A stretch of DNA of 64,000 nucleotides, from contig NW_013657632.1 in the NCBI RefSeq assembly GCF_000142905.1, forward strand, positions 1-64,000, given 5' to 3'. The position numbers and the translations under genes were made by a program. Source of the DNA: Thecamonas trahens ATCC 50062 (Eukaryota; Protista; Apusomonadida). Position 1 is the stretch's first letter; every line of letters begins with the position of its first letter. Shown here piece by piece: positions 1 to 64,000 of the stretch. The notes under the pieces are model-generated. The model had not been told where the DNA came from. It saw only the letters and a list, made by a program, of their open reading frames with translations, and did no database searches.

Positions 1-179
1 CTCTTTCCCTTACCCTTACCCCACCACCACCACCACCTCCTCCGCCACACCCTCCGCCACACCGCCTCCGCCACACCACCACCACACGTCCCCCTCCCCT
101 TCCTCCCCCCCTTCCCCCCTTCCCCCCTCCACCACCTTCACCACCACCACCACCGCCTGTTCCTCCTTGACCAACATAC

Positions 180-191
180 GTTAGCTGCCAT
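180..191 (-). CDS. Putative first micro-exon (MAAN) of a gene running off the left edge
   Basis: Minus strand reads caacaATG GCA GCT AAC then GTATGT, the same donor type as other introns here, followed by G-rich intron-like sequence to the window edge. Confidence 0.5.
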
Positions 192-343
192 TGTTGCGGT
201 TGTGTGTTTTCTCCCCCCCTGCTTCCTCCGTGCCCAGAGTAGTGTGCCGGTGTGGTGTGGTGTGGGGTGCCACTCGCTCGCGACCACAGTCATCACCTTC
301 TGCTCGGCCCTTTCGCCCACAGTTACAACCAGTTTAATCGGCC

Positions 344-2699
344 TCACTCGCCAGCGGCCGCCAGCGCATCCAGGCGCGCCGCAAAGTCGGTCTTGGACAC
401 AAGCTCGACCCCGAATGGCGCATCGGCAGAGCCAGCCAGCCCGAGTCCGCCAGGATGGATGATGACGTTGCCGGTGTTGGCCAGCTGGAGCGTGGCCAGG
501 AACAGCCGGCACACGCTCGGCACCGTCTCGGTCCGCACCACCGCCTCGAACGGGACAACGTTGTCCTGCCGGGCTGCCACCGCCGCAGGCGCCTCCAACA
601 GTTGGAGCACCTGCGTTCCGCACGCCCGCATGTCAAACGCCGGCCGTGCGGCGTCGTCGCGCAGGATCGGCATCACCTTGTCCTGCCACGCCTGCACCCG
701 CCGCGAGAGCTCCGTCTGGCTCGCGTACTGCGCCGCCTGTGCCAGATATGTCGCAATGTGCTCGCGGCATGCCGCTTCGTAACTGCCTTCGCCCATCGCG
801 CCCTCGTTCCGCACCCCGGCCCCAAAGTGAAGCACTTGCGGCACAATGTCCTCGTCAACCTGCGCCCACGTCTCGTCGTTGATGAGCCCCCGCGCCCCGA
901 CCTCGTCTGTGCCGGGTGCTCCGGTCGCCGGCGCTTCGTAGGCGGCGTCAAACGTGTTGTCGTCGTCGTCGCCATCGTCGCCATCTGCATAGTAGTTATC
1001 AAACTCGACTTCACGTCCGAGCTGCGCGCCCTCTTCGAACCCGGCCTCCTCCTCCAGCGGGTCGTCCATAAAATCGAGGCCCGAGTATCCAGCCGCGCCC
1101 AGCGCCGCCTTCCATTGCTTGCGCCGCGCCTTTTGCTCAGCAAAGAACAGATCGGCAAACTCGGGATTCGCCACCGTCTTGAACAGCTTGCCCGGCAGCT
1201 TCTTGGCCCCGCCACCAAACCGTGTCTGCGTTGCTAGCACAGCCAGCGCCTTCATCCCCGTCGGCGCTTGCACAGGCTTGCGCACGGTCGCGCCACGTCG
1301 GAACGGCTTGACCACTCCACTCGACGCTGCGTGAGGATCCAGCGGCTCCCATGGATCTTCGGCATCCACCGTCGTGTCCAGCGACACCGCAGATCCGCGA
1401 CGCCGCCACCTGCGGTGCTGGCTCACGTACTCTTCATGCACTGCTGCGCCGTTCATGTAGTCGCCGCCGTCGTCATCGCCATCATCGTCGAATCCACCAT
1501 CGTCGCCGCCACCGTACCACGCGCCCTCGCCCGCGGTCGCTTCGGTCGCGGCCGAGCTCTGAGATGCTGCAGGCTGCTCGAGCGCCATACGCATCACTTC
1601 CTCGAGCTTGGAGCTCTGCAGTGCTCTCGGCCCACTGCCGTGGCTCAGCTCTTGCGTCAGCGCCGCGCCCACAAACGTTGTCGACGGCGCCAGCGGCTGG
1701 ATTGACCCGAGCTCAAAGCCCTCTTTTCCGCCAAACAACAGCGCCTCGTCCAGATCGAGCATCAGCGCGCCTGATGACGAGTGCATCTTTGCAGAGTTCA
1801 TCTTGAACTTGGCCAGCTCCGCCCGCATCCGCGCCGCAGGATCACGTCCCACCGCCGCGCCATCTGTGTTCATCCGAAGCAGCGAGAGTGGTGTCCGTGC
1901 CAGCAACGTGGTAGCTCCGCTGCTTCCGCCCTTTCCGGCCTCAGCTTCCTCGTCGAGGTCGATCCCGCTCGCCGCCGTCAGCTCTCCGTCCAGCGAGAGC
2001 AGCAGCGGATCGGCGGCAAAGTCGACGTCGGCATCGACTCCGTTGGCGTCAATCGAGGATGGCTTGCGTGACTTGATCTTCTTCTTGCGGACCGAGACCA
2101 GCTCCAGCGTCTGGTACACCAGCGCATACAGAAACTCGACCTTGCGCGAGTAGATGCACGCAGAGCCCTGGATGACGAGGGCTGCCTCCGCAAAGTTGAG
2201 GTTTGTCTTGCCGCCATCAAACGAGAACGCCACAGACTCCAGATCCGCCAGGTACTCCTCTAGCTCGGCCGCGATGTCGATGTTCCACGACTGGGTCAGG
2301 TCCCTGTCGTTTCCCCCGCCCCGTCAACCAGTCGACCGTCCCCCCCCCCCCCCCCCCGACCACACACCACGCCGCAGCATCGTCCAGCACAAACCCCACG
2401 TCCATCCACACCCGTTACCGTCCGTCACCATTGTACGTGAGTCCTGAATTTCTCCATGGCACTACCCGCACCCATCCATGCATGCCCTGCTGTTCGCTGG
2501 TGCCGTTTGCGCGCCAAAACTGGACTGATCACCACTCGCTACCTTGGCTTCCAACCCGTCCATCCCTCCCCCCTACTGTAGCCAAACCATCTTCCGCTAC
2601 TCGCTACATGACGTAGACTCATACTTCATCACCCTATACGTACTTGATTGGCTTGAGCAGGTGCGCAAAGCGCTTGGACCGCTCGGACTGGGTGTCCAT
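344..2699 (-). CDS. NCAPH2: Condensin II kleisin subunit H2 (exons 2699-2644 and 2303-344)
   Basis: Spliced N-terminus [28 protein letters not shown]...NFAEAALVIQGSACIYSRKVEFLY; C-terminal VCRLFLATLQLANTGNV; GTACGT...CAG intron 2643-2304 keeps frame. Confidence 0.93.
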
Positions 2700-2854
2700 G
2701 GCTCGAAGGAGGCGAGACACGTGTGCCGTGTGGTGGCGGGTGGCAGACAGCCATCGTTCGCCACCGTCCGCCACCCGGTGGACTAGACGACTGGCCGACA
2801 CGGCCACGGCGTGGCACCCAATTTCTGCTACAGCCGCCTTGCGTGGCGAGACTG

Positions 2855-5800
2855 CTATCCGACAAGATGCGCTGGAAGATCAAAGGCTTGCTCTACGCCG
2901 CGCAAGGCCTTGACCACAATTGCGTTCCCGCCGCTGCTCCATCCAAGACGGACAGCCTGAAGGATCTCGTTGACAGGAACAGTGCGGGCAAAGTCGACTC
3001 CGGCAGCTTCAAGGAGAAAGCCAGTGCGGATCTTGGCCTTTTTGCCTCCAAACAACGGCGCAACCTCCTCCATGATCCGCAGCCGTCCGGTGGAAATGAC
3101 CAGCGTGACGAGCATGCGGCCGCTAGTGCCGGGCCGGAACTTGACAGCGGTCACGGGTCCGTCGTGGTCGACTACGTCGACGATCTTGGCCCCGGTCTGC
3201 GCCGCGTACACCCGCATCACTCGCGGGCTCTCCGGTGACGGCGCTACCACCCTGTCCGACGCTGCATCAGCGTCGACATGTGGGTATATGTGGATAAGGA
3301 CCCTCAGGAGCTGCGTGCACTCGGCAAGGAGCGACTTGTGCTGCAGTGACCGCGTGCCCGAGACGAGCGACATGATCATGGCCACCAGCGCTCCGGCCCA
3401 CGGCTCAAAGACCGACGCCGAGCCGTAGACTGCCCGGGCCAGCAGCTGAACGCACAGGACCCGGTAGGGGCCACTCTCCCCACCGTCCTCACCTGCGCTG
3501 AGCACCGCCCGCTGGAGTGTCACCACAAACTCGTCCGGCACCTGCACAGACACCTGCATCAATGTCTCCACGCACGCCTGCTGGTACCGCGATCCGGTTG
3601 ACGCTGCCTGCAGTGCCCGCGTTGTCAGCCGCACCACCTCTCCGGCCTTGACAAACCGCTCCCACGGGAGCATCACCGCGCCGAGCAGAGACACTGCGGT
3701 CGTTCGGAACAGCAACGGGCCCGACGACGCCAGTTCCTCCAGGCCCGTGGTCACTGCACACGCACTCGCCCCGTCAAGCAGCGATGGATAGAGGGTGCCC
3801 AGAATACCGAGCATGAACACTGCTGAGATCCATCGCGGCTCAGTTGCCGCCCGCCCTTCAAACGTCGCCAGCGCACTAGCCACAAGCTCGCCCACCTCAC
3901 TCTCGTTTGTCCGCAGCAGCGCTGAAGAAATCACCCGCCGCCCCGCACGCTGCACGTCCAGATTGACGTCCTGGTAAAACGCTGCAAGAACCGCGAGCTC
4001 CGGCATGGCGTACTGGCTCAGCTCGCGCGGAAGAACCTCGGTCACGTACTCGACCATGGCCCGAACCCGACGCCGCACACGCCCGGCCACAACGCCACCC
4101 TCGACCACGGTTGTCGTCCACTTGAACGCCCGCAGCACCGCCGCCGAGGTTACTGCCGCACGCGCCGTAAACTCGCCCGACGCTCGCCACGGCCATCCGC
4201 TGCGCCGCACCGTCAGAGCTGGCAGCAGCGCGTGTGCTGGCCCAGCACTTACCCGCTCGCACTGCTCGCCGCCTACCAGCTGTGGCACTCGTCCAAACCG
4301 CGCCAGTCCGCTCCCGCGCGGGCTCTGCCCCTCGCCCAACCCATCGTCACTCAACAGCGGTGACGAGCTCATGTGCGGCGAGAGACTAAGGACAAGCACC
4401 CGCGCCAGTGCCGCCAGCCGACCCACCGCACGTTCCACCAGCGCCCTCGGCACCTCGATGTGCATCTCGGGCTCGCTCTCCATCGCCGCCAGTTCGCTGA
4501 TTCCGGTCCGGAACGCGTGGATGATCATTCGGACTCGGACAAAGAGACTCACCGCGCCGACGCCCCGCAGTCTGCTCCATGACGCAAACACTTGCGAGTC
4601 AAACATGCCGCGGCCCGCAAGCCGCGCCAGAAAGTTGGACTTGTCACCAAAGGCAGAGCCGGGAGCTTGGCTCCGCGCGCTTGCCGCAAAGTTCTCCTTG
4701 GTTGCCGCCGCAAGCACATGCGGCACAAGCTGACCCTCGATCATCCGCTCGCGCGAGCCGGTGCTCAGCTGCCACACATGCACCATCTCGGCTTCGCGGT
4801 CGTGGACAAGAAGCGTGTCCAGCGATGGCCGCCAGACAAGACCCACATCGCTTGACGATAGCGCAGGCAGCACAAACAGTGCTGTCGCCATGTCCACAGC
4901 CACTACCGCCACCGCACCATCGCGCGCAACAGAGACCGCAACACGGCCCACAGCAAGCGACGCTGCGGCGTGCCGTGGTGGCTCTTCCAGCCGCAGCACC
5001 GGCGTGATATGGACTCGCAACGTCACCTCCAGCGTTAGCTCCCGGCCATCCACGTCGACTTGCCACACCCGAACAGCTCCGTCGATGCATCCTGAGAGCA
5101 GCACAAGACTGTCGACGTCAGCCGAGCAGTCGACGCCGAGGAGCGCAGTCACCGCTCCAGGATGGCTCGCTGAGTTTGGCATCGTCGCCGTCCCGCTCGC
5201 CTGAGCCGGCGGCATCGAGTCTAGGCTTAGGCTGCCATCGTCAAATCCCCACGCCACATACGCCGGCACACCGTACTCGTACCCCCCGGCGCTCGCCGTC
5301 AGCCGGCGCTCGCTCTCGCTGCGTCCGTTCGGCACAGACTCGTTGTAAGCAGTGTCGAGTGCGCTTGTCACACACACGCTCGCTTCGCTCGCGTCTGGCC
5401 ACCACCGGAGAAGCGGCAGGCCTGATCCCGCACTGCATCCGTTCGTGCCCGGCGCAAGAACGAGCCCCAACTGCATGGTCTCGGGATCAACCGCAACCGC
5501 AAACGTTCGCGCGCGCTCGCCTTCGGCCGCCACCATCGACGACGGCACGTCCTCGGTCGACGACAGGACGGCAACCACCGTCGGCGGCGAGCTCGCTAGC
5601 GAGAACAATGTCAGCTCCACCGCGTCTCCTGCGACCTGGAAAACAACCACCGAGCTCTCGTCAACCCACTGCCCGCCAGAGTATACGTAGCCAGAAGCGG
5701 CAGCTGGCGCATGATGCAGCGCAAGGATCTCCAGCTCGCCGACACTGGCCACCAGCCATCCGCCTGAGCACACCACCAGCGCCCGCCCCAGCGGCCCGGC

Positions 5801-6622
5801 GGCAACCCCTACTATCTCCCCCAGGCCGTCCGGAATCTCCAGCTCTGCCAGCATGACCGGGCCCATTTGTCCCTCGCTCGCCCCACTCGACGCCAGAAGC
5901 GAGTGCTGCAAGGCGACCACCGCGCGCTGGCTTGCCCAGAGCATCACGTCGGTCGCGCCGCCGGTCGCCGCTGCTAGCCCGGCCATCGCCTTCCACGGAC
6001 CGTCCGCCACCATATCCGGCGGCTGAACATGCGAGTAGACAACATGTTCCAGCGTCGGGAGCGAGAGCACTGCCACATGACCCCGCTCCGAGTACAACAC
6101 CGCCGCCAGCACTCCTTCGTGCATGCCCTGCGCGAGTCCGAGCTTGCCTACCTTTGGCGTCATCCAAACCGGAACAGGCGCCGCAGCAAGGACCTCGCCC
6201 AGCGGAACATCCCACAGCACACACGCGCCCGAACCGTAAAGCACCAGTAGGACATGCTCCCGCGGCGCGTTGGGATGGAGCGCCACTGGGAGCAGAGCCA
6301 GGACCTCGATCTCATCGCCGTGCGGCGGCTCCAGCACCGACAACAGCGCCACTCGCCCACCATCGCTGCTATCCTCATCATGCACGCCTGGCAGCGCCCA
6401 CACATATACACACCCACTCCCCGCCTGGGCGGTGGCTATGCCCGTCTGCGGAACACTCGCCGCAACCAGTCGTCCACACCCTCTGTCGTCGGCCCTAGGA
6501 CAGCCACCTCTGACACCACAAGCCCAGCCTGGCGCAGGCAAGGCAGGCGCCCAGACAGACACAGACACCTCCAGCCGCCCGTCCATTCCCTTTGCGTTCT
6601 TCAACGAGTTGGCTGTTCCCAT
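2855..6622 (-). CDS. WDR7: WD-repeat protein, WDR7/WDR72 (rabconnectin-3 beta)-like
   Basis: WD repeats (HPGAVTALL...LLSGCIDGAVRVW), helical region, and C-terminal DHDGPVTAVKFRP repeat typical of WDR7. Start placed at the first ATG after the C-rich tract. Confidence 0.72.
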   Translation of the reverse strand: MGTANSLKNAKGMDGRLEVSVSVWAPALPAPGWACGVRGGCPRADDRGCGRLVAASVPQTGIATAQAGSGCVYVWALPGVHDEDSSDGGRVALLSVLEPPHGDEIEVLALLPVALHPNAPREHVLLVLYGSGACVLWDVPLGEVLAAAPVPVWMTPKVGKLGLAQGMHEGVLAAVLYSERGHVAVLSLPTLEHVVYSHVQPPDMVADGPWKAMAGLAAATGGATDVMLWASQRAVVALQHSLLASSGASEGQMGPVMLAELEIPDGLGEIVGVAAGPLGRALVVCSGGWLVASVGELEILALHHAPAAASGYVYSGGQWVDESSVVVFQVAGDAVELTLFSLASSPPTVVAVLSSTEDVPSSMVAAEGERARTFAVAVDPETMQLGLVLAPGTNGCSAGSGLPLLRWWPDASEASVCVTSALDTAYNESVPNGRSESERRLTASAGGYEYGVPAYVAWGFDDGSLSLDSMPPAQASGTATMPNSASHPGAVTALLGVDCSADVDSLVLLSGCIDGAVRVWQVDVDGRELTLEVTLRVHITPVLRLEEPPRHAAASLAVGRVAVSVARDGAVAVVAVDMATALFVLPALSSSDVGLVWRPSLDTLLVHDREAEMVHVWQLSTGSRERMIEGQLVPHVLAAATKENFAASARSQAPGSAFGDKSNFLARLAGRGMFDSQVFASWSRLRGVGAVSLFVRVRMIIHAFRTGISELAAMESEPEMHIEVPRALVERAVGRLAALARVLVLSLSPHMSSSPLLSDDGLGEGQSPRGSGLARFGRVPQLVGGEQCERVSAGPAHALLPALTVRRSGWPWRASGEFTARAAVTSAAVLRAFKWTTTVVEGGVVAGRVRRRVRAMVEYVTEVLPRELSQYAMPELAVLAAFYQDVNLDVQRAGRRVISSALLRTNESEVGELVASALATFEGRAATEPRWISAVFMLGILGTLYPSLLDGASACAVTTGLEELASSGPLLFRTTAVSLLGAVMLPWERFVKAGEVVRLTTRALQAASTGSRYQQACVETLMQVSVQVPDEFVVTLQRAVLSAGEDGGESGPYRVLCVQLLARAVYGSASVFEPWAGALVAMIMSLVSGTRSLQHKSLLAECTQLLRVLIHIYPHVDADAASDRVVAPSPESPRVMRVYAAQTGAKIVDVVDHDGPVTAVKFRPGTSGRMLVTLVISTGRLRIMEEVAPLFGGKKAKIRTGFLLEAAGVDFARTVPVNEILQAVRLGWSSGGNAIVVKALRGVEQAFDLPAHLVG

Positions 6623-6871
6623 CTCTACCAACACTTTGCCCCCCCCCCCCCCAGAACTTTGTGTCCAACAGAGGATGCTGAGGTCTAGTCGAAGTCCCCG
6701 CCCGCCTCCCCTCTCACGTGCCTCCTTTCGATCCGTCCTCTCCCTCTCCCCCTCTCCCCTCCTCTCCCTCCTTCCCACCACGAGCACCCCCCCACCCCCC
6801 CACCCCTCCTCTCTCTATCTCTCTCTCTCTCTCTCTCTCTCCACCCCCCCCCACACATACATTCACTCAAG

Positions 6872-9800
6872 GTGATGGAGCAACTCCCACCTGCGGCGGT
6901 CGACGCCCTGGTTCGTATGCTCATCATGGCTGATCATGGGCTGGCGCCAAAGCTGGCTGCCAAGGCAGTCTCGTTGGCTCAGCGTGTGGGCATGCCGTCG
7001 CCGCTACCACAACCTGGGGAAGATGAGGCTCTGGCTCTGGCCTTGAACTTGCTCCACGCGCACACACGGTCATCAGGCCTCAATTCGGCTGTCTACTGCT
7101 CGGCTATGGCTCGACTAGCCCCGGTCGTGCCCGATCGCGCTCTCGACGCAGCCCTCGCTGCCGCGCCCATGCTTGCCTCGGCTGCACCCGCGCCGCAGGT
7201 CTGGCCGGCTCTGGTGGCTCTCTTTGCACGCTTTCCGCGCGTGCAACTCTCGCAGACTGCGCCTCAGCTCATTGAGCTCTTCCAGGGCCCTCTGGCAGCC
7301 GCTGCTCATCCAACCAAGCACGCGCCGCTGGTTGTCTTCTACGGCCTCATGCTCGCGCTTCTCGGCGGCGACGGTACGTCCGACTCTGCTGCACACTTTG
7401 CTGACGACGCCGTGGCCTGGCTCTCTAACAAGAGCAACCTCACGGCTGGTGTCGATCTCAAGTTTCTCAACGTGAGTCTCGGCAAGGTGCTCAAGGTCGC
7501 GACGCTCTCGCTTCGCGCGCTCAAGGACGCCCGTGCCGCTGACGTTCTGCTTCCGCTGGAGCGGCTTTGGGGCTATGCCGCCAAGCTCGAGGCCAAGCTC
7601 AAGGTGGCTGAGCCCAAGTTTGCTGGCTTGCTTGCAGTCCGACTGGACATGCTGTTGGCCTGTGTGACTGCTCCTGCCGACGAACCCATCCTTGCGCGCG
7701 CCCTCGCCCTACTGCGCGCCTCGTCGGCCGCCACGCCAGAGCCCTCACTGCTGAGGTGCGTGGCCGGCGGCTATGCCAAGATTGGCACTCGCGCGTTCTC
7801 CGACGGGGAGTATCCGGCTGCGCTGGCGCTTCTCTCCGCTGGCCTCGACCTGCTGCTCGAGGCGGCTGTGCCGAGCGGAACGCCCAGCGTCGAGAGCCTT
7901 GATCCACAGGCTGCGTCATCACTGGCCCACATCCACTTTCTGCTCTCGCACACTGAGCGCAAGCGCAGGAACAGCGATGCTGCAGCGGGCCACGTTCTTG
8001 CCGCCGTCGGCTTCAAGGCTGTCTCGCTCCTCGACTCGCCGGCATCGTTGAGCGCGCCTCTGCCAGACTCGCTCCTAGCAGCGTGGCGAGCGAGCACACC
8101 AGCGCCTGATGAGTTGATCGACTTGGGCCAGCTACTGCCGGAATGGTTTGTTGCCTCAGCTCCGTTCTCGCTTGTCCGCGAGGTCCTGGCCGAGCTCACT
8201 GCCGCTAATGACCTGCTCTGGGGCGCTGCCCGCAAGCTCCTCCGAGATGCGATGGCGTCAAGCGAAGACAGCGTCTCGCACGTTGCGCTCGCCGAGCTAG
8301 TTCTGGATGACGCTCGCGCTACGGTCCTTAACTCGCCCGAATCCGCGCTCGACTCTCTCCTCGAGGCCCTGGTGAGCCTCACCAGTGCAGCAGATGAGGC
8401 CGCGTCGCACGCGGGCCAGACACTTCTTGCACTCGGCTGCTCGTGGGTGGCGTTGTGGACGCTCCAGTTTCAGATTGAGCCGACTCCGGCCCGACAGGCG
8501 GCCATTACTAGCGTGTCCGACACACTAATGGGGAAAGTAGCGGTCACACTGATGGTCTTGGCGCGCCGCGCATGCCGTTTGACCTCGCCACCTCTGTGTG
8601 GCGCGCGCTGCTAGCAGCGCCGGCCGGTGACTCGGCTCTGGCGCTGCAGAGCCACCTTGTTCATGTTGCCGACATGCTCGCCTTTCTTGGCTACCCGTCG
8701 CTGCAAGTCATGGTCCTTAACGGGGCGCTGACGCTTGGGGCCGGCGCGCGAGCCTCGGTCGGCCTTGCATCCGCGCACAACGTGCTGGGCGACCCGCGAC
8801 TGGCGCTCGAGACGCTGGATGGCGGAACCGGCGACGGGGCCGACGGCGTGTCTGAGGCGGGCAATGCTGCCGACGACGCCGCTGTCTACTCGGGCCGTGG
8901 TGCGGTGGCACGGTCGCTTGCGCTGGCCTCGCTGCAGCAGTTTGACGACTCGCTGGCGGTGCTGGAGACTGCTGACAGCTCGGGTGCCGACCCAGTTCTG
9001 GAGCCACTGGCCGAGGCCGCCCGCGCCGCACTGCGGGTCAAGGTTGGTGAGGGCTCTGCAGCGCTTGCTGCGGCTGCTGCAGCCCTCTCCAAGTCGACGG
9101 CGCTTCTACGATCGGTCGAGGGTGCAAGCGGATCGGACACTTCGATGCTCGATCTGCCGTACGATTTTGTGGCCAACCTCGCTGACACCCTGCACCGGCT
9201 CGGCTCGCTCTCGCTGGCGGCCTCGCACGTTCGCAAGGCTGCGTACTACTTTAAGAAGGGCGCTGCACTTGGCGCCAAGCTCGGTGCCGCTGGCGTCGAG
9301 CTGCGGTTCCGGCTCGAGATGGTCACCCTTCTCGCATCCAAGCACGCGTTTGATGAGGCCAGCGCAGCGCTCGACGCCGTCAAGGCGCTCGCCGCCAACA
9401 TCCCGCACTCGCCGCACGTTGAGCTGGCAATCACCACTCGTGCTGCTGTTCTGGCCTCTTCCACCCGCAACTGGGGGGATGCTCTCTCGCTCTACCGCTC
9501 GGCGCTGGACCAGGTCTCTGCGCTGGGCGGAAGCGGCGGCGAGCTCGAGGGTCTTGTCCTCGAGGACACGACCGTGGTTGTGGTCGGCGTCTTCCGCGGC
9601 CGCCTCCGCCGGCTTATGCTCACCGCGCAGCTGGCTGCCGGCGAGTGCGAGCTGGACCCCGACGCGTTTCGTCTTTCCGACGCAGCGCTTCCCATTGACA
9701 AGCTCTGGGTCCGTCTTCTAGCGGTCGAGGCCAATGCCGACACCAGCGCAGCGGTGGCGGCTTGGACCGCCGCCGCAGAAGCGTCACCAAGCACCCGTCG

Positions 9801-11180
9801 TAGCGGTCGCACGACTCGCGGGTCGCGGCGAAGCGCCAAGCCCGGGCCGGTAACCTTGACGCTACCATGTCCGAGCTTGTCGAGCTTGCCAACGCTGCGC
9901 GCGGCTGCGGTGAGATGGTGCTGTGCGAGCGAATTGCGCGGTGGTGTGCGTTCCTGGCGCCAGCTGCCGGCGCCTTTGCTCCAAGTGTGGCCGATGCTGT
10001 TGCAGCATCGATGTCGCCTAGCCTTGGCGCCGAGTTTGGCGAGCCGCCGAGTAGCGGGCACGATATTGTGACACTGGCGCTCTCGCCACAGCACGAGCTG
10101 CTGCTGGTTGTGCGCCAGTTTGCGGACGGCCGGAATGCGGTCGTTGCCGGCGTGCCACTTCCCGCTGGCGGCGAGGCTGGCGGTATCGACACGGCTTCAG
10201 TGTTTCGGTACCAGCGGGCGAGCAAGACCGAGCTGGCTAGCGTGTACAAGGCCGGGGCACGAGGTGTGACGACCAAGCCGCCCAAGACCGGTCTCACGCT
10301 CGAGTGGGTGCTTGAACGATTCGGAGCGATCATGCTGCTCTCACGGGCGACGACATCAGGCGCTGTGGCAGTCTCGACCAAAGCTGGCAAGGCCAAGTGG
10401 TGGAAAACGCGGATTGCGCTTGACAAGGCGCTCGGGGCGCTGTTGGATGCGATCCAGAGCCAGTGGCTAGGGAGTCTGGGCGGAGACCTGGACTCGGTGT
10501 TCGGTGTCGACAATGGGTCGACACTTGTCCTGGTCATCGATCCACTGCTCGCGCACCTGCCATGGGAGTCGCTCCAGCTCCTGGCTGAGACGGCGTGCAC
10601 CCGGGTGCCATCAACACGGTTTCTGGCTCCGCGGCCCGAGCGCGTTGCGCGTGAGCGAGCCGTCTTCTACCTGCTCAACCCGTCGGGCGATCTTGTCAAG
10701 ACGCAAGCCCGTTTCGAGGAGCGGTTTGCCGCACACGAGGGATGGGCCGGCACCGCCGGAGCGCCGCCAGCCACGGCCGACCTTGCTGCCGGGCTCCGAT
10801 CTGCAAACACGTACGTGTACTGCGGTCACGGCGCCGGCGAAGACTACTTTGCCATGGACCACGTGCTGGCGCTCAAGGGCACCGCCCCGCAGCACGTCCT
10901 CCTTCTTGGGTGCTCGTCGGGACTGCTGCGTGCGCGTGGCGTCCACAACCCAATCGGCATGGCGTCGGCGTATCTGCAGGCCGGTGCAGCACGGGTAGTC
11001 AGCAATCTGTGGGACGTGACCGACGGCGATCTGGATCTGCTCTCGGACAAGCTCATCAGCCTTGCGGTCGAGGGCGAGACGCCGCTCGAAGCGGCGCTCC
11101 CGATCGCCCGCGCCGAGTGCAAACTTTCCTGGCTTGTGGCGTCGGCCGCTGTGGTGTATGGACTGCCCACGCCGAGGTAG
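6872..11180 (+). CDS. ESP1: Separase (peptidase C50), split over three ORFs by two -1 frame breaks (~8533, ~9842)
   Basis: C-terminal KWWKTRIALD, LPWESL, RVPS, YLLNPSGDL, YVYCGHGAG (catalytic His), LLGCSSG (catalytic Cys), NLWDVTDGDLD; long helical N-terminal region in the upstream ORFs. Confidence 0.9.
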
Positions 11181-11317
11181 CTGGTAGATAAAGCGAGTGC
11201 GCCGCGTTGCCCAGCAGGTGACATGACTGCGGCGCTGCGAGCACGGGTGCGGGCGTGAGGAAGACCAGTGCTGGGGGCCACACTTGGCTTGACCTGGCGA
11301 CGGCAGAGGGCAGTGTC

Positions 11318-14300
11318 ATGCGACGCAAAGTGCCGGCAGTGGCATCCACAGCGATGGTAGTGGCGTCGGCGGTGGCGTTGGCGTTGGCGTTGGCGGTCGG
11401 GTACGTCGTGGCAGCACCGGGTGTTGGCGCCATGGCGTCTGTCGGTGGAGGACAGGGAGGAGCACCGTCTAGGGGGCTACTTGGCGACGATCATGGCGAT
11501 GACGGAGTCAAGGCTGTGGGTTTGCTTGTACCACACTCGCATTGGGACGCAGGCTGGTTGAAGACGCTCTCGGACTACTTCTCCGACGAGGTGCGGGCCA
11601 TTCTGGACAATGTGGTGGCGGCGCTGAGCGAGCCAGGCGGCGAGGAGCGGACGTTCATCCTCTCCGAGGCTGCGTTTCTGGCAGCCTGGTTTGGAGATGA
11701 CTCGGTCGATGAGATGACCAAGAGAACGTTGCGTGAACTAGTCGGCGAGGGGCGGGTCGAGATTGTGGGCGGCGGGCTGGTGATGGCGGACGAGGCGCTG
11801 ACAACGCCGTACGCCCACTTGGCCCAGTGGACGGTTGGGCATGCGGCGCTGGCTGCGGCAGGCGTGCCAGGCCGAGCAAAGTACGGGTGGCAGATCGACC
11901 CGTTTGGCGCGTCGGCGCTGACCGCTGGACTGCTGGCCGGGCAAGGCTTCGAGGGACTGGTCATTAACCGCATCGACGCCTCAATCAAGGCCGCGATGGT
12001 GGCCGACGGCTCGTTGGCGTTCGAGTGGGAGTATGATGACGGGAAGCGGCTCCGGACGCTGGTGCTGTACGATCACTACTCGTCGCCATTTGGCTTTGAC
12101 TGGGAGGCCGAGACCCGGGTCGGGCACGGGCCGTATGTGTACGAGCACAACGTCAAGTCAGTGGCGAAGCGGCTGGCACAGCTGGTGCTCTCCCGGGCGC
12201 GTGCGACCGGCTCAGGCGTGGTACCGATTCCATGGGGCAACGACTTTTCGTGGCAGGACATTGACGGGTTTGTGCAGATGGACAAGATCTTGCGGTACAT
12301 GGCGGCAAACCCGGACAACGACCCGCTGCTGGGCTCGGTCCGGGTCGAATACGCGACGCTGACGTCGGTCTTTGCTGCCTTGGACGATCGAAGCCCGAGC
12401 GCGGGCTACCCTGTTCGCCGCGACCGCGACTTTTTCCCTACCGCGACAAGCTGCTGGCGTACTGGTCGGGTTATTATGCATCGCGGCCGGTAGTCAAGGG
12501 ACTTGTTCGTGCGGCGGAGGAGCGGATTGCCGGGGTGGAGGCACTCCGGGCAGTGGCAGGTTGCCAAGCAGCGAGCAGCGCACTTGATCGTGCGCGCTAC
12601 AACCTCGGTGTCATGGCGCATCATGATGCCATCACCGGAACGGCAGCGGCATATGTGGTGTCGGACTATGTGGCGTTGCTGGCCAACGCGACCACAGCTG
12701 CGGGAGCAGCAGCTGTGGCGTGCCTGGAGAAGCGTACTGGACCTCAGCATGCTATCACGGTCTTCAATCCTACTGCTGCGGCTCGGCAGTGGCGGATCTC
12801 AATCCTCGTTCCAGCCTGGGTGAGTGGCGTGGCGGTAGGCGGGGAGGCAGCCGGCGTGTGCCAGATGTCGGCTGTGCGCGGGAGTGAGCCGGCAGACGCG
12901 CACGCAATTCCCCACGGCTGGCGTAGTATGATGGCGGGCGGCGGGCTTGAGATCTCTGCGCCGCGCAGCTACAGCCTGCTGAACGTTTCCGCACCTTTGG
13001 GTGTTGAGCCGGGTCCTGGGTACCGGGTGGTCGATGTGGTCGTGGTGGTGGCTGGCTTGAGGGCCGAGGAACTGGTGGTGACGCTGGAACCGAGCAGTGG
13101 CGAGCCGGGGATGTGTACGGGAGCAAGGCGAAAGAGAGTGGTGACTGATGGAAGCAGCGGCGTCGAGCTCGTGACGGGTGTGGTGCTCACGCCGCGCACG
13201 GCATCGATGTGGGCTGGACTGGGCGCTACGGTCCGTGTGGAGCGGGCAGGCACGCCGACGCTCGATGTGGTGCTGATGACATACGGCCATACCGATGGTG
13301 GAGCTTACTTGATGTACGATGACTACGGACTGTTTCTCTGGATTGGCATGGCAATCGGATGGTTGACAGGCTCGGGAGTCATGTCGTGGTGGCTGCTGGG
13401 CGATCCGCTGCGATTTGCTCGGTTCGCGGCGAGCCTGAAGTGGGGCGGTGTGGTGTGGCGAGTGGCGCAGTCTCTGCAGCACGCGCCGAGATCGGTCAAT
13501 GTGGCGATCGGGGCTGTGGAAGGCGCTGTGCTCGCGGCTGTGCTGGCATTGGCGCTCGAGGCGTACGTGCCGCACTGGATGGAGGCGGGCGCCGGCTTTG
13601 GACTCGGACTATTGATTGGCGGCATGTTGCGGGGCTCGGGCACGTACCTTAGCAGTCTTGTAGGGCTTGCAGCGTTTGGTGCTGGGGTGGCGGTGCTCAT
13701 GCTCGGCTTACCGGCATCGCATGGCTCTACCGCGCTGGGGGCGTCGCTAGTGGAGGCGATGGAGGTGAGTGTGGAACACGGGCCTGTGGTGAGCCGGGCG
13801 TTCTTTGGCTACTCGGAGCATCTTGAGCTCGAGTGGGTGGTCGACGAGGTGACGCCCGAGCTTGAGCTCACTGTTCACGTTTTGCTCACGCGACCGTGCG
13901 AGCTGGTGGCCCGGATCAAGGAGGTGGGCCACAGCCGGCGCAGAGCAGGCGACGATGGCCTTGTCACCTTTGACGGCCTGCGGTTTGTGGAACGGAAGCG
14001 CAAGGCGTTCTCTGCGCTGGGAGCGAACTTTTACCCTGCAGTCATGGGCGCTGCGCTGCGGGAGACGGGCCTCGCTGCGTACACGGTTCAAGCGATGGGT
14101 GTGGCATCTCTTGCGCCAGGCATGCTGGAGTTGATGGTCGACCGGCGGCTAGCGCACGATGATCTGCGTGGGCTGGAAGAGGGTCTGCAAGACGGGGTCC
14201 GCTCTCATGTAGCGATTTTCCTTGGGGACGGGGCCGAGAGCGACGAAGCCAAGTGGCGAGCCCGGGCTTGGGCGCTCAACACGCGACCACTGGTGGTCAT

Positions 14301-14625
14301 GGGCGCGCGGACCGCGCGCCTGGCCAGCACTGATGGAGCACCTAGCCTGAAGCGGACGACACTGTTTTCTCTGGGCCACATGCCAGGCACACACGATGGA
14401 ACAGTCCTTGCACGTTTTGTTGTTGTTGATGCCCTTGCCACGGACGATGCTGTCGATGCCGAGGTGCAAGCCTTTCTGGCCGCCGTCCTCCACCTCGCCG
14501 GCGATGCGACTTGTGTCCGTTCCACCCTTGACGGCAGGCTGCCGCCAATGTCAGCCACATCGAGCCCCTCGACAACGTCTGCAACTGCCGTCTTTGGCCT
14601 TGTTGCATATTTGTGTCATGTGTAG
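11318..14625 (+). CDS. GH38 alpha-mannosidase with N-terminal signal anchor, one -1 frame break (~12437) and an internal multi-TM insert
   Basis: VPHSHWDAGWLKT, WQIDPFG (nucleophile), WGNDF, DFFP|YRD...YWSGYYASRP across the break, HHDAITGT, ANFYP, LELMVDRRL. Confidence 0.88.
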
Positions 14626-14747
14626 CAAAAGTCATGTGTCCGTGTGGGTGATCGGCGATCGAGTGGTTGGCAGGTGTTGCGGTGTGTGCGGTGTCGTCAG
14701 CGACAGAGCTGTCGGCGACTCGGCGATGGCTGTCGACGACCCGCTCG

Positions 14748-14780
<33 letters not shown>

Positions 14781-14848
14781 TTCTCCCACCTTGCGTTCCC
14801 ATTCACCCTCTACCCACCGACACACTCGACGTCAAGTACCAGTAGAGG

Positions 14849-15103
14849 ATGAGTGCCCCCAGCAGTGCTCTCGGACTGTACCGCGCCCTGCTGCGGTCTG
14901 CGTCGTCGTTCTCTGGCTACAATGTGCGGTCGTATGCTGTCCGCCGTGTTCGCGACGCGTTCCGGGCGTCGGCGAGTGAGGCCACTTCGCCCGAGGCCAA
15001 GGCTGCTGCTCTGGCCAAGGGTCACGAGGCTCTGGCCATGATGCAGCGCCAGAACATTGTGCAGAACATGTACACCAAGCGCAAGCTTGTTATTGAGATG
15101 TAG
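14849..15103 (+). CDS. ISD11: LYR-motif Fe-S cluster assembly protein ISD11/LYRM4
   Basis: LYRALLRSASSFSGYNVRSYAVRRVRDAFR...RQNIVQNMY...KLVIE, 84 aa. Confidence 0.93.
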   Translation: MSAPSSALGLYRALLRSASSFSGYNVRSYAVRRVRDAFRASASEATSPEAKAAALAKGHEALAMMQRQNIVQNMYTKRKLVIEM

Positions 15104-15254
15104 TGCTCCGTAAAATCCATCCCCACATCCTCTCCTCCTCCTCCTCCCACCTCATCATTTGCCGCAGAGTTAGTTAGCCAGCCAAGCCAGTCCGTCCCAG
15201 CCGCCTCTTGAACGCAGCGGACGAGCGTGTGAGAGATCCAGACTGGCCTGCGGC

Positions 15255-16394
15255 TCAGTTGTCTTCATTGGTAGCTTGCTCTCCATCGGTGTTGATGGCA
15301 TGAGGTGCAGCAAGCGCAGCAGATATCAGGCCGTGCCGGAGGGCGGCGTCGAGGACGAGCGCTCCGTCGGCGATGACGGCTGGCGGGTGCGGTGAGGCGG
15401 TGACATGGGCGAGACGGGCGGTGAGCCACTCGTCAATGCGGGCGATGAGGGTGCCGCCCTCAGCTGCCCAGGCTGCAAGGGCCTCGGCGGATGCTGCTGG
15501 CGGCGTGTGCGAGGCAAGCGCAGATGTGGTGGCAGCGATGAGCTCGAGGGCGGCGACAGTGAGGCGGGCAGCGACAGCGTCTTGGGTGGACGGGGCCGAG
15601 GGGAGGGCAGCGAGAGCAGCTTCGGCGCTGCGGACCGAGGCTGCGGACCAGACAAGCGAGGCGCCATCGGGCGCGACCATAGCGACCCACTCGCCTAGCG
15701 AGAGAGCCAGTGGCGACGTCGAGGCTGCGTCGGCCGGATCGAGGTAGATAGCGGCCCGGAGGGCGGCGTCGGCGGCGGCGTAATGGGCGGCGGCGTTTGG
15801 TGGGGCTTGGGCAAGGGCCGAGCACACGGCCTCGCTCATTGCGACGGCCGATGCGGCAAGGGCGCCCCAGACGGTGTCGCCACCAGCAGCAGCAAAGGCC
15901 ATGTCCCAGGCGGCGCGGGCGGCGGCGTTGCGCGAGGCGGGCGATGCCGGCGGCGAGTGATGGGCGCGAGCAGCATCGCGAAGCGCAGCTGAGAGCGACG
16001 ACCGTCCGCTGGCCAGGGCAGCGGCAGGCCGGGCTGAGACCTTGGACACCTTTTCCACGCCGCGGGCCACCAGATCGACGCCGTACGCCAGATCCAGGCC
16101 AAGCCGGAGTCGCTTCTTGGCGGATCTGCGCAAAGGCTCAGCCGACTCTGGCCTCTGGCCAGCCATCGCTGCGTCTGCTTGCTTCCCAGCACCAGCTCGG
16201 CTTCTGTTCCCACCTCGGCCAGCACTCTCCAGCCCGCTCGCGCCCTGCCCGCAGCTTCCGACTCGCTCCTCAGCCTCATCCGCTTCGGCGGTGAGGACCC
16301 CGACGGCCGACTTGCCCAGACCCTCCAGCAGGTCGAGACCGGTGCCTGTAGCCGTCACCGCCGCCGACGAGAGCCAGTCCTGCCAACCAGCCAT
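15255..16394 (-). CDS. Ala-rich hypothetical protein, possibly FAM114A-like
   Basis: ~380-aa ORF from MAGWQDWLSS; GLDLLEGLGKSAVGVL resembles the FAM114 GLDALEFIGKKTM motif from memory only. Confidence 0.45.
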   Translation of the reverse strand: MAGWQDWLSSAAVTATGTGLDLLEGLGKSAVGVLTAEADEAEERVGSCGQGASGLESAGRGGNRSRAGAGKQADAAMAGQRPESAEPLRRSAKKRLRLGLDLAYGVDLVARGVEKVSKVSARPAAALASGRSSLSAALRDAARAHHSPPASPASRNAAARAAWDMAFAAAGGDTVWGALAASAVAMSEAVCSALAQAPPNAAAHYAAADAALRAAIYLDPADAASTSPLALSLGEWVAMVAPDGASLVWSAASVRSAEAALAALPSAPSTQDAVAARLTVAALELIAATTSALASHTPPAASAEALAAWAAEGGTLIARIDEWLTARLAHVTASPHPPAVIADGALVLDAALRHGLISAALAAPHAINTDGEQATNEDN

Positions 16395-17013
16395 GACGTG
16401 TGCGGAGGGTGTGGGCTTGGGAGGGGTGTGGGAATGGCAGCTACTTGGCCCGGGGAAGGGGGGGCGAACAGTCGCTAGGAACGACGGCCGGAGCGCATGT
16501 CCCTCGTGTTGCACCTCAAGCACGCAGCTTGGCTACCTGGCTTGATATGGTTTGTATGTGACTGATGTCGGTTGTGGCGATCATGCACTACGTGTATGGT
16601 CGTGGCTGTGCTAGCTACGACTGTTGTCATCATGACTATTGTCTCTGCTGTGATCATTGAGAGGCGATCATGCTCATTCTAATGACGGTGGTATGTCGAT
16701 CCGTGTCGATTAGCCGCTGCAGCTGTCACTGCTTTTCCCATCGATTGTAGCAAGCACGGCTACAGTTACCACATTGGCCATCTACTTGTCACGCTGGGTC
16801 CGGCCTGATGTGGTCGGCAAGGCATTGTGTTCGTTCATTTGTTGGTTGGCTTGAAGAAGGGGGGGGGGGGGGGCGGGGAGGGGACTCGGCGACTCGTTTG
16901 CTCATTCGTTCGGTCGGTTCGACTCGGTTCGCCAGTCGAGTCGGAATGAGACGACGGAGGAAACGAAGGGATGAATTGGACGGCATCGGCCAACGCACAA
17001 CTCTCATACAAAG

Positions 17014-18412
17014 ATGGCTATCGGGTACGTGAGACAGTGGGGTATAGGGATGAGAGTGAAAGGGAGGGAAGGGGCCTCCGGGGCGGTGCAGCGCATGCAC
17101 AGACAGACTACTGCGTCTGGGGCCGCTTCTCGTGGCTGGGTGTTGTGTATGGGGCCCTCGGAGGCTGTCCGACGCGGCCATTTTTATTTCGATGGATGGC
17201 CAGTGTCGGCCACTCTGGCAAGGATGCAAGGGCGGCAGGGACTCACAGCAGCGGACATACACGCACACGTTATACAGGAAGAACAAGCGTCTCTCCAAGG
17301 GCGGCAAGAAGAAGGGTGGCCGCCGCGGTACGTGATTATTTGCCTTGTATTCCCCTCCCTTGCCACCAGCTCTGTCTGCTGGTGTGTGTGTGATGTCTGG
17401 CCATCCCAGCTCGCGCCGCCTGCAGGCAGCCATCGCCTCCGGCATGGTGGTGGGCAGGATGCTACTGATCCGACAAGCGCACGGGTGGATACCCCTTCAT
17501 GCGGCGCGTGTGCGTATGCATTGTATGGGCGTGTGTGAGCCTTGGTCTGCCCCGTAGGGCGGCGGGCGGTCGGCAGGCGGGCAGGCGGCAGTCATACACT
17601 TTTTCGGTTTTTGGCGGAAAATGACTTGCGGTCCGAGGGGAGCAGCCGCCGAGCCAGACAGCAGTAGAAGGCGTGCGGGGAATGGTTGCAGGGATGGAGG
17701 GAGACTCACGAGTGTGTGTTGTTTGAGTATAGCGGTCGACCAGTTCGCCAAGAAGGAGTGGTACGACATCAAGGCGCCGTCGATGTTCGCCAAGCGCCAG
17801 GTCGGCAAGACCCTGGTCAACAAGACCGCTGGTCTTAAGATCGCCTCGGAGGCACTCAAGGGCCGCGTGTTCGAGATCAACCTTGGTGACCTGCAGGATG
17901 ACGAGGAGCAGAACTTCCGCAAGATCAAGCTCATCTGCGAGGACGTTCAGGGCCGCAACATCCTCACCAACTTCCACGGCATGTCGTTCACCACCGACAA
18001 GCTCCGCTCGCTCACCCGCAAGTGGCACACCCTCATTGAGGCTTCGGTGGATGCCCGCACCACCGACGGCTACCTCATCCGTCTCTTCGCCATCGGCCTC
18101 ACCGCCCGCCACCAGAAGCAGACCCGCAAGACCTCGTACGCCCAGACCTCGCAGATTCGCGTCATCCGCGCCAAGATGCACGAGATCATGCGCCGCGAGA
18201 CCGAGAACGTCGACCTCAAGGGCTTCGTCACCAAGCTCATCCCCAAGGTCATGAAGAAGGAGATCGAGACTGCCGCCCGCTCCATCTACCCGCTCCAGAA
18301 CGTCTTCATCCGCAAGGTCAAGATCCTCAAGAAGCCGCGCTTCGACGTTGCCAAGCTCCTCGAGCTCCACTCGGTCTCGGCCAACGCCTCGAAGAAGGTC
18401 GACCGCGCCTAA
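17014..18412 (+). CDS. RPS3A: 40S ribosomal protein S3a/eS1 (exons 17014-17024, 17278-17327, 17733-18412)
   Basis: Spliced [36 protein letters not shown]; two GTACGT...AG introns with GACTCAC branch-like sites; strong codon bias. Confidence 0.96.
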
Positions 18413-18800
18413 CTCGTAAAGCCAAGCAAAGTCAACCGTACCCAACACACTGCTTGTGTGTCCTTTGTCCTTTTGCCCTGCACGTGTGCGTATGTATGTG
18501 TGTATGTGTGTGTGTGGGGGGCTCGGAGAGGCTCATGTCGTTGGTTGCTTGGCTGCCACCCACTGCCCGTCCCCGTCCCTTTTCCACCTTTTGCAACGAA
18601 AGCAATGAACACCACGAGCCGACAGCGCTTCCCCCTCCTCCCCCTCCCCCCTCCTCCACCCACACCCACACCCACACCCACACCTCCCTCGGCCCCCGGC
18701 CGCAGGCACCATCCACCCCTCCGTCCTCTCTCTCTCTCTCTCCCTCTCTCCCTCTCTCTCTCTCTCCCCCTCCCCCTTCCCCTTCCCCTTCCCCTCCCAA

Positions 18801-19106
18801 ATGGACCGCCCCGCAGGTGCGCCACCGCGCGGCTCGTTCCAGCCGTCCGACTTTGAGCTGGGCCCATGCATCGGACGAGGCTCATTTGGACAGGTCCACA
18901 GAGCGTACGTACACAAGAGGGAGAATGTGTGATAGTGGGCTTGTATCTGTGTGTTTGGTATGTGCTTGTGTGTCTGTTGATGGCCGCGTGGCAGAGGTGC
19001 AACTCACGCCATTATTGTTGTCGCGCGCTGGGGGTGGGGGTGGGGGGAACTCGCCCTCGTCTCGCCTCGTATTCCATGTCGACTGCATATCATGCTGGTG
19101 GGCCAT

Positions 19107-19139
<33 letters not shown>

Positions 19140-20642
19140 ATGTGGTGGGGAGACAGCGTCTACACGCCGACCAACTTTGTGGTTGCCATCAAGACCATCG
19201 ATCTGGAAGACTCTGAGGACGAGATCAAAGACATCCAGCAAGAGATCCAGGTCATGGCGGCGTGCTCATCGGACCACATCACACAGTACTATGGGTCTGT
19301 GATGAACGGGCCGATGCTGTGGATTGTGATGGAGTACCTCGGCGGTGGGTCGGCGCTCGACTTGCTCCGGGCCGGACCGTTCCGCGAGGCGTACATTGCC
19401 ATCATCATGCGCGAGCTCCTCGAAGGTCTCACCTACTTGCACGAGCGCAACATGATCCACCGTGACATCAAGGCGGCCAACGTGCTTATCGGAGCCGACG
19501 GCGAGGTCAAGCTCGCCGACTTTGGTGTCTCGGGTATGCTCACCGACTACCAGACCAAGCGACGGACGTTTGTGGGCACGCCGTACTGGATGGCGCCCGA
19601 GGTCATTGTGCAGGCCGGATACTCGACGCCCGCAGACATCTGGTCGCTTGGCATCACCGCCATCGAGCTGGCCAAGGGCGTGCCGCCGCTCGGCGACGTC
19701 TCGCCCATGAAGGCTCTGTTCTTCATCCCCAAGAACGCCCCGCCCGTCCTCCGAGGCAAGTTCTCGACCAAGTTCAAGTCGTTTGTGGCTCAGTGCCTGG
19801 TCAAGGAGCCCGGCGCCCGCCCGACCGCCGCCGAGCTGCTCAACCACAAGTTTATCCGTTCCGCCCGCAAGATCTCCGCCATCCGTGACCTCATTAAGCG
19901 CTACGACCGCTACCGCATCTCAAACGGAAACAACGTGTGGCGCAAGGCCCGCTCCGACGGCGGTAAGTCCGGCTCGGCCGACCCGGCGTCGGGCTCCGCG
20001 CCCGCCGCCGGCGCACCCACTGTTGACGAGTGGGACTTTGAAACCTACCGCCCGCCGGCTAAGGAGGCCGCGAAGCCAGCCCCGTCGCCGGCCCGCGCTG
20101 CGCCTTCGCCGACCCGTGCCGCGCCGTCGCCGTCACCAAGTAAGCCGGCTTTGCCTGGCAAGCCGCGTGGCGGCAAGGTTGTTGCCCGCGCCCAGGGCAC
20201 ACTCTCTTCCTCATCTTCTTCATCTTCTTCCTCATCGTCCTCGTCGTCGGATGACGACGCTACCGAAACGGCCCTCGTCGACTCGGCACCCAAGTCCTCG
20301 CTTGTCGCCACCACTGTCGGCCCGGTACTCGCCGCCCTGCTGCGGCAGTACCCCGAGGCCGAGGACAAGATCCGCTCGCTGCAGACCGCGTTCGAGGCCC
20401 TTGACTCTGCCGCCGGGCCAGGCTCGGCGCTTGGAGAGGCCTTTGTCCGCTCGCTCATCGCCACCATCGAGAACCACCCCGAGCCGCGCATCTCCGGCCT
20501 CCTCCCGGCCTCGCGCACCCCGCCGCTCGCCGCCGACCCGGTCCTCCCGGCCTCAGTCGACGAGGGCCTCGCGCAGCGCTCGGTCGCCGCCAACTACCTC
20601 ATCAAGCGCTGGCGTATGTCCGGCTCGTCGCTTGCCCGCTGA
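18801..20642 (+). CDS. STE20-family GCK-III kinase (MST3/STK24/STK25-like; exons 18801-18904, 19157-20642)
   Basis: IGRGSFGQV in exon 1; [47 protein letters not shown]; DEWDF motif; C-terminal helical dimerisation-like segment. Confidence 0.92.
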
Positions 20643-21187
20643 CTGTAGCACCTTTGTCGCACCGGTTGAACTTCCACGTCTGGCTCTGGCTCCCCGCCCT
20701 GGTGAGGGAGCGTACAAACCCATTCGGCGAGTGGCGCCGGCACTCGCCATTTTATTGCCGAAACGCGGGCGAGTTCCCAATTTCGGTTACGTTTTGCTGT
20801 CCGCCCTGGTGTGCACGCGGTACCATTTATGCCGGTCGCAGCGGCGTCGCAAGACGCTCATGCACTATCCCGGCGATGACAATGGCGCCACACACCCGGC
20901 CACGCGCAGCCGTTCTGGCTGTGCTCCGGCTGTACAGGCAGGAAGAGAAAACCGCAGGGTTATGGGTTGCGCCGGAAAGCTAAAGGCTATGATGTGCGCA
21001 TTCTCGACGCTGCGGACAATCACATTCACATACGCGACACAACGATATAACACGACACAACAACAATACTACCCTCGTCAGGTCTAATAAGGCCCTCGAG
21101 CTGCACGCATGGATGGGGAGCCACCATCGAGTCTTGCAAGTTTACTGGCGAGAGCAGGCAGCTGAGAGCGGGAGCAGCAATCGGTAC

Positions 21188-22990
21188 TTACTCGGTCTCA
21201 AACTTGGGCCGGCCGGCCTCGACGTCGATGAGGCACTCCGAGTCGTCGAGAACGCGCGGGCCGTCGCCGACCGAGGTGTACAGCAGGTACTTGAGGCGGC
21301 CGGCGGCCGGGGTGACGTCGTCGACGGCGGCAATCAGCTCGGCCGGCGGTGGGTTGGCGGCGGCAAAGTCAAAGGCCTCAGCGTGCGGGAGGTACTCGGC
21401 GTTCGTCATCGAGTCCGGCGCGGGGAAGTAGTGGAGGACGGCCGAGAGGAAGGGGAGGACATGGTCGTCCTCGAGGTAGATGACAGCATTGGGGCCGGCG
21501 TCAAAGGTGTACGCGGCGGCGAGCGAGCCGACGGCCGTGTTGTACGCGTTGACAACCTTGACCACGTCACGCGAGACGTCGGTCATGTAGTGGATCGGCG
21601 GCTCGGTGGTGGCACAGGTGGCGTGGAAGTTGTCCGAGTCCTTCATGGTGAGGTCGGCAAAAGTGGCGTAGTCGCGCTCGAGGATGGCCTTCTCCATGGC
21701 GGCCATGCGGCCGGGCAGCATGGCGAGGCGGTCCGGAATGAGCGGCGACGTCGCCGCCGTCAGCTGCATGCCCTTGGACGACGACACGTGCTTCTTCTGG
21801 TCGTTGGCGACGAGGACAAGGACCCGCATCGACGGCCAGTGCGTGTGCGGCGCGACCTGGACCGCAATCGAGTCGGTCCCGTCAGCCCGCTCGCCCTCCA
21901 CCCACTTGACCCATCCGCCGTACATCGACCGCGACGCCGAGCCCGAGCCGCGGCGCGCAATGGCCGAGAGCTCCGTCTCCACGTTGAGCACCTGGGCGAG
22001 CGCGTACGTGAGGCACGCGTAGCCCGACGCCGACGATGCAAGCCCGGCCGCCGTAGGGAAGTTGTTCTCCGACACAATGAGCAGCTTGTACTTGGGCCAG
22101 TCGGCAGCCTTGATCACCACCCGCCCTGCGTTGTCGTACACGTCCGACGCATGCTCGCGCGCAAGCTGGATCACCGTCTGCACCCGCTTGTTGCCGGCAA
22201 TGTCCTCCTTGACCCCGTTGAGCCAGAGCTCGTCCTCGGCAAGATCAAGCGAGGCGAGAACCGAGGTCTTGGACGCCATGTCGTCCTGGTTCAGCGTTCC
22301 CGAGAGCGACGAGTTGAGCGGGAGCATGAGCCCCACGTCGCGCTTGCCCCAGTACTTGATCACCGCAATGTTGACCGGCGCCGTCGTCGTTGCCCACCGC
22401 GCCCGGCCCTCACCAGGCACCGGCGTCAGCTCCTTGGCAAAGCCGTTCACGCGCAGCCCGCGCGCCGGCGAGGCCATGCCGTAGCTAGAGTGGCCGTAGC
22501 CCGAGTGACCGTAGCCCGAGCCGTAGCCCGGCGCCGCAAACATGCCCATCGGGGCAAAGCTTGGCATAGGCCCAGCCTGCGCCTGATGGGCGGGAGCAAA
22601 GGCCTGCGGCGGGAACGGCGGGCATGGGCAATCACCACCGCCAGCAGCAGGAGCAGCAGCAGCAGGAGCCTGCGGCGGGAGCGGGCAGCAGCCCATGGCG
22701 GGGGCAAAGGGCATGAAGGCCGGCGGCGGCGGGAAGGCCGACGGTGGAAGCGGGGCTTGCGGGTACGGACTAGCACCAGTGCACGGGCCGTAGGCGCAGT
22801 GCATGGCTCCCGGGTAGCCCCAACCAGCAGCAGCAGCAGCAGGCTGTCCGTCGTCCGACGACGACGACGAGGAGGAGGAGTACGAGGAGGACGACGAGGC
22901 GGAGGAGGCGACGGTCGGGGCGGCATAGGCTCCGTACGGCGGGTAGCCGGCGTACCCGGCCACAGGGTAGTAGGGGTAGGGGTAGGACAT
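21188..22990 (-). CDS. MVD: Diphosphomevalonate decarboxylase with a long low-complexity N-terminal extension (true start uncertain)
   Basis: TAPVNIAVIKYWGKRD, LPLNSSLS, NNFPTAAGLASSASG, ARRGSGSASRS, DSDNFHA, AYTFDAGPNA. Confidence 0.92.
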   Translation of the reverse strand: MSYPYPYYPVAGYAGYPPYGAYAAPTVASSASSSSSYSSSSSSSSDDGQPAAAAAGWGYPGAMHCAYGPCTGASPYPQAPLPPSAFPPPPAFMPFAPAMGCCPLPPQAPAAAAPAAGGGDCPCPPFPPQAFAPAHQAQAGPMPSFAPMGMFAAPGYGSGYGHSGYGHSSYGMASPARGLRVNGFAKELTPVPGEGRARWATTTAPVNIAVIKYWGKRDVGLMLPLNSSLSGTLNQDDMASKTSVLASLDLAEDELWLNGVKEDIAGNKRVQTVIQLAREHASDVYDNAGRVVIKAADWPKYKLLIVSENNFPTAAGLASSASGYACLTYALAQVLNVETELSAIARRGSGSASRSMYGGWVKWVEGERADGTDSIAVQVAPHTHWPSMRVLVLVANDQKKHVSSSKGMQLTAATSPLIPDRLAMLPGRMAAMEKAILERDYATFADLTMKDSDNFHATCATTEPPIHYMTDVSRDVVKVVNAYNTAVGSLAAAYTFDAGPNAVIYLEDDHVLPFLSAVLHYFPAPDSMTNAEYLPHAEAFDFAAANPPPAELIAAVDDVTPAAGRLKYLLYTSVGDGPRVLDDSECLIDVEAGRPKFETE

Positions 22991-23327
22991 GGCTGCGCTG
23001 AGTGCTGCTGTAGTCGGGTGGTCCGCCGCGGGCCGTCTTGCTGACTTTGCCCAGTGTGGATCGTGGCCAACTGGCTCCTCCTGCCGCCTCCCGCCGCGTC
23101 AACGGCTGTAATTTGCCTTGCGCCGACCTGTGCTGGCTCGCCCGCCCGCTGGCTTGTCAGCCGATGGGATAATTGATGTGCGATGGATGAAGGGAAGAAA
23201 GTGCTCGGTAGAGCTCAGCAAGGGCTTTTGCTACAGGGCGTTGCTGTTGGAGTGGCCAATGTACGACCATCATTGCCGTGGCCGTCGCTCGCCCGACACT
23301 CTTCTACCACGTCGCCAGCGGCCTGGG

Positions 23328-26300
23328 CTACGTTCTCCCGCCGGTAGTAGCGGCAAAGAGCTCGCGCTGGGAAAAGTGTTCCAGGGCGATGCCAGCGGGA
23401 GGCGTGGTCGGCGAGGCGGAGGCAGCCGAAGGAGGCTCGTCGGTTGATGCCACCGGCGCCGCGACAGGTGACGATGGCGGGCTCATCTCACTCCTGCTGT
23501 GGCTTGAGTCCGCCGGATGATCCACGCCGACACGCGCACCGGCGTCGAGTGCAGCGCGACCGTAGTCAAGGATCCAGGCACGCGATTCAGGCGAGGCATG
23601 AGTCCGGAGCGAGGAGATTCGATCGAGAGCTTCTACAAGAGGCGACGACAAGACGTGGGCATCGTGGTCCTGCCACAGCTTGTTACGTTCCATCTCGGCC
23701 TCGCTTGCCCGCCGCGAGACCGCCGCCAGCCGCTCCGCCACACTCGGCGCGAGTGCCTGCCACTCGCTTCGCAGCTGAGTTGCAGCCGGCGAGGTGAGCA
23801 CCTCGAGAAGAAGCTCGACCACGGTAAAGTCACCATGATCGAGGCTCGCCTGCGCGGTCGCCACCAGGCCGGCCAGCGCTTCGATGCGCTCACTCGAGGC
23901 GCCCGCGCCCAGCAGCCGCGTCGCCCATCGGCGGATTGCGTCGAGGACCCGAACCAGTGTCCGCGGCGCTTGTCCGCGCGAAACTGCCACCAGCGGTGTC
24001 TGCATCACAGCAAGCGCAACAAGGTCCCGCAGCTGCTCCGCCGTCGCCGCAGCATCCAGTGGCACGGCAGTTGGCAGCGGCCATGGGAGCTGATTGGCAC
24101 GCAGTTGCTGCCACCGCGCGAGCGAGTCGGCCACTGCCGCCTCGAGCACCGCGCCGTGGTAGTCAAGGTCTGTGATCGGCAGCACGTGGCGGATGAGATC
24201 GGAGACGAGCGCAAGGATCGCGCTTTCACCAAAGTCCTCAGTCATCGTCTCGGCCCAGGTGTGGATGAGATTCACAATGCGGATCCGGAACCCGCGGCGC
24301 TTGGCGGCGCTGAGCGCCACAACATCAGCGCTCGCGTCGGGCGCGCTCACCATCAGTGACACGGGGCCGGTGCAAAACTGGAGTAGCAAGTGCTGCAGGA
24401 TCGAGACCGCAGACTCTTGCTCGCGGAGCTGCAGCACAATGCCAACGTCAAAGATCCGCGCCACAAGGTCATCGTGTGCATCTTGCTCGCCCAGCGCTGC
24501 CGCAGACCCGGCATGCTCAAGCTCGGCTAGCAGCGGGCCAAACGCCCGCGGCAGCGGGAACCGGCCAAACTCGGCACGCCAAAGCGAGGTCTCCATCTCC
24601 AGCCGCTTGCGGTCAACCAGCACCACACGCACAAACGACCGCAGCTTGACTGAGTGCTCCGCTAGTACGTCCATTCGCGCCAGCATAGTCTCCAGTACTT
24701 CATATGCTCTCGCAAATTGCGGAAGCTCACGACGGAGCCCAGCAAAGTGGTCCTGCCGCTTGCTTGCTCCTCGAGCAAGGATCTCGACGGCCTGGGCATC
24801 ACTTTGCGCCGCCTGTGCCACTCCCGCTGCGTTCTGAGATGCCACACACTGCGCCGCAAGCTCATCGGTCAGCGACGTCACCGTCTGTTCCACAACAGCC
24901 AGCCCAAGCTCGCGGGTGGTCGCCCGAACAAGTCGCGCGCCGATCGCCAGCACCACAAGAAGGCCACCAAGCAGCGCCAAAGCGAGCCCGGCTTCCGACC
25001 GCACATAGTGCGAGACGTCCAGCGCAAGCTGGACAGTCACCACGGGCCGGACAAGCGCTCCAACTGCAGCTGAGCTTGAAGTCACCACGTCGGTGAGGAT
25101 GTCAAACAGATCGTCAGCTGCACTCGCGACGCCAACCCACTCCGTTCCGTCGATGGTGAGGCTGAGAACAGCGAGTGGCGAGTCGAGCAGCGCCAACGCT
25201 TCGCTCACCACCACCAGAGTCGCGTCCGAGAGCTCCCCCGCGGACGCGGTTGCTTTGAGCGTCGCCAGCGCCGACGCCAGCCCGCTCGCCGCATTGGGTG
25301 CAATTTCGTTGGCCGATGAAGGCACAAAGCCGAGACAGGCAAGCGCCAGGATGTAGAGGCCGACGCCTGCGGCGCTCCACACTGCAGTCATCCGCCGCAG
25401 CGCTTTCCAAAGCGGCACGCTGCTTACGTGCGGCAGTGCGACCGCGTGGCCCAGGTGGACGGCAAAGATGGCACGGACAGCGCGGGCGAGGAGCGGTGCC
25501 ATAACGATGCGGTGGGCCATAGCGGCGCGGCGCGCTGCTACGCCTGCTCGTGACGTGCTCGCCTCAGCCATCAGCTCGAGCACATTCGTTCCACCGGTCA
25601 CCACGTACGCCACGTCAAACGCCACGCCTACCAGACCCAGTACCTCCAGCACAAGCTGCGGGCCCACAAGCGAGCCGGACGAGACAGCAAGGCCAACATC
25701 GGCCCACAGAAGCAGCCAGGCGAGGATCTTGCCGACAGCGAGAACCCAGTGCAGCGCCCGGGTGCCTGACGTCGAGTTGGTCGCGACCAAGTTCCAAAAG
25801 TCGTCCACGACCAGAAGGTAGAGGAGCGCGACAACCGCAAGTCCAGCCAGCAGCATCGCTAGCGGACTCCCACCGCCGTTGCTGTGGGCTGCGAGCGGCG
25901 AGAGCAGGACTGGCGAAACGTCGAGACCCTGGCTGGTGGGCTTGTTCGTATCGTGGGCATCAGAGCCATCAGCATTCGACCCAACCGGCGGGTGAAGCGC
26001 AAGAAAGGCGTCAACCGCGCTCTCGTTCCAGTCCTGCTCAACTTCGGCTGATCCGTCGCGCGGAGGAGCGATTAGCTCGGCGGACGATCGCGGCGCCGAC
26101 GCCGGCTTGGGCGGTGGCGATGCCGAGGCTGGACCGACAGCCACCCGCGGAAGTGATCCAGGCTTGGGCGGCGAGCTCGTGTGTTCGTGGTGCCAGCGAT
26201 GGCCGGCGTGGATGCTTGCACGGCTTCCGCCTGCCGCCATCCCATCGGCTGCTGGAGCCGCAAGCGCCAGATCAAAGTTGGCGAGAACCTCAGCATAGCC

Positions 26301-26516
26301 TGCGCCGTCGAGGACTGACGCGATGCGCGTTTGCGGCGGAGAATGAACGCGTAGAGAAGAGGATGACGGCTCGACAGGCGCTCGGGCGTATGCTGGAAAT
26401 CGCTGGGCCTGGCGGGCTGACCGTGTGGCGGGGCGGGCCAGCAGCGGTGACGAGTGCGGGCCAAGCCGGGGGGTGGGGGTCCATTCGCCCGGCGCGAGGG
26501 ACGTGACCGAGTGCAT
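23328..26516 (-). CDS. Multi-pass membrane protein with ion-channel/voltage-sensor-like module, coiled coil and degenerate REM + CDC25 (RasGEF-like) domains
   Basis: About 6 hydrophobic segments (25860-24880) including an Arg-rich S4-like helix; RIRIVNLIHTWAETMTEDF (REM-like); GDFTVVELLLEVLTSPAATQLRSEWQAL (CDC25 NNF...RLKxTW-like). Confidence 0.65.
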   Translation of the reverse strand: MHSVTSLAPGEWTPTPRLGPHSSPLLARPATRSARQAQRFPAYARAPVEPSSSSLRVHSPPQTRIASVLDGAGYAEVLANFDLALAAPAADGMAAGGSRASIHAGHRWHHEHTSSPPKPGSLPRVAVGPASASPPPKPASAPRSSAELIAPPRDGSAEVEQDWNESAVDAFLALHPPVGSNADGSDAHDTNKPTSQGLDVSPVLLSPLAAHSNGGGSPLAMLLAGLAVVALLYLLVVDDFWNLVATNSTSGTRALHWVLAVGKILAWLLLWADVGLAVSSGSLVGPQLVLEVLGLVGVAFDVAYVVTGGTNVLELMAEASTSRAGVAARRAAMAHRIVMAPLLARAVRAIFAVHLGHAVALPHVSSVPLWKALRRMTAVWSAAGVGLYILALACLGFVPSSANEIAPNAASGLASALATLKATASAGELSDATLVVVSEALALLDSPLAVLSLTIDGTEWVGVASAADDLFDILTDVVTSSSAAVGALVRPVVTVQLALDVSHYVRSEAGLALALLGGLLVVLAIGARLVRATTRELGLAVVEQTVTSLTDELAAQCVASQNAAGVAQAAQSDAQAVEILARGASKRQDHFAGLRRELPQFARAYEVLETMLARMDVLAEHSVKLRSFVRVVLVDRKRLEMETSLWRAEFGRFPLPRAFGPLLAELEHAGSAAALGEQDAHDDLVARIFDVGIVLQLREQESAVSILQHLLLQFCTGPVSLMVSAPDASADVVALSAAKRRGFRIRIVNLIHTWAETMTEDFGESAILALVSDLIRHVLPITDLDYHGAVLEAAVADSLARWQQLRANQLPWPLPTAVPLDAAATAEQLRDLVALAVMQTPLVAVSRGQAPRTLVRVLDAIRRWATRLLGAGASSERIEALAGLVATAQASLDHGDFTVVELLLEVLTSPAATQLRSEWQALAPSVAERLAAVSRRASEAEMERNKLWQDHDAHVLSSPLVEALDRISSLRTHASPESRAWILDYGRAALDAGARVGVDHPADSSHSRSEMSPPSSPVAAPVASTDEPPSAASASPTTPPAGIALEHFSQRELFAATTGGRT

Positions 26517-26964
26517 GGCTGGTCCCGCCTGGTCTACCTTGCTGGTGGAGTGGTGCGAGCAGTGTGGTGTGGTGGGTGCAGGTGCCTGGCTCAGTAGCTC
26601 AGTAGCGCTGTGGGACGGAGTGGGGCACACGACAGCTGCCGTTGGGGAAAGATCACGGCAGACGGTGGTGAAGTTGCTGTGATGGTGTTTGATGAGGAGG
26701 ACTGGCTTGAGCCACCAAAACTACATTTCACAACCTTTTCCTAATATTTAACGCAACACAAAAAAAACGCGACCTTCTTGTGCACCTCCATGCGTGTACG
26801 GTACAACAGTGCCTGGCGAGGCATGGTGCTATCCACATGGCACTATCCCCCCACCTCGTGTCTATCCCTCTCCGATGTGCTCTTTCGGTGCCGCAGTCTG
26901 CCTCTCTATCCGAGCGCGCGTGCGTCGGAAAACGATCACACAGGTTGATCAAGCCAGCCATGCC

Positions 26965-27666
26965 CTACTCACGGTCACACGCACCAGACGAGCTCTCGGA
27001 CATAGGGATCGCACTACTCCCTTCAGAGCTCGTGCTGCTGCCCTCCGAGGTCGTCTGCTTCCGCGAGCTGCTGGTGTCGTTGGTGGCCATCGTCATGGGC
27101 ATGATGCCCGCGCTAGCAAGTTGCATCCTCAGCTCGCGAATGGTACTCTTCAGCTCGCGAATGGTGTCCGCAGCCTCCGTCGCCTGCTTCGCAATGGTGC
27201 TCGCCTGCTTCGCAATGGTGCTCTCCAAGTCCTTGATCTGCTTCGCCATCTCGTTCAGCAACACCTGGTTCGTCTCCGATTTGGATGCTGCCATGGCTCC
27301 TATCGAGTCAAGTATATCGCCACTTCCACCACCGCCGGCCCTCCGCCACTCGGCCCGTGCCACTCGCCGCAGCATGCGCTCCCCTACGCCGCGACGCGTC
27401 CGCCATCGCCGCCGTCGCCGCTCCAAGCCACGCCGCCGGCATCTGCATCCGCGTTGTTCGCCAGCCTTTCCCTCCTCGCCTTTCCCATCCAGCGCTGCCA
27501 GCTCTGCCTCCTCTCCCACGCCATCGGCCACCACCTCGAGCACTACCACCGCATCGTCGTCTTGCTTGCCGTCCTTGTTGGCCTGTCTCTCACAGCCATG
27601 GACATTGTTGTCGTCCGCCACCGCCTCCGACCTGTACCCCCGCCCCGGCCCTTCCACCGAGGTCAT
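26965..27666 (-). CDS. Orphan coiled-coil protein, copy 1 (real start may be MAASKSE at 27294)
   Basis: Open frame preserved in both copies; heptads STIAKQA/STIRELK; Ser-rich tail; possible acceptor (TTGAC...ATAG) just upstream of 27294. Confidence 0.5.
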   Translation of the reverse strand: MTSVEGPGRGYRSEAVADDNNVHGCERQANKDGKQDDDAVVVLEVVADGVGEEAELAALDGKGEEGKAGEQRGCRCRRRGLERRRRRWRTRRGVGERMLRRVARAEWRRAGGGGSGDILDSIGAMAASKSETNQVLLNEMAKQIKDLESTIAKQASTIAKQATEAADTIRELKSTIRELRMQLASAGIMPMTMATNDTSSSRKQTTSEGSSTSSEGSSAIPMSESSSGACDRE

Positions 27667-27707
27667 ACCCGCCCCCGCCAATAGAGTATGTAATGCGGAG
27701 AGGGGTG

Positions 27708-27739
<32 letters not shown>

Positions 27740-27804
27740 GGGTGACGCATAGTCGGTCAGGAACAAACGCCAGTATGCTGACCAGCACAGTGAAACAGGA
27801 TGGA

Positions 27805-27941
27805 GAGGGGATGGGGCTGGTGATGGAAGGGGCTGGTGGTGGCGATGGATGGGGGAGGGGCTGGTGGTGGTGTTCGATGGGGGAGGGGCTGGTGGTGGTG
27901 TTCGATGGGGGAGGGGCTGGTGATGGTGTTCGATGGGGAGG
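27805..27941. repeat. G-rich minisatellite (~28-bp unit GGGGGAGGGGCTGGTGGTGGTGTTCGAT, ~4 imperfect copies) at the duplication junction
   Basis: Unit visible directly; related sequence at 26679-26700 and 29085-29130. Confidence 0.8.
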
Positions 27942-28205
27942 CTGTGGCTTGAGCCACCAAAACAGCATTTCGCGACCTTTTCCTGGTGTTGGCGCAACGC
28001 GGAGGGAGGCGTGACCTTCTTGTGCAACTCCATGCATGTACGGTACAACAGTGCCTGGCGAGGCATGGTGCTATCCACATGGCACTGTCCCCCACCTCGT
28101 GTCTATCCCTCTCCGATGTGCTCTTTCGGTGCCGCAGTCTGCCTCTCCTTCCGAGCGCGCGTGCGTCGGAAAACGATCACACAGGTTGATCAAGCCAGCC
28201 ATGCC

Positions 28206-28937
28206 CTACTCACGGTCACACGCACCAGACGAGCTCTCGGACATAGGGATCGCACTACTCCCTTCAGAGCTCGTGCTGCTGCCCTCCGAGGTCGTCCGCT
28301 TCCGCGAGCTGCTGGTGTCGTTGGTGGCCATCGTCATGGGCATGATGCCCGCGCTAGCAAGTTGCACCGTCAGCTTGTGAATGGTGCTTTCCTGCTCGCG
28401 AATGATGTCCGCAGCCTCCGTCGCCTCCGTCGCCTGCTTCGCAATGGTGCTCGCCTGCTTCGCAATGGTGCTCGCCTGCTTCGCAATGGTGCTCTCCAAG
28501 GCATCGATCCGCTTAGTCAGCACCTTCAGCAACACCTGGTTCGTCTCCGATTTGGATGCTGCCATGGCTCCTATCGAGTCAAGTATATCGCCACTTCCAC
28601 CACCGCCGGCCCTCCGCCACTCGGCCCGTGCCACTCGCCGCAGCATGCGCTCCCCTACGCCGCGACGCGTCCGCCATCGCCGCCGTCGCCGCTCCAAGCC
28701 ACGCCGCCGGCATCTGCATCCGCGTTGTTCGCCAGCCTTTCCCTCCTCGCCTTTCCCATCCAGCGCTGCCAGCTCTGCCTCCTCTCCCACGCCATCGGCC
28801 ACCACCTCGAGCACTACCACCGCATCGTCGTCTTGCTTGCCGTCCTTGTTGGCATGTCTCTCACAGTCATGGACATTGTTGTCGTCCGCCACCGCCTCCG
28901 ACCTGTACCCCCGCCCCGGCCCTTCCACCGAGGTCAT
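28206..28937 (-). CDS. Orphan coiled-coil protein, copy 2 (real start may be 28565)
   Basis: Paralog of copy 1 with one extra 21-nt heptad and a 9-nt duplication; indels are multiples of three. Confidence 0.5.
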   Translation of the reverse strand: MTSVEGPGRGYRSEAVADDNNVHDCERHANKDGKQDDDAVVVLEVVADGVGEEAELAALDGKGEEGKAGEQRGCRCRRRGLERRRRRWRTRRGVGERMLRRVARAEWRRAGGGGSGDILDSIGAMAASKSETNQVLLKVLTKRIDALESTIAKQASTIAKQASTIAKQATEATEAADIIREQESTIHKLTVQLASAGIMPMTMATNDTSSSRKRTTSEGSSTSSEGSSAIPMSESSSGACDRE

Positions 28938-28979
28938 ACCCGCCCCCGCCAATAGAGTATGTAATGCAGGGCGGGTGAG

Positions 28980-29010
<31 letters not shown>

Positions 29011-29273
29011 TGTGGGTGGGTGGGTGAGGCGTGGTCGGTCAGGAACAAACGCCAGTATGCTGACCAGCACAGTGAAGCAGGATGGAGAGGGGAGGGGCTG
29101 GTGATGGTGATGGAACGGGGGAGGGGCTTGGCTGGCAGAGGGTTGGTTCTGTTTGATAAAGAGAACTAGGGAGAAAGAAAGAGAAAGAGAGAGAGGGAAG
29201 GGGGATAGAAAATAGGGAGGGTAAACTCGCTCATGCACGACTGCATCATCGTGCGACTGGGTCAGAATGAGCC

Positions 29274-32063
29274 TTAGGCCGAGTACGAGGCCGAGTACGA
29301 GGCTGAGCCGGAGCCCGAGTCGGAACCCGAGTCAGAGCCCGAGTTGGAGTCCATGCCATAGGCGCCCATGACAAAGTCCCAGCCAAAGCGGAGACCGGCG
29401 ACAAGGGCAAAGAAGTCTGCGACGGTGAGGCCATTCTCATCCACGTCAAACATCTCGGCAAACTCTTCAAGGCCGCCCTTGTCCATCTGCTTGATCTCCT
29501 TCTTGGTGAGGAAGTACTTGGCGATCTCCTTAACCTCGTCCTCGTCGAGGATGCCGTCTTCGTTGGCGTCAAAGGCGTCAAAGGCGTCGAGGAAGAGTGC
29601 GGCCTTGGGCAGAGCCAGGCCCGTCACATCCAGGTCCTCCTCGTCATCAAGGCCGGCCATAAAGGTGATGAACTCGGGCATGTCGAGCGTGCCGTCAGCG
29701 TCGACGTCAAACTTGTCGAATAGCTCGTTGACGTCGACGTCGTCGTCGTCAACAACGTCGTTCTCGTCGATGAACTCAAGCAGCTCTTCGCGCGAGACGC
29801 GGCCATCGCCGTCGGCGTCGGTGTCAAAGAACACGGCGGCGAGGAGGATGAGCTCAAAGTCGGTTTCGCGCAGCGTCTTGCCAGCCTTCTTCTTCTTCTT
29901 CTCCGACACCGAGTCGATGCTGGCCTTGACGTCAGCAAACGGGGCGGCCGACGCAGCCAACGAGTCGTCATCGGACGCATCCGACGAGACACTTGCCTTC
30001 TTGCCCTTGCCACCCTTCTTGCCGCCCTTCTTGCCCTTCTTGCCCTTCTTGCCCTTCTTGGCGTCTGCCGAGTCCTCCGACCCGGCCGAGGCAACAGCAG
30101 CGACCTTCTTGCCGCCCTTCTTGCCCTTCTTGCCCTTCTTGCCCTTCTTGGCGTCTGCCGAGTCCTCCGACCTGGCCGAGGCAACAGCAGCGGCCTTCTT
30201 GCCGCCCTTCTTGCCACCCTTCTTCTTGCCGCCCTTCTTGCCCTTCTTGGCGTCTGCCGAGTCCTCCGACCCGGCCGAGGCAACAGCAGCGACCTTCTTG
30301 CCGCCCTTCTTGCCGCCCTTCTTGCCCTTCTTGGCGTCTGCCGAGTCCTCCGACCTGGCCGAGGCAACAGCAGCGGCCTTCTTGCCGCCCTTCTTGCCAC
30401 CCTTCTTCTTGCCGCCCTTCTTGCCCTTCTTGGCGTCTGCCGAGTCCTCCGACCCGGCCGAGGCAACAGCAGCGGCCTTCTTGCCGCCCTTCTTGCCACC
30501 CTTCTTCTTGCCGCCCTTCTTGCCCTTGCCCTTGCTCTTACCCTTCTTGGCGTCAGCAGGTGCAATCGACTCAGCAACGTCCTCAGCATCCGAGGCCGAG
30601 AACCGAAGGCCGATGAGGATGAGAAGAAAGTCGACAAAGCGAAGAGCGTCGGCGTCAAACATCCAGCACGAGAACTCAAACATCGACTCAACGTCCTCAG
30701 CCGAGTTGAGATCGATCTTCTTCATCTCCTTGGGGGTAAAGAACAGGGAGAGCGCCTCCTTAAACTCGTCAAAATCGATGACCTTGTCGTCGTTGTTGTC
30801 AAAGACGGCAAGTACGTCGAGGATGAGGGCGGCCTTGGCGGTGTCAAGCTTCTTGGCCGACTTGGGAAAGTCGGACGCCACATCTGAGGTCACAAACCAC
30901 TCGACAAACTCACCCAGCGAGAGGTAGCCATCGTTGTCGAGGTCAAACTCGTCAAAGATCTCCTCGGCCCGGTCGTTGTCAATGTCAAACGCCGACTCGA
31001 GGTGCACAAACAGCTCGTCCTGCGAGATGCGGCCGTCCTCGTCGGTGTCTGCGGTAAAGAACGACGCAAATTGGGCAAGAATCGCAAGGTCGTCGACCTT
31101 GAGCTTCTTCGCCGCCTTTTTCTTGTCCTTGTCCGAAACAGTGTCCTTGAACGCCACCTTGGACGACTCGGACGACGCATCATTAGAGTACGACTCGCTG
31201 TATGATGCCGAGTACCCACCGCCCATCACACTGTGGTAGTTGGTCGACGAGACCAGGTTGCCCGCTGCCTCCTGCCCGAACCGGAAGTAGGTGTAGGCGA
31301 GGATAAAGGCCGGAAAGTCAAGGGTCACGTCGTCCGAGTCGAGCATGTCCTCGAAAAGCTCGTGCAGCTCTTCCTCGGTCACCGCCTTCTTGAGCTTCTT
31401 CGACGGCATCAGCGCGCGCATGGCGTCAAGAAACTCGGCCTCGTCGAGCGCGCCCGAGTCGTCGGCGTCAAACTGCTCGTACGCCCAGATGATCGCCTTC
31501 ATCTTCTTCTCATCGAGCGACGCGCCCTTGGGCACCAGCGCGTCCTCAAACTCCTCCCGCGACTGGATGAGGTTGAGGAACTCGCCCATGTCGAGCTTAC
31601 CGGACTCATCCTCATCAAACTCGAGCATCATGTCCGCTGCATCCTCCTCGTCTAGCCCCAGCGTCTCCGAAACCCACTGCTCCAGCTCGGACAGCTCGAT
31701 GAAGCCATCGCTGTTGGCGTCGGCCAGAAACAGGACGCCTGCCGAAAACAAAAGCCCGAGATCCTCCTCAGAGAGTAGCTATCGTCCCACAACCAGCCGG
31801 CAGCCGCCCCCACCGCCGTAGTCACCCATCGCAAAGATCGCGTCAGCCCAAGCCAATCCACCACAACATCAACAATGAGTACAAGCCAGTCCACCTCCCC
31901 CCCCCCCCCCCCCCCCCCAGCTGCCAGCTTCCAGCCGCTGCCCCAGCTAGCCCGCTTCTCCAGCTAGCCCGCTCCTCCTCCAGCTAGCCCCCCCCCCTCC
32001 CACACGCCACAAACAGTACGAAGGACATACCTTGGCAGCTTTGCTGATGTCCTTCTTTCCCAT
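29274..32063 (-). CDS. Multi-EF-hand calcium-binding protein: three calmodulin-like modules plus a Lys/Gly-rich repeat linker (exons 32063-32031, 31778-29274)
   Basis: EF loops DANSDGFIELSEL, DEDESGKLDMGEF, DADDSGALDEAEF, DTDEDGRISQDEL, DLDNDGYLSLGEF, DADGDGRVSREEL, DVDADGTLDMPEF, DANEDGILDEDEV; GTATGT...TAG intron in frame. Confidence 0.88.
29995..30550 (-). repeat. Coding tandem repeat (~90-100 bp unit, ~5-6 copies): KKGKKGGKK...AAAVASA(G/R)SEDSADA
   Basis: Repeated GCGTCTGCCGAGTCCTCCGACC blocks alternating with (TTCTTGCCC)n. Confidence 0.92.
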
Positions 32064-32187
32064 GGTTCTCAGTGCGTGTGAGTGTGGTGTCCTCGCTCTC
32101 CTGCTCCTGCCAGCTGGTCGCCTTTGTTCGTTGCTTGTTCCGGGAATGGCCGCAGTCTCCGGTCCAAACGTAGCAGAACCCATCGTT

Positions 32188-33339
32188 TTATTTTTTCAAT
32201 GCGCTCACCCGCTCACTCTTGATGCGCTTGGCGAGTATCACCCACGTGACATACTGCATCAACATCAACATACAGCTAGGAATATCGGTCAAAGATTGGT
32301 CTTTACGGTCGTACTGGGAACGAGGCGGTGCAACTCGGTTGTAGTAGATGACTCGCCCGGCCGCAAGGAGCGACTCGTCGACGCTGCCCTGGACAGGCGG
32401 AGGCGGTGGCGATCGTCCGAGGACAACCATGCCAAACAGAAGCACCGGCATCAGCGCCTCGAGCCCCAGGATGTAGCACAGCGTGGCCGGCAGCGAGTAC
32501 GGCATCGGCGACTTGCCATCCGCTGGCGGACACGTCGCCGGTAGCGCTGCGGGCGGCAGCTGCGCCGTGTAGCGGAGGCCGGTGACGAGTGAGACCGCGG
32601 CTCGCGTGGCGTACATGACGCTGATCCCGAGGCCCACCAGAATGACCTTGGTCCTCGGCGCAGTCAACCGCCGCCGAGTGAGCGACGTTACTGATCGCAC
32701 CAGCGCGGCCAGCCTCCACGCTACCAGGGGGAAGATCACCGCACCACCAAACGAGACGCCAGCATCAACGACAAGCACAGCTTCGATCGCCGACCGGCGG
32801 GAGATGCCCCACATCCCTGCCTTACCCTGGAGTGCAATGGCCAGTCCCAGCCCCATCACCCCTGCCAGCACAACATGGCCAACGCCGAGTGCCCACCACA
32901 GCCGGGTCCGAATGTGGACCACCACCCGCTTGGCCCGAACGATGGTCTGCTCGTGGACCGTTGCAAGAACCGCCATCAGCATAAATCCCGCCGCATTGTA
33001 CATAAAGCCCGGCATCAGTGCCGTGGCCAGCATCGTATTGCGCGTAGAGATGCATCCTTCCGCCACTACTTGGGCGAAGCGCTCCGGCCCGCCTCCCTCG
33101 CCCAGCATCGCGTCGCGATCGAGCCGCGCCATGCCGCGCAGTAGCAGCGCCCACCATGCGCTTCGGCACGTACAACCTGCAATCAGCAGTGCATAGAACG
33201 CACCGACCGCCGTGACCACCGATGTCGACTTGCGCAGAGCTAGCGAGAGCAGCGCCACCGTCAGGATCACTACGCCTGTGCCCGAGACAGTCGCACCGGC
33301 CACCGCTGCGCGTCGCCATGCTTCGACTGTAGCAGCCAT
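32188..33339 (-). CDS. 7-TM membrane protein, TOM1/THH1/GPR137-like
   Basis: Seven hydrophobic segments; MPGFMYNAAGFMLMAVLATVHEQ and CYILGLEALMPVLLF resemble the family TM3 and TM7 motifs. Confidence 0.55.
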   Translation of the reverse strand: MAATVEAWRRAAVAGATVSGTGVVILTVALLSLALRKSTSVVTAVGAFYALLIAGCTCRSAWWALLLRGMARLDRDAMLGEGGGPERFAQVVAEGCISTRNTMLATALMPGFMYNAAGFMLMAVLATVHEQTIVRAKRVVVHIRTRLWWALGVGHVVLAGVMGLGLAIALQGKAGMWGISRRSAIEAVLVVDAGVSFGGAVIFPLVAWRLAALVRSVTSLTRRRLTAPRTKVILVGLGISVMYATRAAVSLVTGLRYTAQLPPAALPATCPPADGKSPMPYSLPATLCYILGLEALMPVLLFGMVVLGRSPPPPPVQGSVDESLLAAGRVIYYNRVAPPRSQYDRKDQSLTDIPSCMLMLMQYVTWVILAKRIKSERVSALKK

Positions 33340-33696
33340 ACTGACCACGACTTGAGCAAGGCAAGACGTAAGAGAGAAGAGCTGCGTGTACCCGTGTAGT
33401 GCGTCTATTGGTGTGCGTGCGTGCGTACACGTCGAGTGTGGTCCATTGGTCCATATTCTGGCCTCTCGCTCCCAACGCCTCGGCCAAGCAAGTAAGCGAG
33501 CCACTTCCCCTCTCCCCCCCTCCCAATCCTCAAAATTTTTATCTGACCCCCCACCCCACCCCCCATCCGCCCACCCGAACCAACCAAACCTACCCACGGG
33601 GGCGGGCTTTGCGCGTGCACCAGGACACAGCCACACCTCACCCCATCCCTCCCTCCCTCCCTCCTCCCCCCCTCCTCTCTCCTCACCCCACCGGGC

Positions 33697-36216
33697 ATGG
33701 CAAAGGCACCTCGCCCGTCTCCGTTCTCTGTGGTGGTCGAGCTGGAGAGCCTGGACACGTTGTATGCCAGTCCGCAAGCCGGAGCGGCTGCCGAAACGGG
33801 TGGCCCGGGCGCATCATCATCACCATCGCCAGGCTGCGCATCATCAGCCGGCTTCCGGCAGTCATCACCTGGTCTGCCACATGGACAGCACTCTGCCATA
33901 TACTCACCTGTCTCGATCCGGAGGAGACAGTCTCCAAGTGCGGCGTATGCAAGCCGAAGCCCACCGCCGCTGCTCGACGCCAACGAGCCGCCGGCCATGG
34001 CCCGTATGCCCGCGCCACCAGCTGGCCCATCGGCTGTCGGAGAAGGCGCTGCAACAAGGTCTCTCGAGTCTTCAGTACAGGGAAAAGCCGCTGTTCTGAG
34101 CGATGTCGACGTCATCGGAGCCCCGCCGCCGCTGCCACCGCCTCCGCCAACCATGGTGCAAAAGCTGCAGGAGATGGTCACGCTGTTCTCCTGGAGCCCC
34201 GGCGGCGAGGTCAAGGCCAACATCACGCTCCAGATGACCGTTCTCTACGTTCTCTTTGTGGCCATCCTGCTCTCAGCCGAGATCTTTGGCTGGGCGCCAC
34301 ACATCCGGTTCTTTAACCTCGTCCCGCTCGCCTTTGTCTCGCTCGTTGTCCTCGAGCTCAGCAATGTTATCGCCACCCTCTTCCCCGATAACTCGTACCA
34401 TCAGTACCTGCACTTGCTGCCGCTGGGCATCATTGTCGTTATCTTCCGCGAGGCGCACATGGTTTGCGCTGTCATCTTCTTTTCAGCCTCGTCGATCATC
34501 TTTATGCAGGTCGGCGACGAGCGGTCGTCGGGCGTTGGGCGGGTCGGCGGCTACACTCTGTGCTGCCTCATTGTCTACCTCTCGGCTGTCCTCTTCTCGT
34601 CGCAGTTCTATACCGACGTCCACGGCACGTCTTTTACCACTGGCCGCGTCCTCTCGCCGCCCATCCATTGGGGTGAAGAGTTTACCTTTTGCGTCTGCGT
34701 GGCGCTCCTCGGCTTGGCTCTCCTCGCCACAACCCGCTTTGTCCACCTCTTTGCGCGATCGGTCGCCTCGCACCAAGAAGAGGTCTCCATGCTCCGTGCT
34801 GAGCTTGACTCGTTCACTTCACACGCCGTCCAAGTCGACACCCCTATCTCGCGCGTCCTTGCTCTCCTCACCAAGGTTCGCGACGAGGCCCGGCCGATCG
34901 GAGCCGACCACCTCCGGGCTTCGCGGGCTGAGCTTGCCCACCGCCTTGCCATTGTTCGCCAGGTCAACGAAGCGCTCGCTATTCTCTCTGCCGGTGCACT
35001 GTACCAGCCCGAGATCCGTGGCGGTGCGGACACCGCTGTCTCGTCGTGGGTCATGGAGACGACCGAGATGACCGGCCACGCCGCCAATGGCTACTCGACC
35101 GACGGCTCCGAGACGCCGTCAAACGCCACCGAGTCGGGCCTCCCGCTCACCGCGCCCGAGCTGTGGCAAGTTCTTGTGTCGTTTGCCGACGACCTCGATC
35201 CGGTCGCCGCCTCCATGCCTAAGCTCATGGACATGCTCGACTCGTGGACCATGGACATCTTTGAGTTTACCGAGCTCGCCTCGGGTCATCCGGTGGTCTT
35301 TATGGGCATGCTTCTCCTTCACAAGAACGATGCGTTTGCCAACTTTCGCATCGACGAGCGCAAGGCGCTCCGCTTCCTCTCCACCATCGAGTCCGGCTAC
35401 GTCGCCAGCAATCCCTACCACAACGCCATCCACGCTGCCGACGTCGCGCACGCCTTTCACGTGTGGACCACCCTCGGCGGTGTCGGCTACTTCCTCTCCT
35501 CGCTGGAGATCTTTGCTGGCATCATTGCCTGCCTTGTACACGACTTTGGCCACCCGGGCGTCAACAACAACTTCCTCATTGCTGTCTCCTCACCACTGGC
35601 CATCCGCTACAATGACTCTTCGGTTCTCGAGTCGCACCACTGCGCCGCGGCATACACATTGCTCCAGGATCCGGCACTCAACATCCTCTCAAACCTTACG
35701 TCCAAGCAACGAACCTCGGTCCGTTCGGTCGTCACCACCATGATCCTCGCCACCGACATGGCGAAGCACTTTGAGCTCCTCTCCAAGTTCAACGCCCAGC
35801 TCACCGGACTCAAGGCCGAGGCCGCCGCGGGTTCGTTCGACTCGAACGACTCCAAAGCTCTTGTTCTCCGCCTCGTCGTCAAGTGCTGCGACATCTCCAA
35901 TCCAGCCAAGCCTTGGCACATCGCCTCCAACTGGTCCGGCCGCGTCATGGAAGAGTCGTTCCGCCAGGGCGATCGCGAGCGCGCTGCAGGCATGCGCGTC
36001 TCCACCTTTATGGATCGGTCTGCTCCGGTCCTCGAGGTCTACAAGGCCCAGGTCGGGTTTATCGAGATCTTTGTCCGCCCGCTGTACGAGGCCGTCACTG
36101 CCCTCTTCCCCGACATGGCCTCGGCCTGCTCGCACATCGATGCCAACCACGCCATGTGGGAGGCCAAGAAGAACACTGCTGCCACAGAAGCTGCCCTCGC
36201 CGCCAGCCAGACATAA
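33697..36216 (+). CDS. Class I cyclic nucleotide phosphodiesterase with ~6 N-terminal TM helices
   Basis: NPYHNAIHAADV, HDFGHPGVNNNF, LESHH, ATDM, KCCDISNPAK, EESFRQGDRE, QVGFI; hydrophobic block at ~34230-34760. Confidence 0.93.
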   Translation: MAKAPRPSPFSVVVELESLDTLYASPQAGAAAETGGPGASSSPSPGCASSAGFRQSSPGLPHGQHSAIYSPVSIRRRQSPSAAYASRSPPPLLDANEPPAMARMPAPPAGPSAVGEGAATRSLESSVQGKAAVLSDVDVIGAPPPLPPPPPTMVQKLQEMVTLFSWSPGGEVKANITLQMTVLYVLFVAILLSAEIFGWAPHIRFFNLVPLAFVSLVVLELSNVIATLFPDNSYHQYLHLLPLGIIVVIFREAHMVCAVIFFSASSIIFMQVGDERSSGVGRVGGYTLCCLIVYLSAVLFSSQFYTDVHGTSFTTGRVLSPPIHWGEEFTFCVCVALLGLALLATTRFVHLFARSVASHQEEVSMLRAELDSFTSHAVQVDTPISRVLALLTKVRDEARPIGADHLRASRAELAHRLAIVRQVNEALAILSAGALYQPEIRGGADTAVSSWVMETTEMTGHAANGYSTDGSETPSNATESGLPLTAPELWQVLVSFADDLDPVAASMPKLMDMLDSWTMDIFEFTELASGHPVVFMGMLLLHKNDAFANFRIDERKALRFLSTIESGYVASNPYHNAIHAADVAHAFHVWTTLGGVGYFLSSLEIFAGIIACLVHDFGHPGVNNNFLIAVSSPLAIRYNDSSVLESHHCAAAYTLLQDPALNILSNLTSKQRTSVRSVVTTMILATDMAKHFELLSKFNAQLTGLKAEAAAGSFDSNDSKALVLRLVVKCCDISNPAKPWHIASNWSGRVMEESFRQGDRERAAGMRVSTFMDRSAPVLEVYKAQVGFIEIFVRPLYEAVTALFPDMASACSHIDANHAMWEAKKNTAATEAALAASQT

Positions 36217-36232
36217 CACCCCTCGTCTCTCG

Positions 36233-39200
36233 CTACGGCCGAAAGCCCTGCAGCTGCGCCACTTTGGCCTCCCAGTGCGCCTGCCACTTGACAAGCGTTG
36301 CCTTGAGCTCATCGTTCGACTCGTGGACGTGCTTGAGCACCTCGCGAAAGTCGCCCACAAACTGCGCACTCACAGAGTTGCGCTCGCCTACCACCGCAGA
36401 CACAAACTCCGACTCAACCGCTCGCGCGTACATCTTCTCCACCATTGCGATGTCAAACGGGTCGTCCGCCGTCGACAGCGCACGCGCCACAGCCTCTTCT
36501 GCCGTTCGCACGGGTTCGGCCTCGCCTGCTCCACCAACTGCTTCGTCGCCGCCGCCTGGCAGCCCGCCACCCGGCGACGCCCCGCCTGGTGTACCGAGCC
36601 CGCGCCGCCCGGAGCGCTTACCCTGTCGCGACGCCATCCGCGAGCTCGACCGCCGGCCCTCTAGCCGCGAGCCGGCACGCGAGCCGGCGCGCGAGCTCGA
36701 CCGCGAGCCCGACCGCAGCGCTGCCGCCCGCGGCGAGACTCTGAGCGCGCTGGATCGCGACTCGACGGTTCCGAGTGAGAGCGAGAAGTGCCGCTCACCT
36801 GCCAGCTGTCCTCCTGGACTCCTGCTTCCAGGCTGCGATGTAGAAAGGACATCGGATGCAGCCTGAGTGGCAGGTTTTTCGCCACGGACGATGCCGCTCG
36901 CCACAAGGCCGTCAAAGTCAAGGACACTAGTGCTGAGCAGAGGGACTTCAGTCGTCGATCGCATCCGCAGACTGTCCGGGCCTGATGTAGTCGATCGTTC
37001 AGCCTCGGTCGCAGTCACGTTCGAGCTTGGATGACCTCCACTCCTCCGCGAGCGCCGCGAGCTCCCACTCGAGATCCCGCCAGCCCGCCCACTACCAGCC
37101 GATGCGCCACTAGTCTCCGCTTCAGCGTGCGACTTGCGGCGCGACGGCCGCCGTGTCAGCTTGCGCCGTTCGCGCTTCTGCCGCGCCACCATCAGCTCGC
37201 GGAGCGAGCGGTGGTTTGTCCGCATCTGCGCCAGCACAGGTGCGCGGACGCAGTCCTCGTCGGTAATGAGGGCGTCGGCGAGCGCGAGCAAAATGAGCGT
37301 CGCGTTATTGCTCTCCCCGACAAACCGCAGGCCGATCTTGACCTCTCTTCGCTGCGCCTCGATGCCGGCGGCAGCAATGGCTGCCATCAGCTCCTTACAT
37401 CGCTTGTGCTCGGCGGCGTGAAGCGCAGCAAGCTCACTACGCCGGTTGGGATGCGCGAGGACCGGGCGCAGAGCGTTGGCATGCTCGCGCTGCGCCTCCT
37501 CCGATTCGCGCAGCTCGACAGCGAGCCCGGCGGCGGTGCCCTCTTTGGCAGCCTCGGCCGAGAGCAGCATGTGCGCCCGAATGTCCGCATAGACCATCGG
37601 CGGAATGGCCGAGAACAGGGTCTGTACCGACGACGCCACCGTGCGGAAGCCGTCGAGTGATGCTTGCCGGAACGTTTCGGAGCTCGCCACCAGCTTGCCC
37701 AGCTCGGCATTGACCTCTTGCTGCGCCTCCTCCTCGGTAGCTGCAATCGACGCTTCGCGCGTCAGCGTCGTTGCGTCGAGCGTGGCGTAGTAGTCGGCTA
37801 CAAGAGCAAATAACCGCTCGCGCCCTTGCGCAATGTACGCATCGATGCGGTCCCGGAACTTGTTGTCGAGCCCAGCCATGTCAAAGCTCATGTCGCCCGG
37901 CCGCAACGGCTTCTTTTTCTCGTCCCCGGTCTCGTCACCACTTCCAGCGTTCCCGGTTGCTCCGTTTCCGCTTCCACCGGCACTGCTGCGCTCGTCAGCT
38001 GGCTCGCCGGCTTGCCCCGTGCCGCGTCGACCCGCGCCCGAGCGAGCACTTCCGATGCGAGCACCGCGCCGACCTTGCCGTGCCCGTGCCGTTCCGCTTG
38101 TGTTGCTCCCAGTCGCCTCGCGAGCCGGCCTGCGGACTCGCGGGGAGGCACCGCTGACTGAAGACCGCGCCGACGACATCGGCTCGGGCAGGGACGCCGG
38201 GGGTGTGCCATCAACCTCGTCGGAAGCCGACGGCTCTGGTTGCAGCCACGGTGGGATGGCGAGGATGTGGTCCTCAGCGTCAGGCGACGGCTCCTGCATG
38301 ACAGCCACCATCGACTTTGCGCCGAGCGCCGCCCGGACGGCGTCGGTGGTAAGGCCTGGCGGAAGGAGCACGTCGGTGACAAGAGCATCGAGGTACTTGC
38401 CGCGCGCATGAAGCAGAGAGAGCACCTTGTGGAGCTGAAGCAAGAGGCGGGTGGCCAGTGGTGGCGTGCCGGCCTTGAACGACTTGGCCGCATCGGTCGA
38501 GGCATCGACCTTGATGATTGCATGCAGCTTACCGAGGGCCACCCGGATGTCCTCGTCCGCCTTGTCCGAGCCGGCCTGTTCTGCACGGATGGCCATGTTG
38601 ACCGAGCCGAGCATGAGCGAGAGCTGCGCGAGGAATGTGGTGTCGCGGACATGGTCCTTGAGCGCCTCATCAAAGCTAGCAACACTTGCGGTCAGGCGAC
38701 TCTCTTGCTCGGTCCGCGCCTTGTGAAGTGCCTCAACCTGGGCTGCGTGGCGAGTCTTGAGCCACGCCTCGAGCTTGCCCAGCTTAGCCTGGACGCCTCG
38801 GATCTCGTCGGCGTGGTAGCTGGCCTTGTTGCGCCCGAGAGCGTCTGACGACGCCGAGGCCACGAGCGCCAGCGATGGCCCGACCGCTGATGCCCCGCCG
38901 CCAGCCAGCGAGCCGACAGCGTCGCTGAAACGAACGTTGGCCATCAGAGCCGCCTCGTGCGACTTGGCCAAACCGGTCACAGCCTGCGCGACGGTAGTCT
39001 CGAGCGCAGCCACCGCTGCCGCCGCGCGACCGCGGACCTCGCGCTGGTAGTACTCGAGCGAAGCCGTGCTCGATGCCGAGCCAAGCACCTCCTGCTTCTC
39101 CGAGACATAGGCTGCAAAGCCGTCGGCGGTGGCCTTCATGGCGGAAACGGCATCCGACATGTGGCTATCGTCACCGAGTGCACGCTTCTGGATGCCCTCC

Positions 39201-42200
39201 ACATGCCGCTCGAGCCGCACGTTATTGGCCTGCAGCTCGACAGCGCGGACGTGGGCAACGTCCAGCTCGATGCGATCCTTGCGCGGGCGGTGGAAACGGA
39301 GAAATTCGTCAAGCTGCGCGGCATGCCTCGCCGCACGCTTCTCTACATACTCGGCCACTGCCGCGGACTCGGCCGCCTGCCACTCGCCGAGATGAGTCAT
39401 GAACGCCCGCCGGAGCTGCTCTTGCAGGAACCGCACCACTGGCGTTGGCGACTTGAGCTCATGAACAACAGGCTTGCCGTCGGCGTCAACCAACATCCGG
39501 CCGCGCCGCACCACTAGCGCTCTCTCGTTGACTTTGGCCTCGGCGCCGTTGGATGCACTCGTGTCCGACGCGACGCTTTCTCGCCCCGAGCGAGCGCCCG
39601 ACGCAGAACGCGGGCTAGATGCCGCGACAGGCATGAGGACAGAGAGAGGAACGGCACCTGTCTCAAGAGCATGCGCCATCCACTCGGGGGCAGACGCCAG
39701 CCGCGCTGAGATCTCTGAATCGATGTGGGCCGAGAGCTGTGGGTCGAGAAAGGCTGTGAGCCACTCCCAGGCCGCTTTCCGCTGCGAGGCCTCAGCCTCG
39801 CCTGCAGCAGCAGCAGCCTTGGCGTCGTCATCACCGGCGGTCGACGCCACTGATCGCGGGCGAGACCGCGACGGCGTGGCCTTGGACGTCCTGCTTGGCG
39901 ACGCGCCCGACTCGCGCGATGGCGTGGCCTTGCCCTTGCGCGCGCGCGACTTGGAGCCCTCACGGGCATCGCTTGTCTCACGGGTCTTGTTTCCCGCACT
40001 TGTCGGTGTGCCTGGCCCACTGCGGCGGCCCCGTACAGGTGTCCGGTTCGTCCGCGCCGGGCTTGCCTCAATCGACTCACTCTCGACGAGAAGCGCGGTG
40101 GTGTACACTTCAAAGTGCCTCGGCGGGAGGACAACAAACTGGTCACCGGCCTTGGTGGTGACGACGTGGACATCCTCTGCCACGCCGCGCTTTTCAAGCA
40201 TCGAATCCAGTGGCTGCTCGGTCGGCTGGAGGAGGTCGCCAAACAAGGCCCTGACGCTCGCGGCAGCCGCTGCAGCAGTTGAGTGAGAGCCCGACGAAGC
40301 ACGTTCGCTGCGGTCTGGGCGCTTCGAGCGGGCTGGTGACGGGGACGGCTGCGGCGCAGGAGATGGCTCCGCCGGCAACGCCAGGGCCTTGACAAGGGCG
40401 TCGCGCATTGGCCGAAGCGGCGACGATTGCGGCGCAGAGACGACGAGAGCCAGTTGGAGAGCAGTCAATTGTTCCGCTTCGGCTGCCTCGGCTGGTTCAG
40501 GCGCAACAGTGCAAAAGGCAGAGGGCAGCGATGCGAGTGACTTGTCAGCCGCCGACCCAGAGCCACTGCTGTTGCTCCCGCTCGCCCGCTTGTTGGTGGC
40601 CGGGGTGCTTGGGGTGCGCGAAAGCGCCTTGGGGGCATGTGGAAAGGCAACAAGGCCGCGAGCTGCGAGCCAGACCTCGTACTCGCGACGCGGGACGAGG
40701 CAGAACATGGCGCGCACTCCAGTGCTGTACGTCTCCAATGCCAAAGTGATGGTCGAGGCGTGGGCGTCGAGTCGTTTGGCGACAGCATCAGTGAGCTCGC
40801 GGTGCTGGGTCTCGAGAGAGTTGAGTGCCTGCAGTGCAAGCGTCAGCTTCTCCATGAGATCGTCGTGGTTTGGGCGACGCGGAGCTGGTCGATGACGTCT
40901 GTGAGGGCGGTTTCGAGGGCATCAACCTTGGCGACGTGCGCGTCGTGCAAGCTGTCAATGTCCCGCTCGACAGCAGCCTTGGCGGCAGCTACGGCGGCAG
41001 CGTGCCCGTCCCAGAGCGCGACGGCCGCGCCCACGTACTGAAACAGGCCGTGGGCCGAGAGCGCAAGGTCGGCCATGGCGTCGTGGAGGACGGCATGAAG
41101 GAGGGCGAGAAGGCCGGCACGCTGGCCAGCACGCTGGGCAAGCCGCGGCTCGGCGACTGCACGAACCTGGGCATCGACCTCGGGCGAGTAGCTACCGGCA
41201 ACAATAGCCAGCTCGTCACCGAGCTGAGCGGCGGCGGTGTCGGCGTCGGCCTGGATGGCGGCATCGAGGGCAAGGACCTGGCCGAGGCGGGTGGCGTGGG
41301 TGGCAGCCAACGCGGCCAGCGCGCGGCCAAGGTCACGGGCAAAGGCGTCAGCATCGGCGGTGGTCAGAGCGGGGGGCTGGAAGCTGATAATGCGGTGGAT
41401 GACCTCGACAAGAGCGCGATACGACTCGCCCTGATCGACAATGAGCTCGTCAAAGAGCTTGCGCAGCTGTGGGGGTTGCAATGGCGTCGGCGTCAAGAGC
41501 GGCGTGAAAGGCAGCGCGGGCGTGCTCGCCGCGGCGGGCGTGCCACTCGTCCATGCGCTGAGCAACAAGAGCGTCGCGCTCGCGGGCGGCAGCCAGCTCG
41601 GAAGCCTCGAACCGGGCCTCGAATGCGAGCAGCGCATGCTCCGAGGCGACAGCTTGCAGATTGAGCTTGTGAGCGCGCTCCTTGCAGAGCCGCTCGACGT
41701 CGTTGGGCAGGACATGGGCAATGTCGATGAGCTGCGGAGCGTACGAGGCAAGCAACGCCTCTAGCGCGGATGAGTGCTGAGCGAGGCTCTCGCGCATGGC
41801 CGTGGTGGTCATGGCAGCCTGGTGCCGACGCTTGGCAGTGAGCGCGCGGTAGGTCTCAGCCAGCCGCTCGACTTGGATTTTGGGTAGGGTGGCAAGCTCA
41901 GATGAGCAGAGTTTGTCGCGGTCTGCGGCAACGCGCGCGTCGTCGGCGTCGAGCTCGGCCTTGAACGTCCGCGCCAGGCGGTCCATGTCGGCGGTCAGCT
42001 CGGCGGTCTTGGCATCGAGTTCGGCATCGAGCTTGCGGAGCAAGTCGTGGTGACGGGTGGCGCGGGCCTCGAGCATGGCGGCGACGCGGAGCGATGCTGA
42101 CGAGCCATGGGGCTCGGCCGGAGTGACGACGTGCGGAAGGCCGCGGACCTCGCCCTTCTCCAAGAAGTTGGGATCATCGACGGCGTCTTCTGCGGCCCGG

Positions 42201-42628
42201 CGCGAGGCCGACTCTTGGACCGCTCGGCGGCGCTTGGTCGTCTCTGTCGCCGCCGAGTATGCCCAAGACGTGGCGTGGCCCGACGCCCGCGCAGGCCTAC
42301 CCGAGCCAGAGCGCGCTGACCTGCTGCGGGCCGACCGCGTCAGCTCGGCGTTGGTGGCAGTGGCGCGGGCGGAGGCCTTGCGCCGCTTGCGAGAAAAGGT
42401 AGCGGCCGGCTGTGAGCGACCAGAGCGAGTAGCAGCAGCTAGCTTTCCGGGCCCAGCCGCCAAGGCATGCGCCAGCTGCGAGGTAGCCTCAAAGGCGAGC
42501 GGCGGCGGCGGCGACCGAGGCGGCGACGGCGGTTGGTGGTCGATGTGTGGGAGGGCAGGCGGGGAGCCTGGTGACAGCTCTCCCGACGAGTCATGTCGCG
42601 GCACCGTAGCAGTGGTAGACCCTGACAT
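36233..42628 (-). CDS. CCDC180: CCDC180-like (DUF4455/DUF4456) flagellar coiled-coil protein, split by two frame breaks (~41473, ~40872)
   Basis: Three overlapping coiled-coil ORFs; LIDIAHVLPNDVERL, LRFHRPRKDRIELDVAHVRAVEL and LRPVLAHPNRRSELAAL match family motifs as recalled. Confidence 0.7.
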
Positions 42629-43469
42629 GTGTGTATGCGGGAGTGGGGTTGGTGGGGGGTAGGGGCGGTAGTGGGGTGTGTGGCCAGTAGTCAGTGTTGG
42701 AGGGGAAGCCGTGGTCGGTGGACAATAGCGGCCAGTGGCAGAGTTGGCCGGCGGCCGGCGGGCGGTTGGCAGGTGACGGGTGGAGCCGGCGGCGGGCGAC
42801 GGACGACGCAACGGGCGGGTAGGCGAGGGGGAGCCGAGTTCGGATGGGGCTTGGTTGTTTGTTGTAGGCGGCGGCGGTGGTCAACCTGGCGGGGTTGTAC
42901 ACCTCTCTTGGCTGTTGGAAGAAGAGGAGAAGGTAACAAGAAAGGGTATGTTAAGTAGGCAGGGAGTGGAACAGGGAGTGCGGAGGGGGGGGGGGAGGGA
43001 GAGAGGGAGGGGGGAGGGAGGGGCGTAGTGCGGGGGGTGAGGGTGGGCGCGTGAGGGTGGGGGGAAGGGGTGACTGGGTCATGTCAGGGGAGGTGCGAGA
43101 GGCGGGCATGGAGGGGGGGACGGGCAAGTATAGGAGGTATGGTGGGAACGGGCGTGGTGCGAGGAAGGCTGAGTGTAGCAGTGGTGGTGTCTATACGGGC
43201 CGGCTAAGTGTAGCGGTGGTGGTGGTGTCTGTGCGCATGCGGCGGTGTTTGTATTGGGGGGGGGGAAGGGGAGAGGGAGGGGGGGGGGGGGGGGGGGCGG
43301 TGTGTGTCCGTGCGTGAAAAAGTTCGGCTGAAGTTTCCGATTCCCCGCATCTGTCACAGGCGGCAGGACTAACGATGTGTGTGTGTGGTTGTTTGTGTGT
43401 GGGGTGCGGGGTGCTCGGTGCTCGGTGCGGAAAATGGCGCGTGCGTTGTGCTGGTGCTTGGAGGAGCAG

Positions 43470-44582
43470 ATGAGCGAGACCAACTCGTTCATGGTGTGCG
43501 GAAGCCGTTTCGACATCTCGGTCAACTATGCGCTGATTAAGCCGATCGGGCAGGGAGCGTACGGCATTGTGTGCGCGGCCAAGGACGTGACGGACGGAAA
43601 CAAAGTGGCGATCAAGAAGGTGGGCAAGGTGTTCGACCATGAGACAGACGCGAAGCGAACGCTCCGCGAGGTCAAGATTCTGCGGCACTTTGACCACGAG
43701 AACATCATTGCACTGTACGATTTGATGCCGCCGCCGTCGCGCGAGGCATTTGAGGACCTGTACATGGTGACCGAGCTGATGGACACCGACCTGCACCAGA
43801 TCATCGGCTCGAACCAGCCGCTGTCCGAGGAGCATGCGCAGTACTTTGTGTACCAGATCCTCCGCGGACTCAAGTACATCCACTCTGCGCACGTCCTCCA
43901 CCGCGATCTGAAGCCATCGAACCTGCTGGTCAACGCCAACTGTGACCTCAAGATCTGCGACTTTGGCCTTGCGCGAGTGGCGGATCCTGACGAGAACCAT
44001 GCCGGGTTTATGACCGAGTACGTGGCGACACGGTGGTACCGGGCACCGGAGATCATGCTCTCGTGGAAGCAGTACACCAAGGCGGTCGACCTGTGGTCGG
44101 TCGGCTGCATCTTTGCCGAGCTCCTGCAGCGCCGCCCGCTTCTTCCAGGCCGTGACTACATCGACCAGATTACCAAGATCATCGACCTGCTCGGCACGCC
44201 TTCGGAGGACGACATTGCCGCTATCCAGTCGGACAAGGCGCGCCGGTATGTCAAGTCGCTGCCGCACCGCGAGCTTATTCCGTTTGCACAGCAGTTCCCC
44301 GACGCCTCGCCCGAGGCGCTTGACCTGCTCCAGGGCCTGCTGACCTTTAACCCTGCCAAGCGTCTGACCGTTGAGGAGGCGCTGGCCCATCCGTACCTCG
44401 CCGCACTCCACGATCCCGACGACGAGCCGTCAGCCGAGGCCATCTTTGACTTTGCCTTTGAGCGCGAGCAGCTCAACAAGGAGCGCCTCCGCGACCTTCT
44501 CTTTGAAGAGATCTGCGCTCACCACCCTGAGATTGCCGAGGGCCAGAGCGCCAACGGTATGGCCACCATGGACATGGAGTAG
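43470..44582 (+). CDS. Mitogen-activated protein kinase, TEY type
   Basis: IGQGAYGIVC, DAKRTLREVKILRH, HRDLKPSNLL, DFGLAR, MTEYVATRWYRAPE, HPYL...HDPDDEP; ATG directly after a CAG acceptor with GACTAAC upstream (likely 5' intron). Confidence 0.95.
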   Translation: MSETNSFMVCGSRFDISVNYALIKPIGQGAYGIVCAAKDVTDGNKVAIKKVGKVFDHETDAKRTLREVKILRHFDHENIIALYDLMPPPSREAFEDLYMVTELMDTDLHQIIGSNQPLSEEHAQYFVYQILRGLKYIHSAHVLHRDLKPSNLLVNANCDLKICDFGLARVADPDENHAGFMTEYVATRWYRAPEIMLSWKQYTKAVDLWSVGCIFAELLQRRPLLPGRDYIDQITKIIDLLGTPSEDDIAAIQSDKARRYVKSLPHRELIPFAQQFPDASPEALDLLQGLLTFNPAKRLTVEEALAHPYLAALHDPDDEPSAEAIFDFAFEREQLNKERLRDLLFEEICAHHPEIAEGQSANGMATMDME

Positions 44583-44620
44583 CCAATTGCATGTTAATTC
44601 CTCACTTGTCACGCTCTTGG

Positions 44621-45769
44621 TCACCCCAGCTGCAGGATCGACGTCCGCAGCACACGCTGCGGCGAGCCGTCAGCACCCGGCACCTCGTGCGTCGGCTCGT
44701 ACGCCGGCGAGCTCCCGTATAGGCGCGACTCTTCCTGTGCGTAAACCAAAAGGCGGTTCCACTCGTCCGAACGAGTCGAGGTCCGCGACGCCATTGCGTT
44801 CCGCGCCACACTCGCCCGCCCTCCTTGGCGGGCCCCGCCGCGGCTGCGCGCTGTGCTCCCGGCTCGGCTCTGCGTTCGGCTCCGCGCTCTCACGGCCGCC
44901 GGGCTCGTCTCGTCATCCGCGCACTCTCCGTCGCCGCCGGTAAAGTAGTGGGAGGTCCGCGACATCGACGCCTCGCGCTCGATCTCGCGAACAGGCTCCA
45001 ACAGCGGATCCACGAGGTCACCAATGGGGACGACCAGCGATGGCACAGCGTGCGGATCATAGTCTGCGTCGTAGACTGAGGCGTGTGCCAGCGAGCCGGG
45101 GCGGGCACAGGCGATAAACTTGTCGGCCTCCTGCCGTCGGAGCGCCTCGTACTCGTTGTACAGCTCCGAGTCGAGGAGCGACGAGACGCGCGCCTGGATC
45201 TTGACGTACACATCTTCTGTCCATTTTTTGTGCATGATTTCGCGCTTGCGTTGCTTCTGCCGCTCCTTGGCCTCAATCAACGCGTCGATATCGCGCCCAA
45301 TCCGGGCGTTGCCCTCAGCCAGCAACTGAACGTGGTCAACAGCGTCGTCGCGCTGCAGGTGACTCTTGCGCTCGCGCTTTCGGGCCTCGCGCGCCAGCTC
45401 CTCATCAAACGCCGCCATTCGCTGGGCATGCATCCGCTCCCGCTTCTGCCGGCGGGCTTCTGCCGAGACCGGATCAAAGCCACGGCTGCGAGCCGAGCCG
45501 AGCCGCGATGCACTTAACGGCGACTGCGGCCGTTGGCCAACTGCCGACCTCGACCTCGACGCCGATCTCGAAGCTGGTCGCCACGGCTCAACCTGCCGTG
45601 CCGACGTTGGTGTCCGTCTCTGCTGCGAGCCACCCGGCTCAGAGCCGCCCGGCGGTGGCTCACTGGTCGCAGGCCGCTGTTGGCTCCTGCTCAAGGCCTC
45701 GGCTGCCGTTGCCAGCAAGGCAGCACCAGCCGAGGCATGGACGACAATAATGGAGCCATCATCGGCCAT
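44621..45769 (-). CDS. FAM228-like protein
   Basis: RKREIMHKKWTEDVYVKIQARV and YDPH...DLVDPLL resemble the FAM228 core; start MADDGS. Confidence 0.55.
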   Translation of the reverse strand: MADDGSIIVVHASAGAALLATAAEALSRSQQRPATSEPPPGGSEPGGSQQRRTPTSARQVEPWRPASRSASRSRSAVGQRPQSPLSASRLGSARSRGFDPVSAEARRQKRERMHAQRMAAFDEELAREARKRERKSHLQRDDAVDHVQLLAEGNARIGRDIDALIEAKERQKQRKREIMHKKWTEDVYVKIQARVSSLLDSELYNEYEALRRQEADKFIACARPGSLAHASVYDADYDPHAVPSLVVPIGDLVDPLLEPVREIEREASMSRTSHYFTGGDGECADDETSPAAVRARSRTQSRAGSTARSRGGARQGGRASVARNAMASRTSTRSDEWNRLLVYAQEESRLYGSSPAYEPTHEVPGADGSPQRVLRTSILQLG

Positions 45770-45935
45770 GGCCTGACAGTTGAAGCGCAGGAATATGGGA
45801 GGGGAGTGTGGTGTGGTGCTGTTGTTCCACGAGTTATGAAGATGCGGAGGTGAGGAGGTGTGGACTCGGAAGAGGAGTGGTAGTGGGGAGGGGGGGTGAT
45901 CGGGGTGGGGAGGGGGGACGAGGGGGGGGGGGGTC

Positions 45936-46599
45936 NNNNNNNNNNNNNNNNNNNNNNNNNNNNNNNNNNNNNNNNNNNNNNNNNNNNNNNNNNNNNNNNN
46001 NNNNNNNNNNNNNNNNNNNNNNNNNNNNNNNNNNNNNNNNNNNNNNNNNNNNNNNNNNNNNNNNNNNNNNNNNNNNNNNNNNNNNNNNNNNNNNNNNNNN
46101 NNNNNNNNNNNNNNNNNNNNNNNNNNNNNNNNNNNNNNNNNNNNNNNNNNNNNNNNNNNNNNNNNNNNNNNNNNNNNNNNNNNNNNNNNNNNNNNNNNNN
46201 NNNNNNNNNNNNNNNNNNNNNNNNNNNNNNNNNNNNNNNNNNNNNNNNNNNNNNNNNNNNNNNNNNNNNNNNNNNNNNNNNNNNNNNNNNNNNNNNNNNN
46301 NNNNNNNNNNNNNNNNNNNNNNNNNNNNNNNNNNNNNNNNNNNNNNNNNNNNNNNNNNNNNNNNNNNNNNNNNNNNNNNNNNNNNNNNNNNNNNNNNNNN
46401 NNNNNNNNNNNNNNNNNNNNNNNNNNNNNNNNNNNNNNNNNNNNNNNNNNNNNNNNNNNNNNNNNNNNNNNNNNNNNNNNNNNNNNNNNNNNNNNNNNNN
46501 NNNNNNNNNNNNNNNNNNNNNNNNNNNNNNNNNNNNNNNNNNNNNNNNNNNNNNNNNNNNNNNNNNNNNNNNNNNNNNNNNNNNNNNNNNNNNNNNNNN
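45936..46599. other. Assembly gap (N run) in a divergent intergenic region
   Basis: N bases flanked by G and C homopolymers. Confidence 0.99.
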
Positions 46600-46714
46600 T
46601 CCGCCCCCCCCCTCCCTCCCTCCCCCCCCCCCCCTCCCCCCCCTCCCCCCGCCCCTCTCCCGCCACCAGCACAGAACACATTCCACTCGCCGCCGACCCC
46701 CCCTCGTTGCGGCC

Positions 46715-48250
46715 ATGGGTATTGCAGGATTCGCGCGGTGGGTGCGGGAGACGTTCCCCAATGCCCATGGCGAGGTGGCGCAGGGCGCAGGGCTTGGGTA
46801 CACCCACGTCTATGTGGACATGAACTCACTGCTCCACCAAGCCGGGCGCAAGTCGGCCAAGATCAAGGACATGATCTTCAAGGTCTTCCGCGAGCTGGAC
46901 ATGCTGTTCAAGACCTTCCCGCCCTCCGCCATGGTCTATATCGCCTTTGATGGCCCGGCTCCGCTGGCCAAGCTCTCCACACAGCGCGCTCGCCGCGTCA
47001 AGGCCAAGGACAAGGAGGCGCGGAAGGCCGGCTGCGGCGGGGCGCATGGGCATGCGCCTGCCGCGTCGCAGTCTGCCAACGCCCCTGACTTTGTCTCGGG
47101 TGCTCGGGCAGGGAGCACCGCGTCGTCTGATCTGCCTGTTCCGCCGCCGCCAGAGGCTCTGCCCCTCCCCACGGGACTGCTCACTCCAGCCGCGTTGATG
47201 AAGGGCAGAAAGGGCCGTGGCAGGAACCGCAAGGGCGGCAAAGGCAAGCAGCCGCAGCCGCAGCCGCAGCCGCAGCCGCAGTCGCAGCCGCAGCCGCACC
47301 CACAGGTTGTCAACGCGGGGAAGAAGAAGAAGAAGAAGCGCAAGCCGGGCACCGACTCGGTCCTCTTCACGCCGGGTACCGATCTTATGTATACCCTTGC
47401 CGAGGCTGTGCTCTACTACGCATGCTCACGGCTCCAGGGTGACAGCAAGTACCGCGGGGTGCGGTTTGTTGTCTCGGGGCCCGATGTGCCCGGCGAGGGC
47501 GAGGTGAAGCTCGTGCGGCAGCTGGTGGCCGACGCCGCGCGTGGCGACGCCCGTGCCAAGTTTCTGGTTGTCGGCGGCGACGCCGACCTTATTCTGCTTA
47601 CCCTGGCGTGCGGCGTCCGCAACGTCCATCTCTTTGCCGAGGATTCGGGCGGAGGTGGCAAGAAGCGCAAAGGTCCGCGCCCGGCGGGCGTTCGCTACGA
47701 CATCGAGGCTATTGCCACCAAGCTCGTGTCACAGGCCGGTGGCCTCTCGCGCGAGCAGGTTGTGGCCGACTTTGTCACCCTCTCGCTCTTTATGGGCAAC
47801 GATTACTTGCCCAAGCTCCGCGGCGCTGCCATGGACTCACTGTGGAAGCAATACCGCGGCCTAGTCAACGGCACAGTATACAAGCCGCGCAAGCGCACGC
47901 AGCGCCGCCGCAGGGGCAAGGGCGGCGGCGCCAAGCCGCCACCGCGCGAGAAGCTCTGGCAGAACGGCTCGTTCCCCGGCATTGTCGACCTGACGTCACT
48001 TTCGTTTCATTGGAAAGCGCTGGTTGGCGTCCTCTCGCGGTGCGCTCGCAACGTACGGCACATCACCGAATCGCTCAACTCCGTGGCGGCGGCGCGGGCC
48101 GACGTTGCGGCAACCGGCGGAAACGATGACATCGACGATGACAACGGTGGCGAGGTCACCGAGACCGACGTCGAAACCGAGGACGAGATGGACACGACTG
48201 GTGTTAACAGCGACGGCGACGACTCGGAGTACGACGACGACGACGACAAC

Positions 48251-48285
<35 letters not shown>

Positions 48286-49051
48286 GGGTGGCCTTGCGGT
48301 CGACGCGTCGTCGCTTCCCAAGCTCAGTGGCGAGGCTGGACCGCTTGTGGCGTACTTCTCTGGTGTTCTGTGGACGCTGCAGACGTACCGGACCGGGATT
48401 GTGCCAGACTACGGGTTTGCCTACACTGCCAACCGGGCGCCCACGGTACTGAGTCTCGCCAACGTTCTGGTGACGCAGCCGGAGACACTGGCGACGTACG
48501 TGCGGGTGCCGACGTCAGCAACGCCCCCATTAGCTCCGGCAGCCTGTCTCATGGCGCTGCTGCCGTACGCGGCCCGCGATGTGCTACCTGGCCCGCTGCG
48601 GGCTCTCATGGAAGCTGACTCGCCGCTGGCCGACCTGTACGCGCGGGCGCCGCGTGGGGCCAAGCTCGACCTCGCTCGAGTGCTCGTCGAGCTCGCGGAG
48701 CTGGAGGCGACTTGCTACGCTCGCGACGCTCCTGCTGACTTTGCTGCACTTCGTCGCTTGTTTGTCTTTGGCGAGGTGACGGCGATTTGGCTGATGAAGA
48801 CCGAGCCACCGACGCCGACCTCAGTCTCGTCGGTCTACTTCCAGGCGCCGCCGCTTCCGCCTGGCCATCGGCCACTGCGCAAGCCTGCACGTCTTCAGAT
48901 GGCACCGCTTGGCAGCGATGACGGGATCGGTGTGACGGTGGCGGCGCGGAACGGGCGTGGTGGCGGTGGCGGGCGTGGCGGCGGCGGTGGCGGTAGGCGC
49001 GGAGGCGGTGGGCGCGGTGGCGGTCGCGGCAGACGCCGCAAGCAGCAGTAG
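46715..49051 (+). CDS. Divergent XRN-family 5'-3' exoribonuclease
   Basis: MGIAGFARW, YVDMNSLLH, AFDGPAPLAK...QRARR, TPGT, PGEGEVK, DADL, GNDYLP, YFSGVLWTLQTY; PQ repeat, poly-Asp and RGG tail. Confidence 0.88.
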
Positions 49052-49184
49052 TCAGCACTGCAGTGCAACGATGCAACGAGACGGCACAAAGAAACAATGT
49101 GTGTTAACGCTGAGGGTTGCGTTCAATGAAAATACTGCATGGAGAGATGGCAGAAGAGAGGGGAAAAGCAAGACCATGACGAGG

Positions 49185-51548
49185 TTACCACCACGATGCG
49201 TTGCCACCACCGCCGCCGCCCTTGTTGGAGCTCTTGTTGGAGCTCTTGCGGCGGCTGCCGCCACCGCCGCCGCCGCCGCCGCCACCGCCGAGCGACTGGT
49301 TGGCGGCATCGAGAAGGTTGATGCCGCCGTGACGGGCCTCAAAGGCCGCCGAGAGGCCGCCGCCGCCGCCGCCGCCGCCGCGACCGCCACCGTTGCGACC
49401 GCCGCGGCCACCACCGCCGTTGCGGCCACCGCCGCCACCACCGCCACCCTGGCGACGGCGGATGTCGCCACCACCACGATCGCCGCCTCGGCCACCGCGG
49501 CCGTTGCTGCGGTCACTCTTGCGGACGTTGTAGGCAGCGTCGACGAGCCAGCGCGGGATGTCGTTAAGGTCGGGGTGCTCCTCGAGCTTCTTGACGAGGT
49601 CCTTGACGATGTTGTAGTTCGAGTCGCAGAAGAACGAGGTGGAGAGGCCCTTCTTACCGGCACGGCCGGTACGGCCGATGCGGTGGACGTAGTCGTCGAT
49701 GTGGGACGGGAGGTCAAAGTTGACGACGTGGGTCACGTTGGGGATGTCGAGGCCACGGGCAACGACGTCGGTGGCGACGAGAATCGGGGTGATGCCCTCG
49801 CGGAAGGTGCGGAGCGCCTCCTCGCGCTCGTCCTGCGAGCGGTCACCGTGGATGGTGGTGGCGCGGAAGCCCTGGTCGTAGAGGAACTGCTCAAGCGAGT
49901 CGGCCGAGCGCTTGGTCTCAACAAAGACAAGGGTAAGGCCCGGGACCGATCCGAGGAGGTCGAGGAGGATCTCGTGCTTCTCGCGCTGCGGAACACGCAT
50001 GACGCGCTGCTCGACAAGGGCGGCCGAGGCACCTACCTCACCGACGCGGATAAAGACGTAGTCCTGCTGGAGGAAGTCCTGCGCCAGCTGCTGGATCTCG
50101 GCCGGGAAGGTGGCGGAGAAGAGGAAGGTCTGGCGGTTGTCGATGGGCATGTCAAAGTCCTCGATGATCGAGCGGATCTGCGGCTCGAAACCCATGTCGA
50201 GCATGCGGTCAGCTTCATCCATGACCAGGAACTGGATCGACGAGACAGACATCGAGCCGCGGTCGACGACGTCGATGAGGCGTCCGGGCGTGGCGATGAC
50301 AATGTCGGCGCCGCGCTCGAGCTCGCGCAGCTGCTGGCCAATAGGCGCGCCACCGTAGACGACGCAGGCGCGGAGCCGCGAGCGGTACGTCAGCTTGCGA
50401 GCCTCGATGTGGATCTGCGAGGCAAGCTCACGAACAGGCGCAAGGACAAGGGCCCGCGGGTACGCGCGGCGCTTGAACCGGCCCTTGCCACGCGACGGCG
50501 GCTGGAACCGGTGCTCGTTGAAAATGAGCGAGTTGAGAATGGGGATGAGGAACGCAGCCGTCTTACCGGAACCGGTCTGGGCACACGCCATGATATCACG
50601 GAGCTCGTCCTGCTTGACCTGCATCCACGAGTCAACCGTGATGGCGAGCGCGTCGTCGGTGTCTTGAGAGTTGAGCGCCGACGCCACCACTGCCTGGTAC
50701 TCGGAGAGGTACGGGACGCAGCCCGACATGGTGAGCGACCACTTCTGGACCGGCGTCGGCCGCTTGTACCCGGAGAGCTCGACCGAGTTGCGGATGCAGT
50801 CGGCGAGAACAAACTCGGCAAAGGTGATGCCGTCGCGCGGGCCCTTGGGCAGGTTCGGCCCGGTCACGTCGACAGGCACCGACTCGTAGACGTCAAAGTC
50901 GATGGCAGCTGTCGAGACTGTCTTGGGGCCATCCTCAAAAGACTTGGGGAAAAGCTCCTTTTCCAGCCGGATGTTGCGGCGGAGCATGCCGCCGCCGACG
51001 CCGCCGTTCGACCCGGCCCGCTCGGGGTCGCGGTCGTCGTCGCCGCGGTTGCCACCGCGCCGGTCGTCGTCGCCACGGTCGTTCCCGCCGCGGTTGCCGC
51101 CGCGCCGGTCGTCGTTGGACCAGCGCCCGCCGCCGCCACCACGCCGCGGCTCGTCGCGAGCCTCGGGTGCGTCAGCCTCGGACGAGGCAGCCGGCGCCGG
51201 AGCCGGAGCCGGAGCCGCCGCGCGGTCGTCGCCGCGGTCATCACCGCGGTCGCCACCGCGCCGGTCAAAGTCGCGATCGCCACCGCGCCGGTTGCCACGG
51301 TCATAGCCGCGGTCACCACCGCGCCGGTCGTAGCCGCGGTCGTAGCCGCGGTCGCCGCCACGCCGGTCGCCACCGTAGCCGCGGTCGCCGCCACGCCGGT
51401 CGCCGCCACGCCGGTCGCCGCCGTAGCCGCCACGGTCGTAGCCGCGGTCGCCGCCACGCCGGTCGTCGTAGCCGCCGCGGTCGCCGCCGCGCCGGTCGCC
51501 GCCGCGCCAGCCGTTGCGGTCGCCGCCACGGTCGCCGCCGCGGTCGCC
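49185..51548 (-). CDS. DED1: DEAD-box RNA helicase DDX3/DED1 family (5' end lost in gap)
   Basis: [59 protein letters not shown]; in-frame RGG/DRG repeats run to the gap; Gly-rich tail ending WW. Confidence 0.93.
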
Positions 51549-51691
51549 NNNNNNNNNNNNNNNNNNNNNNNNNNNNNNNNNNNNNNNNNNNNNNNNNNNN
51601 NNNNNNNNNNNNNNNNNNNNNNNNNNNNNNNNNNNNNNNNNNNNNNNNNNNNNNNNNNNNNNNNNNNNNNNNNNNNNNNNNNNNNNNNNNN
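51549..51691. other. Assembly gap (N run)
   Basis: N bases. Confidence 0.99.
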
Positions 51692-51807
51692 CCCCGCCCC
51701 CCCCCCCCTGTCCCCCTTGCGCGTGCCGTGCCTACCTGTCGGCTTCACTCTTTTTCGCGGACTCGACCCAGTTGGTGGCACTCGCCTCGCGCTCTCTCGT
51801 CGGCTCT

Positions 51808-53969
51808 ATGTCGACCGACGGCGGCAATGAGTACGGCTACGAGTACAGCTTTTATGATGAAGATTGCTCCGAGAGCACGGGCGAGGGCAGGGGTGAGGGA
51901 AGGACCGAGCTGTCGCAGATGACGAGCGACGACGCAGGTGCGGATGCTCCTGGCGACAACCGCCGTGCAGGAGTGGCGCTCACGGTGCGTAAGGCCGAGT
52001 CGATGACCAGCAGCCATGCTGAAGATGGAGACGACATAGTACAGAAGCGGTGGCCATGGATCTCGCCGGTCGGCTTTCTCGTTGTTCTCTCCATGTTTGG
52101 CTTTGTCCAGTCGATGGTGGTCACCGGCCTGATGTCTGTCAACATCGCATCGCTCGAGACCCGATACCGGCTCTCGTCGAAAGAGTCGTCGATGGTCTCG
52201 TCAGTGTACGACATCACAGTCACACTATCGGTGGTGATTATCACTATCCTGGGCGCGCGAAGCCACAAGCCGCGAACTCTAGCTCTCGCCTTTGTCCTCC
52301 TCGGCGTCGGCTCGCTGGTCTTTGCGCTCCCACACTTTGTCGCCGGCAGCTACACCTTTTCAGCCTCCGGCTCGGTCGTCGACATGTGCGTCCTTCCGCA
52401 ACTTTCTGGTTTGGGCACGCGCGCTCCTCATCGGGACTGCTCAGCGCGCTCCGAGCTCGCATACGCGCTTCTCATTGTCGGTCAGATCATCATCGGCTTT
52501 GGCGCTGCACCGCTCTACACGCTCGGCCCAGCGTACCTTGACGAGAACCTCTCGGCGGACCGGCTCCCACTCTTTCTGGGCGTCTTTTACGCCATGACAG
52601 CAGTCGGACCAGCTGCGGGCTTTGTCGGCGGCTCGATGATGCTCTCGATCTGGGTCGAGCCGGGCTCACGGCCTCAGGGCATGCAGGAAACTGATCCGGA
52701 ATGGGTCGGCTGTTGGTGGCTCGGCTACCTTGTTGCGGCAGGACTCTCGTTCTTGTTTGCCGTGCCGCTTGCCACCTTTCCGCGCATCCTCGACCAGCGA
52801 TTCTACGTGCCGCCGATTGCTCGCTCGCTCCGCGACCACGTCGTCTCGCTCAAGGCCGTCCTCGTCTCGGGCCCGTGGGTCCTCGTCTCGCTTGCCACCT
52901 CAGCCGAGGCCTTTCTCCTCTCGGGCGGCTCGCTGTTTATGGCTAAGATGGTGCAATCGCTGTATGGGGTCTCGGCATCGCGGGCAGGGCTCCTTGTGGG
53001 AGCTATGGTTGTGCCCGGCGCTGCTGGTGGCATGTTTGCCGGCGGTTGGGCAGTCGGCCACTGGAAGCTCAGCGTCAAGGCCAATGCCAAGCTCACGCTT
53101 GTCATCGCCTGTCTGGCTGCCGCCGCCATGGCATTCTTCCTTGTCGGATGTACCAATGCGCCGATGGCCGGCGTGACCCGCCCGTATACGAGTGAGGCGA
53201 GCGTGCCAGTGCCACCCCCAACGGCGCGGCCGATCGTACCGGCCTGCGCCGCCAATTGCTCGTGCTCGACATGGCCGTTCAAGCCGGTCTGCGGCTCGGA
53301 CAAGATTCAGTACTTTTCTGCTTGCTTTGCCGGCTGCCGCGACCGCTTCCCGCGTCGCGACAATGGCAATCTCAACGCTTTGAGCCTGCAGAACTGCAGC
53401 TGCGTGGCTTCGGGCCTTCCCGCGCCGGCTCCCGCCAGCCTCGGATCGGCATCGTGGGGCCTCTGCTCCACAAACTGCCCATACCTCCCGCTCTTTCTCG
53501 CCGGTCTTCTCGCCGCCATGTTTTTTCGTTCTTCATTACCTCACCGATGGCGACGTACACCATGCTTGTCGTGGCTCAAGAGCATCGGGCCTTTGGCCTC
53601 GCCGCGCAGTCGGTCGCCTTTCGGCTCCTCGGCGGCATTCCGGGCCCGGTTGTCTTCGGCGCTCTCCTTGACTCGGCGTGCCTTCTTTGGGAGCGCAAAT
53701 GTAACGAGACGGGATCCTGCTATCTCTACGACTCGTGGCTTGTCCGCATCCGCATCTACGTTCTTGCCCTCGCCTGCAAGGCCGTCTCGATCAGCGTCCT
53801 CGTTGCCGCCTGGCGCCTCGCCCCTACCGGCATGCAACGCGTTGACACGACAGCGGACGTCATCGAAGACGTTCCAGTCGCGCTCCCTCGAGCGGCGAAC
53901 CCAAGATTACCCGAAAGTCGTGCCACGACTGATCATGCGGCTGCTGACCGTGTGGCTGCCTGTGATTAG
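51808..53969 (+). CDS. Organic anion transporting polypeptide (OATP/SLCO), one -1 frame break at ~53523
   Basis: LETRYRLSS, HKPR, LPHF, LGPAYLDEN, DPEWVGCWWLGY, Kazal-like PVCGSDKIQYFSACFAGC; second ORF RLLGGIPGPVVFGALLDSACLLWERKC...GSCYLYD. Confidence 0.92.
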
Positions 53970-54094
53970 CACAGTCGCTGCTGGCAGTCGATTGGCCGTC
54001 TGTGTTCGGCTTCCATCCTCTTCTTTGAGCGACGGGAGGATACACCGGGGGTAAGGGCAGCTAAACTCGACTCGAGCGAAGGGCACAAGCGAGT

Positions 54095-54475
54095 ATGGCG
54101 GCAGAAAGAGGAGGTGGTGGTGGTGAAGACATGGTGTACTTTGCGTGTGCTGGGTGCGGCAAGTCACTGCTCCTTGCCGAGCACGTCAACGAGCACGAGG
54201 CCGGCGAGGGCCAGACGTCGTTCAAGTGGCGCAAGCGCGATGCGGCGGTGGTCACTGCCCAGCGTGACGACTCGATCTGCACCTCGTACTTTGTGGATCG
54301 CATGGGCTGGATGGGTGAGATGGACGCCAACGAGGGCCGTGTCTGCTGCCCAAAGTGCAAGGCCAAGCTCGGCAAGTACTTTTGGTCCGGGACCCAATGC
54401 TCGTGCGGGGCGTGGGTGACGCCGGCTATCCAGATTTCAAAGGCCAAGGTCGACTGCAAGACGATTGCAAGCTGA
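54095..54475 (+). CDS. Stand-alone Yvh1/DUSP12-type zinc-binding domain protein
   Basis: CAGC...H...CTSYFV..MGWM...G..CCPKCKAKLGKYFWSGTQCSCGAWVTPAIQISKAKVD; no phosphatase domain. Confidence 0.85.
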   Translation: MAAERGGGGGEDMVYFACAGCGKSLLLAEHVNEHEAGEGQTSFKWRKRDAAVVTAQRDDSICTSYFVDRMGWMGEMDANEGRVCCPKCKAKLGKYFWSGTQCSCGAWVTPAIQISKAKVDCKTIAS

Positions 54476-54512
54476 AGCACAGTGGAGGAGAAAGTGTGGG
54501 GTGGGGTGCTGG

Positions 54513-57500
54513 TTACGAGTGGCTGAGCGGAAAATGCGCCGTCTTGGGTGAGCCACCACCAGAGGGACTGCCGATCGGGAGCGAGGCTGACGACGAGGCT
54601 TGCGACATGGGCGGCGGCTGGAGGAAGGCCTGCAGCCGAAGGCGGATGTCCCCGGAGACCCTGTTCTTCGATGACCGCCGCTGGAGAATAAAGACGTCAT
54701 CATGGCGCTCGCCGTCGCAAAACTTGGCAATGTTGATGACCACCCGTCCGAGGAACGAGTCGCGGAGCTTCTCCTTGCCCATGACCGACACCTCGATCGA
54801 CGGCACGTCGGTGTCAAGCGTGAGCACAAAGGCCTCGCGCCAGACCGGAGCTAGGCTCCGCTTCACCACCTTGGTCTTCCGCTTCGTCCGTCCGTGCTTG
54901 ACTTGACAGTACACGTTGGGCTTGTGACGGCCGGGCTGATGGAGGCCGCGGGCGTTGACCACTTCGACCTTGATCCGCGCCGAGAGGCTGCGCTCGCCAT
55001 CAGGCAAGCCTGCAGCCGACGATGACAAGTTGAGCGTCGGCGATGCTGTCAGGTCGGTCACCTCGTTGAGCGCCACCTGCGCCTGTGCTGGGATGGAAAG
55101 CTCGAGTTGCGGAAAGGCAGCCAAGATCGGCGAGCCGTCGTTGGCGTCGCGGATGCACTCAAAGTGGACACGCCCGAACCCGTCCTCGGTCTCGATGCGG
55201 ACCCATGGCGGCTCGTAGAAGAAGAGCCCGTGCATGTCGCGCGTGGCCGCCCGCACATTGGCCTCCAGCAGCGCAATTTGCTCCTCGACGGCCGCACGTT
55301 CCACCGAGCCCTCCAGATACAGCTCCTCAAGCGAGACGAGCCCAGTGAGCGTCCGCCGGTCGGCGGAGATCGATGCCTGGATCTGTTGCGCTTTGGCCTC
55401 GCGCTGCTCGGGCGTGGTGACGCCAACCAGCGGCTGCTGGCACGCTGCGCACATCGGCGCGCAATGAGCGTGGAACGACTCCTCGCCAAACAAAAGTGAC
55501 GAGAGCGGCTGCAGCAGCTTGCCGCAGGCTACGCACGGTTCCTTGGCTGTCTCGCTGGAGAAGAGCTCAAAGACAGACTTCTCACCAGGCGACTTGCGAT
55601 TGCCTGGGCTCGCCTTCTTGTTGCGGGAGACAAGCTGTGCGTGCTGTGGCGTCGAAAGCGCCATCTGGCCGGCTAGCCGCGGGCGCGGCGAGACCGGCGG
55701 TGGGCTTCCTGACTTGGGCAGCTGGAGCGTCGGCACTGGCGAGTCCGAGTCGCCCTTGCCCTTGTCCCGCCCGGGTGTGTCAACCTTGATGACAACGGCC
55801 GGACCTGCTCCATCGTCGCCGCCATTGGCGTCTTCGGCGGCCGGTGCCCCGAGCGCATGAATGTTGCCCTGCAATGACTTGATCTTGAGATTGGATTCCA
55901 GGAGCGCTTGCTTGGCCTCGTCAAGCGCAATTTGTAGCTCGGCGTTGTGGCTCTCAATCTCTTCGATCTCGGTCTCCAGCTCACGTGCGTATGCCACCTG
56001 ATTAGCCATCATTTGCATGACCTCCTGCAGCTTCGCCTTAAACTTATCCTCGAGTGCCACCGCTTTCTCCGTGATGTGCGCGTACTTGTCCTCCAGCACC
56101 GCCAGCTCGTCGCGGAGCCGCTCATTCTCGTTGTTGAGCTCGGCAACCACGTTGTGTGACATCGGATACGACGAGAGCGTCGAGACCGAGTCCATGGTCT
56201 CGTACGTCCACTGCTTCGAGTCGCGGAGCGTAGAGTAGCGGTCTCGGGCCGATGACTGCGCTTTGGTCGGGAGATCGTTGCGCTGCGCCGTGCCAACGTC
56301 TCTGCTCGAAGACGATTCCGAGTCGTGGGTCACTGCCGTGAGCGCCGTCCCGTCCGAGTCCGAATCGTCGCTTCGTTCGAGGGCTGATGCTTCGGCCTCG
56401 AGCTCGGCAATGTGAGCCTCGGCTCGCTTACGCGACGCCTCGGCTTCAGCCGATCGTGACTCCGCGACTGAGAGGGCAAACTCGAGCTCGTTGACTCGGC
56501 GCCCCAGATCGCGCACCTGCTCGGCACCCTCCTTTCCTGCAGAGAACAGCTCGGCCTCAAGCGAGGCCACCAATGACTTGGCCGAGTCACGCTCTTCCTC
56601 GAGGGCAGCCACCAGCGACGCCGCAGACTTGCGCTCGGCCTCGGCTTCGGCCTGTACCTCGTTCAGCGTCTCCTGAACATTGACAGCCTCATGCACCGCG
56701 CGAGCCACCTCATCCTGTGCCGCATCCAGCTGCTTCTCCAACTCGGCCACTTTCGCCGCCAGCTCGGCTTCAACGGACTCCTGCTCCTTGCTGTTGTTTC
56801 CGGCAGCCTGCAACGCCGATGCCAGCTCTGTCTGGAGCTCCTCGACCTGCTCACGCGCTGTCGCTGCTGCGGCCTCGGCGGCAGCTAGGTCGGCCTTGAG
56901 GGAGTCGATCTGCTTGCGGTCGGCCTCTGAGACCTGTGCAGCGGGCAATTCGACGTTGACGCCATTGGCTGCGGCTTGCAGCTGGACTTCGCCAGCCGCC
57001 AGCTGAGCTCGGAGCGCGCTGGCATCTTCACGCGCAGTTGTCGCCTGTTCCTCGGCAGCTGCCAACTGCGCCTGGAGCTTGACGACATCCTCACGCAGGG
57101 CTGTAGCGTCGGCCTCGGCAGCCGCAAGACGCTCGAGCGCCTCACTCTCGCCCGCGTCGTCATTGGTAGCACCACGCTCGAGTTCGGTCCGCAGCGAGAC
57201 CACAAGCGCGTCGGCAGCGGCGGTGGCTTGCGGGCAGCAGACAACTCCCGCGAGTTGGCAGCCAGGGCGGCCTCAGCCTCGATGAGCTTGACGGCGAGGG
57301 ACTCGTTCTCGGAGAGGAGTGAGGTTTGCTCCGACGCCTTGGCGGCGGACCGCTCGAGGTCGGCAGCGCGAGCAGCTTCGCGGTCGAGCGCGGCCCGGAC
57401 CGACACCAGCTCTGACTGAAGCTTGGCCGGATCGGGCTTGTGAAGCAACTGGTTCCTTAGGCTCGCATTTTCCTTCTGCAAGTCAAGCGCAGCACCTCTA

Positions 57501-58639
57501 GTGGCCCGAACATCGGCCGCCATGCTGTCGACCTTGTCCTTCAGTGCATCGCGCTCGGCCTCGAGCCGCGACGCCAGTGCGCCAATGTCATGGAGCTCGT
57601 CGCCCATCAACTGGCACTGCCGCTCCAGCGTAGCCAGTGCCAGTGCCGATGCCTCATCGACCTTGGCCTTGTTCGCCGACGACAATGGCGATGGCGATGG
57701 CGATGGCGACGAGGAGATGTCGCGCGGCAGAGTCTTGGCTTGGACACGCGCGGCGGATGCGGCTTCCCGCGCGGCCTCGGCCTCGCCACGCAGCACCTCG
57801 AGCGTCCGCTCCTGCTCGTTCATGATGGCGCGTGCTGCAGCCAGGAGCTCTTCCAGCTTGCCCGCGCGCTGTGCCTCGGCGTTGACACGGAGGCGGGCAT
57901 CAGCCTCGTTTCTAGCCAGGGCAGCCTCTAGCTCCATGACGGTGCGATGCTGCTTCTCGAGCGCAGCCTCGAGCGATGCCTTTTGACCCTCGCAGGCATG
58001 TATGCGGTGCTTGAGAGCCGCCACCTCGGAGAGAAGCGTCTCGTGCTCCGACTTGAGGACCGAGTTGACTCTTTCGAGGGCGCCGGCAGCTTCGAGGCGT
58101 ACCTGCAGCGCCGAGAGTGTCTGATCGCGCTCCTGGACCGAGGCAATCCACTGGATCCGGGCTGCCTCGTGCGCTGCGCGCTCGGCGTCGAGCGTCTGCG
58201 CGGCTGCTGCCTCACGGTCACGCATCCGCAAATACATCTCCTTATACTGCTCGGCGGCCATGTCGCGGCCCGAACCGACGAGGACTGCGTCTGAGGTGGC
58301 CAGCCGCGACGGCGGCTGCCGAGCCAGGGGCATCCACGTCGACCGTGAGGTCCGCTCCGTCGACGACAGAGCCAGCGGAACCTCGCGGAGGGCAGCGCTA
58401 CCGCCGCCTGTCGGTCGGTGTGCGTAGAGCGGGAGTGGCGCAGTCGCCGCCAAGCGGGACGGCGCCACCTGAGGCTCGTCGGCTCGTAGCCTTGCAGGCC
58501 CACCAAGGTCGGTCATGTGTAGTCCGCGCGACAGAGGATGCTCTGTCACACTCTCGCCCCGCTGCGCATCACGCTCAGCCCGCACCCGCGCAGTAAGCGC
58601 CTCCAGCTGCTGGCGGGCAGCATGCAGCCGCTCCTCCAT
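54513..58639 (-). CDS. Long coiled-coil protein with LIM-like zinc knuckles and C-terminal C2 domain, one -1 frame break at ~57230
   Basis: Extensive heptads; CVACGK...FHAHC...CAAC...HFEC; C2 signature VEVVNARGL...NVYC...KTKVVKRSLAPVWREAF...DSFLGRV...VSGDIRLRL. Confidence 0.72.
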
Positions 58640-58787
58640 GTTGGTGTGCAGACGTTCAAGAAGAAAGAGGGGGGAGGAAAGAGGGGGAGGGGGAGGAAGG
58701 GGGAGGGGGGGAAGGGGGAGGGGGAGGGGGAATAAGGAGAGAGAGAGGGAGAGAGAGAGAGGGTACCTGCAGTCGTGCGAACAAAAG

Positions 58788-59025
58788 NNNNNNNNNNNNN
58801 NNNNNNNNNNNNNNNNNNNNNNNNNNNNNNNNNNNNNNNNNNNNNNNNNNNNNNNNNNNNNNNNNNNNNNNNNNNNNNNNNNNNNNNNNNNNNNNNNNNN
58901 NNNNNNNNNNNNNNNNNNNNNNNNNNNNNNNNNNNNNNNNNNNNNNNNNNNNNNNNNNNNNNNNNNNNNNNNNNNNNNNNNNNNNNNNNNNNNNNNNNNN
59001 NNNNNNNNNNNNNNNNNNNNNNNNN
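58788..59025. other. Assembly gap (N run)
   Basis: N bases. Confidence 0.99.
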
Positions 59026-59186
59026 CATAACTGGTACTCTCAAACGGTCGGGCAAATACTTTTTGTTTGTGGTGGGCTCGCCAATCGCACCTCCCCCCCC
59101 CCCGTCCCTCCTCTTCCCCCCCTCTCGCCCTCTATGGCAGCAGCCTCTGGGCGCTCACCGAACCACTCCACTACCCATTGACAGCC

Positions 59187-61136
59187 ATGGCATACAGGGG
59201 AGGAGGAGCCAATGGTGGCATGGCCTACGGGGACAAAGACAAGCCGGTACGTGCTGCAGGGGGGGGGGGGGGGGGGGGGGAGGAGGGCTCACAGAGCTTG
59301 CCCACGAGTCGCACACTCACCGACACAAGGGCGCGGGCAAGAGTAGGTGTATGACGGTAGACGGCACCGCAAAGCGATTGTTCGGCGGACGATCGACTTT
59401 CATGCACCGACAACGCTGCTTGTGGAGCAACGGCCTTTTCTGCGTGGGCCAGAGGACCTCAAGGGCGTGCAGAAGCCCAAGGAGTGGTCGCTGGAGCTGC
59501 TCCCCCGGCGGCCTACTGGAACAACCCGGTGACCTCGCTTTGCTCGCGCTTTGCGCACACCTCGACCAACAAGCAGCCATTTCCGGTCAACGCGGTCTGC
59601 TGGACTCCCGAGGGCCGGAGGCTGGTCATGGGGGTGAGCTCGGGCGAGTTCTCGCTGTGGAATGGGCTCTGCTTCAACTTTGAGACGCTGCAGCAGAGTC
59701 ACGACAAGGCGGTGCGGGCCATGGAGTGGTCGCACGACGAGGACTGGATGATTTCGTGTGACGACGCCGGAGTGGTCAAGTACTGGCAGCCCAACTTTAA
59801 CAATGTCAAGACGCTGCAGGCGCATGAGTCGCCCATCCAGGACATCTCGTTCTCGCCGACAGACATGAAGTTTGTGACGTGCTCGGACGACACCTCGCTC
59901 AAGATCTGGGACTTTAACAACGTGCGCGAGGAGACAAGCCTCTACGGCCACCAGTGGGAGGTCAAGACTGTCCAGTGGCATCCGGAAAAGTGCCTCATTG
60001 CCTCGGGCTCCAAGGACCGACTCATTAAGCTGTGGGACGCGCGGACCGGCAAGAGTCTCACCTCGATCCACGCCCACAAGGAGTGCGTCCAGTCTGTCCA
60101 CTGGAACCCTGTGAACGGCAACTGGCTGCTCTCGGGCTCGCGCGACCAGCTCATCAAGCTCTTCGACATTCGCATGATGCGTGAGGTTCAGAGCTTCCGC
60201 GGCCACTCCAAGGAGGTGTGCTCCGTCCGCTGGCACCCTATCCACGAAGAACTGTTTGCTTCCGGCGGCTCGGTTGGTGATGTGCTGTTTTGGCTTGTTG
60301 GCCACGACGACGTGCAGGACTCGATCCTCAACGCCCACGAGTCGCAAGTCTTTGCCCTCGACTGGCACCCGATGGGTCACATCCTCACTTCCGGCTCCAA
60401 CGATCGCTCCGCCAAGTTCTGGTCGCGCCAGCGCATGGGCGACACAGAGCGCGAGCTGTACAACCCGGAGGCCCGCAAGGCCGCTCGCATGATGGCCCTT
60501 CACCAGCAGGTCGCCGCTACCCAAGTCTCGTCTACAGAAGTCACCGAGTTCTCTACACCGCTGGCCGGCTTTGGCCTCGACGCCGACACCAAGCTCGCGG
60601 TCCCAGCCCTCCCACTCAAGGCAAATCCCGAGGTCGCCGCACAGGTCGCAGAAGCCACACGCAACATCAAGTCATCGCTGGTCAAGCCCGAGAATGGTGC
60701 TCGCCGCGGGCCGGAGACCAAGTTTGTCCCGCCAGGCGCCCGCCCGCTGCCGCCTGGCATTCGCGGCCCACCGCGTCCGCCCATGCGTGGCCCGCCTCCA
60801 TCCATGCGAGGCCCGCCACCGCCCATGCGTGGCCCACCGCCCGGCATGCGCGGCCCGCCGCCGCCCGGCATGCGCGGCCCGCCGCCGCCCGGCATGCGTG
60901 GCCCGCCGCCCATGCGCGCCAACATGCGTGGCCCTCCCGGCCCACCACCACCAGGCTACGGCCGTGGCCCGCCTGGTCCGTCTGGCCCGCCTGGTCGCCC
61001 GCCCCCGGGCTACGGCCGCGGTCCGCCGCCGCCGGGCCCTCCGCCGCCGGGCATGCACAGCGGCCCTCCGCCTCCAGGCATGCGCGGTCACCCCGGCCCG
61101 CCGCCCAGGGGCCGTGGACCGCCGCCGCGGCGATGA
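59187..61136 (+). CDS. WDR33: Polyadenylation factor WDR33/PFS2 (exons 59187-59246, 59347-61136; -1 frame break at ~59504)
   Basis: YDGRRHRKAIVRRTIDF...ELLP|PAAYWNNP...HTSTNK, WTPEGRRL, GEFSLWNG..FNFETLQQSHD, seven WD repeats, KFWSR, GPP-rich tail. Confidence 0.93.
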
Positions 61137-61653
61137 GTCTTGGCCGCCACATTGACGTAAACTACCAGAGAGCCAGCAATCACGGGCCATCCATCGCCGG
61201 CTGCCCCGATAGCCATCGGCACGAACACCACCGCGCCAACTCGGCTGCGTCATTGCGCCAGCCAGTCAACCCGTGGCAGAGACGGCCCGTCACACCCGAC
61301 TCTCACAGCCTATGTGGCGGATCGGTGCTTCGGTACGTGGGCTTCAATGCACCTCCCTGACTATTCCCCTCCTCCCCCCCCACCCCCACCCCCCACCCCT
61401 ACCCGCTTGTCCCCTCGCCCGTTGCCGGCTTGCCCTTGCCTCGGAAGCCGCCGTGTCGGACGATCCGCAGCAGCAAGGCGACCGACAGCGGTGGGAAGCC
61501 GGGGGAGGTGCTGGCCGGACAGAGGGCCCTCGCAATGGCAGGTAGACGGCGACAGGCGAAAGTGGCGAGCAACTCACACCCAGGAATGCTACGGGGATGG
61601 GTGCGGAGTCGGCGTGGACAGCTGGCGCCGCGGGTAGCCCCGGCGCTCGGGCC

Positions 61654-64000
61654 ATGGCGGCTCGTCTGACGCGCTCGGCGGCCAGTACGTCTGCAGTGTG
61701 TTCGGGTGGGCGCGTCAACACAGGTCTGGCCAGCGTGATGCCGGCGTCGCTGGCGTTTGCGCGCCACGCAGGAAGCGGACAGCTCCGTGGGATGGCGACC
61801 GAGGCCGGTGGGCCGCTCAGCGCTGTCCGCGGATGGATGCAGAACGCCATCAAGGGCTTTGAGAACTTTGACGAGGGCGGGGCGAGGAAGCGCAAGGCTG
61901 GCGACGATGCGGCAAGTAAGGAGAGCGGGAGTGAGCAAAGAGCACGGCCGGAGAAGAAGAAGGGCGAGGATGGCGGAAGTGGCAAGCCGCCGCCGCCGGA
62001 GAACGAGCCGTCGACGGCGACGGTGGCGTCGCTGGTGGCGTCGATCGGGCTCTTTGGTGCGGTGCTGTATATGATGCCGAGCCGTGAGGCTGCCGACGGC
62101 GGCCCGCGCGAGATGACGTTCCAGGACTTTAAGCGCGACTACCTCTACACCGGCAAGGTCGACCGGCTGGAGGTGATGAACGGCGAACAGGTGCGGGTGT
62201 TTGCGTACGACTATGTTCCTGGTGGGGCGGACGGGACAGAGAGCGTGGCGCTCGAGGAGACGCCCGGCACCTCGATAGGGCTGGGCAAGGCGCCCAAGTT
62301 TGTGGGTGTTTTCTCGATCGGGTCTGTGGAGACGCTTGAGCGGCAGATGGACGAGGCGCAGTGGGAGCTGGCACTTGCGCCGGAGGACTACGTGCCGATC
62401 ACGTACAAGTCGGAGATGATGATGTCGTCGATCATGATGGCAGCGCTTCCGACGCTTGTGCTCATCGGGTTCTGGATCTGGGCCATGCGGCGGTTTTCGG
62501 GAGGCGGAGCCGGGCCAGGCGGACCGGGCGGCTCGGGACCGGGCTCGCTCCTCTCGATCACCAAGGCCAAGACGACGACGGCCGGGAGCGTGGCGGTCCC
62601 GGTCAAGTTTGCAGACGTGGCCGGAATGGACGAGGCCAAGCAGGAGATTGTCGAGTTTGTCGAGTTCCTTAAGCACCCGAGCAAGTTTACGGAGCTCGGC
62701 GCCAAGCCGCCCAAGGGCGCGATTCTTGTGGGCCCGCCGGGAACAGGCAAGACGATGCTGGCCAAGGCCATGGCTGGTGAGGCCGACGTGCCATTTTTCT
62801 CCATCTCGGGCTCGGACTTTATCGAGATGTTCGTGGGCGTCGGCCCGTCACGGGTCCGCGACCTGTTCAAGCAGGCGCGGGCGACGACGCCGTCAATCAT
62901 CTTTATCGACGAGATCGACGCGATCGGCAAGAAGCGGTCGTCGGGCGGGTTTTCGTCGGGCGGGTCGGACGAACGCGAGAACACACTCAATCAGCTGTTG
63001 GTGGAGATGGACGGATTCGACTCCAAGGACGAGGTGGTGGTGGTAGCGTCGACGAACCGGGTCGACATCCTCGATCCGGCGCTGCTGAGGCCAGGGCGAT
63101 TCGATCGCCAGATCGCGGTGGACAACCCGGACATTCGCGGGCGCGAGGACATTTTCAAGGTTCACCTGGCCAAGGTCAAGCTCGCCGAGACGGACAGCGC
63201 GGCCGTGGACAAGCTCCGCGCGCGGCTTGCCGAGCTCACGCCCGGCTTTTCCGGCGCCGACATTGCCAACGTCGTCAACGAGGCCGCTCTGCTTGCTGGG
63301 CGCTACAAGGCGTCGGGTGTCGAGTACTCACACTTTGAGGCGGCCATCGACCGGGTCATTGGCGGCCTCGAGCGGCGGTCGCGAGTGCTCTCGCCCGAGG
63401 AAAAGGTACGCGTTGCGTACCACGAGGCCGGCCACGCACTTGTGGGCTGGCTGCTGGAGCACACCGACCCGCTGCTCAAGGTCTCGATTGTTCCGCGCGG
63501 GCAGGCTGCACTCGGCTACGCGCAGTACGTGCCCAAGGAGCGGTTCTTGTACGCCGAGGAGGAGCTCCGTGACCGGATCTGTATGATGCTCGGCGGTCGG
63601 GTGGCCGAGGAGCTCAAGTTTGGCGTCATCTCGACCGGAGCCCGCGACGACCTTGACAAGGTGACCAAGCTCACCTACTCGCTCATCACCAAGTTTGGCT
63701 TTTCGCCGTCGATCGGCCAGCTCTCGTTCCCGGACCAGGGCGAGATGGAGTTTGAAAAGCCGTACTCGGAGGAGACCGCTGCAGCCATCGACCTCGAGGC
63801 CCGCGCCATCATCGATGACGCCTACGCCCGTACCAAGGACGTCATCGGCGCGCACATGGACAAGCTCGAGGAAATCGGCAAGCTGCTGATGGAGAAGGAG
63901 GTGATGCGGACCGACGACATGCTCGCCATCCTCGGCCCGCGGCCGCACGACCCGCCAGCCGAGCCAGAGACCAAGGCGTCGAGCGCCCCGGCGGCGCCGG
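61654..64000 (+). CDS. AFG3: Mitochondrial m-AAA protease AFG3/AFG3L2 (FtsH family), 3' partial
   Basis: Transit-peptide-like N-terminus, two TM segments, [63 protein letters not shown]; frame open to window end. Confidence 0.94.

Follow-up and report, generated by a model that had tools for sequence, protein, structure and literature searches.

A gene on the minus strand of the window (the whole 64,000-nucleotide stretch of Thecamonas trahens DNA analysed here) encodes a protein that has probably evolved fast and diverged far within a family, expanded in this genome, that joins a voltage-sensor (VSD)-type membrane module to a REM-CDC25 unit, and that is most likely a non-catalytic or atypical partner there; we give this reading a probability of about 0.7. 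The plan of the family is a VSD-type membrane module, followed by a long helical linker and a cytoplasmic REM plus CDC25 (RasGEF) unit. The protein described here, referred to below as the target, is the most eroded copy; seven or more members of the family in this genome are better preserved.

Voltage sensors that control an enzyme instead of a pore are known from only a few proteins, examples being the voltage-sensing phosphatases and the channel-cyclases of ciliates and apicomplexans. If a VSD-type module were indeed coupled to a Ras exchange factor, membrane potential would be tied directly to small-GTPase signalling.

Gene structure and domain organization

The gene occupies a single uninterrupted ORF of 1100 codons in the ORF list (window 23328..26630, minus strand), and residue numbers used here are those of this ORF. 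Its likely start is the first ATG, at 26516, and an AT-rich intergenic stretch lies directly upstream. The frame is unbroken at the locus and also in the ortholog P0001, a colinear single-ORF relative, and we therefore treat it as one gene, as originally predicted; a two-gene reading was ruled out on the same grounds. A missing C-terminal exon was likewise rejected, in that no candidate lies within the 338 bases separating this gene from the next, and P0001 ends equally short. The domain limits (Table 1) agree within a few codons with those first proposed, which placed the transmembrane region at 25870-24880 and the REM/CDC25 region at 24450-23560.

Table 1. Features of the target gene and the evidence used to place them.
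Feature	Window coordinates	Strand	Basis
Complete CDS, single exon (probable)	23328..26516	-	1062 codons from ATG at 26516; open frame reaches 26630 from GTG
Pro/Ser/Ala-rich low-complexity N-terminal region, ORF residues 39-250, predicted cytoplasmic	25881..26516	-	Sequence; practically unconserved in P0001
VSD-like S1-S4, ORF residues 257-390	25461..25862	-	Hydropathy; hhalign to paralog module with controls; family-profile PDB matches
S5, ORF residues 414-437	25320..25391	-	Hydropathy, family alignment
S5-S6 loop, ~105 residues, presumed extracellular, conserved block around LSLTIDGTEWVG	24996..25319	-	Hydropathy, family alignment
S6, ORF residues 546-570, after DVS-x-Y-V-R motif common to family	24921..24995	-	BLASTP to c61, alignments
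Long helical linker, ORF residues 571-726	24453..24920	-	P0001 alignment; helices in low-confidence models
REM-like domain, ORF residues ~727-851	24078..24452	-	hhalign
Degenerate CDC25-like domain, C-terminally shortened, ORF residues ~852-1035	23526..24077	-	hhalign, conserved positions
Low-complexity C-terminal tail and stop codon	23328..23525	-	

The membrane half

Kyte-Doolittle analysis identifies hydrophobic transmembrane windows at residues ~257-281, 293-315, 323-345, 414-437 and 546-570, and an amphipathic Arg-rich fourth helix at residues 361-390 brings the number of segments to six. The topology is N-in, six transmembrane segments, C-in. An N-x-S/T sequon is present between S1 and S2 in both the target and P0001, which fits an extracellular position for this loop. 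All of the motifs quoted in the original prediction are found where it placed them, with VVDDFW in S1, WADV in S2, LEV...FDV in S3 and the Arg-rich helix, together with WKALRRM before S5, LDVSHYVRSEAGL before S6 and RELGLAVVEQ after S6.

Alignment of the membrane half with the paralog module by hhalign is colinear from S1 to S6 over 285-287 aligned columns, at 96.1-96.7% (E 2.9e-9 to 3.8e-10); reversed and shuffled controls scored 13-19, with E of 0.13-0.72. A profile of the family module matched voltage-sensor domains only when compared with the PDB, with Hv1 at 1.4e-4, then Cav1.3, Cav1.1 and Shaker, and the ESM Atlas feature neighbours of the N-terminal half are PF26726/Ion_trans clusters. 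From these profile comparisons we conclude that the membrane half is homologous to a VSD-type S1-S4 plus S5-loop-S6 module. Pfam search found no Ion_trans (PF00520) match in the target itself. The only pairwise BLASTP match between the target and the paralog c61 falls at S6 (E 0.009).

Acidic residues in S1-S4 are D275/D276 (S1), D311 (S2) and E329 plus D339 (S3), with D311 at the S2 Glu countercharge position and E329 at the S3 Asp position. Basic residues in S4 are R361, R367, R368, R374, R383 and R386. In a register carried transitively from the target to the family and on to Shaker, which may be one turn off, R374, R383 and R386 align with Shaker R1, R4 and K5, and M377 and L380 stand at the R2 and R3 positions, where P0001 has His and Met. 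Two more positions that are basic in the family are V364 and M371 in the target. As read from this alignment, S4 is degenerate, with two central basic positions (the R2 and R3 equivalents) lost. The aromatic plug Phe of the S2 F-x-x-E motif is Leu in both the target and P0001.

The membrane region had been likened to that of the channel-cyclases, and this likeness holds in part: a homologous module is also fused to class III cyclase domains, both in this genome and in a metagenomic PF00211 protein, but the post-S6 LVxxPIE motif is absent. In its full form, D-A-x-x-L-V-x-x-P-I-E, this motif is carried by L029, L034, L035 and P0004 in the alignment, and the target has R-A-T-T-R-E-L-G-L-A-V-V-E-Q at that place. 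The K+ selectivity signature (T-x-G-Y/F-G) is missing, as neither the target nor P0001 contains any G-Y/F-G, and with the selectivity motif absent a pore-forming channel was ruled out.

The C-terminal half

When the REM and CDC25 regions were aligned together against the family by hhalign, matches of 94.2-95.9% were obtained (E 1.1e-7 to 5.1e-9; 265 columns at 95.9%); controls gave E of 0.17-0.88, and cross-controls between the two halves of the protein were negative. The REM piece alone matches at 92.7% (E 4.2e-7, with shuffles at E 0.18-0.83) and retains the conserved R, W and F of RasGEF_N. The CDC25 piece alone is weak (E 0.0015, probability 17%). ESM feature neighbours of the C-terminal half are all RasGEF, with a weak score of 0.80. 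Judged by the profile alignments, the C-terminal tail is homologous to REM and, as a colinear continuation of that match, probably to a CDC25 core. The original assignment of a REM followed by a short, degenerate CDC25 domain is supported by the combined match (E 1e-7 to 5e-9), and the degeneracy is seen in the conserved positions: of 38 REM-CDC25 positions conserved at 80% or more in the family, the target keeps 12 and P0001 keeps 10, as against 28-37 in canonical domains (n=14).

The catalytic hairpin motif of CDC25, P-Y/F-x-G...D-L...E-G-N, is absent from the target; E, A, D, S and S stand at the P, Y, G, D and N positions, in a low-confidence stretch of the alignment. Also absent are the terminal S-L-x-x-E-P-R and the last ~70 CDC25 residues, the domain ending near residue 1035. 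No Pfam RasGEF or RasGEF_N match is found in the target even at E 10, and the locus lies outside the 68 RasGEF and 60 RasGEF_N matches in the genome.

Database searches and structure models

Pfam searches (with the whole protein and its halves), NCBIfam searches and PDB sequence searches, using the single sequence and two-sequence profiles, returned no usable match for the target. Genome-wide search with the HMMER profiles of the family misses it, and a direct test gives only ~10-15 bits. AlphaFold2 models of each half, built from two-row alignments, are unreliable, with pLDDT of 39 and 47, and fold searches on these low-confidence models (PDB Foldseek, ESM Atlas, VIA wide) gave nothing significant. 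Among the non-significant rows, SOS, Rgl2, RasGRP and REM domains are enriched for the C-terminal half, and those for the N-terminal half are scattered 6-TM channels. Weak structural matches of the low-confidence C-terminal model include the REM domains of RasGRP2, Epac2 and Rlf.

A metagenomic relative

Exhaustive phmmer searching of 1.84 billion proteins found one relative of the target, the metagenomic protein P0001 (1072 aa, 34-38% identity). It is a single ORF on its own contig and is colinear with the target over residues ~195-1035, spanning both halves. Conserved between the two proteins are the S1 Asp, an S2 Lys and acidic residue, the S3 Glu and Asp, four basic positions of S4, the DVS motif ahead of S6 and, in the C-terminal half, long stretches of sequence. 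Identity is 43% in the C-terminal half and 32% in the transmembrane half, and the most conserved block lies in the linker, around VDRKRLEMET...GRFP; the linker has no profile match to the paralogs. Because P0001 is colinear and keeps the key residues, the features of the target are not due to chance. Purifying selection clearly acts on the protein. A metagenome contig scan with conserved peptides yielded no further relatives. A word-index protein search with the target came back blank, because low-complexity words swamped the query.

The family in the same genome and beyond

Nine loci in the genome carry a clearly VSD-like S1-S4 plus S5-loop-S6 module. At least six of these are fused to canonical RasGEF_N and RasGEF domains, two to cyclase-like domains, and in one the module follows an SH3 domain. 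The ORF of the paralog at G000:C61 spans 1184 aa and contains Ion_trans (positions 9-111), RasGEF_N and RasGEF; other canonical paralogs are at C18:213-219 kb (a 1386-aa frame) and C11:452-457 kb (a 1420-aa frame). Paralogs match Pfam RasGEF with E of 1e-38 to 1e-53, as well as RasGEF_N and, weakly, Ion_trans, and the Ion_trans matches of the family end at about position 124 of 241. Canonical S4 segments have 6-9 basic residues, one at every third position, and these proteins also have the F-x-x-E motif. Paralog L035 is cyclase-like, with PDB cyclases at 3.6e-4, and the metagenomic protein P0004 has PF26726 and PF00211 and is of the cyclase type. Word-index searches with c61 and with the paralog profile recovered only P0002 (the c61 ortholog), P0003 (an identical fragment) and P0004. 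In a tree, the target and P0001 form a long-stemmed pair (stem 1.56) that falls outside the rest of the family.

The architecture, first presented as one not known to be described, is not unique: the module is joined to RasGEF_N and RasGEF in at least six canonical genes of the same genome, and the Pfam 38 family PF26726 (Helical_RasGEFs) seems to cover it. Literature searches found no paper describing a VSD-type module joined to a Ras exchange factor.

Taken as a set, these genes form a natural test series of canonical sensor-RasGEFs, sensor-(pseudo)cyclases, a module without an output domain, and the target with both ends eroded, which lets one ask within one genome which parts of the sensor and the GEF are needed. 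By itself the target is the member least suited to showing coupling, and it would serve best as a built-in 'dead' comparator or possible regulatory partner.

Possible function of the target

The canonical paralogs are likely exchange factors under sensor control: a change in the membrane module would pass through the S6-linker helix to the GEF, a mechanism that parallels the related module-cyclase fusions. The target appears to keep the scaffold (the countercharges, the R1, R4 and K5 equivalents, the linker and REM) but to have lost the moving charges and the exchange machinery. Since it is the most eroded copy of the family, its role is probably that of a regulator or scaffold rather than of a working voltage-to-Ras switch. 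It could pair with catalytic paralogs through the helical linker, or could serve as a binding protein for a small GTPase or some other partner, with no nucleotide exchange, as do the Cdc25-like domains of NSP/BCAR3 proteins. Those of the NSP adaptors BCAR3 and SH2D3C are pseudo-GEFs that have lost the exchange machinery and act as binding modules; the NSP proteins differ in being soluble SH2 adaptors of animals, and are related to the target by fold family only. It is also possible, albeit doubtful, that the family represents voltage-regulated enzymes of a new class, with membrane potential directly gating Ras/Rap activation by way of the VSD, the S6-linker helix and REM-CDC25. The target would then be a dedicated non-catalytic subunit for tuning or localising the catalytic paralogs, giving a sensor/pseudo-enzyme pair, or, in a stronger version, would itself still couple voltage to a small GTPase through an unconventional interface.

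The original prediction left a choice between a direct voltage-GTPase coupler and a pseudo-GEF scaffold. Of these the scaffold fits better, and the direct coupler is less likely for the target because the central S4 gating charges and the CDC25 hairpin motif have both been lost. We consider it unlikely that the target is a functional coupler, with S4 moving via R367/R368, R374, R383 and R386 and the divergent CDC25 domain still exchanging nucleotide, perhaps on a non-Ras small GTPase with a changed interface. Such a role would be consistent with the S1-S3 acidic countercharges and the several S4 basic residues shared with P0001, with the C-terminal half being the best conserved part of the protein and therefore under selection, and with an L-I/V-D-Y-x-R stretch that resembles the canonical L-I/V-N-F-x-K opening the second hairpin helix. 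Loss of signature residues is no proof of loss of activity, and the five or six basic residues left in S4, together with purifying selection, would allow for an unusual but active sensor or GEF. However, the hydrophobic residues at the Shaker R2/R3 positions (His and Met in P0001) and the Leu at the plug speak against a working sensor, as does the absence of the hairpin motif and the last ~70 CDC25 residues against an exchange factor; in SOS the catalytic Leu/Glu belong to this hairpin motif, as seen in the SOS-Ras structure.

It strikes us as improbable that the target is a receptor gated by a ligand or partner, with a VSD-like bundle that is only structural, as in TRP channels, the ~105-residue S5-S6 loop sensing and the linker signalling. 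The degenerate S4 and missing pore signature suit it, and the long loop has conserved blocks common to the family and strands predicted in a low-confidence model, but the loop matches no known ligand-binding domain in Pfam, PDB sequence or fold searches, and in canonical members the arginine ladder of S4 is complete and the F-x-x-E charge-transfer motif is kept, pointing to an ancestral input by voltage. It is very improbable that the VSD and REM/CDC25 likenesses are artefacts of composition or helix pattern in a membrane protein that is lineage-specific and unrelated. Searches of the single-sequence and HMM-to-sequence kind are indeed all negative or marginal and the multiple alignment consists of two sequences, yet each of two independent halves finds its expected counterpart in one architecture, in order and colinearly, with E of 1e-7 to 1e-10 and controls above 0.1, and the independent ESM feature neighbours indicate the same two families.

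Comparison with known systems

The canonical paralogs share with the target a low-complexity N-terminus, S1-S4, S5, a loop of ~100 residues, S6, the linker, REM and CDC25. Unlike them, the target has no Pfam match, lacks the R2/R3 equivalents, has Leu for Phe, and is without the post-S6 L-V-x-x-P-I-E, the CDC25 hairpin motif and the C-terminal helices. The REM-CDC25 units of SOS, RasGRP, RalGDS and Epac give no significant match, and 26 of the 38 conserved positions are changed or missing in the target.

The concept is the one known from Ci-VSP, where a cytoplasmic enzyme is governed via a linker by a VSD that lacks a conducting pore (reviewed in PMC10651576). Ci-VSP has S1-S4 and a PTEN-like phosphatase only; the target adds two transmembrane helices, a large loop and a GEF-like tail, and its S4 is degenerate, unlike that of Ci-VSP.

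Ion-channel/adenylyl-cyclase fusions (ACalpha) occur in Paramecium, Tetrahymena and Plasmodium, according to a passage of PMC12223298 that cites Weber et al. 2004, and Phytophthora has VSD-cyclase proteins (PMC12223298). The target differs from the channel-cyclases in having a REM/CDC25-like output and not a class III cyclase, and the G-F-G stretch after S6 of cyclase-type relatives is missing from it. Pfam and NCBIfam searches found no cyclase similarity in the target, and a cyclase reading was ruled out. Membrane modules of one kind stand ahead of the cytoplasmic signalling part in the target and in the channel-cyclases, and P0004 and the two cyclase-like paralogs have the module in common with the RasGEF type.

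A single gene joins the two halves

The minus-strand target gene, which encodes a membrane half of the voltage-sensor-domain (VSD) type and a C-terminal half resembling the REM and CDC25 domains of RasGEFs, forms a single uninterrupted open reading frame (Table). Its first ATG, at 26516, sits directly downstream of an AT-rich stretch in surroundings of ~65% GC, which makes a product of 1062 residues likely. Hydropathy analysis (ORF numbering, used throughout) places hydrophobic segments at 257-281, 293-315, 323-345, 414-437 and 546-570 and, at 361-390, an amphipathic helix rich in Arg; S5 and S6 (the last two hydrophobic segments) are joined by a loop of ~105 residues, and the C-terminal half is helical and ends in a low-complexity tail. 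No G-Y/F-G pore signature was found in the target. The N-terminus and the GEF-like half are expected inside and the S1-S2 and S5-S6 loops outside; both the target and its metagenomic relative P0001 have an N-glycosylation sequon between S1 and S2, in agreement with this topology. All motifs quoted in the original prediction occur where it had placed them, and its sub-coordinates match the domain limits found here.

Coordinates of the target, its neighbours in the window, and the module loci of the same genome (C-numbers are contigs)
Feature	Position	Strand	Remarks
Target open frame	23328..26630	minus	1100 codons
516-aa protein kinase	19092-20642	plus	flanks target region
Mevalonate diphosphate decarboxylase	21188-22990	minus	downstream of target; MDD_C 2.5e-63, MVD-like_N 6e-56
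Tandem duplication	26768-27815 and 28010-29097		upstream of target; unit ~1.05-1.25 kb, segments 91-97% identical, spacing ~1240-1280
Small ORF in tandem copy (example)	26965-27750	minus	coiled-coil-like protein, internal 21-nt repeats
825-aa protein with many EF-hand pairs	29274-31751	minus	flanks target region
XRN-type 5'-3' exonuclease ORF	45896-49051	plus	XRN_N 7e-42, XRN_M 4e-10
Modules with REM and/or CDC25 output	C61, C18 (213-219 kb), C11, C32, C37, C7
Module with degenerate class III cyclase-like tail	C53 (L035:1578-4532:-)	minus
Module with degenerate class III cyclase-like tail	C18:443500-449000 (L034:1450-3966:+)	plus
Module with SH3 domain ahead of it	G000:C43:295000-300500 (L030:711-3179:+)	plus	frame stops soon after S6; no recognisable output domain

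Searches of Pfam (whole protein and each half, up to E 10), NCBIfam, PDB sequences and a protein word index gave no match to the target. An exhaustive phmmer search of 1.84 billion representatives returned a sole relative, P0001 (E 5e-118), a protein of 1072 aa from a metagenome contig of 3.55 kb (ENA assembly), where a single ORF encodes it, and a metagenome contig scan found no further relatives. P0001, the target's ortholog (38%), is colinear with it from ~195 to 1035 at 34-38% identity (32% in the membrane part, 43% in the C-terminal part, same frame). Because both halves are kept in one frame in P0001, two genes or a spurious ORF at this locus are ruled out, and the fusion that had been proposed is that of one gene.

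A family of sensor modules in the genome

The genome (28.7 Mb) is GC-rich, with long ORFs mostly free of interruption, and a Pfam-model scan finds at least 65 canonical RasGEF domains; the target locus is absent from these matches. One weak Ion_trans match, covering only the voltage-sensor part of the model (positions 9-111), is found on contig 61 in a 1209-codon frame shared with RasGEF_N and RasGEF matches. The product, c61 (1184 aa; RasGEF 1.8e-38, RasGEF_N 2.7e-8, Ion_trans 3.5e-5), has a membrane part laid out as in the target: an S1 Asp pair, S2 Lys and F-x-x-E, S3 Asp, a long S4 arginine ladder, S5, a loop of ~100 residues and a V-S-H motif ahead of S6. Searching the genome first with this membrane part and then with a profile of eight sequences gives nine module loci, six with REM and/or CDC25. 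The architecture is thus not unique to the target, which is its most degenerate representative rather than a unique invention.

The metagenomic protein P0002 is the c61 ortholog (63% identity). A further ENA metagenome protein, the fragment P0003 (568 aa), matches a stretch of the C61 sensor-RasGEF at 100% identity, so a public environmental assembly contains the same or a very close species; two other ENA assemblies (ERZ27290035, ERZ17175005) are the sources of P0001 and P0002.

Solved adenylyl cyclases are hit by the cyclase-like tail of C53 (3.6e-4), which also shares 36% identity with the PF00211 region of P0004, a cyclase-type metagenomic protein; both this tail and that of C18 (443-449 kb) fall short of Pfam Guanylate_cyc. 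A G-F-G stretch follows S6 in these two genes. Since the first metal-binding position appears altered in their tails, the two may be pseudo-cyclases.

P0004 is annotated with PF26726 'Helical_RasGEFs' followed by PF00211 and matches the family profile around S6 (98%). In the ESM Atlas clusters nearest the target membrane half (173 shared features, score 0.88), 86-96% of members bear PF26726 and 24% Ion_trans. Both observations make it very probable that PF26726 is the membrane module of this family. A family profile built without the target matches only voltage-sensor domains in the PDB (Hv1, 1.4e-4; Cav1.3 repeat IV, 1.5e-3; Cav1.1 and Shaker, about 0.02). These matches span S1-S4, pairing F-x-x-E with Shaker F290/E293 and the S3 Asp with D316.

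At profile level the target matches the family

A two-sequence profile of the target and P0001 aligns the membrane half with six paralog modules at 96.1% probability (E 2.9e-9; 285 colinear columns, S1 to past S6) and with the eight-sequence alignment at 96.7% (E 3.8e-10), scoring 72-78 against 13-19 (E 0.13-0.72) for a reversed query and eight column shuffles, which bears out the proposed voltage-sensor-like module. The C-terminal half aligns with the REM and CDC25 units of six module-RasGEF paralogs (94.2%, E 1.1e-7) and with 14 canonical REM-CDC25 units (95.9%, E 5.1e-9, 265 columns); reversed, shuffled and cross-controls between halves gave E 0.17-0.88. The REM assignment holds for that piece alone (92.7%, E 4.2e-7, score 51.5; shuffles 10-16, E 0.18-0.83). 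The short, degenerate CDC25 domain is weak alone (17%, E 0.0015, score 30.5; shuffles 11-15), so its assignment rests on colinearity with the REM match, motif-level agreement and ESM neighbours, all of them RasGEFs at a weak score of 0.80.

HMMER family profiles score 10-15 bits against the target in a direct test and miss its locus in a genome-wide search. In the tree of membrane modules, the target and P0001 branch outside every other member as a separate clade, with a long stem of 1.56 changes per site. We put the probability that the target is a diverged member of the family at about 0.85.

AlphaFold2 models, from two rows per alignment, have pLDDT 39 (membrane half) and 47 (C-terminal half). 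Fold searches with the membrane-half model gave nothing meaningful; top Foldseek rows for the C-terminal model are enriched in SOS1/SOS2, Rgl2 and RasGRP4, but not significantly (E >= 0.14, TM about 0.18). A profile search of PDB sequences with the C-terminal half gave Rgl2 at E 0.048, likewise not significant. All these searches do no more than leave the sequence evidence uncontradicted.

Features kept and lost

Both the target and P0001 keep the family's S1 Asp, S2 Lys and acidic residue (D311), S3 acidic pair (E329, D339) and D-V-S motif ahead of S6, together with the conserved R, W and F of REM, the CDC25 A-x-Q-L start and the central CDC25 helices as far as the conserved Trp; a stretch reading L-I/V-D-Y-x-R resembles the canonical L-I/V-N-F-x-K. 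In the target, the linker, REM and CDC25 core are under strong purifying selection.

Canonical members carry 6-9 basic residues in S4, one at each third position. In the register inferred through two alignments (target to family, family to Shaker), Shaker R1, R4 and K5 correspond to R374, R383 and R386 (Arg in P0001 at all three), R2 to M377 (His in P0001) and R3 to L380 (Met in P0001); the S2 plug Phe is Leu in both proteins. Among 38 columns at least 80% conserved across the genome's 14 canonical REM-CDC25 units, the target keeps 12 and P0001 10, against 28-37 in the canonical units. N-x-N-x-x-M has become D-x-T-x-x-E, the first CDC25 helix region is about ten residues short, and in alignment with canonical units the target has no recognisable P-Y-x-G...D-L...E-G-N motif, which in the SOS-Ras structure is the first helix of the catalytic hairpin and supplies the Leu and Glu by which the nucleotide site is opened. 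The last ~70 residues of CDC25, including the terminal S-L-x-x-E-P-R, are missing; nothing suitable to supply them is encoded in the 338 bases before the next gene, and P0001 ends alike.

Possible functions

In this family, a VSD-type module would change conformation and act, by way of S6 and the long helical linker behind it, on a cytoplasmic output domain; that domain may have been swapped over evolutionary time, a class III cyclase for REM-CDC25 or the reverse. For the target, with the R2 and R3 equivalents gone, the exchange machinery eroded and selection persisting, a non-catalytic role appears most likely: it would either serve catalytic paralogs as a regulator or scaffold, or act as a pseudo-GEF that binds a GTPase or another protein. 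NSP/BCAR3 adaptors carry Cdc25-like domains of the pseudo-GEF kind, to which a binding-only tail of the target might be likened. The target is impaired both catalytically and electrically at odds somewhat better than even. A functional but unconventional voltage-to-GTPase coupler, closer to the direct coupling first proposed, could draw on the S4 charges that remain, R374, R383 and R386 among them, and is unlikely; a receptor gated by the outside S5-S6 loop is unlikelier still.

Voltage is most likely the ancestral input, by analogy with two parallels to the family: the channel-cyclases of ciliates and apicomplexans, with the module ahead of the output enzyme (Weber et al. 2004, as cited in PMC12223298), and the voltage-sensing phosphatases, in which a sensor is coupled to an enzyme (PMC10651576). 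VSD-cyclase fusions have been described and had been regarded as confined to stramenopiles and alveolates (PMC12223298). A full-text literature search found no paper on a VSD or Ion_trans module fused to RasGEF; judging from the name of PF26726, database curators are aware that the module occurs in RasGEFs. The sensor-RasGEF architecture varies a known theme, the voltage sensor coupled to an enzyme, in a way so far undescribed.

Neighbouring genes

The small ORFs in the tandem copies have no Pfam match. The decarboxylase has a low-complexity N-terminal extension of ~200 residues rich in Tyr, Pro, Ala and Ser. The XRN-type ORF spans the sole low-GC stretch of the window (46-48 kb, 47% GC versus ~65% elsewhere).
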